Source of the DNA: Vicugna vicugna
Taxonomy: Eukaryota
Assembly: GCA_013265495.1 (NCBI GenBank)
Contig: MU057801.1
Location: 2,262,301-2,326,300 of the forward strand
Reading direction: 5' to 3'
DNA: 64,000 nucleotides
This document shows, in pieces, positions 1-64,000 of this stretch. The notes beneath the pieces were generated by a model that was not told the DNA's origin, ran no database searches, and was given only the letters and a program-made list of their open reading frames with translations. Position 1 is the first letter of the stretch. Each line of letters opens with the position of its first letter. The position numbers were made by a program, and so were the translations under genes.

Positions 1-1169
1 GTCTGGGAGAGGGCGTCCAGGAACGTGAACAGGTGTGTGCAGGGGGCTCACAGCGAGGGAGACGTGATCTGGAATAGTCAAAACCCTGACTGAGGAGGCG
101 TTCTTTGCGACTCCACCCCCAGCTGCAGTCCGTGGGGAGACTCAGCTGGTCTATGTGTCTCCAGCTAAATTTCATCCTCTGCAAACGAAATGCTGCATTG
201 GCAAAGGAGCCTTGCTTTTTGCCATAAATAGATGTCTGAAAATTTGCTAAATAAATCCTATTCTGAATGCCCGAAGAAAGCTTGCTGTTTAAAAGTCCCA
301 TCCCATAAAAAGCTCACATGGTGTTCGGATGAGGCTGTCGCCCTGTAACTGGGAATAAAAGGTCCGTTATCAGAATCAGTACCACTTGGGTCTCAGCGAA
401 CTAAGAAGGTGGGTCAACACAACCTACCGGGTTTAACAGGAGCTCCGCTGTGCGTGAAGGTGGGCGTGGAGCAGCAGGAACACGCCGCTCAGAGAGGAGC
501 AAGTGCACGAGGCGGAGGCAGGGGGCCGGACCTGGGTCTGAGAATGGAGAGGCTCTTCTCTGGGGATGAGATGCTAGTGATACGCTGGGGCGGGGACAGT
601 TAGGAGCAACCGGGGGCCTGAGGGAGCAGCGTGACGAGCAGTGTGACGAAGAGCTGGAGGAGCTGGACAGGCCAGGATGGGAGGGCTCACGTCGGGGCAG
701 GGAGCTCGGCGTTCACGGGGGTTGAAGCAGAGACGCCAGCAGGAAGGTTCCAGCACGGCCTGAGTGGATGGGCTGGTCAGTGTCTTCCGGTGGTGCTTAG
801 CAGTGGTGAGTTCCCTGTCCTCGGAGGCATTCAAGCACCCAACGAACATCAGTTAGCAAAAGTCCCAGCTTAGAGGGTCAGCATTTTCCAAACCTCTCTG
901 CAGACTCTGTGTGGTTCCCCTGAGAAACTTCTCAACAGGACACAACACCAAGCCCCATCACAGAAATGCTGATGCGTGGTTTGGGGGGAAAAAGCCAGTG
1001 GTGCTGGTAAATGTTAAAAAAGAGCTCTCCGGGAAACAAAAAAGTCCTGATCTGCAGTGTAAACACTCCTGCCGTGCCCAGTTCCCGGCTCCCGGGGTGG
1101 TGTCCAGGCTGCGGGGGGGGGGAAGTCCTGGCAAAGATGGACTTTGGAGGAGCGTCACCACGCCCAGCC

Positions 1170-1170
<1 letters not shown>

Positions 1171-1200
<30 letters not shown>
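1171..1200. repeat. poly(C)30 homopolymer (G30 on minus strand)
   Basis: 30 consecutive C read directly; a G10 run lies at 1113-1122. Confidence 0.9.
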
Positions 1201-2269
1201 ACGGGGAGCTCATCTTCCCGGTGGGGAGACAGGGAAACCCCACCCCTCCGCCGTCCGTGAGCGCTGCGTGCCGGGGGTGAGAGGCGCGTCTCCCGGGAGA
1301 CCGGAGCCAGGGGGTGCAACTTAAAGTAGGGACACAGGACAGATGTGCAGACACCTCCCCGGGGCAGGGGGCTCGGTCCCCTGCGCCCCTTTGAGGGTGA
1401 GGGGCTCCGGTGGGAGGGAGCCCTGAGGGCCTGGCAGATGCCACCTCCGCCAACGTGTCGGGGTGTCATGTGCCCCAAGTTCTGATAAGAGAAGGCCCTA
1501 AACTGCACTGTGCTCCCCAAAATGCAGTCCTGAGAAAACATCAGAGAAGCCGGACTGGGGCGTTCTACAGAATTCAGAGTAGAATCAGGGGCCCTCAGAT
1601 GTTAAATTCCGGGCGCTGGCAGCCTGGCTCCCACCAGCCTGGGGCCGGGGTCCCTCAGGGGACAGGCTCACAGGCTCCGAGGCCGCTTCCACTGGCCGGG
1701 CCTCGCCCGCCGCCTGTCTGACAGGGTGGCACCCGGCGGCTCTGCCCCTCCGGGGCCGTGCACCCCGCTCACACAGAGCCCCTGGTGCCCGGGTCCAGGA
1801 AGCGCCCCCCCCCGCCAGCCCCACAGGAGGGGCAGCCGGGGCGGCGGCCGGCGTGACGGAAACGCGCCCCAACGCAGGTGTCGTGGGAAGGAAGGTTTCC
1901 GGCTGCTGCGACCCGACGGGGCTGCGGCCTGACAGGTCATCTCCAGAGACTGCTGAGTGCGGGACTTCGCTTCCCGGGGCTGCCGTGAGAAAGCACCGTG
2001 CATGGAAGTAGACAGGGTTAAAGCAACAGAAAATCCTCCTCTCCAAGTCCTGGGGCCACAAGTCGAAACCCAGGTGTGGCGGGGCCATGCTTCCTCCACA
2101 CCCTGTCCCGAGGCTCCTGGGAGGGGCCTTCCTGCCTCTTCCAGCCCCTTCCAGCCCCGGCTGCTCCTGCACCTGTCGGAGCACCACTCTAACCTCTGCC
2201 CCATCCCCGCACAGCCTCCTCCTCTCTGCGCGTCTGTCTCCATGTCTCGTCTCGAGAGGACACCAGTCA

Positions 2270-2510
2270 CCCCATGGGCACCAAGGGGAAGGGTGGGAGG
2301 GATAAATCAGGAGTTTGGGATCAGCAGACACACACACCTTATATAAAACAGATAAGCAACAAGGACCTACTGCAGAGGACAGGAAACTGCATTCAATACC
2401 ACGTAGAAAACTAGAATGAAAAAGAATGCACGTGTGTATGTATGACTGGATCACTACGCTGCACGCCAGAAACGAAGACAACACTGTGAATCAACTCTCC
2501 CGCAACTACA
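2270..2510 (+). mobile_element. L1 3' terminal fragment, cetartiodactyl type
   Basis: gggataaatcaggagtttgggatc...aacaaggacctactg...tatgactggatcac...ccagaaac...aatcaact resembles the recalled cetartiodactyl L1 3' end; two related copies lie in this window. Confidence 0.75.
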
Positions 2511-4689
2511 AAGAGCCTGCCCTGTCCCGGGTGACCCGTCTTCACCCGCTACGCCTGCAGTGACGCTGAGACGGGACCTTCTTCTTCGGTCACAGTCGGA
2601 GGGTCTGAGCTTCTGGGTGGACGTGAACAGGGAGGGGTGCTCTCCGGCCCAGGACAGCAGGGAGCTCAGTCCGACGTGGAGGCAGTCCACACGAGGCCAC
2701 ACAGGGCACAGTAGGGGCTGACACTCCAGTGGGAGGGGACCGAGGTGTCCCAGCTCAAAGGGAAACAGTGGGGACCCCAGATCTGACGCCCAGATTCCCA
2801 CCCAGGTCCTGCCACTGGGCAACTGTGTGACTCTGTCAACACTGCTGAATCCCGCCAAACCTCAGCTGCCTCACCTTCAAACAGAGGCACCACTTACAAC
2901 GCGTAGGGGTGAGCGCTTTGGTGAGCGGCGGTCCCCTCCAGGCCAGCAAAGGAAGGACTGCGGGAGGACACCCGGAGCACGCTTCCTCACGCAGGCCATC
3001 CCGCTTTGCCATCAGTAACAAGAGCACCTTGGGGAACACAATCCCCAGCACCTCCACTCAACAAAAAATGAAAATTCTCAGCAGACACCGTGCTCCCCCT
3101 TGGCTGTCCCAGAGCCCTGTGGTCCTGAACCGGCCACACTTCCACCCCGGATCTACAGACAAAAATCTGAGTCTTGGAGCAGCTGCCCAGGGGTCCCGCT
3201 AAGGGTTGGAGCCGGGACTCACTCCAGCCGTCCATCCGGGCTCAGCACCCCTCAGCCACCCTGTGCTACCCAAGGGGTGGTTCTCTGCCGCCAGATTTGG
3301 TCTGAAGGGGAAACAGCCCTCCTGCCCTGCAGAAGGGTCCCAGCAGCACCTCCCCGCACAGGGGTCACCGCATGGGGTCCCAAGCTTATCTCCTCTGTCA
3401 GCACACACATCTGCATCGGCGGGTGGCAGGCCGGGGGCGGGGGGACCCCTGCCCAGGACCTTGATGCAGTGGGCAAGTGCAGCACCGGGTCAGCCCAGCG
3501 CCATCCCTCCCTGTAAGCAGGGATTGTCGCCCCATCCAACTCCCAGACTTTCTTCAGAGGAGAAAGGACCACATAAGACGGAGGTTGGCCTGAGCTCAAT
3601 GGAGAGTCCAGCTCTGCTCCTGAGACCCCTCAGGGCCCGACGACCAAAGCTCGAAGCGCCAGGTGGCAGAATCCTATGCAGTCAGCAGGCCCTGACGCCG
3701 CCACCCGGTCCGAGCCCTCGTGTAAGGGGGAGCGCACGGAGCTGGGCGAGCCCAGAGCGGACCCCAGCCGGCCCGTCCATCTTTCGGCGCCTTCTGTCGA
3801 CACAATACTGGGTGTCAACAGAGCCTGGGCGTCTCCCTGACCCCTGTGAAGCCATTGTAACTTCAGAGATGTGGAAAATTCACTTGCAAGCACAGCATTT
3901 TTGACAGTTTGGGAATTGCACTGGGAAGTGACTCAACTTCCTCCAGGACCCAGGCGGTCACAGCACAAAGGTGACAACTCCATCTGCCAGGACTGGGGCA
4001 GCCGGCCAGCTGCACCACAGACACACGCCCGCGGAGCCGCTCGGCGGAGGAAGCCAAGAAACGGCCCGGGGATGAAGGCTTCCAGACCAAGGGCGCGCTC
4101 CGTCCAGGAGCCCAGCACGGGGGAGGGGCACAGAGCCCGGCCAGAGCCCCCGCGCCCCGGGGAGACCCGGCCAAGGCTCACCCAGAAGGCAGGGCCGCGG
4201 GCGCCCGCCGGCCCGCCAGCACGCGGGAGGCTGGAGACAGAGAGCAAAGCCTCTCAGCTCTGGAGTAAACCACACCCAACCTGGAATTCTGCTTTTTCAA
4301 ATTTTTAAAATTTAGACTGTTACAGCCAAGCTAGACGCCTACACAGACGATCCACTAACGAGGAGGGGAGAACACAGACATTTCAGACAGGCGAGACCTC
4401 AGAGGCTCCCTTCCCTTCTCCTTTTCTCAAGAAGCCTTTGGAGTCTGTCGCTTCACCACATTGAACCCAAGGAGTGGAGACGGGAGTCCAGAAGCCAAAG
4501 GCCCACACACGGGAGCGGGGCCCATGGACGCGCCCGACCGGGACCGCAGTCGGGGCGGAGGGCTCGGGGCTCCAGGAGTGGCTCCTTCAAGAGAAAAACT
4601 TAAAGGGCATCTAAAGTGGTAGCCAACCCGCGGTGCCTTCAGACAACAGAGTGTGAGTCGGCGGTAAAGGGAAATGCGCTCTCAGGCCT

Positions 4690-4950
4690 CAAAATTCATG
4701 CAGGGACCTTGAATGCGTGTTTCTAAGTGAAAGAAGCCAGTCTGAAAAGGCCACTGTGGTTTCAACTACATGACACTCTGGACAAGCCAGACCTGCAGGA
4801 ACGGGGGAGGTCAGGGACTGCGGGGGGTGGGGAGGGGCTGGCACACAGAGCACAGAGGACTTCAGAGCAGAGACGCGAGGTTACTGAGACGTGGCCTGGG
4901 CTGGGCAAGCACCCCTGGGTCTCACTGTGGAACCACCGCTGACCCTGGGT
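4690..4950 (+). mobile_element. old L1M (L1MB/MC-like) 3'UTR fragment
   Basis: ctaagtgaaagaagccagtctgaaaaggccac...tgacactctgga resembles the recalled L1M 3'UTR consensus. Confidence 0.65.
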
Positions 4951-7900
4951 TCTCTGGAAGCCGAAAGAGCGGGTCCTCCCCGCCGAGTGCACACTGCAGT
5001 GCACCCGTGGGCGCACCTGCCGGCTCTCAGCGTGACCCCCAACGCGAGTCACAACAGCCTGCATGCCTGACGTCAGGTACCCGGGGCAGAACACCTGCGG
5101 AGGGGTCACGCTGTGGCCGCGCTCAAATCCGTCTGTTCAAAATCTCTCCTTAAATGTGCGTAAGAGGACAGGGCAGAGGCCTCCAAGAAGGCGGTGTGTG
5201 CGGGAAAATGAAACCAGGCGACCCGATGAGGGAAGGAAGTCTTCTGGGAGCCAGATGAGCCGGGTTGGAGGCAGAGGGGCCTGGGGCCCTGGGGCTGGGG
5301 TCCGGGCGGCGGGCCCCCGGCGGCGGGAGGGCAGGCCCTCGTGGCACTGACCGCCAGCCCCAGGAGCCCCTTACGGGCGGCGTTTGCAAAGCTGTGGCCG
5401 TTTCTGCCCTTGGGTTTCTCCTCTCCCTGAGGGGCTGAGGAGATACCTCCAGCCGAGGGGTGATGGCCGGGTTGAGGGGCGGAATGAGGGCGCTGTTCAC
5501 TCCGCACCACTCCCAGGCTGCACACCTGCGGCCAATACTGTCAGGAGAGCTGGGAAAACACCACACCCGACCGTGAAGCGTGTGCGAGGCAGAGCCCTGC
5601 AGGCACGAGGTCGCAGGTGGGGCCCGCGCCTGCTGCCCGACGTGTCCTGAGAGGAGAGGCTCTGCGCCCCCCCCGCTGGGAGCAGGGCCCCGAGAGGGTG
5701 GGCGCAGGGGGCTCATTCGCAGGCGCGCGTTGAAGCGTGATGCCTCCCCTGCGGTCTGGACGGAACGCTCTGAGCAGCCGAAGCACAGTTCTGCTGTGAC
5801 AGCCGGGTGGGTGACAGCATGTCCTCCTTTCAGAGACCGAGCCCCGGGCCCTGGGACGGTCCCCCCGGCAGGGAGGCCACGAGGAAAGCCCTCCCGTGGT
5901 CAGGGCCGCCCCACCCAGCATCGCCCGGGGAGCAGACGCCACAGCATGAGACAGAACAGCCTCAGCGGACCAACCCGTCCCGGGGCCAGGAGGCCAGCTC
6001 AGCAAGGTCCGGGGCTGCGCGCCCAGATGCAGACCCTCGGCTTGCGCTCAGCTCAGCTCTCAACGTGTGACACGTGCTCCGAAGGCCGAGGGGCAGACTG
6101 CCCACGTAGCGGGGGCTCGGTCACGGACGCCAGCACCCACTGTTTGCAGGTCTACTCAAACTTCCCGAGCCTTTGACTCAGCCCCGGCGGGGGCGCGTTC
6201 CTAGAACTGCGTCACCTCGCCGCGCGCTCACGGTCCCCCCACAGTCCTCCTGCGCCCGCAGGCGGGGGCGGGGTCCCCACACGCACCTCTGGTTTAGTCT
6301 CCTGAGCCTGCGTTTCTTGCTCAGTCCAGGTTTGTCAGCTTTGTTGACCCAGTCAGAGAACCAGCTTCCGGTTCTGTTGCCTTTCTCCTCAGCTTCATCC
6401 GTCCCTGCTGTGGTTTTGATGCGAACCGGGACACAGCGAGAGCCTGCTGTGTGAGCCGCCCGCCCCGGGCCCTGCCGGCCCCTCTGCTGCCTCGCTCCGC
6501 TGCCTGCGCAGCCTCGGGCTGCCTCCCCACTGGCCACCAAAGAGTGGCAGGCAACTGTGGCCAAGGAAGTTGGGGTGGCGGGGCCCGTGGAGCTGGAGGG
6601 ACCCTGGCCCAGGTGACGTGACTTCTGCCGGGTCCGGGGGTGATAACGCTGCGGAGACAAAGACCACAAGCCTCAGGTCCTGGAGCGAAGCGCGCTCACC
6701 CCCGGCTCCCTTGCAGGCTGCTCCCGCGGTCCCGCGGGGCGGCTGTCGTCCGAGCAGGGCCCCGATAACTCAGCGGAGCATTTTGGTGGCCCCACCGTCT
6801 CCACCTGCAGTCTCCTGGCTGCAGAGTTGAGCAGCCTGGGGTCACTTCCGCCATGTCCATGCGCGTCACCAGGAAGAGAAGGGGAACTCGCTGTCACACG
6901 ATGACGTATTTGTTTTCCCCCAAGTTAAGCTTCACATGAAACTCCGAACTGGGTGCTTCTCTGTTTTAAGAGGGACAGGGGCACAGGCCTGCTGAAGGCC
7001 CACCCCCTCCCAGAAGGACCAGCCTCAACCTTCTGCCTCTAAGGAGCAGAGGGGCAAGCTGGTGACAGGGTCCACCGCCCCCCACCCATTTGGCACATTC
7101 AGAAATGACTGCAAAGCCGGGGGCTCCTGGCCGGCACACAGCGTCACGCTGGCAGGGGCGGCTGGGAGCGTCCGGAAGACTCCTTGCTCCAGGGCGGCCG
7201 ACGGCACTTTGTAAAGGACAGCAGAGCGGGAGAAACCGCCCTCGTCGTGGACCGCAGACACAGTCCTGCCCAGCGTGGCTGCAGAGCCCTATTCAAACCG
7301 CGACGCTGGTGAGGAACGGGGGGATCGCCACGCGGCCACCTCCTCGTTGAAGTCCTCGTCGGCCCCGAGAAAGTTCAGAAATTCACCTGATCTGAGAAAA
7401 TGTCAGAGGAAAGTGCCTGATAACAAAGGTCAGGATGTTAAGTAAAGAGACAGGAATTCATCCCCACTCATTAACAGGATGCTGACGTGACCTTTAAATC
7501 AAATCGAAGTCGCAGCCTCGAGGAGAAGGAGCTCCCTCTGCTTTGTGGATGGAGCCTAAGTGTCGTCTTGACCCCCTCCCTCCATCCCTTCCCCAGCTGA
7601 GAACACGGTGCGTCAGAGGAAACCGTGCGTCTGTGCAGACTGCGTCACCCTCCTTGGGGCCAAGCCCAAACCCATCCCCTGCCCTCGCAATTGCCCTGCT
7701 TCTGGGAGAAGCACCGCAGCCCCTGTGCGCCTGGCTCTCACCTGCTCCTCCCCGGCCCCCTTGGCCAGCCCCGCCCCCTCCCCCACCCCGGGCACCTGGA
7801 GACCCCAGGCTGGGCTGCCAGGAGCCTCCCACGCAGTCTCCCAGCCCCAGCTTCTGCCCACGGCTGCTGCCAGGTCCAGGTGTCCTCGCTCGCTTCTGTG

Positions 7901-8374
7901 GGTCCCGCACCCGCGCCCCCTCTCCCCACAGGCACTGAGCCCCAGCTTGTATTATACGGGCATCCCTTCCACCCCGTTCTCTCTCCTGGTGACTCCCTGG
8001 GCTCAGGGATGTGTCCTCATAATCCTGCCTCCTGCAGAGGAGGGGGCACTAAACACACTCACACCCACGCACACAGGTGCACACGCACACAGAAGCCCTC
8101 CACGCCGCACCCGCTCAGCCGGCTGCATGGAGGAGACCCCAGCAGTGTGTTTCCAAACAGGAAAGAAACAGAGAGCTGACGGGGGACTTGGCCAGCAGGG
8201 ACGAACCGTGTTCGCAGGGCTGTGACGTGTCCACTCCCTGGACACACGTTCCACCTGAAGCTGCTACTCCAACCCACGAGGTGCCTCCTGGGACGGCACA
8301 CGCCCGGCTGTGAGGACCAGGTGGGCGAAGGACGCGGGGTATCGCGTTCTCACTGACTGCCTGTTCAAACGGTA

Positions 8375-8490
8375 ACACTCGAGAGGTGCTGGGTTAAGTA
8401 AAACGTATCATTCAGAGCAACCCCATCTCTTTCCTTCTCCTCCTTTTTGCTTTAATGCACCGACTGAAAAGGTAACATTCCACGTGAGGC
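8375..8490 (-). mobile_element. hAT-Charlie MITE remnant (MER33-like)
   Basis: gggttaagtaaaacgtatcatt...ttccacgtgaggctc resembles reverse-strand MER33 as recalled; heavily diverged. Confidence 0.4.
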
Positions 8491-8899
8491 TCCTACCGTA
8501 GCTTCTCCCCGGAGCCAGAAGCCTCTCGCGGGACCACAGCCCTGGCCCCGTGCCCACTGAGGCTGCGGCCGCAGCCCTGAGAGCAGAGCCGGCGGCTGTG
8601 ATGAGACCGTCCGGCCACGGAGTCGAGCAGACTGACCTTCAGATGCTCCAGAAGCAGCTCTCTCGTTACCCAGAGGACGAGGGGGAGCGTCGTGAGACTT
8701 CATCTGTCCGTCATCCGGGAGGCTGCGGCAAACCCAGTCCAGTCAACTGAGATCTCTAGAAAACGCATGTAAAAGTGGTCAGAACTGCCGCAGTATTTGA
8801 GACGTGAACTCCTCCAGTGCAGAGAGGTTGCGAGCGACAGCCGTGTGCCCGATGGAGGGGGAGCTCTGGGGAGGAGCCCCTCGAGGCTGGAGAGGAGGT

Positions 8900-9140
8900 T
8901 CAGGGAAGCCGCCTTGACACCTGTTACCATGTACAGCGTGGATGAACAGCAGGGTCCTGCTGCACCGCACGGGGGCTGCGTTCACGGCTTGTGGTTCCCT
9001 GTAACGAAAAGGAGTGTGTATATGTATTTTTATGTGTGTGTATGACTGAATCACGATGCTGTGCACCAGAAACTAACACAACACTGTAAGTTTTAAAAAA
9101 TCAAAAAAATACATAAAGAGAAAAAAAATAAAATTAAAAG
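8900..9140 (+). mobile_element. L1 3' terminal fragment with A-rich tail
   Basis: tatgactgaatcacgatgctgtgcaccagaaactaacacaacactgtaa followed by an A-rich tail; aligns with the copies at 2441 and 57798. Confidence 0.75.
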
Positions 9141-11741
9141 TAATACATATGAAAGGTGAAATTTTACAATCCCTGTTCTGTACAAACTAGCATGGCTTGC
9201 TGTAACTGTTGTAAACTAAAACACGTTACAGGAAGCAAAGCAAAGGGAAGCACTCGTCCCTGATAACTCAGTCACAGACACAACAGTAATTCAGCTGCGT
9301 AACCTCGCTGTTAGAAAGCGCGGGTCCCGGGTGGACGCCGCCCTAGCCTCAGGGCCTTTCTGCTTCGTCTGTCTCAGCACTTTGTGTAACCGACAAAGTC
9401 GGGACCGGCACTCGAGGCGTCTGGTGCGGGCTGGACGCTGAGCACGGGCTGGACAGACATCCTTTCGCTTCTTCGGATTTCTGGTTTTCGAAATTGAGTG
9501 GCTTCGACTTAATCCAGGTTTTTACTCCTAGGGAGCATGGCTCCCTTGGGTCACGTCATTGGCTCCACAGGCAGGAGGCAAACACCAAGCGGCTTCTCCC
9601 GGCCAACTCTCAGCAGAGAGCCGGGGACCAGCCACACGGCCCCGCCCCAGACGGCCTGGGAGTCCCGCGCCAGGAGGCTCTTCCCCCGGCGGCTCCTCTG
9701 CCTCCGAGACTGGACCCCTCAGGCCTGCCCCTCGGGCTCCGCCCGGGTCCAGCGAGCGTCGCGGGGACTTGGGGAAGGTGGGGACAGACCTGACCAGGAG
9801 GCCACTTTCCCTCCCCGACCTGTCGCGGGGCCCATGGGGTGGGAAGGGAGGTCCCTACAGGTCACTCATGTCCAGACAGTCCTTGGCAGGAGACAGTGCC
9901 GCTTGCTGACCGCTGCTGCGGACGGTTGTTTAGCTGAGGAACCATCTGTTTCCAACTCAGGGGACAAGCGCTGACATGAGATGACAGTGGGATGTTGCCC
10001 GCCACGCCAGCTGGGCCTCTGAGACACACCTTGACCTCCTGCCAGCCAAGCGCACGGGGGGTGCTCGTCGCGACGCGCTGTGCGTCTCTGGGACTCTCCT
10101 CCCGTAGGGCTCCTCCCCAGCCCACACAGAGAGTTAGCTGCGCCTCGCAGGGAACAAACAGACAACGAGCAGGAGGCTGCTGTTGGCGGAAGTCCAGAGA
10201 GCGTGGGGTGGGAGGGACATAGGGGGTCCCAGAGGCGTGCAGCCCGGACAGGGTGCCCAGGTGTCCCCCAGCCCTCCCCAGGGACGCCTGACGTGGAGGC
10301 AGAGAAGCTCCTTCTGCCCTGGCCTCCCGGCCTCATCCCAGATGCCACCAGCAGCCTGTCCCTGTCCCCGACGCCCTTGTGGGGCTGCTCCTGCCCGTGT
10401 GTGTGTGTGTGTCCATGTGTCCTTGTGTCCGTATTCCCATGAGGTTTCCACTGTCTGATGGTCTCCAGGACCTCGGCCAGGAAGGTGGGGCCCCCACGGT
10501 GAGCGTTCTCCAAACGGCCCACAAGCGACCTGACTCCCTAGAAGGGGAGCTAACTGCTACTGGGAGGCCGGCCCTGGGCAGAGCCCACGCTTTTCCGAGG
10601 AAACGGCAAGCAGGGGCCGTTCTGGGCCGGATGACTCACTGGTTTCCAGCAGCCCGCGCGGGCACTGGTCTGCTTTCCCTTCAGTGAAGACCCGCCTGGA
10701 CGGGGATGCACTGAGGGCACACGGGCCTCTGCCTGTGGCCGTCCTGCCCCTCGTGGTGCCATCACCACAGCCCGAACGCCCGCGGCCCTCGCATCCCGTG
10801 GGGCGTCGGGGCCCAGAGCGTCCCTGGGCCTCTTTTGTCCGCTCCCCACCCGACAGTTCCCGCTGCCCGCGCTCCAGCACCCCCGTCCACGAGCTCTGCA
10901 CCGCGTCCACCTGCCTGCTTGGCGGAAACGTCCCTGTGGAGAAGTTGCCCTGCCCACCCGGGGTCCCCCGGAGTCTCCTTCCCATGGAGCTGGCAGGCGC
11001 CAGCTTGCACAGAGAACAGGACACCGAGTGTCCGGGACGCTGGCGGGCAAACCGAGCAGGAGGGCGGGGTGGCTGGTGTTCCAGCAGCGTCTCAGGTGCT
11101 CACCTGCGGCTGCCGCCCCAAAGCTGCGTTCAGCACAGGCCAGGCCTCCCACACAGGCTTGCTTCTGATCCGCATAAAACATGCCGGGAAGGATCAGGGG
11201 TCCCTTGTCCTTCTCCAGCGCTTCTCCCCCGAGAGCTCACTTCCAGTGCTCACACCGGTGGGGGTGGTTCCTGGCCAAGGTGGGTGGTGGCCACGAGGGG
11301 GAAGCTGGCCCACGTCTGAGATCAGGTGAGCTCAGAATCACTTGCAGAGAGCTGGGGGCCCACCTGCCCAAGGCCCCAGCCTCCAATACGTCAAACGTGG
11401 TGCCCACGGAGGTGTGCTGAGCAGAGCGCCGGGGCGAAGCTGCTGGGCCTCACAGCCGCCACACCTCCGGCCCATGCGGCGATGCCCCCGAGGCCTCGCT
11501 CTCCCAGGGGCTCCCAGTCAATGACAGAGCACAGCAGGGTCTGCAGAGCTGCCGTCCTGCTGGAGGGGCCCCCCCAGGAACCCCGATGCAGGGCTTCCCC
11601 AGGGCCAGCCAGGATTCCACAGGGCGCCTCCCCAGCCTCCATCCTTTCACGGTGTCAGAGGCTCCCGAACCTCTTCTCCTCCACAGACAGGATGCTCCCC
11701 AACACGTCTCCTGCTTCAGATCCCATCCTGGTGTCTGCTTC

Positions 11742-12176
11742 TATCACGGAGTCCAAGCCCACACGGCTGGGCACACGGCAGGCCAGTAAACCAAGAGACG
11801 AGGTGCTGGGGCAAACACTTTATTCAGAAAGCCCCAGAGCGAGAAGATGGTGGGCTGGTGACCCAGAGAACCGTCTCGCCTGAGCTAGAATCCAGGCCCC
11901 TTTCACACTACGAGGGGGAGGGGTGAGGCCGAACACTGCACGGTGCCGGCGGCCTCGGAGGGGAGGTGTCAGCTCTCCTTCCCGCAGCCACTCGCCAGGG
12001 GGCCTGGTCAGGGTGCTCCCTGAGGTAAACAGAGGTATTTTGGGCCGGCGCTCAGGCCTGGGAAGCAGGGTTCCCAGAGAGGCGCCACTGTGTGTAATGT
12101 ACGCTGTAGGCAACACCTCTTCAGTGGTTAACTTGTAGCAAAAGCAATGGATACAAACGTTAAAGTAAAAGAAACA
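11742..12176 (-). mobile_element. solo ERV1-like LTR
   Basis: gagacgaggtgctggggcaa..actttattcagaaagcc..gagaagatgg resembles a recalled cetartiodactyl ERV1 LTR; AATAAA on minus strand; starts TG on minus strand (gaaaca at 12171-12176). Confidence 0.55.
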
Positions 12177-14849
12177 GGTCCGCTGTGGAGTCAGGCCTGC
12201 TCTGCCCTGTCACCTCCGAGCTGACACGCCGCACCTCCAGCGCACGAATTCACCAGGAAGCCTGCTCCCCTGCGGAGGATTCAAAGCTCTCTCTTCTCCC
12301 GTGGTCAGGGTGCTGGCAGAAAGCTGACTTCTGCTTGGCCAGTTTGGATGGAACCCTTAATGGAGTGAAATGCCTACAGTGTAAGGGAACAGACCGGGGA
12401 CGATGAGGTGCCTGGAACACCCACCCTCCCAAGCTGTTGACGCCCAGGACTGAAGGGCTCTGCTCCTGCAGCCCGTGGGCCTGGAGCCACTGTGCGGCTG
12501 GCACCAGGCATGGAGGGCACGGGCGCAGCCCAGGGGACAGGGCAGGGCGGGCAGGCGGGCGGGGTGTGCAGCATCCACCTCCCGAGCTGCCACGCTCCCT
12601 CCCAGGAGCCCCCCCCGGGGCCCCCTGCTGCAGTTCTCGTTCTGTGTCCGACCCGGGACCCCCGAGCAGTTACCCTCGTGTTTCAGCCTCACACCCACTT
12701 TCACGTTCTCCCCGCTGGCTCTGGGTTCACGCGCCACGCCTCGTGATGGCACTCCGGGTCTCCACCCAGCTTGGTCCTCAGCGCACACCCCTCCTCGCCA
12801 GGCGCCCGCCAGCTGTCAGCTGAAGCCAGGCCAAGGGTGGGGCCCGGGCGGAGACCCTGAAGTCAGCTCGCCCCACACGCTGTACCTTGGGTGGAAACCC
12901 TTGGCAAACTGAAAATGTCTGCCATGCCACAGAACTCAGCTCTGTTGACGGCTGCTCATTCCAGAAGTCAGGGACCGCCCGAGCCCACCTCGTTCCACTG
13001 TTTGTGGTCAAAACCAGCTTCCCGGCTGACCACAGTGCTCCCGGTGCCAAGCCTGCAGGTCCCTGACACCACTGCACACCCGTCCAGTGCCTCGAAACCG
13101 GAGCCAGAGGCCACGGAAATTTCACCATCGCTGCAAAATGTCTGAAAATATCTGAAACGTGCAAAAATCCAAATTTCCTCAACAAATCCCAAGACAGTCG
13201 ATCACAGACAGGTTGTATTTGATGTTGGCTGGCCATGTGATGTAGGCGGCCTGGGCTGGAGCTGTGGCAGCAGCTTCGCTGATACACTGATCTGTGCACG
13301 AAGGCTAGGGAGCTGTGACGGGGGAGGGAAAAGCGCCCCCTCACCAGCACAGCATCCCGGACTGTGAGACCCTTCCACAGTAGCAGGGCTTAACGCCACA
13401 GCAAGCCTTCTCTTCTGCAAACTGTGTAACATTACAGAATTGATTGAAAAATAATTCTTAACAGAATTCTCTGACCATTCTTTTCCAGACACACACCTGC
13501 TGCAGAGTGACCTGATCCCACCCTGAGGGACACGGCTCTTCTGGGAGCTGAGAACCAGTGGGTGAATGCTTAAGTGTCCCCACCCCCCGGCCACACACCC
13601 CTGGCCTCCCGGAGACCCTGCGGAGACACGTGCCCCCGGAGACCGCAGGGGCCTCAGGGCCCTGGCTGCGCAGCAGGCTGGGCCGACTTAGCTTCTCACT
13701 GTGACTTCAGGACCGATTTCAGTACTGAGCGCAGGCCTGGCCCCGAGCGGGTGAGCCCGTGTGCTCACACCCCCACTTTCTCCCTCTGTCCACACCTCTG
13801 TTTCTCCCCCCTCTCTCTCCATCTCTCTCTCCTTCCCTCCTGCCCTGCCTCTCTCTCCCACCCCTAGGCTCACCCCAGGACAGCCAGGCTGTGAGGAAGC
13901 CCAGACCATGTGGCAGCACCGTGGGGCCCCCTGCTGAGAGCCTGCAGCCTGGGGGCTTGTGGGTGGGTGACTTTGTGTGACTTCAGGTGACTCCAGTCTC
14001 CAGGCTTCACATCTCCCAGCTGAGGCCTCATCCTGGAGCAAACGCAAGCCAGGCTGTGCCACACCTGAACTCCTGACTCAGGGAACCTGTGGCAGACAGT
14101 AAACACTGCTTATCGGACCCCAGGTCTGAAGGGATGGACACCTGCCCAGGCATAAGGGAGACGGTCATCAAGTGCCTCAGAGCTCCAGCCGCCACCCCCC
14201 GACCCTCCAGGAGGCTGGCCTGAGCCGGCCCGCTCTCGGGAGAGGAGCTGAGGGGCCGTCGAGCCAGGCAGCCCTCCTGACCAGTCCCCACCTGGCCGCC
14301 TGGAACTGGCCGCCCCGGGGTTCGGTGTCCTGAGCTGCTCCTCCACCCACTCACCACTGCTGTCACTTTGTCCCACGTCGCAGTCTTCATCCATCCCGGG
14401 AAACCACCCAGGGCCAAAGTGCAAAATGCCCAGCACGTGAAAAAAGTGCTGACAACGCAGCATTTTGAGGCAGCACCTCGGAGAGTCTGAACGGCGCCTG
14501 CCTCCCCCAAGGCTCCCAAGACTTCCCTCCAGTAAAGAAAAACCAAGGAGCCCCTCCGCACACCCCTTGTCAAGACACAGAGATACTCTCGGACTTGGCA
14601 GCATTGGGCCCAGGAGCTCCGGGTGAGATGGAGCTGCCGTGCGGACCAGCCGTGCGTGCAGAGGCTCCTTCCCAAGGCTGCGCCACACTCGTGTGGCCAC
14701 TGCTTGAATAGCAGCTCAGAAGCCTGGGACAGGACGAGTCCAGACGGTGTCACCACACACGGGACCTGGCACCACGCCAGGCCTGCACCAACCGCCAGGA
14801 GCGGAGTCCTGGCAACGAGAGAATTCTGCGCGTGGGCTGCGGGCCAGCT

Positions 14850-14950
14850 CTTTTTCTTCCTTTAATGGAGGGACTGTGGTTTGGACCCACAACTGAGCCA
14901 GGACCTCGCGCACACTAAGCACACGCCCTGCCACCGAGCTCCCGACCCCG
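14850..14950 (-). mobile_element. degenerate tRNA-derived SINE (camelid-type)
   Basis: reverse complement ...gtgtgcttagtgtgcgcgaggtcctgg...ccctccattaaagg; same family as the copies at 37838 and 45782. Confidence 0.6.
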
Positions 14951-16394
14951 GGGCCATGTCTGTCAGCGGAAACCAGGAAGGGGCACGTCCCCAGCCCTCA
15001 CAGCAGCCCCTCGGGGCCCATTGCGGGCACTGCTCTCTGGTCAGGACGGTGGTTCTCCCCATCGTCCGGGGCCGGCAGCAGCGGCCCCAGGAAGTCCTGG
15101 GGCTTAGAGATTCAAACTCTGAGCCCAGTCGTCCTGCTGCGGAAACCTGAGGCCAAGCCTCTGGCCCCCGTGAGTTAACAAGCCCTCCAGAGGTGCCGGA
15201 GCCTCCGTCTGCTAGCCTCTGATGTGTCCGGGGTGGTTACTGTCACCGTCACACAGCTGGTACCAAGGCACCGACCCTGTGAGCGGCCAGAGGACCCGTC
15301 TGGAGACTCCCCAGGATGTGTGATGCTGAGACAGTCTTGTCTCCCAGCTCACTGCTGAGGCTGGGGTCCCCTACAGCAACCCTGACAATCATTTTCATGG
15401 GAACAGAGCACTGGGGAGGTGACCCCAGGATGCGCCTGCTGGGCATGGGGGGGGACCAGCACATGGTGTGTTGGGGGCAGGCTGGCACTGGGGCCACCGG
15501 ACACAGCATCAGGCATCCTCAGGGGTGACTCTCCCAGGGCTCAGGAGCTGGGGTATCCACCCCAGCCCCCACCCATCACTGGTGGGGGGCAGCTCTGGGT
15601 GCTGACCCCTGGGCATCTTGCCCTACCCCGGGTGAGGCCAGAATCTGTGGCCAGAGGGCCCTCATCCAGGAAGGAGAGAGGGGAGGGCCCCCATCATCAG
15701 CTCTGGCAGTTTCCTCAGGCCTCCAGGGGAAGAGGAAGGTTCCCATAACTCACCTGTGCGCCTAAGACCCTGGGGTGCTCTGGTTAATTCCGCCACATGG
15801 ATGGAGGCCCTCACATCCCATCTTCCCTGGACACCTCGGTTTCTGGGGGTGGGGCGCTGCCTCTCCAGAGTCAATCCTCCGCTCAAACATCTCTGCTGAC
15901 TCTGAGCGGAAGCAGGGCCCAGTCAGCCGGCCGGGCCGGCCCTCGGCGGGAGAAGCCCTGTCACAGATGACTGGAGGGGGTGACGTGGGGCCCAGCAGGG
16001 ACAGGCAGCTCTACAAGGCCACCTCCCCCGGTAGGCAGGGACCCACTGCGGGCGGGGGCTGAGACACCTGCTCTCCCGGGTGCGGGCAGCTCAGAGCAGC
16101 CATGGCTTAAGGAGGTGCAGTCACCTGGCTGGGTGTCAGGAGGGGCGACGCCTTCCCCAGTCACCTCACAGGTGCACCCAGCATCACCAAGGGGTGGCCG
16201 GTGAAGGACACTGAGCATGGGGGTCCCCTCCTCTCCCAACGCCTACCTTCTTCACAACCGGCACCCACCTCGGCCTGGGGCCTCCCACTGACGGCCTTTT
16301 CCAGACCGCGGCACCAGGGGACGACACCCTCCCAGGAGCCCTCCGCCCTCAGGGCGCCCCAGCTCCCGCCCCACACCAGCCCCCCAGGTGGGGC

Positions 16395-16924
16395 TATTAC
16401 CTGAAAAACTGGGTTCGCCTCTTGATGGGCGTCAAGCCAAACGACACAACCAGGCCAAAGCGCAGGCGCAGGAAGGTTTATTATTTCTTGCGGCAAGTAA
16501 GGGGGACGCCAGGCTCTTCCCCAGAGCAGCGTGCCCCCGAACGGAGAACTGGGGAGGCGTGAAGCCAAGGGCCCACCCGCGCTCACGGGGGCTTGGGCTC
16601 GGCCCAGAGCCCAAGCTGTGGTGGATCCAAGACGCGTATCAGAAGAGGGCAGCACCCTCGCCCGTCCCGGCCAGTCTCCCCTGAAGTGGACCCGGGGCCC
16701 TGACGGGCGGCGGGGCGGCCCTGCTGCCGCTCCCTCTGCCTGGGTGCAGTCCCTGGTCTCGGCGTTCTTGTCTCCCCTTAAGATCGCCAACGGCTGAGGC
16801 CCGCCGGGGTCACTCGGCTGGTTCCTCTCCCCACGGCAGGCCTGGGTGCCGCGCAGAGCGCGGCTGGGCTCCAAGGACATCTGCACTGAGGGCGCCCTGC
16901 AGAGGCTGCACCCCAGAAGTTACA
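16395..16924 (-). mobile_element. solo ERV1-like LTR (Laurasiatherian type)
   Basis: ctgaaaaactgggttcgcctcttg...gtcaagccaaacgacacaacc...tttatt...gcaagtaagg...cccttaagatc resembles a recalled LTR consensus; right boundary approximate. Confidence 0.55.
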
Positions 16925-17864
16925 GCTCTGCTTCTGAACTCAGTCCAGGGCTGCCCGAGCCCAAGGAGGGGCCCGATGCCATCTCCTGACTACGTGGGGG
17001 GGGGGCAAGGTTCTGGGCAAGCATGTGTTTCCCAAGCATCTTTGTGACCATTTTTGGAAAATATAGTCCGGTGCACAAGGGACAAGAAACCACCGGAAGT
17101 CACAGAAGCCACTCTCTGCAGCCTGTGTGTAGGTGTGTGTGAGCATGTGGGTGTGTGAGTAGGTGTGTTTCCACCTCTGCCTCACACCCTCTCTGGGCTC
17201 ATGACCACATCTCAGCCCCTAAACTTAGGGGCCTCCCCTTTTCCTGCCTTCCATGAATCTCCCCAAAAGCCAGGTCCCAAGTGACCTCCCAGAAACGCAG
17301 CCCCGGCTCCCTCTGGCCCAGCAGCAGCTCGGCTGCCTCTTCTGAGGCAGTGAAAAAACCACACACATGGTTTTGGCGGCAACGTGTTAGAGGTGCCACC
17401 ACCCAGGCACTGCCACGGACGCCTGCAGATCAGCCCCAAGTCACGCAGCCTCTGGCGGCAAACACGCACGAGCTCCAGCACCGAGCACCTCGCGGGCCGC
17501 GGGAAGGCGCAGTCCGGTGCTCACGGGCCCACAGGCCCCTAAGTCAGCCGCCTCCAGGCTACCAGGGGCTCAGCGTGCGTGACCAGATGTGTCCTTCCTC
17601 CCTGCAGACTCCACGAGGTACACAGGCCCCTGGCTCCAAGGCTGCTTAAGCCGGGCTCATCTTCCAGAAGGAGCGCCTACCAGTCTGTCCGTACGCTGGT
17701 GCCAAGTTTAGAAGCTGGTTGTTGGAAGGATCCTCGGCAAATAAGAAAGCTGCCATCAATGCAAAACATTGAAGCACACAAAAGGCCTCTGGATGCCAGC
17801 TTTGTGCTCGGCCCCGGGCTAGGACCACACCCCACCTCACGCCCTCCTCACGTGGACCACCGAG

Positions 17865-17935
17865 GGAACAGTGTTATTACTGCTCCTCTTCCGCAGATGA
17901 GGCGCTCAGCCTGAGGCAGGTTAACTCGCTCGCAC
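17865..17935. mobile_element. MIR fragment
   Basis: ttattactgctcctcttccgcagatgaggcgctcagcctgaggcaggttaac resembles the MIR core. Confidence 0.5.
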
Positions 17936-17984
17936 GACTACTCTGCTAGCACACAAAGCCACACTAGCTAACTCACAAGTACCT

Positions 17985-18310
17985 TTATTTATGCCCTGTT
18001 TTAAAAAGTATTTTTTTAAAAAGGGAATTTACTGGCTCATGAAACTAGAAAGTCCCAACTTCAAGGCTGAGTTGGTTCCTAACACAGCCATCAAAGGCTT
18101 GATTTCTCCCCACCTCTTCTGTCTGCCTCATTGTACAAGGGCACCCTCTTCAGGGTGGCAAGATGGCTGCAGCAGCACCATCCACACGTGACATGTCCAG
18201 AAAGAGAAAGAGAAACATCACCTCTTCCAGAATCTCCTGGCAAACTCCTTCTCCAAGCTCAGTGGCCCTAAGTGGGCACCCCACCACCCCAGAGCTGTGC
18301 CCCTTAGAGC
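17985..18310. mobile_element. MaLR LTR remnant (MLT1J/K/L-like)
   Basis: aagggaatttactggctcatgaaactagaaagtcc...ggtggcaagatggctgcagcagc resembles recalled old MLT1 LTRs. Confidence 0.55.
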
Positions 18311-18459
18311 CAGGAGTGACTCTAATCTCTCAAACCCAAAGACCACAGTGGCGGTGGGGGGAGAAGTAAAAACGAGGCTTGCTCCTAAGTAGGGGCCTAA
18401 CTGTCAGGGAGGAGGCAGCACAACTAGAATGCTGCGGAGCAGCTGTGAACCCAAGGCCA

Positions 18460-18530
18460 TCTGTTCATTCAAACGGTGTTTACTGAGCCCTTGCTGTGGC
18501 TCACACACAGTGTTAGATGCTGGAGACACA
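18460..18530 (-). mobile_element. L2 3' end fragment
   Basis: ttcattcaaacggtgtttactgagcc...gtgttagatgctggagacac resembles the reverse-strand L2 terminus. Confidence 0.55.
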
Positions 18531-19099
18531 CCTGAAGGCTCCCCGCCCTCCCGCCTTCCTGCTGCTGCTCTGCTACCTCTCCGGGTTCAAGCCTTGTGTC
18601 TTCAACAGAACTTGAAGCTGAATAATGTCCTCTTAACCAGCCCTTCTGGGGCCGAAGAGGCTGTGGCTCTAGGCTGTCATTTAGTTCTGTCTCTCAGCCT
18701 CCTTCTCTGTAAGTAAAATCAGGAACACCTCCCCTAGAGTCACGAGAACGAAATGAAAAGCGATTATATAGGAAACAAGGAAACTTCAGAGCAGCAAGAC
18801 ACCCACCCCTGCAGGCATGCAGGTCAACCCTCGTTCTCACTGAGTGCTGCTGGGACTCGGAGTTCTGTACATTAAACCCAACGTCACCGTCTGGGGCTTT
18901 GTAAAGACACTGACTGCAGTGTCACTACCGACCCAGAGATGCTAGTTCACCGTTTCCACTTAGCCGGCAGCTAATTTTTTTTAATAATCCACACATTTCT
19001 CCCACTTAAGAGGAGGGTCGCCTACACTGAAGCGCCCACCCAGCTTCTAAATGCGTCCTGACACCGGAGCGCCCGGATTCTCAGGAAGGCAGGCAAAGG

Positions 19100-20396
19100 C
19101 GAGCCCCGGGGAGCCAGAAGGCGAGGGGACGCAGCACACCGCGGGGACGCGCAGCACCGGCAGACCTCACCTGCGCACGGGTCCCGCCGCTCCGCAAGGA
19201 GGCAGTCAGTCCCCCAGCCAGCGCTCTGAACTGTAAACTCTGTCCCCGAGTCCCCCGCCGGCGGGTCCCGTTCTGGTGAGCCTGCTGCTTTAAACAAGAA
19301 CCCTGCAGAAAGTCGGCCCAGGTTCCGTGAGCTGACACGCTCACGCGCGGGAGGAACCACAACCGCGCCCAGCGGGTACCCGGCACGCGGGGCGCAGCCC
19401 GGCCCCACCGCGCCTCCCCGCCAGCCGAGCGGCCCCTTCACCGGAACCGGCTTCCTGGGTCCCCGGGCGTCACCTCCAAGGGGCCGCACTGCAAACTGTA
19501 CAGGAGGGAGGACCCGGTACCGGGTCCGGTGCGGCTCGACGGGCTCGACCCGCTCCGCCCTGGCGCCACCTGCCGTGCGGACTCGCGGCCTCCGCCGGCC
19601 ACTCGTCCCGGTGACCGGGCTTCCGCGGCCGCCTACCGGCTGGAATCGGCGGATCGCAGGAGAACCGGGAACGCGAAGCAGGAGCCCACGCCCACACGGT
19701 CTTCTCCGGCCCAGGGGCTTCCGCGCAGCCGCGAGGCAGCCGCGCCCCCCAGCGCCGGGGGCGGGACCTACGAGGCTTTGCCCAATCAGAAGCCCCCTAG
19801 CCTCGGGCCGGCGTCTGTGACGCGGCTGGACCAATGAAGACTCGAGCGCGGGTTTGCTGTGGTCTTCTGGGAACGCGCCTCTCCCGGAAGCCACCTCCCA
19901 AGAGCCACACCTGGGCGACGCTAGCTTGTGATCTGCCGTCCCACCGGCTGTCAAAGCTGCCCGTCTGGGGCGGGGGCGGGACCAAGCGCTCGCGTCTGCG
20001 CGGAGCTGGCGGGCCGCGCGCGGGAACCCCCGGAGGAGCCGGCGAGACTCGCTCTGTCCCGGGAGGAGGGGGCGCGGCGGCGGGTGGCTTTCCCCAGGCC
20101 GCCTCGGGCGAGCGACGAGGGGCGCGGAGCCTCCGCGGGCCCGGCCCAACCGTCAGGGTTCTCCGTGGATCCGCGGCCCGCGTGACTGGAGCCGCCCACA
20201 CGACCCGGGTCATTTTCCCTAGGCGGACCGACCTGAGGCCCCCGCTGACCCGGATCATCTTCTCCTCGCTGACCCGTGGCCACTGGAACCGCCCACACTG
20301 ACCCGGGACTTCACGCCGACCTGGGGTCGGCCCGTTGACCGGAGTCATTACCCTCACGCTGACCAAGGCCGCGGCCCCGCCGTCATTCCCGCGCAG
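19100..20396 (+). promoter_or_regulatory. NXT1: NXT1 CpG-island promoter and presumed non-coding exon 1
   Basis: CpG-dense; GC box ~19758-19765, CCAAT at 19782-19786 and 19831-19835, ETS CCGGAAG at 19884-19890; no ATG from 19840 to 20396; first strong donor CAG|GTAGGT at 20396/20397; TSS not determinable. Confidence 0.75.
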
Positions 20397-20917
20397 GTAG
20401 GTGCACCGCACAGGTAGGTGCTCCCGCGCAGGTTAGGTGCCCCGCGCAGGTTAGGTGCCTCCGCGCAGGTTAGGTGCCCCCATGCAGGTAGGTGTCCCGC
20501 GCAGGTTAGGTGCCCCGCGCAGGTAGGTGCCCCGCGCAGGTTAGCTGCCCCAGGGCAGGTTAGGTGCCTCTGCGCAGGTAGGTGCCCCGCGCAGGTAGGT
20601 GCCCCACGCAGGTTAGGTGCCTCCGCGCAGGTTAGGTGCCCCCATGCAGGTAGGTGTCCCGCGCAGGTTAGGTGCCCCGCGCAGGTAGGTGCCCCGCGCA
20701 GGTTAGCTGCCCCAGGGCAGGTTAGGTGCCTCTGCGCAGGTAGGTGCCCCGCGCAGGTAGGTGCCCCGCGCAGGTTAGCTGCCCCAGCGCAGGTTAGGTG
20801 CCCCGCGCAGGGTAGGTGCCGCCCCCGCGCAGGGTAGGTGCCACCCCCGCGCAGGTAGGTGCTCCCGCGCAGGTTAGGTGCCCCTTTAAGGTTAGATGCC
20901 CCCGTGCAGGTAGGTGC
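20391..20917 (+). repeat. 17-22 bp minisatellite, ~29 units, consensus GCGCAGGT(T)AGGTGCCCC, with a 162-bp higher-order duplication
   Basis: units parsed by hand; 20444-20605 repeats as 20606-20767 with one mismatch; the ORF track shows the matching 54-aa repeat. Confidence 0.95.
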
Positions 20918-22596
20918 AGGCCCCCTGACCGCGGCTGCCCGCGCAGTGAGACGTCTCCTGGCCTCGAGGCAGGTCTTGGACGGGTCGAAGCGCCGCAGGA
21001 ACGGCCCCCTCCCTGCCGACTCCCAGACGGCGGCTGGTTGAGCTGCGTGGGTGGAGGCGGAGGACCGAGGTGCTGGGAAACCGCGCGGACGCCGGGTGGT
21101 GGGGAGCTCCGGTGAGGGAGACAGGGCCGCAGGGGGAAATTACAGACTAGTGGTCCGGACCGTGCGCGCACGGACTTGACCTCGGAAGAGCAGGAGCCAG
21201 TGAGAGGGTCACTCTGTTTTTGTAGACGGCAGATCCGGGCGGAGCCGACCCTGGACCCTCATCCACACTGCGTTTTCACTTCTCATTAGTGAAGTTGTTA
21301 CGGTAACATCCCCTCTTGGTGACCATTGAAGGACGCGGTGCCTGTAAATCGCTAGGAAAGTAGAGATCGGAGTGAGAGTGTGCAGGAGTTGGACTTGAGG
21401 TCCGCTGAGGAGCTGGCAGGGCCGGGTCCTCACCTGGCCCCGACCTCACACTCCTTTCTAGGACTCAGCTCCTGCCCAGCCTCTCCAGTTCTCCCCTAGA
21501 GGCACTGGCCTCCTAGTTCCTCAGCTCGTAGGAGAGCCCAACTCCTTCCCAGCCCTGCCTGCGATCCTTCATCCTTCCCATAAGCCGATTTTTTTTTAAA
21601 GCAAAGGTTTTTGAAATGAAAAAAAATTCAGTATTTAAGTCTGTAAATCTAAGCACATCCAGTATTTTAGTAATGTTGCCCTTTGTTGGATTTTTGTTTA
21701 GTGAAGTTTTAATCACACAAAAAGAATACAGCTATGACGGTTGTACCATATGCTGAAGAAAAACAAATAATAATATTTCTGTATGCTTCTGGACTTTTTT
21801 TTTAAGGAAATGTGATATTTGAGCTACAATTGAAATTCTTTTTTGCTGCCATCACCTCTTCACTCCCCACCCCATAGGACGTCTTCCATCTGACCTGTCT
21901 TCCATGGGCTCAGGGGACATCCCTGTGCTCCCAGAAGCTGCGCATCCTCCCTTCTCATCCCAGCCCGCTGCCAGCTTTGCTTCCTAGAGCCCCTCGTGGG
22001 GGTTGTGGCTCCACCTTGGTCCTGTCCTGCCCCTGTGGCATTTGTTTTCTTAAGCCGGCCTTCTCTTCGCCCTCCCAGTGCCTGTGGGTGCCCTCCCAGC
22101 AGGCCGTCACCAGATGATGAGCTGTGCCGTCTGGCCTGGATTGGGCCACTGTTCCTGCCCCGTGCTGCACTGTCTTTACCCGGGATAAACTGCTTCCCTT
22201 CTTCTCAGGGGCAGTCACACCTGTCCCAGGCCTACAGGAGAAAGTGGCATTCCATACTGTAGCTTATGAGATGAGATTGTGGAAATTCACAGTGACAGCT
22301 TCCATCTCTGGGCGTCAGGCTCTTTAACCGCGTGCGCGGCATGCAGTCTTGTGCCGCCTGCGCGGTGGTGCCCAAGTTGGGGTGGCCCGTGTAGCAGGAG
22401 CGACTGAGGCTGGGTGGGGCCTCGCATTGGCATCGGCACACACCTGGGTGGTCTCCCCACAGAGCAGCAGGATGTCCTTTGCAGGGCAGCATGCACGGTG
22501 ACATTCACACAGGCCTCTTCACCCTTCCTGCCCTGCAGCCCAGCGCCCTCGGGTGCAGGGAGCACCTGGGCGGAGGCCTCCTCCTGTGGACCAGAG

Positions 22597-23019
22597 ATGG
22601 CGTCCGTGGACTTCAAGACCTACGTGGACCAGGCCTGCCGCGCGGCGGAGGAGTTCGTGAACGTGTACTACAGCACTATGGACAAGCGGCGGCGCCTGCT
22701 GTCCCGCCTGTACTTGGGCACGGCCACCCTGGTGTGGAACGGGAACGCCGTCTCTGGACAGGAGTCCTTGAGTGAGTTTTTTGAGATGCTGCCTTCCAGC
22801 GAGTTCCAGATCAACGTGGTGGACTGCCAGCCCGTTCACGACGAAGCCACCCCGAGCCAGACCACCGTCCTTGTGGTGATCTGTGGGACGGTGAAATTCG
22901 AGGGCAACAAACAGCGGGACTTCAACCAGAACTTCATTCTGACCGCCCAGGCCTCGCCAGGCAACACGGTGTGGAAGATCGCCAGTGACTGCTTCCGCTT
23001 CCAGGACTGGGCGTGCTAG
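22597..23019 (+). CDS. NXT1: NTF2-related export protein 1 (p15), 140 aa, single coding exon
   Basis: [25 protein letters not shown]...[14 protein letters not shown] is the NXT1 NTF2-like fold; ATG 22597, TAG 23017-23019; likely acceptor cttcacccttcctgccctgcag ending at 22538. Confidence 0.98.
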
Positions 23020-23180
23020 TGGGGACAGGGCGACACCCCCAGCCTGCACTCTGCCCTCGCCCGAGTCCAGGGGCCCCTTTCTGGGCACGTGCGTGTTTGT
23101 CATAGATGCCTTTTCAAAATAGTAAGATTCTCTATTTTTCTACTTGCCCAGTAGAGACCCTGGTTCTGGAAATTCTGATG

Positions 23181-23186
23181 AATAAA
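23181..23186 (+). terminator. NXT1: NXT1 poly(A) signal AATAAA
   Basis: AATAAA ~160 nt after the stop, followed by a GT/T-rich tract. Confidence 0.8.
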
Positions 23187-26100
23187 ACAGTGAGTGTTGC
23201 TTCTTCCTCTCTCCTGGTGTGTCCGGGAGGTTGTGGGCGGGAGGAGGAGGTGTGCAGGCAGCAGTCCCAGCAGAAGGCATTGCAGACCGAGGCTGAGATC
23301 CAGGGTGGAGCACCTCGCGGAGGCCCAGGGGCGCCCCCGGGGGCACAGAGCCGGCTCACGGCCCCTCACACTGGAATCCCTCGAGGCACTCTGAAACACC
23401 AGGCCCCTACACCGACTGGCATGAGGGCGCCTGCCCCCTCCCCCCAGGCCAGAGCCGCTCCATCTGCTGCGTTATTAAAGGGAAACACCTGTGCCCGTGG
23501 TGATGGTTGACTGCAGGGCTGTGTGGGGCGGGCCCCGGCCGCCAGTTTCCCTGGTAACTGATGAGCCAACCTGATGTCAGTTCTCCTGTAAATGGGCGCC
23601 GCCTCCCCCCGCCGGCTGCGGCACACAGTGGAGTGTCCCTCTAGGACCTCGCGTCAGACATGTAAGCACCCCTGTCCACTAAGCCCCTGACATCGCAGTC
23701 ACTGCCTCCGGCCCCTGTGGTCCCTTGGCTGGGCATCCACAGGGCTTGCCGGCCTGCGGGGCACTGCCCAGCAGAGGCTGATTCGGCAGGAGCTGCTGCT
23801 GGACTTCAGGCTCAGAAGCCCCCTGTGAGGGGTGGGGTGGGATGCCCCCTTCTCATCTCGGGCCTGGGTGGGAGGCAAGTCCCACCAGGACTCGGCTCAG
23901 AGCGAAGTCCCTGGGGCCTGAAGGGCTGCCTAAGAAGCTTCAGGCCAGCAGCTGTGGGCGTCCCTGAGGGCAGGAGGGAAGTCAGAGTGCAGACCTCCAG
24001 GGGCTCCTCGTGTCCACCAGGCCCTCCTTCCGGACTAGAAGGAGGGTTTGCAGTCGGGAGAGCTGTCAGATGAAAGACCGCCTCCCCCAGACCACCGAGC
24101 TAGCCTGGCTCTGCGACTCCGACGGAGGAGGACAGGCTGGGCAGGGGAAAGACTTGGGGGAGCCAGCCTCTCTGTGCTCCTTGTCTTCTGTTATTTGGAA
24201 AGCAGGTGAGAGGGTAGATGTTCTGGCAGCCCTTTTGGGCTGTGAGCCCCATTGGGCCACATGAAAGGGACGGAGGAAAGGAAAGCAGGTCAACCTCAGG
24301 GAGTCCCCACCAGCCTTTGGTGACCACCCTCACCCCCAGCTTCTCTCAGGGGAGTAAGAAGCACGTCCACCTGACTGAAGCCGCTGCTGTCTGGGGGCCT
24401 GTTTACAATCAGTGCCAAGATGGAGGAAAGAGTGTGAAACAGGACAGGACTCTCTCCTTCCTGTGTAAGGCGCCCTTACACACCAGTGGGAGAAATCAGA
24501 CAAAAAGGGCAACAGAACAAGAAAATGGGAAACCACAAAAATATGCATGGAGGTGGAGCGGGAGAAAGGGAGGCGACGCGGCACTAGCGAGTCACGGTAG
24601 TGGAAGCAGGCGCGGTGTTAGCCGTGGACACGGGCCTCCAGCTGTTACCCACCAGGGTCCCTGGACTCCTTAGTCAATAGAAGTTGACAAGAGGCCGGGC
24701 GAGGGATTCAGGCGAGGCTTTCCTGGGGCCCATGCCGCACAGACGGAGCGAGAACAAGTGACAGGCGCCCCTGCTCGCTCCCCGGGGTCAGGGGCAAGTG
24801 AGCTGGTCCTTAAATGGGGGCGGGTGGGGACAGGTCCAGGGCTCGTGCGGGAGGGGTGGCTCAGGTGGTCGGCACCACCAAGGGGTGCGCAGGGATCACG
24901 CCCAGCACCACACAAGTGGCAGTTGGGTTCTTGGTCTTCCTGCATCTTGTTCACAGTGGGCCCCAGCTGCACATGCACGCAGTTATTTTTAGTCCCTTGT
25001 AGTTCCTTTGTGTTCTGTTTCTCCAGGGGAGTCTGTCCAGGTGCGGGCCCTGCAGCCAGGGGTCCCGGGTCCCAGCCTGTCTCACATCCAGTCCTCCCCG
25101 GTGGGTATCATCTAACTGATGGCAGAAGGTACCATCGCCCAGCAGACTGGCCAAGGCCAGGAAACCCCAATCTCCCCAGCAGATTGGGACCTCGGGGGCA
25201 ACTGGTCTGCACGATGGGAGATGGTGGGAAGTGGGGTCGGGCATTTGGGGGAGCAATTTCCTGGGAGAAAGCGGGGAAGGGGTGAGGTGCCCCCAGCAGG
25301 GGAGGGGGTGAGATGCCGCGTCCCTGCCTCTAGCCCAGAGAGAAGGGGCGTTAACAGGATCTGCTGAGCCTGACGGGCCCCCACTGGACACAGCCTGCAG
25401 GGACCACTGTCCCCGGGCTGTGCGTCCCCGGGGCAGGCTGGGCAGGGTGGGTCCTGCTGCCGTGTCGGGAGGGCTCCCACTCCCTATGACAGAGCAGAGG
25501 GGCCTGACCCCAGGGACCAGATGGAGAGTTGCGGGACAGAGGACTGCTGTACCGGGGCAGCTTGTGCTTAGGGGAAGCCCGGGTTGGTTTCCTGGGCTGA
25601 GACGCAGGCCTGAGTGAGGAGCCTGGCCTGAGGGGTCTCTTGGGTGCTGGGTGACTGGGCCCCTGGGAGAGGCTGAGAAGCAGGTGGACAGATTCTCAAG
25701 GGCTCCTGGAGCTGCTCAGGGAGCGAGAGCCCCCCAGAGCAAGAGGTCTTGTTCTAAAGCCGGAAGATCTCAGCAGTGTTGGGGCCTCAGAAAGCCCACT
25801 CAGGTGGCCCAGGAGAGAAGGCCCCAGGTTGAGGGACAGCCAACTCCTCCCCTCCAAAGGCTCACGGCTAAGAAACTCGGGTGACAGAGGGCGCAGGGGC
25901 CAGGAGGGCGCCGGCCCGGCTGAGGGGTCCAGGCATTCAGCCTCCCCTCGGCGTGCGGGGCTCTGGGGGATGTGGGTGAATGCAGGCCTTTCCCGTCTGC
26001 CAGTGAGCGCCAGGCGTCAGCAGGGCACCCTCGAAGAGCTCATCAGACAGCACTTGATCTGTGGGTCGCTGCCTGGCGGACCGACCGCCCTGGTCTGCCC

Positions 26101-26319
26101 AGGGCTGGGGGTTCCTGGATGGGTTTTTAAAGCTAAGATCGAGAAAGGCCCAGGAAAACTGGGCGGTCACCCTACTTCAGCCGAGTTTATGCTGCAGACC
26201 AGTCGACTCTCAACAGCATGGTGGCCTCTGGAAACAGGGAAGGAGGGGCGTGTGGCAGGACCACTAGTGCTGGGAGCAGGCGCAGCAGGCTGTCCCACTG
26301 GGCCCGGTGGGCGGACGTG

Positions 26320-26450
26320 CCCCCAGCCACACGGGACCCGCTGAGCACTTGAAATGTGGCTCCTGTGACTGGGTGCTGGGCTTATACGTCGTTCTAGTTA
26401 ACTGAAGTCAGAACAGCCACAGGGGGCATTGGTTCCTACTGTTGCGGTGC
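26320..26450. mobile_element. hAT-Charlie MITE remnant (MER3-like)
   Basis: gccacac...tgagcacttgaaatgtggct...gtgactg resembles the recalled MER3 core. Confidence 0.55.
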
Positions 26451-28739
26451 AGAGATGAAGGAGGATGCTGGTCCGGAGCCTGGCAGTCACAGGGGACACC
26501 AGCGCCTTTTCAGCTGGAATGTGTCTCTGAAGCGACCAGGTTGATGTGAAGTGCAGACCCCGACGCCTGTTGGGCTCCACAAAGGCGAGGCCGGAAAGAC
26601 CCTGGTCCTCGACGCCCCCGATAGCGTCAGGGCCTCCCCTGCTTCTTCCCTGAAATGAGGCACCGCGTGGGCTTGCGGCTGCCCTGAAGCAAACGCGGGG
26701 GAGCTCAGACCCAGGCGTGAAGAGCGCCCCGGCCAGGCCACCAAGGCCACTCTCTCTTGCTGGTGAGCTGCCACCTCCCGCTTCCAGGCGGAAGGTGAGC
26801 CAGGTGGCCGCCCAGTCTCGTTCTCCCTGACTTGGCGCGAGCACTGTCCTCCAGCAGGCCCGGTGGGGGCGGAAAGGGTGAGGCTTCCCCTGCACCTCCC
26901 GCTTGAGCCTGAAGACGAACTGTTTCAGTTTCCCTAAGGAATGGTGTGCAGGTGAGTGTGTGCGCCTGCGTGTGTGCTCCCATGCCACTGTGGCCCCTGG
27001 GGTCCCCCCAGGTGTGCCCTACCCCAAACACTCCTCCATCACCCCCAACCAAATGCACAAGCCTGCACAAGTGGTGTTTTTATTCAGGATTTCAGAACCA
27101 GGGCCTTCTACATGGCAAAGCAAACAGGTGGGTCGGGGGACCGATCGTGATGTCAGCAGTCCTGCTGCCGGGATTCAGGTGGCCCAGCAGCCCCACCCGC
27201 TGTCAGGAAAACCTGCAGACCACATGGAAGGCGCTCCCGCAACCCCACCGCCACCCTGCAACCTAGAGCGACCCTGCCAAACCTCCCGTCCACACGGTCA
27301 GACCAGGGATCCTTCAGAGTGAAGGTATGCTGGGCGGCCTCCCGCTTCTGGGTGCTTGGAGGCTGGCAGTGGACTGCACTGACATGGAATGAGCTGGAAG
27401 GCAGGCAGCGGGAAACCTGGTTCAGGGCCTTCTGCACCACATCAGCGGGGGCTCCTCCACACAGCAGGGTGGCTTCTCATCCGTGCTGGGCGGTACACAC
27501 TGGCCAGCTCGGCAGCCCTGCACGCCGGCTCATGGCATTTCCTGAAACACAACAAAATGTCACACTCTTGGCCTGGATGAAGTGGCGGAAAAGCTTCCAT
27601 CTCAGGACCCGGGGAGCTGCAAGCTCAGAGGGGAGCAGAACTGCAGGCCCCGGAGACTCACCCCAGTTCCAGACGCGCCCCAGGGACCCGCTAGAGCAGG
27701 ACAACCACCTGGGCACTGGCAAGGGATGCAGGCTCTCAAACCAACTGTACACGCGGTCCTGATTCCTAGTAAGGCTGGAGGGCCACCGCTTTAGAGGAAC
27801 AGCCTCCTCTTCTGTCGCTGGAAGACTGTGACGTCGGAGGAGCATGCAGGTCAACCCCTGGGCGTTGCGGAGGCAGGAACTGGGCTGAGATTTCAGCCAC
27901 TGCTCAGTGTCTGCAAGCCTCACGTTCCTCGTCTGCACAGTGGGAGGAGTATCACACCTGGGAAGCCTGAGTGCAGGGTCAGGCCAGAGCCTGCTGCGTG
28001 GATCATGATCAACTCAAGACAGGAGGATCAATGTGCACCTTTCAAGCTTGGAATAGACCACATTCAGAAGCTTCTGCACACAGGACAAAGATAACTTCTG
28101 AACCAGATAAGAGTCTATAGGTCAGTAAGGCTTAGCAAAGTGGAGACTCGGGAAAGGATTCTAGCACACACACTGCAGAGGTGCACGTGGCCTCGCTACC
28201 GGACAGGGTGCTCACCCAACCTCAGTTTTTAAAGGCATGTTACAAAGGACAACCACAGTAGATGTGGCAGTTTCCCTGAAGCCCCCCTTTGTTAACACAT
28301 TTTCAAAGGACTGAACCCCTGCTCATCTCTGGGTAGACCTCCTAGTGGGTCTCGGGTAATCCTACTGCCCTTGCGAGAGCGAAGGTTCCAGGCTCGGGCA
28401 CAGCAAACAGAACTGAAGAGCAGAGGGGAGAGGGAAGTTGGGTTCCAGGCAGTTCTGATGCACTGTTGGACTAATCCCACCCCAAAGCCCAAACCCCACC
28501 TCCAGTCTCGAGTCAGCAACGCCCAGTAACAACAGTTTGATGGGCCTTTCTGCAAACTGCAGTCAAAGTCGCCTAACAGGTAGGAACCGCCACTTTGCAT
28601 CATTCATAGTGATAGCGGACGAGAACTTACTGCTGTACCCCACGCTGGCCAGGGTCCAGGAGAAGGAGCATTCCTGCTCAGCTGTTCGGGGCGGTGACTG
28701 CACAAGCTCTTCTGAGAGCAAGTGACACAATTCAGGCCC

Positions 28740-28930
28740 TTATTGCTGTGGTTCCGTTTCTAGGGATACATACTTTGCAAGTGCAACTGCTTGTACGTAA
28801 CCTTTATACAAAATGATTCATCACAGGGTCTTTGTGGTAATAGTCAAAGCACCCTAAACGTCCATCAATGAGATTAAACAAGTTGTAATGTTTCTACAGA
28901 GTGGCTTACTGTGCAGCCTTGAAAATGCCA
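28740..28930 (+). mobile_element. old L1ME-like fragment
   Basis: gtaatagtcaaagcaccctaaacgtccatcaatgag...actgtgcagcc resembles the L1M ORF2-end/3'UTR. Confidence 0.5.
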
Positions 28931-29479
28931 TATGATTGTGAAACAGTCTTCCAGATTCTTTGGTAGTCAGAAGAGTTCAAACTCTTTGTAGAATATCAAC
29001 AATAGTTGTCCCAAGCATCGAGAAAAACGTCCCAAGAACTGCTCAAGGTACTTTGCACTATTTCCAACCTCATTTTAGAGATGAGAAATTAATTAGTGCT
29101 TTAAAAAAAAAAGGATTCCATACAGGCTTGGCTCTGTATGCATGACCTTCTGGAAGGACTGGCAAAAACGTAAGGATGGCTGTCCTTAGAGATTAGGTTC
29201 TCGATTTTCACTGAGGAGGCAAGGCATTTGCTGCAACCATTTGCTCGTAAACTTCATTTAAAAAAAAAAAAAACACAGTGCACAGATTTAAGTCTTACTG
29301 TAGAATCAGAAATGCGTTTCTGTAGCCAGAAATAAAGGGCTTTCAGGGTGCGGGCATGGCGAGGAGTGGCCTTTCTCCCCACAGTCTCCAAGTAGATGCT
29401 TCTCTGAAACATACTGGAGCCTCCTCAAAACGGGTACGTTTTAAATATTGGAAGAACCACCAGCTACCCTTGTGGGAAG

Positions 29480-29830
29480 TTCAACCCGGGCAGTTTGCCC
29501 AGACTCCGGCAGGTGAGGCCTGTGCCAGGCGCAAAGTCCTGGCTGGGCCCCAGCTGCCCTCAGACGCTGGTCTGACGGCCGGGGGCGCGAGCGGCGGCAC
29601 CGCGCAGCCCCGGGCCCCGACCAGCCCGAACCGGCCCCGCGGCCACCAGCCCGAGGTCCGCACGCCGAAGTGCCCGCGCTTCCGACCCGCAAGCAGGGCG
29701 GCGGCATCACCATCCCGCGACCGCGCAGGACCAATCGGAGGACGGCGTGACCGCCAGTGGGCGTGAGCGCCTGAGGAGCCGGGAGGGGCGGGGCTGGGGC
29801 TGCGCGCGCAGCTTCTGCGCTCCTGCCCCT
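29480..29830. promoter_or_regulatory. orphan CpG island / promoter-like element between NXT1 and GZF1
   Basis: CpG-dense; CCAAT 29731-29735, GC box 29786-29794, palindromic TGCGCGCGCA 29801-29810. Confidence 0.6.
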
Positions 29831-30904
29831 GCGGTTTAGACCTTGCCGAAGGGTGGTCCTTCAGGTGTGCGTCCATACGTTTGCTTGTAAATGCGATCGT
29901 CTCCTGAGTACAAAGCATACCTTCTTTACTCACTATCACATGGTGAGCATTTCCCCAGGAAATTCCACATTTTCCCAGCTTCACTGAAGTATAGTCGAGT
30001 CTGTACTTGATGACTTGATAACTGTATATATTCTGAAGTGATCAAAAGTTTCATTAGACATTTTTGAAAACATCATTTTAATGACTGCACAGTAAACCAG
30101 TGCATTGGCATATTATAATTATTCGGTCATCTCCTTGTGGGCGAGTAGGTTTTCTTCAGTTTTTCACCAATGTATTACCTGAAAATTCCTCATTCTCACT
30201 TCTGTTACCGAAACTCACGTCTGGCTGCTCCCTGCTCAGAGCCAATACAAAGAGAGGCGCCTGTAAGTAGAAAGGAAAATTTGCTGTATTTCGGAGGCCG
30301 GCAGGGGGGTGGGGGTGGGCTTCTGCCAAAAGCCCACTCCCCGCTGCCAATCAGTTGGCGAGAGTTTCAAAGGGGAGTTTCGGGGTGCACAGGTGGAGGG
30401 AGGGGGCTGCTTGCCGAACAGGACAGTCAGCGCCAACAGTCCTGCTGAGACTGGTCGTGCGGTGTCTGACCAGCGTCATCTTGATTAAGTACAGTTAATC
30501 TTCAGTTCCAGGGTCGGTTTGTTCCCACTTCTTTGAGGCCAATTCTCCGAACTGCAGCAGCTGATGTCATGGCTACAGCCTGGTCATCATGTAGTTAGCT
30601 TTTCCCACCCGGTGGGGGTTTCAGTATCCACAGTGCCCAGGAGGGTGTGGAGGTGAGGTGGTCAGGCAGTAAAGGCTAGATCCCTGGGCTTCTGCAAGAG
30701 GCTGCCCCATCTGCCCCCAATACCTTAGGAACCACGCTTCTCAGGGTTCACTTTTGGATTCGTACAAACCAGGCATGGAACTTTTAGGATGCTATTTAAT
30801 CGCACCTTCTCTGGTTCTTTTCTGATGTTTACCTGGTCTGACAGGAGATAGCGCCTCTGTTCTGTAGCTAGGAAGGCGTGTGGTCTGGGTAGAGGTCTCC
30901 TGTG

Positions 30905-31040
30905 GAGGTTCGAAGCTGGCTCTATCTTGCACTGTGTGACCTTGGGTAAGTAGGCTAAACTTCCCGTGCCTCAGTTTCCTCATCTGTATAATGGGAGGGG
31001 GTGATAATACCACTTCAGATTTTGTGAGAAGTGACTAACA
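30905..31040. mobile_element. MIR SINE
   Basis: tgtgtgaccttgggtaagt...gtgcctcagtttcctcatctgtataatggg is the MIR core. Confidence 0.8.
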
Positions 31041-31999
31041 CCAGTGACAGAGGGTGGTGGCTCACCCTCTGTAACCATGAAGCACATTCTGTTCTTATTG
31101 AGACTTGGAACCAGAATGGGAAAGTTTGCAGGGAGGAGATGCGTTTGCAGGAGGTTGGGGACCTGGATGGAGGGCAAGAGCCGTCCTTATACTGCAGAAA
31201 GAGTAAACTGTCAGCCCGTGCACCTGGGCATGAGCCCCGGTCTCCAGCAAGTCAGATGGATTCTGGAAATCCTCCCGAGAAGGGGCATGACTGCAGGACC
31301 TACATCCAGGGAAAGCCGGAGGGAGAAAGGGCCAACAGGTGTGTGAGGAGGGCGGGGCTGTTCAGGAACCATCAGAACTCAGTCATATTTTTTAGATGCA
31401 GCAGAAAGTAGAGATTATGTGTAGGCTTGTACAAATCAGAAGCTAGAAAGTAGAGTGGGAAAGGTGGTGGAACTGCTTTGTCCTGTTTGGGCTTCACTGA
31501 AACCAGTGCTGACTCACTTCCCTGAGGCCACTGGCTTCTGTGCTGACCGCACCCAGAAAGGGCAGGTGGGCGCAGTGCCAGGTTCACTGGAGGTGGCAGG
31601 AAGGGCCCCTAGAACGTGCCCTACCTGGAGGAGGAGCAGGGCCTGGGCCAGCTGCCCTCTGCCACATGGCCTGCAGGCTCGCTGGCCCTAGGCTCCTTCC
31701 ACCAGTGACATCGTGTGTGTCAGGGCGAGGCCTTCTATTCTGTGATGGACTTGAGAACTTAACAGCCCGAAACACATAAGCTGATGGATGGTTAACTACA
31801 GTTATTTCCAATCACTCCGTTCTGGCTACTCCCTTCCCCTACTGCCCTGACCCAAGGGAAAAGAGGCTGCCCGAGGCCTCCTCGGTAGACCCTCACCCAG
31901 GCCCTGCTCCCCGGGACCAGGGCGTCGTTGGTTCACACAGCATCCCAGCCGTTTCCGGCGGATGCTTTACGGACCGTGTCAGAGACAGTAAGGAGGGTT

Positions 32000-33500
32000 G
32001 TTTAATACGACGACTGAGCAGAGGATCTGCCTCGTTTCTGGACCGGAAGATACGGGGTGGGATACACGAGTGACAGGTCCGCGAACCGCGAGTGTGCCTG
32101 GGTCTGCTGGACATCTGGGAGAAATGGGGACAAACGGACGCTCCGAGCTGCGATGTCAACCCTCCAGGCTGCGACGACGCGTTCCCAACTCGGACGCGAG
32201 CGAGGCCTCCGCCGGTGCCCGGCGGTCACCGACGGCGCGCACACACCCGGAAACGGCGGCTCCAGCCCGAAGCTCGCAGGATCTCTGAGCACATACGGCT
32301 CCGGCTCCGCTCTTAACTGCCCGCTTGCCGCGTACCGACACCGCACCACGCCGCTCCAGCTCAGCCCACCGCTGCCTGCGGCACGTGGCAGCGCCCCGCC
32401 CACCTCCGGGGCCGCCCCCCACTTCCGGGGACCCGCCTGCCCACTTCTGCCCCGCCCGCTCACTTCCGGGTGCCCGCCCCGCCCTCTCCCAGGGGCCGCC
32501 CACCCGCTGTCCTGCCCTCGGGTAGAGGCTGGGGAGGAGCCAGTACGTGACCGCGCGCCCGGTAGGTCACGCGCCTTCCTCGGGGGGCTCCCACCCTGCC
32601 CACTCCGCGTTGCGAGAGGCGCCGAGTCGGAGTCGCAGTTTCCCACGCAGGCGCAGACTTGGCTCGCTATGGGTGACGCAATTTGCGCAGTCGGTCCAAC
32701 GCACGGCCGCAGCGTGCGACGGATCACGTAACTTCCCTGCCTCCGCAGTCGGACGTGCGCGCGCAGGACAGCCCACCGACAGGGGGCGGGGCCAGGCTCG
32801 CAGCAACCAATCAGCGTCCCCCTCTCCGCGCCGCCCCGCCCCTGTCCGTCCGTCGGTCCCAGGGCCTGGTCCTCGGAAGCGCGGTGGCGGCGGCCGGGTG
32901 GTGGGTGCGCGGCCCGCGGGGCGGGGGGCGCGGAGGGCCGGCGGCGGGCGCTGCCTGGGCTCCGATTCGGCCGGGAGGCCTCCGGGGAGTCGGGGCTGGG
33001 CCGGGCCGGCCGGCGGGCGTGGGGAGAGGAGGCCACCTGCGGCCATTTCCCCGCCGGCCGCGGGCGCTGTCCTCCGGCCGGCGGCCTCTGAGGGGCTGGC
33101 CGGGCAGGTGAGGCTGGCCTCCGGGCCGCGGGCCGCGCGGGGGCGGGGCGGGGGCGGGGCCNNNNNNNNNNNNNNNNNNNNNNNNNNNNNNNNNNNNNNN
33201 NNNNNNNNNNNNNNNNNNNNNNNNNNNNNNNNNNNNNNNNNNNNNNTGCGGGAGCGCCGCGGGGAGCGTCTGCGCCGGGTCCGGACCGGCCGGCGGGAGG
33301 GCGGCGCGGTGCGCGGGGACCCGGCCGCTCCCGTGACCTTGTCAGCGCGCCCGTGAAGCGGCGGGGCAGCCCCAGGACGGCCTGTCAGCCGCCCGCACGG
33401 AGCCGCCTGCCGTTCGGAGGGGCCCAGGTCTCCGCTCGGGGGACACGGGCCGCAGCGCGGCCCGGGGAACGGTGACCCCGGGTAGGAGGGGTTTCGGGGT
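32000..33500 (+). promoter_or_regulatory. GZF1: GZF1 CpG-island promoter / non-coding exon 1
   Basis: CpG-dense; ACTTCCGG ETS sites at 32421 and 32462, TGACGCAAT 32674-32682, GC box 32783-32792, CCAAT 32807-32811; candidate donor CAG|GTGAGG at 33107/33108. Confidence 0.75.
33162..33246. other. assembly gap (85 N)
   Basis: run of N inside the CpG island. Confidence 0.97.
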
Positions 33501-34034
33501 TGGAAGTGGCCATGGATCCTGGGCTACTTTTCCAAGAAGTTTTGTTCATGGAAAGAGCTATCTATTTAGTTGGCTGTTTCAGACGCTGACGGCATCCTCT
33601 AAGGGTTGCTCTCAGACGGTGGCTGCCAATGTATTTTGATTATTTGGTTTTCTGGTCAAAGTAGACATTTATTGTTGCTATAAATTCTGTTAGTTTGGGG
33701 GCTTTGGGGCTATGAGCAAACTAGAAAATGGTCCAGATAAACAAGTGACTCCTTTAATGTATTTCATTAATTTTAACTTTATTGCTGGTGGAAATGTCAG
33801 ACTACGTTTTCATGCTCCTATCTTAGGAAAGTGCACCAGGGCTTCAGAAACGTGCTTAGTGGCATGTGATTTGAATCTGTGTATGAGAAAAGTTAGATTT
33901 AGGTTATTAATCAGTGTAAATCCTCTGAAGAACTGAAGTAATCCTCAGAGTTTCTAATCCTTTTACTTCCATGGTTGCTCATGCACGAATAATTCTTGCT
34001 TTTGTTTTCAAAGCTATTTCTGGGAAGAAGAAAC

Positions 34035-35407
34035 ATGGAAAGTGGTGCGGTTCTGCTGGAATCCAAGTCCTCACCCTTTAACCTTCTGCGTGAGATGCAC
34101 CAGCTCCGCCTTCTGGGTCACCTGTGCGACGTGACTGTCAGCGTGGAGTACCAGGGTGTCCGTGAGGAATTCATGGCCCACAAGGCAGTGCTGGCTGCCA
34201 CCAGCAAGTTTTTTAAGGAAGTGTTCCTTAACGAGAAGACTGTGGATGGTGCCAGGACTAATGTCTACTTAGACGAAGTGCAGGTTGCTGACTTTGCTTC
34301 TTTTCTTGAGTTTGTCTACACCGCAAAGGTGCAGGTGGAGGAAGACCGGGTGCCGCGAATGCTGGAGATGGCCGACAGGCTGAAGTGCTTGGACTTGTCC
34401 GAAACTTGCTTTCAGTTGAAGAAACAAATGTTAGAGTCTGTACTTCTGGAGTTGCAGAATTTCTCGGAGTCTCAGGAGGCAGAAGGGAGCGGTGGCTCCC
34501 TGGTCACTGCTGCCACCGTCCCCGACCCTCGGGAAGGGGTGGCTGTGGATGGCCCTCTCGCCAACGGCCTGGCAGGCTCCCCAGATCCCCCGAGCGAGAG
34601 GGTGAGCAGTGGCGTGCCGCCAGGCACGTGCCCGAGGAAACCCAAGGACAAGCCGGACAAGAGAAGAGAGGCCGCCAAGCCTCCCTACCCTAAGGTCAGG
34701 AGGGCGAGCGGGAGGCTGGCTGGGAGAAAGGTGTTTGTGGAAATCCCTAAAAAGAAGTATACCCGGAGGCTCCGCGAGCAGCAGAAGGGAGTGGAGGAGG
34801 CCGGGGAGGACCCCGGGTGCCCCCGAGACCCCAGCCCGGACACCGTGGCGACAGAGAAGGAGCTGGTGACCAAAGACGAGGACGGCAGTGCTGGGGCGGA
34901 GGCTGAGGGAGAGCTGCCGAGGGCGGGGCCCGGGGAGGAGGAAGAGGAGGAGGAGGAGGACGGGGCCGCGGTGGGGGCGAGGAGGAGCGGCTTCCAGTGC
35001 ACCGTCTGCGAGAAGGCCTTCCTGTACGAGAAGAGCTTCCTGAAGCACGTGCGGCACCACCACGGCGTGGCCACCGAGGTGGTCCACCGCTGCGACACCT
35101 GCGGCCAGACCTTCGCCAACCGCTGCAACCTGCGGGGCCATCAGCGCCACGTGCACAGCAGTGAGCGCCACTTCCCCTGCGAGCTGTGCGGGAAGAAGTT
35201 CAAGCGGAAGAAGGACGTGAAGCGGCACGTGGTGCAGGTGCACGAGGGCGGCGGCGAGCGGCACCAGTGCCAGCAGTGCGGGAAGGGCCTGAGCTCCAAG
35301 ACAGCACTGCGGCTGCACGAGCGCACGCACACGGGCCACAAGCCCTACGGCTGCACCGAGTGCCAGGCCAGGTTCTCGCAGCCCTCGGCTCTGAAGACCC
35401 ACATGAG
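34035..35407 (+). CDS. GZF1: GDNF-inducible zinc finger protein 1 (ZBTB23), first coding exon: BTB/POZ, basic segment, first C2H2 fingers
   Basis: MESGAVLLESKSSPFNLL...HLCDVTVSVEY...AHKAVLAA BTB motif; KVRRASGRLAGRKVFVEIPKKKY; C2H2 fingers; acceptor ttttcaaag ending 34013; donor AG|GTAGGG at 35407. Confidence 0.97.
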
Positions 35408-36366
35408 GTAGGGCGGCCCGCGGCCCTGGAACGGGCTGGCGGGCCCGGCCAGTGTGGCCGCACTGCTCAGGGGCCCTCACTAGTCTGTTCGCGCTCCCAG
35501 TCGGGAGGCTGCTTTCAGACCCCTGGATTCTCTTTCCGGGCAGAGATGCCAGGAGGTGGCTCCCTGGGCACAGGAAGTGTCGCCAGGCCCCACTGCTGGC
35601 CTCCTGCTGCCCCCTTGTCCCAACCACCTCAGTCAGGTGACACTTTTCTGGGCTTGGAGAGTACCTGCTGCCATTTAGTCTAAACTCCAGAGTTAGGACA
35701 GTGATCTCTGGTCCCTGATTTTTGAACATCCAGTTTTTAAATAAGTTCCCTTATGGTGCTCAGTGTTTATGCCTGAAATGCAGACAGAACAGGTTTCTGC
35801 TCCCGACCTACCCTCAAACCTGGGCCAAGGCTGGTGGCGGGGTGGTCACCGTCCCATTACTGCCATTGAACTGCCTGGTCCAGGAAGGGCTCAGTGAACT
35901 GTGGTGGCGGCCACTGCACTCACCTTGCCGTGAAGTGAGGTGCTGACGCAGGCACCCTGGGGACCAGCACAGCCAGCACGTTGGGAGCAGTTCTTTCTAG
36001 ACGGCTTATGTCACTTGGGAGAGGATGGTAAACATTTTGATCACGTGGTGGTTTGTCAGCAATGGTCCCTACGGGGTTTGTGGGAGATCAGTTTCAATGG
36101 GGAAGCTTTACAGACCTTAGTGTCTTAAACAGCGTGCAGAGGCGTGGTCCCTGTCCACATGTGTCTGGCGGCAGCCCGAACCGTGAGGCCGGCGTGGGTG
36201 GAGGCTCTGCGTCTGGTGGGGACATGGCGGTGTCGGCCTTGTGCAGAAGCGGACTCGGGGTGGCAGTCCTGGGCCTCTCACTTCCGGTCCTTCTCACTGG
36301 GGTGCCCGGGGTAAACCGGCTTCACGAGTGAGGGTGGAAAGTGTGTTATTACAAAGTGAGCTTTGA

Positions 36367-36561
<195 letters not shown>

Positions 36562-37837
36562 TGATCTCGCAGCTGGCATCGGCCCAGCGGTCTGGTCAGA
36601 GCAGTGATGTCGCCCTCCCACCTCGTGAGTGAGCACGAGTGAGCCAGTGCACGGGCCCGCCGCCACGGCCTTGCACACGGAGGCGCTGGGGTCCAGGGGT
36701 GCAGACGGGCCTGACTGACGGAGCCCAAGTCCCCGCGGGGCCTTTCTCAGAGATGTTGCTCAGAATGTGGGGGAAGCTCTATGCTGTTACCCTCTTCTTG
36801 CTGTCTCTGGAAACAGCCAGACTGTCCAGCCCCAAGGAAGTGGGTCAGTAAGTGGGTAGGTGCTCCTCCCATCCCGTCCACGACCAGGCCGTCGGAGGAA
36901 GGTCTCCGAACGCGAACAGCACCTGGGCTTGGATGGCGAGTTGGGAGGCGCACGACTAAGCACACGGTTAACCCCAGCCTTACTGAACACCTGCACGTGA
37001 AAGACGAAAAGAAAATAACTCGCTGCACGATGCGTTAAGGAGGTGGAATCACCTGCTTTTTCCGAATCTCTGTGGTAGAGTTGTGTCCCGTGAGGGAGGC
37101 CACGCGGGCTGTCTTTTTCTGATTCCGCGCAGGGCTCCTGAGGCTCAGAGCCCTGTGCACGAGAGCGGGAGTGCACACAGCCTAGCTGCCCTGTGCTGTG
37201 GCTGTCACACTAAGCCAGGTCCTCGCCCCCTGCACGGAGGAGTTCTTCCTTCTAATTCTAAGCACTGTCACCTGAGCCTCGAGTTCAAACACGGGCGAGG
37301 CGGACGAGCCACTGACGTGAACTGAATGATCAGAGTGAGCAGACCCGGGCTCCTGTGGGAGACGAGCAGCCTGAGGCCACCACACTGAAGGGATAAGTTA
37401 GAGTCAGTTGTTTGATGGAAATGAAAATATACTTGGGTTTTATTACCGCTAGTGTGTTTGGACGACTGTGCAGTCGGGCCCCCTGACAGGAGTCTGACTG
37501 TGGGGCTCAGGGCCCAGACCGCGCGCCCTGGAAGGCGGGTGTGCGCCCTGGAAGGCGAGTGTCCCCCCTGGGCCACCCCCCCCGGCGGGCTGGGAGCTGC
37601 TACTCAGGGCAGCCAGGCTTGTCCAGCGTGACCCCCACCCCTCTGGGAGGAGCACCGTGAGGAGTCCAGCTCCTCCACCAGGCAGGCTGGAAAACCGGCT
37701 CTTGTCTGGAAGGGCTGAATTTCTGGCGTGAGCTGGGCGAAGGCTCTGACCTGTGGCGCCGTCCTTGGGCTCTCCGCGGACGCGCCGCAGCAACTTTCAG
37801 CAAGCAGCAGGGGCTGGGCGTGAACAAGTGTTTGTGC

Positions 37838-37925
37838 TTTATAATAGTTTATTTATTTTAATGGAGGGACCTGGGATCAAACCAGACCTCGTGCACGCTA
37901 AGCATGTGCTCTGCAACCTCCCCCT
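37838..37925 (-). mobile_element. tRNA-derived SINE (camelid-type) in GZF1 intron
   Basis: reverse complement agagcacatgcttagcgtgcacgaggtctggtttgatcccaggtccctccattaaaataaataaa. Confidence 0.75.
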
Positions 37926-38070
37926 TTTGATACTTTCAACTAGAAAATGTAGCCTGCTGCCCACCAAGACACCTCGTGGGGGCTCCCGTGGGGCTGGAGG
38001 TGAACCCGGTCTCCCCGCGTGCTCCAGCGCCTGCGTCATTGCTGACGGTGTGTTTCCTCTCTTCCTGCAG

Positions 38071-38238
38071 GTGAAAGACCTTTTATGTGTGAGACGTGTG
38101 GCAAGAGTTTCGCTTCCAAGGAGTATTTAAAACACCACAATAGAATCCATACTGGGTCCAAACCCTTTAAATGTGAAGTTTGTTTCAGGACTTTTGCGCA
38201 GCGGAACTCACTTTACCAACACATTAAAGTCCATACAG
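38071..38238 (+). CDS. GZF1: GZF1 coding exon (ERPFMCETC...HIKVHT), two fingers
   Basis: 168 nt, cttcctgcag acceptor, GTGAGG donor. Confidence 0.96.
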
Positions 38239-38634
38239 GTGAGGCTGGCAGTCACAGAGGGGGCTGCGGGGCAGGAAGACACCCTGGAGGCGTTAGGTTT
38301 GCTAGAAAAGCACCCGGAGTTCACCTCTGTGTATCCTGATGGCATTTACAATTCCTGGGTTTCTGGTTCCTGGCTCTGACAAACTGAAAGGATATGAAGG
38401 TTGGAAGGTGGATGTGGGTGTGTGGCCATTCGGGGTGGTGGTCTGTCTGGATCAGCGGACATGCACGTGCACATCAGGGACTTGGGGCTTTACGTCCGGT
38501 CTGTGGAAGCCGGGCGCCGCCCGGAGCCACCCTGCCGCGGTCGGCAGAGGCTGTGACCTCCCCGGCCAGCCTCGCCCTCCTCCGGGCCGGGTCCAGGCCG
38601 CAAGGCAGCCGGTCGCTGTGTCTCTTCCGTCCAG

Positions 38635-38792
38635 GGGAGCGTCCCTACTGCTGCGACCAGTGCGGGAAGCAGTTCACGCAGCTCAACGCCCTCCAGCGGC
38701 ACCACCGCATCCACACGGGGGAGAAGCCATTCATGTGCAACGCGTGCGGACGGACGTTCACCGACAAGTCCACGCTGCGGCGGCACACCTCG
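38635..38792 (+). CDS. GZF1: GZF1 coding exon (ERPYCCDQC...STLRRHTS)
   Basis: 158 nt, cttccgtccag acceptor, GTAAGC donor. Confidence 0.96.
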
Positions 38793-38906
38793 GTAAGCCG
38801 GGGGAGGCCGGTCCGCGACGAGGGCCTGGTGGCCGGGGGCCTGACGGGCGTCGGGACCCGAGTGGCGGCGCTGCGGTCGGTGACTTGTGCTCTGTTTGGC
38901 CCGTAG

Positions 38907-39257
38907 GTCCATGATAGGAATACCCCATGGAAGTCTTTCCTTGTCATTGTAGATGGCTCCCCCAAGCAGGACGAGGGGCACAAGGCCGAGCGGCCCGACG
39001 GAGAGCACGCGCCGCCCCCGCTCCCGGGCACGCTGCTGTCTTTCGCGGAAAATGGCCGCTTCCACAACCTGGCCGCCGTCCAGGGCAGCGCACCTGCCGT
39101 GGCCGAGGACGGGCCTGCGGAGCCGGCCTGCAAGTCGGACGCGGCCGTGGGCCCCCAGGCCGCACTGCTGGCCGCCGCCGTCGGCGGGCTCGGTGAGCTG
39201 ACGCCCCAGCCGGACGCGGGGCCCACCCAGCTGCGCGCTCTGACCGACGGGGAGTAG
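38907..39257 (+). CDS. GZF1: GZF1 last coding exon (VHDRNTPWKSFLVIVDGSPK...LTDGE*)
   Basis: completes the last finger; TAG 39255-39257; spliced CDS 2145 nt = 714 aa. Confidence 0.94.
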   Translation, partial: VHDRNTPWKSFLVIVDGSPKQDEGHKAERPDGEHAPPPLPGTLLSFAENGRFHNLAAVQGSAPAVAEDGPAEPACKSDAAVGPQAALLAAAVGGLGELTPQPDAGPTQLRALTDGE

Positions 39258-39648
39258 CGCTCGGCCTTGCCGGGCCTGAGGGCTGGACCCGCAGTGACGT
39301 CGTGGCCAAGGAAGGAGCCGCAGGCCAAGCGGTGGGCAGGGACGGCTTAGGCGACCCTCCCGAGTCGTGCTGACGCGCACGCCTGTCGCACCGTCTCTGA
39401 AGCTTCCCCTTAGACGTCCTCACTGTGCGGTCTCTGTGACTTTGTCAATGAGGTGGCCGACGCAGTGACTTCGCTCAGTCCTGCTGTCATCACCCTGCTG
39501 CCTGTTGTCCCAACGTCCACAACGCTCGCTGCTTGGCTTCACCGCAGACACCGCACCCACCCGCTCCTGAAGCTGCCGCCGCCCCCTGGCCTCTCCCTGC
39601 CACAGGCTTCCGTGTGGCCTCACTTCGGGTGTGTTTCTACCACGCTGA

Positions 39649-39654
39649 AATAAA
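39649..39654 (+). terminator. GZF1: candidate proximal GZF1 poly(A) signal
   Basis: AATAAA ~390 nt after the stop. Confidence 0.4.
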
Positions 39655-40717
39655 ACTGGGGCCGCGTATTTTCAGCTGTTTCTTTCCTGTCGAATTGAAG
39701 CAAATCAGCTCTATTCGGGGGTCGGAGGGGATGACGCGCCCCTCCCCACGCCTGCTCTGCAGGCGCTGAGCCGCACCCTAGGCAGTGGCTGCTCACAGCA
39801 TCTGTGGCTACAAGTGTCAGAAAATGGTGTTCGAAATGAAATGTGGCTGTTGGGTATCATTCCTAAAAATCTGATTAGGTAAAAGCTCTACCAAAGATGG
39901 TAGCAGGAAACAGCCTAGTTTTTGCAGAGGGGTGCGAAAAATTACGCGAGGGGCTTGAGCACTTGAGTTACTTTGTTCCCAAGTAGCGCCGAGGTGGCTG
40001 CGGCAAATGTAAGGACACAGGATGCTGGAATCTTGCTAGGTTTCTCTGACTTACTCTCTGCAATTTTGAGAAACCCAGATTGTCTCATTTTCACATCCAG
40101 GGCCTGACAGGCAAGTCCCAGGCCCCCATCTGTCCCCCTGGGAGCACCTGCGGATCTGCAGAAGGGACCAAAGGCTCGGCACACACTCCCCTGGGATCGT
40201 GCCTTACGTAACTTGCCTTACACGCGCCCGTCGCCCCAGGCTGGCCGCCTGCGGCCTGGGTCTCAGTCCCCTGGGAGGGCCGGTCGCGTGTGCAAAGTGC
40301 TTTGACTCATAGGGGACCCGGGAAACACGCTCACTTAGAAAAAGAATCCTTCTGTGTTCACTAGTTGTCTTGTATTTTAATTTATTAAACTTGCTGTGAA
40401 AACACTTCCATTTTCTGAGAGAAAGGTACTTTCTGCGTGAGTCCAGGGCAGTGACAGCCACAGAAACGCTGGGAGTGCCCAGGTCATGCTCGGGGCAGGT
40501 CACTGCACCTCCCAGGACAGCGCTCCCCAGTGGCGTCTGCAGAACAGAAAATAGCAACTCTCACGCTTTATTCTCGCAGAGCCAGCCTGCCTGGCTGACG
40601 TACTGTTCCATTGGGTGGACTCATCTTAACAAGAAATTTAAATAGATTATTTTGTTACCTACTGAAGAATTGTCTTTGTTTCTTTAGGAAGTCTACAAAA
40701 ATTTAGTTTAATGTGTT

Positions 40718-40723
40718 AATAAA
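40718..40723 (+). terminator. GZF1: candidate distal GZF1 poly(A) signal
   Basis: AATAAA in an AT-rich block followed by tgtttgttttgt. Confidence 0.6.
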
Positions 40724-41232
40724 TGTTTGTTTTGTAAAAAGTTTGTAAGTATTTCCATTATTACAATGTAGGTTTTGTAGAAAGATTCCTGATTGAAACC
40801 ACTGCGGCCCCTGAGTCTCAGAGCCCAAGGACAGCCATCCCCCTGCAGACGGGCCGGTCCTCCAAGGCCATGGTCAGTCTGCAGCGCCGGGCTCCTCCAG
40901 CCACGTTCACGGCTCGGTCCACTTCGTGGGAGCAGAGGGCAGGGCTGCCCCCGAGAACAGGGAAATCCTGAAACCCTGCAGAGGACGCATCCTGGGCGTC
41001 TCCTGTGTCTCCCCGTCCAGGTGCCGTGTTGCTGGTGATGGTTGCCCTGATCCTGGAGGCGGGGAAGCGCTCAGTGCCGCCCGGGGCCTCAGGACAGGTG
41101 ATGTCACACCTTCCCGCCATCGCGAGGGCGACGCATTCAGCCTAGACGCCCAAGCTCTGCTGCCTTTGCTTGTAACCAAAATTGTACACAGTTTGGGGGA
41201 AGAAAGGCCACGGGGTGGGGGGAAGCAGCACT

Positions 41233-41238
41233 TTTATT
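41233..41238 (-). terminator. NAPB: candidate NAPB poly(A) signal
   Basis: tttatt on plus = AATAAA on minus, ~2.8 kb past the NAPB stop. Confidence 0.55.
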
Positions 41239-42880
41239 GGTTCTGCTGCAGCTGATGAACTCAACCAACAAATGTGATCCATCTGTTACATTTTATTCTC
41301 ACCTGTTAGACTGTATACTTTGCTACATGGGTACGTTTCTGAGACCAAACGGGTGTCTGTCTCCAAAACGTGATACTGTTCCTGTCACTTAAAGTAACAT
41401 TATTTCAGGCAAAAGGCCTTTTGTCCACAGGCACAAAGACAGGCCTGTAGAGGCAGGCAGGTAGGGACAGACGGACGCGGGCACAGGCCACCCGTGCGCC
41501 CCTCCCCCAGCCGGCCTTGGGAACCAGCGCGTCCTCCACGGGTCCGCACAGGACTGGACTGGCGCGAGGCCTGCAGGCCCGGGTTTTAACTAGCCCACAG
41601 TGGGAGACTCTGAGGAGAAACGTTTGAATGAGAGAGACCTGGAACCCCCACCACTTGGCTGAATTCCTAGACGGGGTGGCCTCTTAGTCCACTTTGACTT
41701 TGCTCTGAATTGTCTGCGGGGCGTGAACAAGGCCCCGGGACGGGGCGGGTCCGCCCGGGGAGACACCAGGTGTCCTCAGAGCCCCGCTCCCTCAGGTGCA
41801 GGCGAGGCTTCCGAGCCAGCGGCAGGCCTGCAGAGCTGGGGGCGGGCTGGGTGGGTGTTCCCGGGCCCGAGACCACCCCTGACCACTGCCCTCCACCCGG
41901 TGGGGACAACCTCCAGGACAGGAAGCCACCCCAACCTGTGCAGTCCAGCCAGGAAGGACTCCGACACACTGCTGGTAACTTCCACTTTATTTACTGCACA
42001 GGGTCACACAGACTCTCTGAGGAGGTGCAAGTTAGTCACAGGGTTAGTTTTCACAATACAGCCCTCCGCGATGGCATGAGGGGGCAGAGGCCGCGGCCGG
42101 GCCCCGACCCGGCTCCCCGTGGGCGGGTGGGCGGCCACGGGAGGCATGCTGGGCCGCCGCGTCCCCCAGAGCGCCCTGGTGCTGGGGATCTAACGCGTGC
42201 TATCGGAGGAGACGACAGATGCACACACGGGTAGTGAGACCGTCACATGTGGTCACGACTGTGCAAAATACTGGTTTAAAAGCATTAAATGACAAAGGAG
42301 CTCACACAAGGTATTAAAACGTTGCCACAAAAAGCTAAGCTTTCCTGTAAGAAATTTTAACTCACTTTATCAATTTGCTAAAACACAGAGACTGTAACAT
42401 AAGCAGTCATCACACTTCATTCACGAACAACGGCCCACAAACCCTGGAACACTAACCCGGGCTCTGAGTCACAGCCACGCCTGCCACGAGCAGCGTCCGA
42501 GGAGGGAGGTCCGGGTCCCGCTCCCGCTCCCGGGCTGTTGCTCCTCGCTCTCCTTTGCTGTCTGGCAGGCCTGCTGTGGCCGCTGCAATTAGTTACTCTC
42601 TTCATGTAAAACATTAAAAACAAAAAACCTCAACCCCGCCACTGATCCCAGTGTTCATCTCAATCCACATCACCCCGACTGACGTTACAGAATGCTGCCG
42701 AATCCGCGTCTCGGAACCACAGCCCTGCAGGCGGCGTCCGCAGGGGGCGGCGGAGACGCTAAGGGAGTGGCCGCAAAGACATCGCGAGGGGTTTGTTCTG
42801 TGCGGTCAGACCAGGAGCTCCTTCCAACAAGCGACACCGACGTCCGAGGTGAGCAATGGAGCAAGGCTGCACAGAAACGT

Positions 42881-42968
42881 GTGCAGTGCCACCTCCTGTG
42901 TCACGTGGATGTGCAGTGCCACCTCCCGCGTTGCGTGGATGTGCAGTGCCACCTCCCGTGTCACGTGG
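42881..42968. repeat. 30-bp tandem repeat x3 in presumed NAPB 3'UTR
   Basis: gtgcagtgccacctcc(t/c)g..t..cgtgga units starting at 42881, 42911 and 42941. Confidence 0.9.
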
Positions 42969-44038
42969 CAGGGAGTTTCACCTGTGTCAACACTGTCCTC
43001 CCAGGGCAATAAACACACATCAGACATAAAACAAGAGCACATCTAGGTACAGGGTCAACATGTCACAGACGGGCAGGGCCCAGCGTCCTAGGTCAACAGA
43101 GCACAGATATGAGCCAAATTAACAGGACAGAACCCAAGCCCACAGGCTAGACCAGTCTACCGGCACAGAGCAGGCTCTCCCGGAGACGTGGGGCTCCTTC
43201 CTGGCTGGGCACACGTGAACCTCGGCACCATGTTCACCCCACCGAGCCCGACACGCCCAGTAAGTGGACAATTCATGACACACTTTGCTAAGCCTGACGT
43301 GAGTCCCCTGCAGCCCTGCTGAGCATGGACGTGAGGGGCGTGTGGGAAGGTGCACGAGCACGAAGGGGGGGGGACGAGCCGCTGAGCCCCCCTGCGTCAG
43401 GGCGAGGACAAGCAGGACAGGAAGCCCCGACCTCACGGAGCTGCGCGTGCGTGTGCGCGAGGGCAGCAGGCCCACCCACGCCCGTCCACACCTGGGCCGC
43501 CAGCAGACATGGCTGTTCCTGACACTCACGTGTGCGCTCAGTGTCCAGCACAACATAAAACCCACGGAAACTGGTCACTAGCACCATCAAAAGAATCACA
43601 AGAAAGCAAAGAGAAGAAATTTCCAACGAGGAAAGTCATCGATGATGCCTAACAGGTGTCCTGCACTGCAAGCCACGTTCAGAGAACACATCCAGGCACA
43701 AGGTCACAGAGAAGCTGTAAAGCGTCTACAGAGCGGGGGGCTGGGGGCCAAGGCCAAGGCCAAGGCCGTCGGGTGCGGCAACATGAACCGAAGCGCTGCG
43801 CGGACCACAGTGACACAGCGAGGCTCGGAAGCAGTTCTTAGAGCTCTGGGGACTCTGGCGGGTGGATGGTCCATCCCACCCGCCTGCCTCACAGGGACGC
43901 ACGCAGCTGCTCACACACACGCACACACGCACAGCCGGGCTCGTGTGCAATGAAAACAAGCCATTGAGCGGGCACCCTGGCGTGGTCACGGGCCCAACAC
44001 GGAACTCAGGAGGGCCGCAGCCGCCCAGGGCGCCAGCC

Positions 44039-44149
44039 TCACTTCAGGTCCCCGTCGCCCTCGCCGTCCCCCTGGATGGACTTCTTGATGCGAAGCAGCA
44101 TGGTCGTGAGCCACTGGTCCAGGCGGGATATCGAGTCAAACTCCTTTAC
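44039..44149 (-). CDS. NAPB: beta-SNAP last coding exon 11 ([36 protein letters not shown])
   Basis: C-terminus [10 protein letters not shown] distinguishes beta-SNAP from alpha-SNAP; TGA at 44041-44039. Confidence 0.97.
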
Positions 44150-44961
44150 CTGGTTCAAGGGCAGAGAACGGGGTGACTCCGTGGAAAACACCAGAAACTG
44201 CTGAATACTTCCACTGACGACCACTTTCACCTGCACTCCACTTTATAACTTTCCCACCACCCCGCGACTGTTACGAGGAAGTTAACGACACGCTCCCTTG
44301 AGGACAGCAGACCCCGTCCAAGGCCGAGGCAGCGTGGAGGTCACCGCTGCGCCGATGCCTGCTGGACAGGGAGCGGGGACAGCAGATGCAGGGTGTGCGG
44401 GGGCACAAGCCCCCAGCCCCGCCCAGCCCCGCCCACCACCAAGGACGGACGCACAGCCGCACAAAGGCCATTCCCACCGCTGCTCCCAAGCCAGGATGGA
44501 TGAATGAATGAAGGACACTGAGAAATTCACTCAATTCTACACGTAAGATGGAAAAAGATGGGAAAACAGGAAATTGATGAATGTGAAAAAAAAATTCCCA
44601 TTTATTTTAGGCCAAGAATGTAACACACTCTCACTGCTTTGTTTTTATGTTTGAAATTTAACTGATGAGATCTGACTGCTTTTACTTTACTGTTTAGGGA
44701 TCCGATTATTTTCCAAAGGAAACACCCCAAGAAGTAACAGCCGCGTGTGACGTGCGTCTGCCTCACAGCTAACGCAGCGTGGCTCGCAGAAGGTCCGCCT
44801 GCGAGGTCCATGGGAGCTAAAAAGCACGCCTTTTGGAAAACACGCTTCGGTGAACCCCAGTGATGTCCAAAGGAATGCTCAGCATTTCCACAATGAAAAG
44901 AAAAAGGACCTTCTGTGACTTGAACCTTCAGGAAACGTGCTACTCCCAAAGGAGAACTTAC

Positions 44962-45012
44962 TGCTTCCGTGTAAGCCTCACTGTTCTGTTCTTCATGAGC
45001 TTCTAGGAGTTT
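44962..45012 (-). CDS. NAPB: NAPB exon 10 (KLLEAHEEQNSEAYTEA)
   Basis: 51 nt, ctccag acceptor, GTAAGT donor. Confidence 0.96.
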
Positions 45013-45242
45013 CTGGAGCAAAAATATGGAAAAATCAGTTTGGCAGGTTAAAAAGGTCCACCCACGAGCACTTTACATACAGAAACAGCCTTGGTGTCGC
45101 CCTGACGCACTGCCAGGTCCTCACGACAGGGACCGGCTCAGACACAGCCAAGGTGAGCCCGAGGAGGGGCGCGGCTCTGTGTGAGCACCCCCAGTGGCCA
45201 GCGAGAGCGCAGCGCCGGGGCGGCCGGGCCCCACCCGCTCAC

Positions 45243-45311
45243 CTTCAGCAGTTTACATTCTCTTGAGTCAGTGAACGCTGGGAACATCTCCTCGTACTTC
45301 TCCAGAGCGAG
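45243..45311 (-). CDS. NAPB: NAPB exon 9 ([23 protein letters not shown])
   Basis: 69 nt, AG/GT flanks. Confidence 0.96.
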
Positions 45312-45781
45312 CTGCGGGGGAGACCACTCGTTAACCTCTGAGCCGCTGAGCCGGGAACCCGCGCTGACGAGCTGCGCACGCCGGTGCCGCTGACCGACGT
45401 GCTTCTCACGTGCACACGAGAACGCCGCCAGACGCTGCATCGGACCCACCCGTGTTCTTCCAACCACATATTCTGAACTTCCAGTTAAAAATAAACATCT
45501 AAACCAGTTCTTCTGAGTGAGGCTGCGCCAGAGAAGACAACGTGCACCAGACCTAATCTCAAGACCCCCCAGACCAGGCGCCTGTTTCTCCCTGAGCAGA
45601 CGCGTCTCCCCCACACCGCCCAGCCTCCCCGACGCCCGAGGGGCCTCCTCCTCCCAGGGGGAGCCCCGACACCGCCGACACTACGGCTGCACCGTCGCTG
45701 CGCCTCCCAGCCCTCAGCCTGCTTTTCAGTCTCTCCCCATCCTCACTCCAATTTCATCTCTGAGTTTGCAAAAAGATGTTA

Positions 45782-45941
45782 CGGGGAGAGGGAAGGCTGG
45801 CAGGGTAGGGCTCAGGAGTAGAGCACGTGCTTAATTAGCATGCACGAGGTCCTGGGTTCGATTCCCAGTACCTCTATCTAATTAGGCATTAGTAACCCTA
45901 ATTACCCCCCAAAACCCCCCAATTTTAAGAATAAAAATAAA
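45782..45941 (+). mobile_element. tRNA-derived SINE (camelid-type) with target-site duplication
   Basis: gctcaggagtagagcacgtgctt..agcatgcacgaggtcctgggttcgattcccagtacctc (A/B-box-like), A-rich tail; flanks aaaagatgtta (45771-45781) and aaaggatgtta (45942-45952). Confidence 0.85.
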
Positions 45942-46203
45942 AAAGGATGTTATTTTAGTTTTACTGCCTCCCCTCAGGCCTGGAATTTCTTTAAATCAAA
46001 ACTATGAAGGGAGCGTGGTCCGGGGGCCTTAGTTTAAGGACAGGGCTGCGGCAGCTGCTGTGGGGACATCGCAGTTGGGACAGGGTCACAGCACCAGCGC
46101 TTAGGTCATGCTCCACGTGCCGGTTTGGTCTTGCTGTTGGCAAGGCCGCCCGAGGCCACGCTCCCGGGTGACGCCGCCAACACCAGCACCGGCGGGCTCT
46201 CAC

Positions 46204-46308
46204 CTTGGCGTTCAGCTCGTCTACAATGAAGTGGCAGAGGGCGGCCTTGAAGAAGTAGTCCTTCGCACTGTACTTCAGCAACGGGTTGTCCATGGTGCTG
46301 GCCCCGAC
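46204..46308 (-). CDS. NAPB: NAPB exon 8 ([35 protein letters not shown])
   Basis: 105 nt, AG/GT flanks. Confidence 0.97.
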
Positions 46309-47179
46309 CTAGGCAGAGAGCAGGGTCAGCCTGGCCAGGGCCGCCTGCCAACCAAGGGCAGGCTGACATGCCTCTGCTCCTCGGGAAGCGCCCTGTGTCT
46401 CACGTGAAGTAAGCGAGGAAGTACATTCTTATGGCCGAATGTCATAAACTGGAAACTGTTCTTAGACCAGAAGCAATATTTAACACATAAAGTGCTGACC
46501 TGATGAAAAATGACTTGGGCGACTTCCACATCCAGGCCGGAAAAGACACGCCTTCCTGTCCCTCCTGTGAAAGGCAACTAAAGGCCCTGCTTCTGTCACG
46601 TGAGCTAGTGTCAGGGTTGGAAGGTGGGGGCAGAGCAGCCAGGGACACACGGAGGACAGTGCCCTGGGCTGCCTTTTTCTTGCGTGATCTCTGACGTGGG
46701 ACAGAACAAGCCAGCGACCCATAAACGGCAGTGGGTGGAGTGAGTCTGCCCCTCTGGCCAGAGGGCCAGGTGAGCAGGACAGAAAGCATCCACGCCGATG
46801 GCAAGCACTCCCCTCCAGCCACATTCCCGACAGCAACGCCCAAGAGAGACGAGACACCCCTCCCTGGGCCTCCCACTCAGGGACTCCAGGGCGGGAGCAG
46901 GAGCCCGCTGGCACCCCCTGCACCCCGCAGAGGCAGTGCAGACCACACGGGGGCTGGGCTCCCTCCTCCCAGCAGGGCCGAGGCGCCCTCGCCTCCCAGC
47001 TGCGTGGCCCCAGGAGAGCCCAGTGCAGGGTGACCTCTACTGCCACCCGACAGTAAGGAGGCGGCAGGAGGGGAGCCTGAACTGCTCCCCTAACCTGGCA
47101 GAAGCACGGAGACACCCCTTCCCAGCCAGAGCTGCGTCCAGGGAGCCCGCTGAGAGCAGAAGCCTAACAAAGCCCAGTC

Positions 47180-50100
47180 CCCTAACGCATCGTGAGAACA
47201 CCCAGCGCTCAGCTGGAACTCCAAACACCAAAAGGGGAAGATCTCAAGCTGAATGAAAGAAAGACAACTAACAGATGACAGTTCTCAGTTAATAGAAACC
47301 CTGGAATTTTCTAATGAGGATTTCAAAGGAACCCTCCTAAAAATGCTTCAGCGAACCATCAGCCAAGTGCTTGAGACTAGAGTTCAAGCCACAGCATCAA
47401 GGAAGGAAGATTCTCAGCAGAAAACCCTAGAAGATACAAAGACGAAGCGAACAGGGACCTCAGAACTGAAAGGCACAATTAATGACCTAACAAGGGGATG
47501 ACTTCAACAGCAGAACAGAGGGAACCGAGGAAGGAATCGACGACCTGATGCGAGAACATTAAATCACAGTCTGAACAACAGAAAGAAGACAGAGGGAGAG
47601 AAAGGGCCCAGGGCCTCACAGCCTCCGTGATGATGAAACAAGGCTCATCTGGGCTGAGTCCCGGGGGAGGCGGGCAGAGCGGCTAGGATACACTTGTAGA
47701 AATGATGGCTGAAAATTTCCTAAATTTGGCAAGAAACATAAACCCATAGATTCTGGAAGTTCAGTGAAATACAAACGGCACAAAAGCAAAGACACCCATG
47801 CCACGTACACTTCTGGAAACTGAAGACAAAGAAGAGCATCTTGAAAGTGGCCGAGAGAAACATCAGCTCACTGAGCAGGAGGACAACCTGAGTGACAGCA
47901 CACTTCTCATCGGAAACCACGCAGTCGTATGGGGCACATTCCTCCAAGCACTGAAAGGAGAGAGCTGTCAGCCCAGGGCCACACACCCAGGGGAAACACG
48001 CTTCAGGAACGAAGGGGAGGTCAAAACTCCCCCAGACGCAGGAGCACCAGCAGACCTGCCCCAAACAGGAGGCAGAAGGCTGTTCTCCAAGCAGAAAGGA
48101 AACCCAGGAAGGAACCTGGGACGCCAGGAGTAAAGTGCCCAGTGAGCCAAAGACGGGAAACAAAACGCGCTTCTCTTCTCCTCCTGCACTTCCTAGATGA
48201 TGCTGAGACAGACACCACAAGGCTGACTGGCGGGGGCATGTGGAGGAAATATTCACAACATCGTATACTGAACATGGGAGGAAAAGGGACGGAAAGTAAG
48301 GTAAGATATCTGTATTTCCCTGGACTGAAAAAATGACACCACCATTAGCCTGGGACACGTTATGTAAATGCAGCATCTAACGCACTCACTCAAAACCTAT
48401 TGGGTGATACACCCCAAACACTGCAGGTAATCCAGCATTAACTCCCTCGAAGGCAGGAAAAGGAAGCAGAAAAACAAAAAACAGAGCAAAAACAGAAAAC
48501 AAAGAAACACAATGGCCAACTCCAACTCTAACACATCAATAATTACATTAAGTGTGAATGATCTAAACATACCAATTAAAAGACAGAGATTGGCAAAGCA
48601 GATTAAAAATATGGCCTAACTCTATGCCGTCCACAACAAACTCACTTCAATTATAACAACACAGACAGAAAGGAAAAGGACGCAAAAATACACATGATAC
48701 AAACATTCACCAAAGGAAAGCAGGAGAGGCTGGATTACTGTCACACAGACAGACTTCAGAGCAAGAAAATCACCAGAGACAGAAGGGAACACTGCATCAT
48801 GACCGGCAGCTCACCAAGGAGACAGCAATCCTAAAACCTATGCAGCAGACAGAGCCGCGAAACACATGAAGCCCAGACCGACCGAGACAAGCGGCGGACA
48901 GATCCGCGGCTGCGGTCACAGACAGCACCCACCCCAACCGGAGAGGCAGACGGAGACTAGCAAGCACATGTGAGACCGCAACCCCGCCTCGGCCAGCGCC
49001 TGCAGAGCGTGCCGCCCAGCAGCAGCGAGGCCACAGGACGCGGGCCCAGACAGACTGGCTCTGCGCCGTAAGAGGAACCTCGACAAACGTGTGAGAACTG
49101 CAGTCAGAGTGTTCTCCAGCTACAACGGAATCAACCGGAGGTCAACACGAGAAAGACAGGAGGAACCTCTTCAAACACTTGGCAATCCAACAAGATGCTT
49201 ATAAATAATCCATGAAAATCAACAAACATAATTTAATAAGTAAAAAAAAAGTAACAGAATTGTGAGACAGTCAAAGCAGCGCTCAGCGGGTAACTGACAG
49301 CACGAAAAATGCACACACGACAGAGGAAAATCTGTAAGCTAAGCTCCCACCCGCAACTCCCTAAAACAGAGCAAAATAAACCTGAAGAAAGTAGGATAGA
49401 AATCAGGGTAAGAGTAGGGATCAATGAAACTGAAAAATAGAGAAGACCACTGAATTCTACCAAATGTCTACAGAATGAACACCAGCCCTTCACAAGCTCT
49501 TCCAAGACACAGAAGAGGAGGGGATACTCGCCAACTCACCTGCGAGGCCAGCATCACCGTCTACCAAGCCAGACGAGGGCGTCACGAGAGAAAACTAAAC
49601 ACCCCTGTGAGTACAGACGCAGAATCCCTAACGAACACCAGACAAGCAACTCCAGCTACTCACAGAGGGGGCTACACACCGTGGCTCTGTGTTGTCCAAA
49701 GAGAGTCTTGCCTTTGCCCGGGATTCCTGGTAGGTGATCTCGAAGCCCTCAGAGCGTCCTGCCTGAGTGTTCCGTTTACCTGGGGGTCTTGGACAGTGTG
49801 GTTCGGCTCCACCCACGGAGGGGCTGGAGAACAAGGCCAGCCCCGTCCAGATGCCTGGGCCCCAGGAAACCCTGGACACCAGGTCTGGGTGCCTCTTCCA
49901 CGGCGACAACACTGCGTGCTCCACCCGCGGCCGCCCGCACAGCTGCAGTCGGGGAGGACACCAGGAAGCTCGCACTCAGGACTCCCCCGATCTGGCCCTC
50001 AGCACCTCTTCCTGGGGCTGATGTTACTCTGCAACCTTCTGCTACAATAAACCGTGACTGTGGCCAGGCAGCTTTCACTGAGTTGAGTCCTTCCAGAGAC

Positions 50101-51950
50101 TTGGAACCTGACAGTGCTCGGAGGAACCCCCAGCTGCTCAGCACTCGAGCAGGGCGCCTCCCAGGGACGCAAGGCTGGGCTGACACATGGAAACCAACCA
50201 ACAAAGACATGTTACTAGAACAAAGGACAAGCCCCACAGGATCATCTCCCAGGATGCAGAAAAGCACTGACAAGACCCAACACGCTTGATGATGAGAACA
50301 GCACACCAGAAGAAGGTGAAGGGCAGCTGAACACCCCCAGCGGACACTGCCCTCCACGGGGAGGCAGGAGCTCTCCAAGACAAGGACGTCTGCTCTCCCC
50401 ACCTCACCCATCACTGTCCGGGGTCTCGTCAGGGCGAAGGACAAGAAGATGAAGTGAAAGGTGTCCAGACTGCAGATGAAAAGCTACTGCTGTGTGCAGG
50501 TGACATGATTTTTCTATAAAGAAAAGCTTAAAAAAATTTAAAAAAAAAAAGCCCACCTCACTAGAGCTACTAAACAAGTTCAGCAAAGTTGCCGTATATG
50601 AATTAGTCCTTAAAATCTGAAAAGGAAGTTGAGAAAACAATTCCATCTAAACAGCATCAAAAAGAATAAAACACCTAGAGGAGCACAGCCCCCCGAGAAG
50701 GAGCGCCCGGACTGCACGCCCCAGGGCCCCGAGACGCTGCTGAAGGGAATGAGGCGCCCGAAGCACAGACTGTCCACTCAATGGCAGTGAGGAGGAAACA
50801 CTCTTCAAACTGGTCTGCAGAGTCCGTGTAACCCTCATCAAACCCCAGCTTCTCAGCAGACTGACCAGCTGACCCCAACATTCACATGGAAACACAAGGA
50901 ACCTCGAATAAGCAAAACAATCTTGAAAAAGAACAAAGTCGGAGGACTCACACTGGTTCCAAAGCCTACCACCCAGAGCTACAGTCATCGCACCAGCATG
51001 GTTCCGGCATAAAGACACACCACCGACCAGGGAACAGAGCAGACAGCCCAGAAGTAAACCCTCACAGATGTGGTCGAGGAATTTCCAACAGGACCGTTCA
51101 ACGGCCACAGGACAGTGTGTTCACCAAACGGCGCTGGGAGAAGTGGGCTGCCCACGCGGAATGTGGCTGGGCCCTTACCTCCACCGCACACACACATCAA
51201 CTCATAACGGATGAAAGATTTAACCTAAGAGCTAAACTGTGAAACTCTTACAATGAAACACAGGGTAAAAGCTTTGTGACCTCAGATTGGCAACGGTTTC
51301 TTGGGTATGTCATGAAAAACAAGCTACAAAAGAAAAAGTAGACTGAACTTCATCAAAATGTAAAACTTTACGCATCAAGAAACACTAATACACTAATAAC
51401 AGAGTCAAGAGGCAGCCCACAGAATGGGAGAAAACATTTGCAAATCACGTATCTGATAAGGGGCTAATACACAGAGCTGCTACAGCTCACACCAGGAGCA
51501 GCCCAACTCAAAGGCCAGCAGCGGACCTCAGCAGACCTTCCACCAGCCAAGGTGCACAGCGGCCAACAAGCTCAAGCAAAGAGTCTCAACGCTGCTAATC
51601 ACCAGGGGAACGAATCTCAAAAGCGCAAGGAGGAGTCACTTCCCACATCAGGGCAGCTATTATTGAAAAATAAACCAACCGGGAAACAGCAACTGTTGTG
51701 AAGTGTGGAGAGCTGGGACCTTGTATGCTGCTGCTGGGAACGAAAAATGGTGCAACCTGCAATTTGCCAGGAAGTTACAGATGGACTTTCCACATGCCCA
51801 GCACCCCCAGTCCTCGGGACATAACCAAGAGCTGCAAACGCCACCCCCAAAACCTGAGCGCAAATACTCACAGCAGCATTATTCCTAAGAGACCCAAAGT
51901 GAAAACAGCCCAAATCTCCCCTGGCTGATAAACGGTTAAACTGGAGTATC
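47180..51950 (+). mobile_element. decayed near-full-length old L1M (ORF1 + ORF2 remnants), antisense to NAPB in intron 7
   Basis: ORF1-like atgatggctgaaaatttcctaaatttgg; endonuclease-start-like attacattaagtgtgaatgatctaaac...attaaaagacagagattgg; RT-region gaggccagcatcacc and tgcaggtgacatgatt; agaatgggagaaaacatttgcaaatcac; frameshifted. Confidence 0.85.
49688..50140 (+). mobile_element. MER21-like LTR nested in the L1
   Basis: ccaaagagagtcttgcctttgccc...ctacaataaaccgtgactgtg...ctgagttgagtccttccagagac..gaacctg resembles recalled MER21; L1 sequence resumes contiguously on both sides. Confidence 0.6.
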
Positions 51951-52270
51951 AGTCGCCCCATGGTACCCTGGGGACTAGCTCCAGGACCGCCGGGTACAAC
52001 ATCTTCGGGGGCTCGAGCCCACCAGGCCTCCCCCCACACCTGAGGTTCCACGCCTGCGGTTCTCCCACCACGAGGAGGGGAGAGCGGTGTCTCTCCGCGA
52101 CGAAGGAAAGGCTTTAGAATGAGGCAGTGGTGCCGGCTGCAGAGCTGCGAGCGGGCTACAACTCACTGACCTGCACTCCGAGGATGGAGGACACGACATG
52201 CGAATCACACTTCAACAAAAGTCAAAATTAAACACAACGTTCAGGCACAGAGAGGACCGCAGCCGCCCAC

Positions 52271-52355
52271 CTGCTCGTAGATCTCGATGGCTCTCTGGTA
52301 CTGCTCCAGCTGTGCGGCATAGGCCGCCACCTTCAGCAGACACTTGTTCGCCGAG
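52271..52355 (-). CDS. NAPB: NAPB exon 7 ([28 protein letters not shown])
   Basis: 85 nt, ttgcag acceptor, GT donor. Confidence 0.97.
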
Positions 52356-52492
52356 CTGCAACCAAGACCAGGCAGGTTACGGCTCCAACACAGAGACGCC
52401 AAGAACGGAGAAGTCCGTCCTCCACCCCAACCGTCCAGCCCAGCGCGCTCACACGCCAAAGCCACGCGACGACTCCGGGGAGTGACACTTGC

Positions 52493-52548
52493 CTGTTGGA
52501 CTCCTCCCCTTTGTAGTAATCAGCCGACTGCTCGTAATGGGCGATTGC
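52493..52548 (-). CDS. NAPB: NAPB exon 6 ([18 protein letters not shown]), followed by a GC donor
   Basis: 56 nt; junction AACAG|GCAAGT restores EESNSSANK in frame. Confidence 0.95.
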
Positions 52549-54142
52549 CTGCAAACACACACATGTTTTACTCAGACTGCGTGCTTGAAGAGCTGCGCTT
52601 AAAAACTGCAGTTGAACAGGGACTTTTCCTATAAACAAACCTGTCCAAACAGCAAACCTTCCACAACCCGGCCTCCTTTATTTTGGGAACGCAAGAAAGC
52701 ACGCACTTCCAGGCGGCCAGTGGCCGACAGCTGCCCCACGGCAAACGCCCAGCCTGCCGCTCCCCTCCCCGACGCTCCTCACCAAAGGACGTAAGCAGAC
52801 CCGTAGACCTGCCGGGAGCCATCTCCAGACATGGCCCATACACCGGAGTCCGCACCCTCCCCCAGGCCTCTTCCCTTCCCAGGAGGTGGAAGCCACAAAC
52901 TGAAGGCGGCAGACCTTCTGTCCCGGTTCCCAGTAGCCACACAGGGCAGAACGTATTCAACCCAGTGTCCACACCACCATCCAACCCAGAGCAGCCACGG
53001 TGGGTCGTTCCTTTGGACCCACGGCTGCTACTGCTGCACAGACGCCCCTCAAGGACACTCTAATGTCGTCCAGAATCGGGGTGCCGCCTCCCACCCAACA
53101 CGGCCGGGCAGGAGTGACGGTTGTGGGGGTGCAGAGGCTGCAGGCTGGGGAGCCAGAAGCCGCTCTGGCTGGGGTGTAGGGTTCAGCGAAAGAAAGCATC
53201 TGTCAAGTCGGAAAGCGGAACACGTGGCTGCCGGGGCAGAAACTCGGGAAAAGGCGCTAAGGGGCAGGTGACGGGCGTGTGGTTTTTAGTAAGGCTGGCA
53301 AGAGAACTCCGCAGAGCCAGCTGGTTTGCAGGCAACGATGAAACGCAGGGCCTTGCAGGTGGGAAAGGCCCGTGGCGCCTGTCCCCACATGGGAGGGACA
53401 AGCCCAAACAGCGTTTAATCCAGGGTCCATGGACCTGTATGCAGAGGCCCGGGACTGCCCTCGACCTGCCGCCCCACTGGGCTCCCAGCGACAACACATG
53501 CGGGGACGGGCGCAGCTGTGCCCAGAGATTCAACCTACGGACAGTGGACTTTCAACGCCGTATAGCTTTCCTGTGTCGTGAAATGCTTTTTCCCACCAGC
53601 AATTAAAAGTGTAAAGACTGTTCTCAGCTTGCGGGCCCAGGTGCCCCGGGGAGAGTGGCCCTACCTGCTCCACGGACCACAGGCCAGCACCCCCATTCAA
53701 GCCAGGACAGGGCACGGGGACGCTAGGAGCTGCACCAGGAGACCCCTCGGCTGGGTGGACGAGGTGCAGGGCCACCTCCGCAGCCACAGAGCCCGCACGC
53801 CGTCTGGACCACAGGCACTGGGGCCAGTTTGTGAAGAACAGACGCTTCCATGCTGAGCAGTGATGTCTGGGGCCTGCTGGGCAGCCGTGGAGCCCACTCT
53901 GATGAACTAACAGGCCCCACACGAGTTCTCTCGGTATTACGTACAAGAGGAGAAAAACTGAAACCAATTTAGGTGGTTCCCTGTAATGGGCCACTGGACT
54001 AAGCTGAGAACAATGATGGAAAGTACCAATACAGAAGGTTCTCGAAATGTCAAATAAAAAACAGCCATAAAAAGACACATACAAACACAGACACGTGGAG
54101 GAGACAGCTGGAGCCTGTCCCTCTGGAGCAGTCGGAGCTGCC

Positions 54143-54174
54143 ACACACACAGACACAGACACACACACACACAC
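54143..54174. repeat. imperfect (CA)n microsatellite
   Basis: acacacacagacacagacacacacacacacac. Confidence 0.75.
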
Positions 54175-54980
54175 GGGACCCTGGCTGACGCGCACACACC
54201 CACCAGCATGCAACACTAGCTCTGCACCAGCCAACACAGCCGCCTGCAAGGTTGTAAGCAGCGGGGACACACTGCTGACGAGGACCGCGAGGTGCGGACA
54301 CACACAGGACACTTCGAGCCACCAGGACCAGGGAGCGCGCGGTGAGAGGGGGCAGACCCAGCCCCAGGCACCCGCACCATGGCGGGGAGGAGAGAAGGGA
54401 CCAGCCAAGGGGGGTACATGCGGGGGCAAGGGTGGGCAGAGACCAGGTGGGCACAGTGCTCTGGGAGCCGAGGGAAAAGGTGCCACCGCAGAGGAGAAGT
54501 GAGGTGGGGTGGAGGTTGGGCTCTGAGCTCAGCGTCCCCACTGCCCACACACACCCTTCCTGACTCACACCTGCCATCCACAGCAAACACTGTCCCAGGC
54601 TGAGCCAAGGCCAAAGTCTGGGCGACAGTGGCTCAGCAAAGTCCCCTCCCTCCTCTCCTGCTGCTCCTGTGAACCTCAGCTCAGGAAGTGACTTGAGGGA
54701 CATGCAGAGTGAACCACCCCACCCAGGTCAGGGCCTGATCTAAGGCATGTAATGCCCATCTGCCGTCCTCAGCCTCCCACAGGGCCATGCGGACGGGGCA
54801 GACGAGGGCCCTCGGAGGTAGGTTCTGACAGACACCAGCCAGAGCAGAGCACAGGTGGGCCTGGTCAGTCCGAACCAGCTCTCCTGCTTGGACACGCGCT
54901 CCAGGACAAGAGCCTCCCCACCCCAGGCCGAGGTCTCCCCGCAGCCCCACAAGGACGGCAGCCCTCTGGCCCGCACACAC

Positions 54981-55058
54981 CTTCTCGATGTCCACCAGCT
55001 CTGTCTCGTAGATCTCGGCGATGGTGATGTGGTGCTTGGCCGCGATGGTGAACCTGCC
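54981..55058 (-). CDS. NAPB: NAPB exon 5 ([26 protein letters not shown])
   Basis: 78 nt, AG/GT flanks. Confidence 0.97.
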
Positions 55059-55162
55059 CTGGGGAGGAACACAGGACGGTCACACCGGTCACGCCGGCTT
55101 ACATGGCCGGAGCCATCTCCAGGGCTCCACCCCACAGCCGCTCAAGCAGGGCGCGCTCTTAC

Positions 55163-55209
55163 CATGTCTGTGTAAATGTCGATGGCTGCGTTTAAGCAGT
55201 TGATAGCCT
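55163..55209 (-). CDS. NAPB: NAPB exon 4 (EAINCLNAAIDIYTDM)
   Basis: 47 nt, cttcag acceptor, GTAAGA donor. Confidence 0.96.
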
Positions 55210-56706
55210 CTGAAGCGAAGGCATTTAAGGAAAACAATGAAAAGTCCGTTCAGTCAGAGGGTTTGGTGAGCCTGCCTTCCTGGCTGTCACTAGAACCCTA
55301 GGAGGCCCCGTGCGGGGCGGAGAACGTGGCGCGCACGTCCACCCCTCCGGTGTGCCACGTGCGGCCCTGGACCGGCGGGGGTTGGTGCGGCGACCCCCTG
55401 CCCCGACGGTGAGGGCGATGCGGGGGCGGGCTGCGTTACCAGTGCTGCGGGGACGGGGCTCCTCAGCTGCTCAGCAGAGCCAACACTCCGCACGGAGTTA
55501 AGCCGCGCTGACTGTCAGGCTGCTAACCGCCGACAGGAGGAAAACCTCCATGGAACCGGAGCGCCAACGAGCTACACTGACCTCCGAGACCAGCGGGCCA
55601 GCAGCTCCCGCCACAGGCACGCTGTTCATGACACCGGCATGTGGCCGGAGGCTCCGAAATTACTGCCTTTGCTTTAAAGAGGCCTCAGTGCACGATGAGA
55701 AAGGCAAGGAGATTAACCAAAATAAGAGCCACTTCCCCCTAAGCTGCGTCAGAAGTGTGGATGGTCACCCCTTGAGAACTCAGAAAAGGAGACACACTAG
55801 CTGCCCACGGACCCTCTGCAGCCCGGCCGGGATTCTGCGGCACGTTTCCTGCCCACGTGCTCAGGGCCGTTCCTACAAGCACGCGTCCTGTGACCGCGGT
55901 CTCAGCTCCCGTGCACTGCTTCTGCTGTCGGGTGAGCACTTCCCAGCTCACTGAAGACCCCCGAAGCCCTCCGGGGGGCTGTGGTCCTGCCTCGCACTCT
56001 AGTGTGGGCAGGGGGTGACCCTCTCCGTCCGCTCTGACTGTGTGCAGACAGTGCCCAGCTGTTCACTTCTGCACGTAAACCGTGATGAGCCTGACACAAC
56101 AGCCCCTGAAATATCTTATTTCTGTGTGATATATTCGTAAGAGTCAGGACTTCTGAGTTAAAAGGTCGCCCAAAACAAAGGGAGATTCCACAGCCACCAG
56201 CACACGTGCAGAGGGAAGAAGTCAGGCTTCACACCCCTAAGTGAACACGCCTCTAACTAAAAAGGAAAGGACGTGTGCAACACTTCCCTAAATACCCAAG
56301 ATCATTCTTTCCTCCAAACCAATACTTTGAGAAAAACACTTTTAAAAAGCAAGATGACTTCTGCGTGCGTAAGCTGTCTGTAACTATTAGATTTTATGAC
56401 CTCCTGAAACTGGATCTCCACACACAGCAGGAGTTCAGGAGAACCGCCCGTGTCCTTTAGTGAGCGACGCACACGTTCATCAGATTAAGGCAACAGGAAG
56501 ACTGGTCAAATTAAAGCTAATTTCCAGGTCTGCACACGCAGCAGAGAGGGAGTTTAAGAAAACGCAACTGCCCACAGAACAGTCGGGATACATTTGACCC
56601 ACCTTCTCCCTGTAAGAGCTTCCAGTGACACAGAAAGATCCCATCACCACGTCCCCACCGCCCCCTGGCAGCTCGGTGGGCAGCAGGCCGGGCGGGCGGG
56701 GCTCAC

Positions 56707-56823
56707 CTTGGGGGTCTGCCTTCTTGTAGGCGTTCCCGGCGTCCACGAAGCTGGTGGCAGAATCGTGTTTGCTCTGCAGCTGCATGTGGAGCTTGGCTGC
56801 CTGACAGAATGCATTCCCTGCAG
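56707..56823 (-). CDS. NAPB: NAPB exon 3 ([39 protein letters not shown])
   Basis: 117 nt, ctccag acceptor, GTGAGC donor. Confidence 0.97.
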
Positions 56824-57729
56824 CTGGAGAAGATAGTTTCTGAGTTAAAGGAAGGTGCACGTGTCCCCATAGGGTGGCCCGAGTTCCAGGTCCACCCAGG
56901 GGATCGATAGTCACCTCCCCGGCTGCACACAGGGGCTGGAGAAACTGCCAGGACCAGGGAAAAAGGCTTCCATCCATCCTAAGCGCCCAGTGGCGGGTGT
57001 CCAGCTCTGACCCCACACAGACCCCACACCATCGGGGAGTCCTGCCGGGACACCTGGGGCCAGGGGACACCGTGGGCCAGGACACGCCCACCACCCTGTC
57101 TGCATCCACTGGTTTAGCCATCATCCTGAAGAAATGACTCTGGAGGCCCCTGGACAAGCAGTTTCTCAGACAGTGAAAACCAGGCCCACAATTCCAAAGT
57201 CGAAGTTTTTTCTTAAGTTAACGACCGAATCTGACCGAGACCCCTGAGGTTTCGACCGTGTCCCACCTGGTATGAAAGTGGTGCCCGGCCCAGGCCAGGG
57301 CCACCCAGGTCTCTGCGGGGACGCAGCCGGTGGGAGAGGGAGGTTCTGGATCAGGAACCGTGGATTCCAGAGCGGCTGCAAGTGGAGACCAGAGGTGGCC
57401 GGCTGCCCGCAGGAGCGAGCGGGCTGGGCCACGGGAACCAGGCCCGGGGAGGTGGAGCGCATGGCCTAGGCCGCAGCCACTGGGTCCCGAGGGCTGCAGC
57501 ACCGGGCGCGCCAGGACCAGCGCAGCGCGGGGGCCTGAGCAGGAAGGTCGGGACTCACAGAAGTGGACCCAAGAGCCGCCCCGTTAGGAAGAACGTGACC
57601 GAGAGAACCCAAACCTCTCAGAACTTAGAACATGTTGTCATGAACGCTTCAAAAACATTCAGAAAAGCACAGAGAACAGCGACAGACGCCTCCGAGCCCT
57701 GCTGGTTCAGGGCATCCACGCTGAACGCC

Positions 57730-57875
57730 TTTCTAGGAAACAAAAATCTGTACCCACAACGAGAAAGAGCAGGAAAAGAGGTCCAAGCGTGTGCGCGTAT
57801 GACTGAGACACGATGCTGCGCACCAGAGACCGACACGCTGTGACCGACTGTACTTCAGTTAGAAAGGAAAAAACA
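57730..57875 (+). mobile_element. L1 3' terminal fragment (third copy)
   Basis: tatgactgagacacgatgctgcgcaccagagaccgacacgctgtgaccgactgtacttcagtt followed by an A-rich tail. Confidence 0.65.
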
Positions 57876-60149
57876 AAGACACCCGACTCCTCCGCCACCC
57901 GAGCGCAGCCCCGTCTGGAGCCCTCCGCAGACGTGAGCCTCCTGGGGCTCCGGGCCTCTCCGGGGGGAGGAGAGGCGGGACAAGCCCGAACCCTGCTCCG
58001 CGCAGCTCTGAAAGCCCTGACCGACCATGCGGCCCGGGGACGGCTGGTCTGAGTGGACGCTGGCCCACGGCCAGCGCTGCGCTGGAGAAGCCACAACCCT
58101 TACGTCGGTGGACGTGAACCTGTGAACCAGAGGAGGGCTGCGCGGCAGCCAGAGTGCGAGCCGGCACGCAGCCCCCGGGGCGCGGCTCTGACAGGCTCGG
58201 CCTCAGACGTGGGTGGTGATCGCTTGGACCTTCCACGTGAAGCGCTTCCAACAGCCTGGCTCCAGCCACATGGTGGCCACTTCCACCATCACGTGTAAAT
58301 CCATCCTGAGACCGTACCTGTGCTCTGTGCGTTTAAATACCAGCATTTCATTGACAACCAAGTCCTCCCTTCCCACCAGCAATGTCACTTCTGGCAGCTC
58401 ACCTGTGCTGGCCGTCGCAGAACAACCACAGCCGCCACTTTGGCCACGCGGTCCGACCATGGCTGGCGGAGAGAGCACGGCGCCCAGGCCCTCCTGGGCC
58501 AGCTCCATGTCCCCAGACAGCCTTAAGGGCGTTGGTCTCACAAGCTCACACTCTCACCTTCCAAAACGAGCTGCTGGCTTGCTTCCTCAGTCTGAGCACT
58601 CATTCCAGCCCAATCTCTCCACACCTGGAGGTGTCTTTAGAGGAGCGTGTGCTCAACCAGAGTCACCTCCTTCCTAGACCCAACTTCTTCAACTGTAAAG
58701 CGTCTGACACCTGCCAAGATGATCTCTCAAAAGCTGAGTGTCAAACGAATCAGCTAAAGAGGTGCAGTGGTGTCATGATCAGCATCCCTGCAACATGGAC
58801 GTCATTTCAGAGAACTGGCAGTTACTTATTCACGACACAGATGTCCTGAGCATCCGCTGTGCAGCAGGTGCTGGTCCAGCAGAGAGCACACACCCTGGCC
58901 CCCCAAGGCCTCCGTTCCGAGTGAGGGACGGGACACAGCAGAGCACAGACAATACAGATGAGTAAAGGGACTTCAGGAGCATGGAGACAGCACCCCAGAC
59001 ACGAGGCGCCCAGGAGGGAAACACAAGCCCCCTTAGGTGGTGATGCCCCTCGAAAGGGATATCCAAAGCTTAGAGCAGCTGGTCTCCAGATTAAAGATAT
59101 CAAGGTCCTTTTAGATAAGATTGCTCTTTACCTATGATGACAGGACCTGAACCACACAGGAGCTGTGAATGAATGCTGAGCGAATACTCCTCCCCTCCGT
59201 TGAAAAAGCACATTGTAATTCAGGTGTCAGTGCATTCTGGAAACAGAACACACCCTTTCAACCCAAAACTAAACCCACAGAGGAATTTTACAGCCAGAAA
59301 GGCCCTCTGAGAGCCATCCAGTTCACCAGCATCGTCTCCACTGAAACGGTTTCAGCGTCAGCCTCAAAAGCAAGTGGGGAGGTCGAGACACAGCACCCCC
59401 CAGGTTACACAGTGTGACGGGCCGGCCGTCTCCACCGCGCTGGGAAAAGCACTCGAGGAGGGCAGGCCCCCCCAGGTCACCTGCAGGTACGAGGGCCGGG
59501 GACCCACACGCTGCAGGGCAGCAGCCGTCCGGCCTTCATCACAGAGACGCGCACCACAGAACTCGTTTCCGGGCGCAGGGGATGGATCTGCTCCTCAGAT
59601 CAGTGTTGGAAAGAGCCACCCCCTCTCAGAACAACGAAAAGAACCCTGCTGATGTCATTTCGCGTCATTCCCCTGAGCAGGAAGCCTGATGCTGGGAAGG
59701 GCCAAGTCCGGTGGGCTTTACAGCCATCACACCCCATGGCTGCGTCTCTCGTGGACCACAGCACACAGGTTATCACAGACTGAGGAGCGGTCGGAAGCTC
59801 TCCGCAGGGTCCAGGTAAAGGAAAGCAGGCGTTTCTGTCCAGCCCACTGGCTTTCAGCAAGTTTTAGTGCAGCTTTCTTCCCTGTGGGCTTACTGGAGTA
59901 CATCAGCAAGAAGCCAAGGCTCCCCTTCGTAACGCCACGTAAGTTCAGGTCTTTCTACTAAGTGGTTCCCAGACACTGAAGCAGACCCGGTCTCCAGGCT
60001 TTAGTCAGGGCGCCTGGGCCCTGCCCTGGTCCATGGAGCTGACACCTGCTCCCGGCTGGCAGTCTCTACGGGGAGGCAGACAGGGACTTCCTCCCTCAGA
60101 GATTTTAAAGTTATTCAGCTGAAAAGCAAACAAAGTTCTGTCTACGTAC

Positions 60150-60229
60150 CACTCCAGTTCTTGGCCATCTTGAACATATTTGCAGCTCTGGTATACATTT
60201 CACAGGCCTCTTCAATTCTTGTGTTTCCT
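60150..60229 (-). CDS. NAPB: NAPB exon 2 ([26 protein letters not shown]); exon 1 lies beyond the window
   Basis: 80 nt, tttttcag acceptor, GTACGT donor; exons 2-11 total 799 nt. Confidence 0.96.
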
Positions 60230-60344
60230 CTGAAAAATATTTAAAAATGAGGCTCAGTTTTACTGGAATGACCATCCACATCCCCCCCCAACAAGGAACA
60301 CTTAACGAGCACTTGCTGCTTGCCAGAGCAGCATGACAGAATCT

Positions 60345-60440
60345 TAGCAGCTGCTCAGAGGGGGTGCTCTAATCACCCCGTATTCCAGATGAGGAAACCG
60401 AGGCCCACGACAGCGACCAGGGAAAGCTCACACAGCAAGG
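60345..60440. mobile_element. MIR fragment
   Basis: aatcaccccgtattccagatgaggaaaccgaggcccac. Confidence 0.6.
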
Positions 60441-61249
60441 ACGCCGCGAATGGACACTCAGACGCAGATCTGGCCGGCCCCAGAGCCTGCGCCCTCAGCC
60501 AGAGTCCGTTCCACACATCAAAAGTGAGGTTTTATTCATTCTGGGAAATGAGACGTCCATTTTCCAAAGGAGATTAAATTTTGAAAGACATTGTGATTCT
60601 ATCAACATCCACGAGTGCAGCACTGTGTTCACTCAGACTTCAAAGTAAATATAAAACCCAAAGCCAGAGCAGGAAGGCGCCAGGCTGTCGCAGGGACGCA
60701 GGGGGCCCAGGGGCCAGCCCGCCGGGCAGGAGTCTGCTCGGGACTTCCTCCCAGGCAGCCAATCCCGCTGACAGACAGCCTTAGCTGCTTAGAAATTTCT
60801 TCTCACATAAAGACAGACAACCCTCTGCAACGTCACCCTCGTTCTCAGCACACAGAGGCCGGGCACAGTGTCCCTTCACCTGTCTGTCCACACCGTGAGC
60901 ATGCCAGAACCAGTGGACCCAGACCAGGCAGGCTCTGTGCAGCCCACGTCAGGAAGGGCTCGGAGGGGAGGACAGACGTAAGGACAGAGACAGGAGCAGC
61001 CAAGCTGACCCCGGAAGCAGGCAGCAGGGTGAGTGTGGGGGCAGGCGGAGGGCGGGGGAGGGCACAGCAAGCTCTTTCACTCCTGTGACCCCACTGTGCA
61101 CCAGCAAATGGCGGGTCATACACCTACACCTCCAGGTCGTTACAAAGATCAAAGGAAGTAGTCCGGGTGTAGCTGCCACTGCAGGGCCAGACCCAGGGGA
61201 AGTGCCGATCCTGGTGACCATTATAGTTAGACCCACCCACTGAAGGTGT

Positions 61250-62150
61250 ATGAACTTTTGGGAGTATGTCTGTCTGATAAGGGACTTGTACCTGGAAGAT
61301 ATAAAGAACTCTAACAACTCAATAATAAAACGACCAATAAGCCAATTAAAAATGGGCAGAAGATCTGAATAGACACTGCCCCAAAGAAGATACAACCCCA
61401 CCTCCCCCCAGAAGATACAGCCCATCAGCCCCTGAGGAGAGGCTCAACACCGCCAGCCAGCTGAGAGACGCACGTCAAAGCCACACACGAGACGACACTT
61501 CCTTCCCACGAGGCGGGCTGCAACCAAAAGACAGACCTAACGGAGGACATACACAAACAGGGACCTCGTGCCCCTCGTGCAGGCGGCCAGCGGTGCAGCC
61601 TCGCTGGGCAGCAGTTCGGCAGCCACTCAAAAGGTCAAACACGGTCACTACGTGACCCAGAAGCTCTACCCCAAGGTACCTCCCAAGAGAAATGGAAACA
61701 TCAGTCCACACAAGAACGTGCCTACAAACGTCCACAGCAGCACTGTCCATGACAGACAAAAGTGGAACCGATCCAAGAGTTCATCAACCGACGAGCGACA
61801 GGATAAAAGGTCACACAGACGGTGTGTGCTGTCGCACAGTAAAAAGGAGTGAATGCCGATCATGCCCCGACACACGGGCCTTGATAACGTCGTGTGAGCG
61901 GGAAGCAGCCCAGACGAGCGTGCCATGCACAGGAAAGGTCTCCAACAGGCAGACCCTGGAGACAGGAGACAGAACACAGGCTGGAGGCTGCCTCGAGCTG
62001 GCAGTGCTGGAGAGTAAGGGGGTGGGTAGACTTTCTTTTCAGGGTGATGAAAATGTTCTACAATCAGCTGTCGTCACGGTCCCACAGCTTTGCGACTGCC
62101 AAGACTACTCAACTGGACACGTGAATGGGTGCCCTCCGGGGGCTACGTCG
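61250..62150 (+). mobile_element. old L1M 3' fragment in NAPB intron 1
   Basis: tctgataagggacttgta...aaagaactctaacaactcaataataaaa...aaaatgggcagaagatctgaatagacac...gggtgatgaaaatgttcta. Confidence 0.8.
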
Positions 62151-62584
62151 CTCGGCCAGTGGCAGGACGGCAAGGAACCGCAGCAGAAATGAAGAGTCCG
62201 AACGAGCAGAGCCTTCTCTCACTTACACCTTCTTGTGCCTCTTTCTCCACCTCAGAGCTACATTTTAAAAAAATTAGTTAATTATCCCAAAGGAAAATTC
62301 CTAATTGAGAAAGTTTTCCATCGTAGCCATAGCTCCTTGGAGCAAACTGAGGCCTGCCATTTTGTCTTATTTTTCTAAAGCGTACCAGGAGTCTTCAACT
62401 GTAATTATAGTGCACTCATTCTTATTAAAGGTTTCCAAATCAAACCAGCTTAATTAAAATGCACTTTATCCTATTATTTTCAGAGGCAGAGGCAGCTAGG
62501 AGCACCAGAACGCCTACATCACGTCCGTCTTCTGCTGCGGATCTTCACAAGCTCATGTCGGCTTCATTTTTACAACAACTGTGA

Positions 62585-62690
62585 AAGCTGCTCTCTCCAT
62601 GTTGCAGATGAGAAAACTGTACCTGGAGGTCAGGCTCGCCAAGGTCATCCCGTCAAGGTCTGTGGTGGAGCTGATACCTGGCGTCAAGTT
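62585..62690. mobile_element. MIR fragment
   Basis: ccatgttgcagatgagaaaactg...ccaaggtcat. Confidence 0.5.
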
Positions 62691-64000
62691 CAGTGATCTT
62701 TATAAAAGCAGTGAATGAATCCTGCTAGACTCAAGACCCTCACCTCTCCAACACAGAGTCACCAGAAGTATTCTCGTTTTTAAAAGCACCAGAAAACTCA
62801 TTTGTCATAAACAGACACAACCTGAACAATTCATGAAAAATGTGCTTTTAAATCACTCCAAAGGCCTACTGGGTTCTGCACATGTGAAAGTCAATTTGTG
62901 TTGTCCTTAAAATGTATTTAAGGACAAATATTCCAAATTCACCCTCAAATGCTTCCATTGTTATCCAGAGCCCTGTGAGGTTAAAAAACCCTTCAAAAGA
63001 GGAACAGGTTTCTGCCAGGGAACCTACCTTACAAAGTGACAATTTAGTACATGGCACTGAACTGCCAGAAAAACTAGGAAAACAAGAGTTCTCACCAGGA
63101 GGAGGTCAGAATGCTCAGAGTAACATTCAACTTCAGGGCTGCAAAAGTCTCTGTCCAACACCCCCAGCCCCTGCTCCACGGAGGTCAGCGTGGAGCCGCA
63201 GCCCCACAAGGCCCTGCCTCTCTTCATACCCCATCCTGCCTGCCCCACTCAGATGCTCAGGGGGGAAAAGGTCACAGTCAGTTATCTCAAAGAGCTCAGG
63301 TGGCATCAACACGCAGACAAGCCTGTTAATGCAGACTCCCCCGAAGTCTTGCATTTTCCTTGTCTTGGATGAGAGCAACCTATCCAGAGCCCCGGGAATC
63401 ACCCCGACCAGAACACATGCGTGGGCGGGAGGCACCCCCACACGGCCCCCGGGGACTGGGGGCACACAGCACGAGGTGGGCCCCGAGGAAAGCGGGCACC
63501 TGCTGAGGCAGGACAGAGCTGCTCTGAAACCACAAGATGCAGAGCGGACGCATCACAGCTGCGACAGCGCCAACGCCCTGCCAATGCCAAAGCAGGGCTG
63601 GAGACAGAATTCAGCTCCCTCCCGCAACACCCCGAAGGGATGTCGCACTGTGTGGGAAGGCTGAAAACAGGGGTCTCCGGAGTGGTGCCAGGCCCGGGGG
63701 AACCACCGAGTCCGCTGGGAGAGCCGCCCCCCCAGCGCGCACAGACCGCCTCGGGCACCGGGCCCATCACACAGGCCTCGGCAACGATGTTGATGACGCA
63801 GGGTCCGCAGGGAAGAAGCGGCCCTGGCCCCAGACTGGTGCGGCCTCCCCGTGTCCCCGTGGGGCGGGTGCCCCTCCTGGCACCTCCACGCCTCTCCATC
63901 CGGGAAGCACTCAGGACCCCACTGTTTAGGGTTTTCACAGAGGCTCGTTACAGAGGCGAGACTGATCCAGTCCTCGACCGCGAGGGACTGGCTCAGTCCC

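What the first reader, a model, noticed from the sequence alone, without database searches (positions are those of the whole stretch)
20391..20917. Minisatellite made of the NXT1 exon-1 splice donor: a tandem array of 5' splice sites
Seen: the array starts exactly at the first strong donor closing the CpG island (gcgcag|GTAGGT, 20396/20397) and repeats it about 29 times. Twelve units keep CAG|GTAGGT (GT at 20397, 20414, 20488, 20523, 20578, 20595, 20650, 20685, 20740, 20757, 20855, 20910). Eleven read CAG|GTTAGG, three CAG|GTTAGC, two CAGGGTAGGT and one AAGGTTAGAT. Established: CAG|GTAGGT is a good U1 snRNA match, and promoter-proximal U1 sites affect splice choice and premature polyadenylation. 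Inference: the array gives a ladder of alternative 5'UTR lengths, or a U1-loading platform whose strength scales with copy number. The exon-1 assignment rests on my recollection of the two-exon NXT1 structure.
Basis: partly seen in the sequence, partly recalled or inferred. Interest (0 to 1): 0.75.

Follow-up and report, generated by a model that had tools for sequence, protein, structure and literature searches.

The report
NXT1 splice-donor minisatellite, first copy used
A 530-base tandem repeat in this camelid genome copies the splice donor of NXT1's first exon 29 times, but RNA contigs show splicing only from the first copy, as in the few known cases of this kind (human F7, IFI6, CBS), so it is a real but largely ordinary new example.

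Summary
A 17-19 bp minisatellite of 29 units lies at 20391-20917: 12 units read CAG|GTAGGT, 11 GTTAGG, 3 GTTAGC, 2 CAGGGTAGGT and 1 AAGGTTAGA. Shuffles expect 0.5 copies of the 9-mer in the whole window.

RNA contigs from three runs, three studies and both camelid tribes join 20396|22539 (GT..AG). No contig joins from a later unit, but contigs drop rare forms, so minor use is not excluded.

The array is not a mis-assembly. Four other camelid assemblies carry it at 376-633 bp. Porpoise and baleen whales carry about 17 decayed units at the same place. Hippo has about 3 units, and cattle and sheep have one intact plus about 3 decayed. Rhino, mustelids and a sea lion have one donor.

Minisatellites whose first monomer spans an exon-intron boundary are already described (F7 IVS7, IFI6, CBS, LMNB2, PDGF; PMC1557585). 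There the most upstream site wins ("oriented scanning").

The "ladder of 5'UTRs" is not seen. The "U1 platform" is untested, and there is no cryptic poly(A) hexamer in intron 1 for it to suppress.

Verdict: new member of a known kind, modest interest. The scan also noted a FAM20C donor minisatellite in this genome.

The parts
19000..21400 (.). CpG island of the NXT1 promoter; the array lies inside it
   Evidence: GC 0.67-0.80 and CpG o/e 0.62-1.01 in 200-bp windows
20008..20396 (+). NXT1 exon 1 (non-coding); some transcripts start further upstream, at or before 19946
   Evidence: RNA contigs cover 20008/20022-20396. In run X4 a loose end TTTCTTATATGGG abuts 20008; from my own knowledge this is the 10x 5' template-switch tag, which marks a capped 5' end. 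Another contig starts at 19946
20394..20402 (+). Authentic 5' splice site CAG|GTAGGT (cut 20396/20397); it is the first unit of the array
   Evidence: Joint 20392>22535 with '+4 cut' gives GT..AG in X37, X4 and X10. U1 duplex -12.9 kcal/mol against -14.0 for the consensus
20391..20917 (+). Minisatellite of 29 units of 17-22 bp (consensus CCGCGCAG|GT(T)AGGTGCC): one real donor and 28 pseudo-donors in intron 1
   Evidence: TRF; unit list
20450..20611 (+). 9-unit (162-bp) higher-order block, first copy
   Evidence: Matches 20612-20773 except at one base, 20606 A against G. It is present once in the close relative L005, so it is a very recent duplication
20612..20773 (+). 9-unit (162-bp) higher-order block, second copy
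20397..22538 (+). Intron 1 (2142 nt)
   Evidence: Joint skips 2142 nt, GT..AG. Low-depth unspliced contigs in X37 cover 20686-21491 and 21710-22564
22539..23205 (+). NXT1 exon 2 (58-nt 5'UTR, CDS, 3'UTR); the 3' end is inferred from the poly(A) signal
   Evidence: Acceptor ccttcctgccctgcag|CCC; joint; AATAAA at 23181
22597..23019 (+). NXT1 coding sequence, 140 aa plus stop
   Evidence: ORF; Pfam NTF2, 104 bits; 92-99% identical to mammalian NXT1 proteins

Best explanation
This is a boundary-spanning minisatellite. A 17-19 bp segment containing the NXT1 exon-1 splice donor (CCGCGCAG|GTAGGTGCC) was duplicated in tandem by slippage or unequal exchange. The authentic donor is now followed, inside intron 1, by 28 reiterated pseudo-donors, 11 of which match its 9-mer exactly. 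The spliceosome uses the most upstream copy, and the rest are removed with the intron. The mature mRNA therefore has one 5'UTR (about 447 nt, no upstream ATG) whatever the copy number. The choice cannot come from motif strength, because the copies are identical. It follows position, as shown experimentally for the human F7 IVS7 minisatellite ('oriented 5'-to-3' scanning'). The array itself behaves as an evolving VNTR. It expanded and is still turning over in camelids. It expanded once and then froze in cetaceans, and it is short or decayed in hippo and ruminants. Shown: the array, the donor used, the acceptor and the distribution across lineages. Inferred: the scanning mechanism, neutrality, and a likely side effect as spare donors (loss of site 1 would shift splicing 17 nt downstream with no coding consequence).
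For: Array and unit counts. RNA: the joint 20396|22539 appears in X37 (same organism as the window, 99+% alike, depth 109), X4 (depth 4460) and X10 (depth 49). No other joint is seen, and coverage stops at 20392/20396. X4's variants match the Camelus-type loci L003/L004 at every listed site, so the first donor is used in both camelid tribes even though their arrays differ. The identical 9-mer recurs 11 more times with the same U1 duplex energy of -12.9 to -13.7 kcal/mol, so strength cannot explain the choice. The array RNA folds no better than shuffles (z +2.47), so masking by structure is not indicated. Copy number is 376, 428, 429, 528 and 633 bp in five assemblies, with conserved edge units and a variable interior, plus a 162-bp block duplicated with one mismatch. 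The orthologous array is present in porpoise and five baleen-whale loci. Hippo has about 3 units and cattle and sheep have one intact plus about 3 decayed. Rhino, mustelids and a sea lion have a single donor. Precedent and mechanism: PMC1557585.
Against: The RNA evidence is from assembled contigs, which discard rare variants. Use of the second or third site at a few percent, as reported for IFI6 and CBS, would be invisible. No raw junction reads were examined. No RNA was examined in cetaceans. Neutrality is inferred only. The 5'ss core is somewhat better kept than the spacer in the old cetacean array (0.82-1.0 against 0.59-0.82 majority fraction). I attribute that to CpG decay of the spacer, but it could reflect constraint.
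Confidence: 0.78

Rival explanations
1. Ladder of alternative donors: several units are used at appreciable levels. This would give NXT1 mRNAs whose 5'UTRs differ by multiples of 17-19 nt; donors beyond 20482 would also add upstream ATGs.
For: Eleven more sites are identical to the used donor and have the same U1 duplex energy. In IFI6 and CBS the two nearest pseudo-sites are used alongside the authentic one (PMC1557585). ATGs lie in the array at 20482, 20644 and 20896.
Against: In three runs, with depth up to 4460, the only assembled joint is from the first unit. No contig links any later unit to 22539. Array sequence in RNA is continuous with the downstream intron at about 5% of exon depth, which is unspliced RNA. 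In F7, LMNB2 and PDGF only the first site is used.
Confidence: 0.12
2. U1-loading platform: the pseudo-donors recruit many U1 snRNPs close to the promoter. This would boost transcription or protect the nascent RNA from premature cleavage and polyadenylation, with an effect that scales with copy number.
For: There are 14 units at -10.8 kcal/mol or better and 11 more at -8.8 in a bulged register, against a mean of -2.8 for other GTs in the intron. The array begins 389 nt from the start site, inside the CpG island. The array has persisted in cetaceans since before the toothed/baleen split. From my own knowledge, promoter-proximal 5' splice sites and U1 telescripting are established phenomena (Kaida 2010; Almada 2013; Damgaard 2008).
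Against: There is no AATAAA or ATTAAA on the sense strand anywhere in exon 1 or intron 1, so no obvious cryptic site needs suppressing. Copy number ranges from 1 (rhino, carnivores) and about 3-4 (hippo, ruminants) to 35 for a conserved housekeeping gene, and it differs between close relatives. Many units carry changes that weaken the site, such as GTTAGC, ATCGGT, GTTTGG and GTCGGT. No occupancy or expression data exist.
Confidence: 0.08
3. Assembly artefact: the array or its length comes from mis-assembly of a GC-rich repeat.
For: An old short-read camelid assembly (L001) has a 374-N gap at this place. Short-read contigs of RNA run X37 fail to cover 20393-20685.
Against: Four other chromosome-level camelid assemblies carry the array at the same place with the same edge units. 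DNA-type runs X15, X16, X18 and X36 hold 0.74-0.86 of the sampled 31-mers of 20000-20930. Cetacean genomes carry the orthologous array. The exact copy number of this individual has not been independently checked.
Confidence: 0.02

Closest known systems
Human F7 intron 7 (IVS7) 37-bp VNTR (Borensztajn et al. 2006, PMC1557585)
   Same: The first monomer of the minisatellite spans the exon-intron boundary, so the authentic donor is followed by identical pseudo-donors. Only the most upstream is used, and copy number varies.
   Different: F7 has 37-bp units in 5-9 copies at an internal coding exon, with a weak donor (UGG|gugggu). NXT1 has 17-19 bp units in 29 copies (19-35 across camelids), at a non-coding first exon inside a CpG island, with a strong donor. 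The F7 mechanism was shown by 50 mutant constructs; here it is inferred.
Human IFI6 (interferon-inducible 6-16) intron 2 minisatellite and CBS intron 13 VNTR (as summarised in PMC1557585)
   Same: These are many short boundary-spanning repeats that reiterate the donor: 25 pseudo-sites in 6-16 and 15-20 repeats in CBS. That is comparable in number to the NXT1 array.
   Different: In both, the two nearest pseudo-sites are used constitutively alongside the authentic site and change the coding sequence. For NXT1 no such use is seen in contigs, and any use would only lengthen the 5'UTR.
LMNB2 and PDGF intron 4 minisatellites (as summarised in PMC1557585)
   Same: The arrays span the boundary, and only the authentic, most upstream donor is used.
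   Different: Their units are much longer (100 bp and 81 bp), with 10-18 copies.
Recursive splice sites / ratchet points ((Y)nNCAG|GTAAGT)
   Same: Each unit reads ...CCCCGCGCAG|GTAGGT, so a CAG sits directly before a 5' splice site. Removing whole units would regenerate the same junction and leave no trace in the mRNA.
   Different: The upstream pyrimidine content is 0.41-0.59, against 0.82 at the true acceptor. The intron is only 2.1 kb, whereas recursive splicing is known from very long introns (my own knowledge). No evidence of use.

Membership tests
Boundary-spanning minisatellites that reiterate a 5' splice site (F7 IVS7, IFI6, CBS, LMNB2, PDGF) | Head-to-tail tandem array with a minisatellite-sized unit (about 10-100 bp) | tested here: met
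   TRF finds an array at 20388-20917. The basic unit is 17-19 bp in 29 copies, with higher-order periods of 72, 90 and 162
Boundary-spanning minisatellites that reiterate a 5' splice site (F7 IVS7, IFI6, CBS, LMNB2, PDGF) | The first monomer contains the authentic exon-intron junction | tested here: met
   RNA contigs of three runs join 20396|22539, and 20394-20402 is the first CAG|GTAGGT of the array
Boundary-spanning minisatellites that reiterate a 5' splice site (F7 IVS7, IFI6, CBS, LMNB2, PDGF) | [quoted passage not shown] | tested here: met
   There are 11 further exact CAGGTAGGT copies with equal U1 duplex energy
Boundary-spanning minisatellites that reiterate a 5' splice site (F7 IVS7, IFI6, CBS, LMNB2, PDGF) | Pseudo-sites are silent, or only the nearest one or two are used | tested here: inconclusive
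   Only the first-site joint is assembled in X37, X4 and X10. Contigs cannot show minor forms, and no raw reads were examined
Boundary-spanning minisatellites that reiterate a 5' splice site (F7 IVS7, IFI6, CBS, LMNB2, PDGF) | Copy number is variable (VNTR) | tested here: met
   The array is 376, 428, 429, 528 and 633 bp in five camelid assemblies. The window and L005 are 99% identical in the flanks yet differ by about 5 units and a 162-bp duplication. Variation within one population was not tested
Boundary-spanning minisatellites that reiterate a 5' splice site (F7 IVS7, IFI6, CBS, LMNB2, PDGF) | Pseudo-sites become active when the upstream sites are inactivated (oriented scanning) | not testable with these tools
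   This needs minigene mutagenesis, as was done for F7 (PMC1557585)
U1 telescripting / promoter-proximal U1 platform | Sites with strong complementarity to the U1 snRNA 5' end | tested here: met
   RNA duplex energies are -12.9/-13.7 (12 units), -10.8 (2), -8.8 (11), -7.1 (3) and -5.6 (1) kcal/mol, against -14.0 for the consensus
U1 telescripting / promoter-proximal U1 platform | A cryptic poly(A) signal nearby whose use U1 must suppress | tested here: not met
   There is no AATAAA or ATTAAA on the + strand from 20008 to the true signal at 23181. Weaker hexamer variants were not scanned
U1 telescripting / promoter-proximal U1 platform | U1 occupancy and an effect on transcript output | not testable with these tools
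   This needs CLIP or antisense capture, and reporters with varied copy number
Recursive splice sites | A functional 3' splice site (pyrimidine tract plus CAG) directly before a 5' splice site, in a long intron | tested here: not met
   The pyrimidine fraction in -20..-4 is 0.41-0.59 in the units, against 0.82 at the true acceptor. The intron is 2142 nt

The most novel reading that the evidence does not exclude
The array is not neutral. It would be a selected, copy-number-tunable cluster of U1-binding or spare-donor sites at the first exon of an essential mRNA-export cofactor. Kept for tens of millions of years in cetaceans and expanded independently in camelids, it would raise or stabilise NXT1 output or make exon-1 splicing robust to mutation. 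Because exon 1 has no upstream 3' splice site, it would also be a natural test of whether 'oriented scanning' for the 5' splice site starts from the cap.
Probability: 0.1. Interest if true: 0.6.

Novelty: new member of a known kind. Interest (0 to 1): 0.3.

Why it matters
This adds a natural and unusually large example to the handful of genes in which identical 5' splice sites compete in tandem: 12 identical strong donors within 530 nt. It is at a first exon, where exon definition from an upstream 3' splice site cannot operate. It also comes as an evolutionary series of 1, about 3, about 17 and 19-35 copies across mammals. That makes it a convenient ready-made allelic series for testing how the spliceosome picks the most upstream of identical sites, and whether promoter-proximal U1 sites affect output. 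For annotating the genome, it fixes the NXT1 exon-1 end at 20396 and warns that gene predictors may pick any of the 12 identical donors.

Tried and rejected
1. RNA structure masking the later donors. The fold of 20300-20960 is less stable than 20 shuffles (z +2.47), so I rejected this.

2. Recursive splicing within the array. The pyrimidine tracts are weak and the intron is short, so I rejected it as unlikely.

3. Telescripting target. No canonical poly(A) hexamer lies in exon 1 or intron 1.

4. Selection on the 5'ss core. The per-position majority fractions in camelid and cetacean arrays are confounded by the T insertion in camelids. In cetaceans they are confounded by CpG decay of the spacer. 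This was not informative.

5. Spliced transcripts through the protein index.
- The 140-aa protein is indexed only on five genome assemblies.
- The Logan contigs found for cattle and porpoise (L007, L009, L010) are colinear with the genome, that is unspliced.
- The N-terminally extended proteins in the hit list come from other species' intron ATGs.

6. Hippo isoform X2 (P0138) was not on record; isoform X1 worked.

7. Pig was not reached, because no pig protein id was available.

8. The literature search for NXT1 together with minisatellite or VNTR listed no paper that mentions NXT1 among the 10 shown.

9. MaxEntScan could not be run, as no model files were available. I used U1 duplex energies instead.

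Full report
**1. What is there.** Positions 20388-20917 are one tandem array. TRF gives periods of 72, 90 and 162 with 83-90% matches.
- Cutting the array at each junction gives 29 units of 17-22 bp, with consensus CCGCGCAG|GT(T)AGGTGCC.
- All 12 CAGGTAGGT copies in the 64-kb window lie here. Shuffles expect 0.51, with a maximum of 4.
- A nine-unit, 162-bp block (20450-20611) is repeated at 20612-20773 with one difference.

**2. Gene context.**
- The ORF at 22597-23019 encodes a 140-aa NTF2-domain protein (Pfam PF02136, E 7e-30). It is 92-99% identical to mammalian NXT1.
- The array lies 1.7-2.2 kb upstream of the ATG, inside a CpG island that spans about 19000-21400. So it does not 'close' the island.

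**3. RNA evidence**.
- Contigs of three runs from three studies (X37, X4, X10) contain the joint 20392>22535. Shifted by the 4 ambiguous bases (GCAG on both sides), this is 20396|22539 with GT..AG.
- Depths of the joint contigs are 109, 4460 and 49.
- Exon-1 coverage begins at 20008-20022. In X4 a 13-nt loose end, TTTCTTATATGGG, abuts 20008. From my own knowledge this is the 10x 5' template-switch tag, so it marks a capped end. Another X4 contig starts at 19946.
- Coverage stops at the donor. X37 also has contigs at 4-6x over 20686-21491 and 21710-22564. These run on through the intron and across the acceptor, so they are unspliced RNA.
- No contig joins any later unit to exon 2.
- Caveat: contigs drop rare variants, so this shows the dominant form only.

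**4. Which organisms.**
- X37 matches the window at 99% or more.
- X4's differences in exon 1 (nine substitutions and a CTGA insertion) are exactly those of loci L003/L004.
- L002-L004 are about 93.5% identical to the window. L005 is 99% identical.
- From my recollection of the accession numbers, L002-L004 are Camelus assemblies, and the window and L005 are lamine camelids.
- So the first donor is used in both camelid tribes, although the arrays differ.

**5. Not an artefact; evolution.**

| Lineage (locus) | State of the array |
|---|---|
| Window | 528 bp |
| Four other chromosome-level camelid assemblies (L002-L005) | 376, 428, 429 and 633 bp at the same place |
| Older short-read camelid assembly (L001) | gap of N at this place |
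| Finless porpoise (L008:3093-3430) | about 17 degenerate units |
| Five baleen-whale loci (L012-L016) | about 17 units, colinear with the porpoise |
| Hippopotamus | about 3 units |
| Cattle and sheep | one intact unit plus about 3 decayed |
| Black rhinoceros, mustelids, a sea lion | a single donor (GCGCAG|GTAGGG or GCGAAG|GTA[A/G]GT) |

- Across the camelid arrays, the first two and last five or so units are shared and the interior differs.
- DNA-type runs hold 0.74-0.86 of the 31-mers of 20000-20930.
- A short array therefore probably existed early in Cetartiodactyla; pig was not examined.
- Large expansions happened separately in the cetacean stem, where the array then froze, and in camelids, where it is still turning over.

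**6. Site strength and structure.**
- Duplex energies with the U1 5' end (AUACUUACCUG, established sequence) are -12.9 or -13.7 kcal/mol for the 12 GTAGGT units, including the used one.
- The other units give -10.8 (two), -8.8 in a bulged register (11 GTTAGG units), -7.1 (three) and -5.6 (one).
- The consensus gives -14.0, and the other 91 GTs of the intron average -2.8.
- So 11 silent sites are as good as the used one. Strength cannot explain the choice.
- The array RNA is no more structured than shuffles (z +2.47).

**7. Comparison with what is known.** PMC1557585 (Borensztajn et al. [quoted passage not shown]
- F7 IVS7 has 37-bp units in 5-9 copies, and only the most upstream site is used. 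Mutagenesis shows that the pseudo-sites are functional but never compete. The authors call this 5'-to-3' oriented scanning.
- IFI6/6-16 has 25 pseudo-sites and CBS has 15-20 repeats. In both, the two nearest pseudo-sites are also used.
- In LMNB2 and PDGF only the authentic site is used.
- NXT1 meets the defining features that I could test (section on membership).
- It differs in three ways. It sits at a non-coding first exon within a CpG island. It has short units and many copies. It comes with a phylogenetic copy-number series.

**8.
- The ladder is not seen at contig level.
- If later sites were used, units up to 20482 would add no ATG to the 447-nt ATG-free 5'UTR. Sites beyond that would add upstream ATGs at 20482, 20644 and 20896.
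- The U1-platform idea has the motif but lacks an obvious target: no AATAAA or ATTAAA lies on the sense strand before the true signal at 23181.
- Copy number ranges from 1 to 35 across mammals for a conserved housekeeping gene. That argues against a dose-critical role.

**9. Verdict.**
- It is a new member of a known kind and is most likely a neutral VNTR whose first copy is the donor.
- Confidence in this reading is 0.78.
- The open point is low-level use of units 2-3, which needs raw junction reads.
- The scan's index also lists a second reading of this same stretch (s1-246792). It also lists a FAM20C exon-5 donor minisatellite elsewhere in this genome (s1-217015, not checked here).

Noticed in passing
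window 20180-20390 (also L019:4923-4973 and L021:2226-2323): The 3' half of NXT1 exon 1 looks like an old, decayed tandem repeat of a roughly 19-26 nt unit containing GCTGACC(C/G)G. TRF calls it in hippo (period 25/26) and sea lion (periods 19/23) but not in the window. The splice-donor minisatellite may be the youngest layer of a repeat-prone region.
   Followed up: partly
window 22414-22596: The NXT1 reading frame stays open for 61 codons upstream of the ATG, across the acceptor into intron 1. The same feature in other species explains the N-terminally extended 'isoform X1' predictions (cattle 208 aa, porpoise 222 aa). These sit on contigs colinear with the genome, that is unspliced. They are probably annotation artefacts of intron retention.
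   Followed up: partly
window 20008: A contig in run X4 carries the loose end TTTCTTATATGGG directly before 20008. From my own knowledge this is the 10x 5' template-switch tag. It gives a base-precise cap site for NXT1 in Camelus. GC boxes and two CCAAT boxes lie at 19781-19981.
   Followed up: partly
window 33162-33246: A run of 85 N (gap or masked).
   Followed up: no
L024:2-1382 and L027:1186-1374 (by my recollection of the accession, L024 is a dog assembly; L027 not identified): A separate large minisatellite lies about 3.6-5 kb upstream of the NXT1 ATG. It has a 50/101-bp unit, with 27 copies in one assembly and 3.7 in the other. It is unrelated in sequence to the camelid array, and is another VNTR at this locus in another lineage.
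   Followed up: no
same genome, another piece (scan note s1-217015): The scan's index lists a first-reader note of a minisatellite built from the FAM20C exon-5 splice donor in this genome. If it is real, boundary-spanning donor minisatellites recur in this genome. That one would be in coding sequence.
   Followed up: no
L018:31343-34493: A C2H2 zinc-finger gene lies directly downstream of NXT1 in sheep. From memory of the human locus this is consistent with the NXT1-GZF1 neighbourhood. I did not check it in the window.
   Followed up: no
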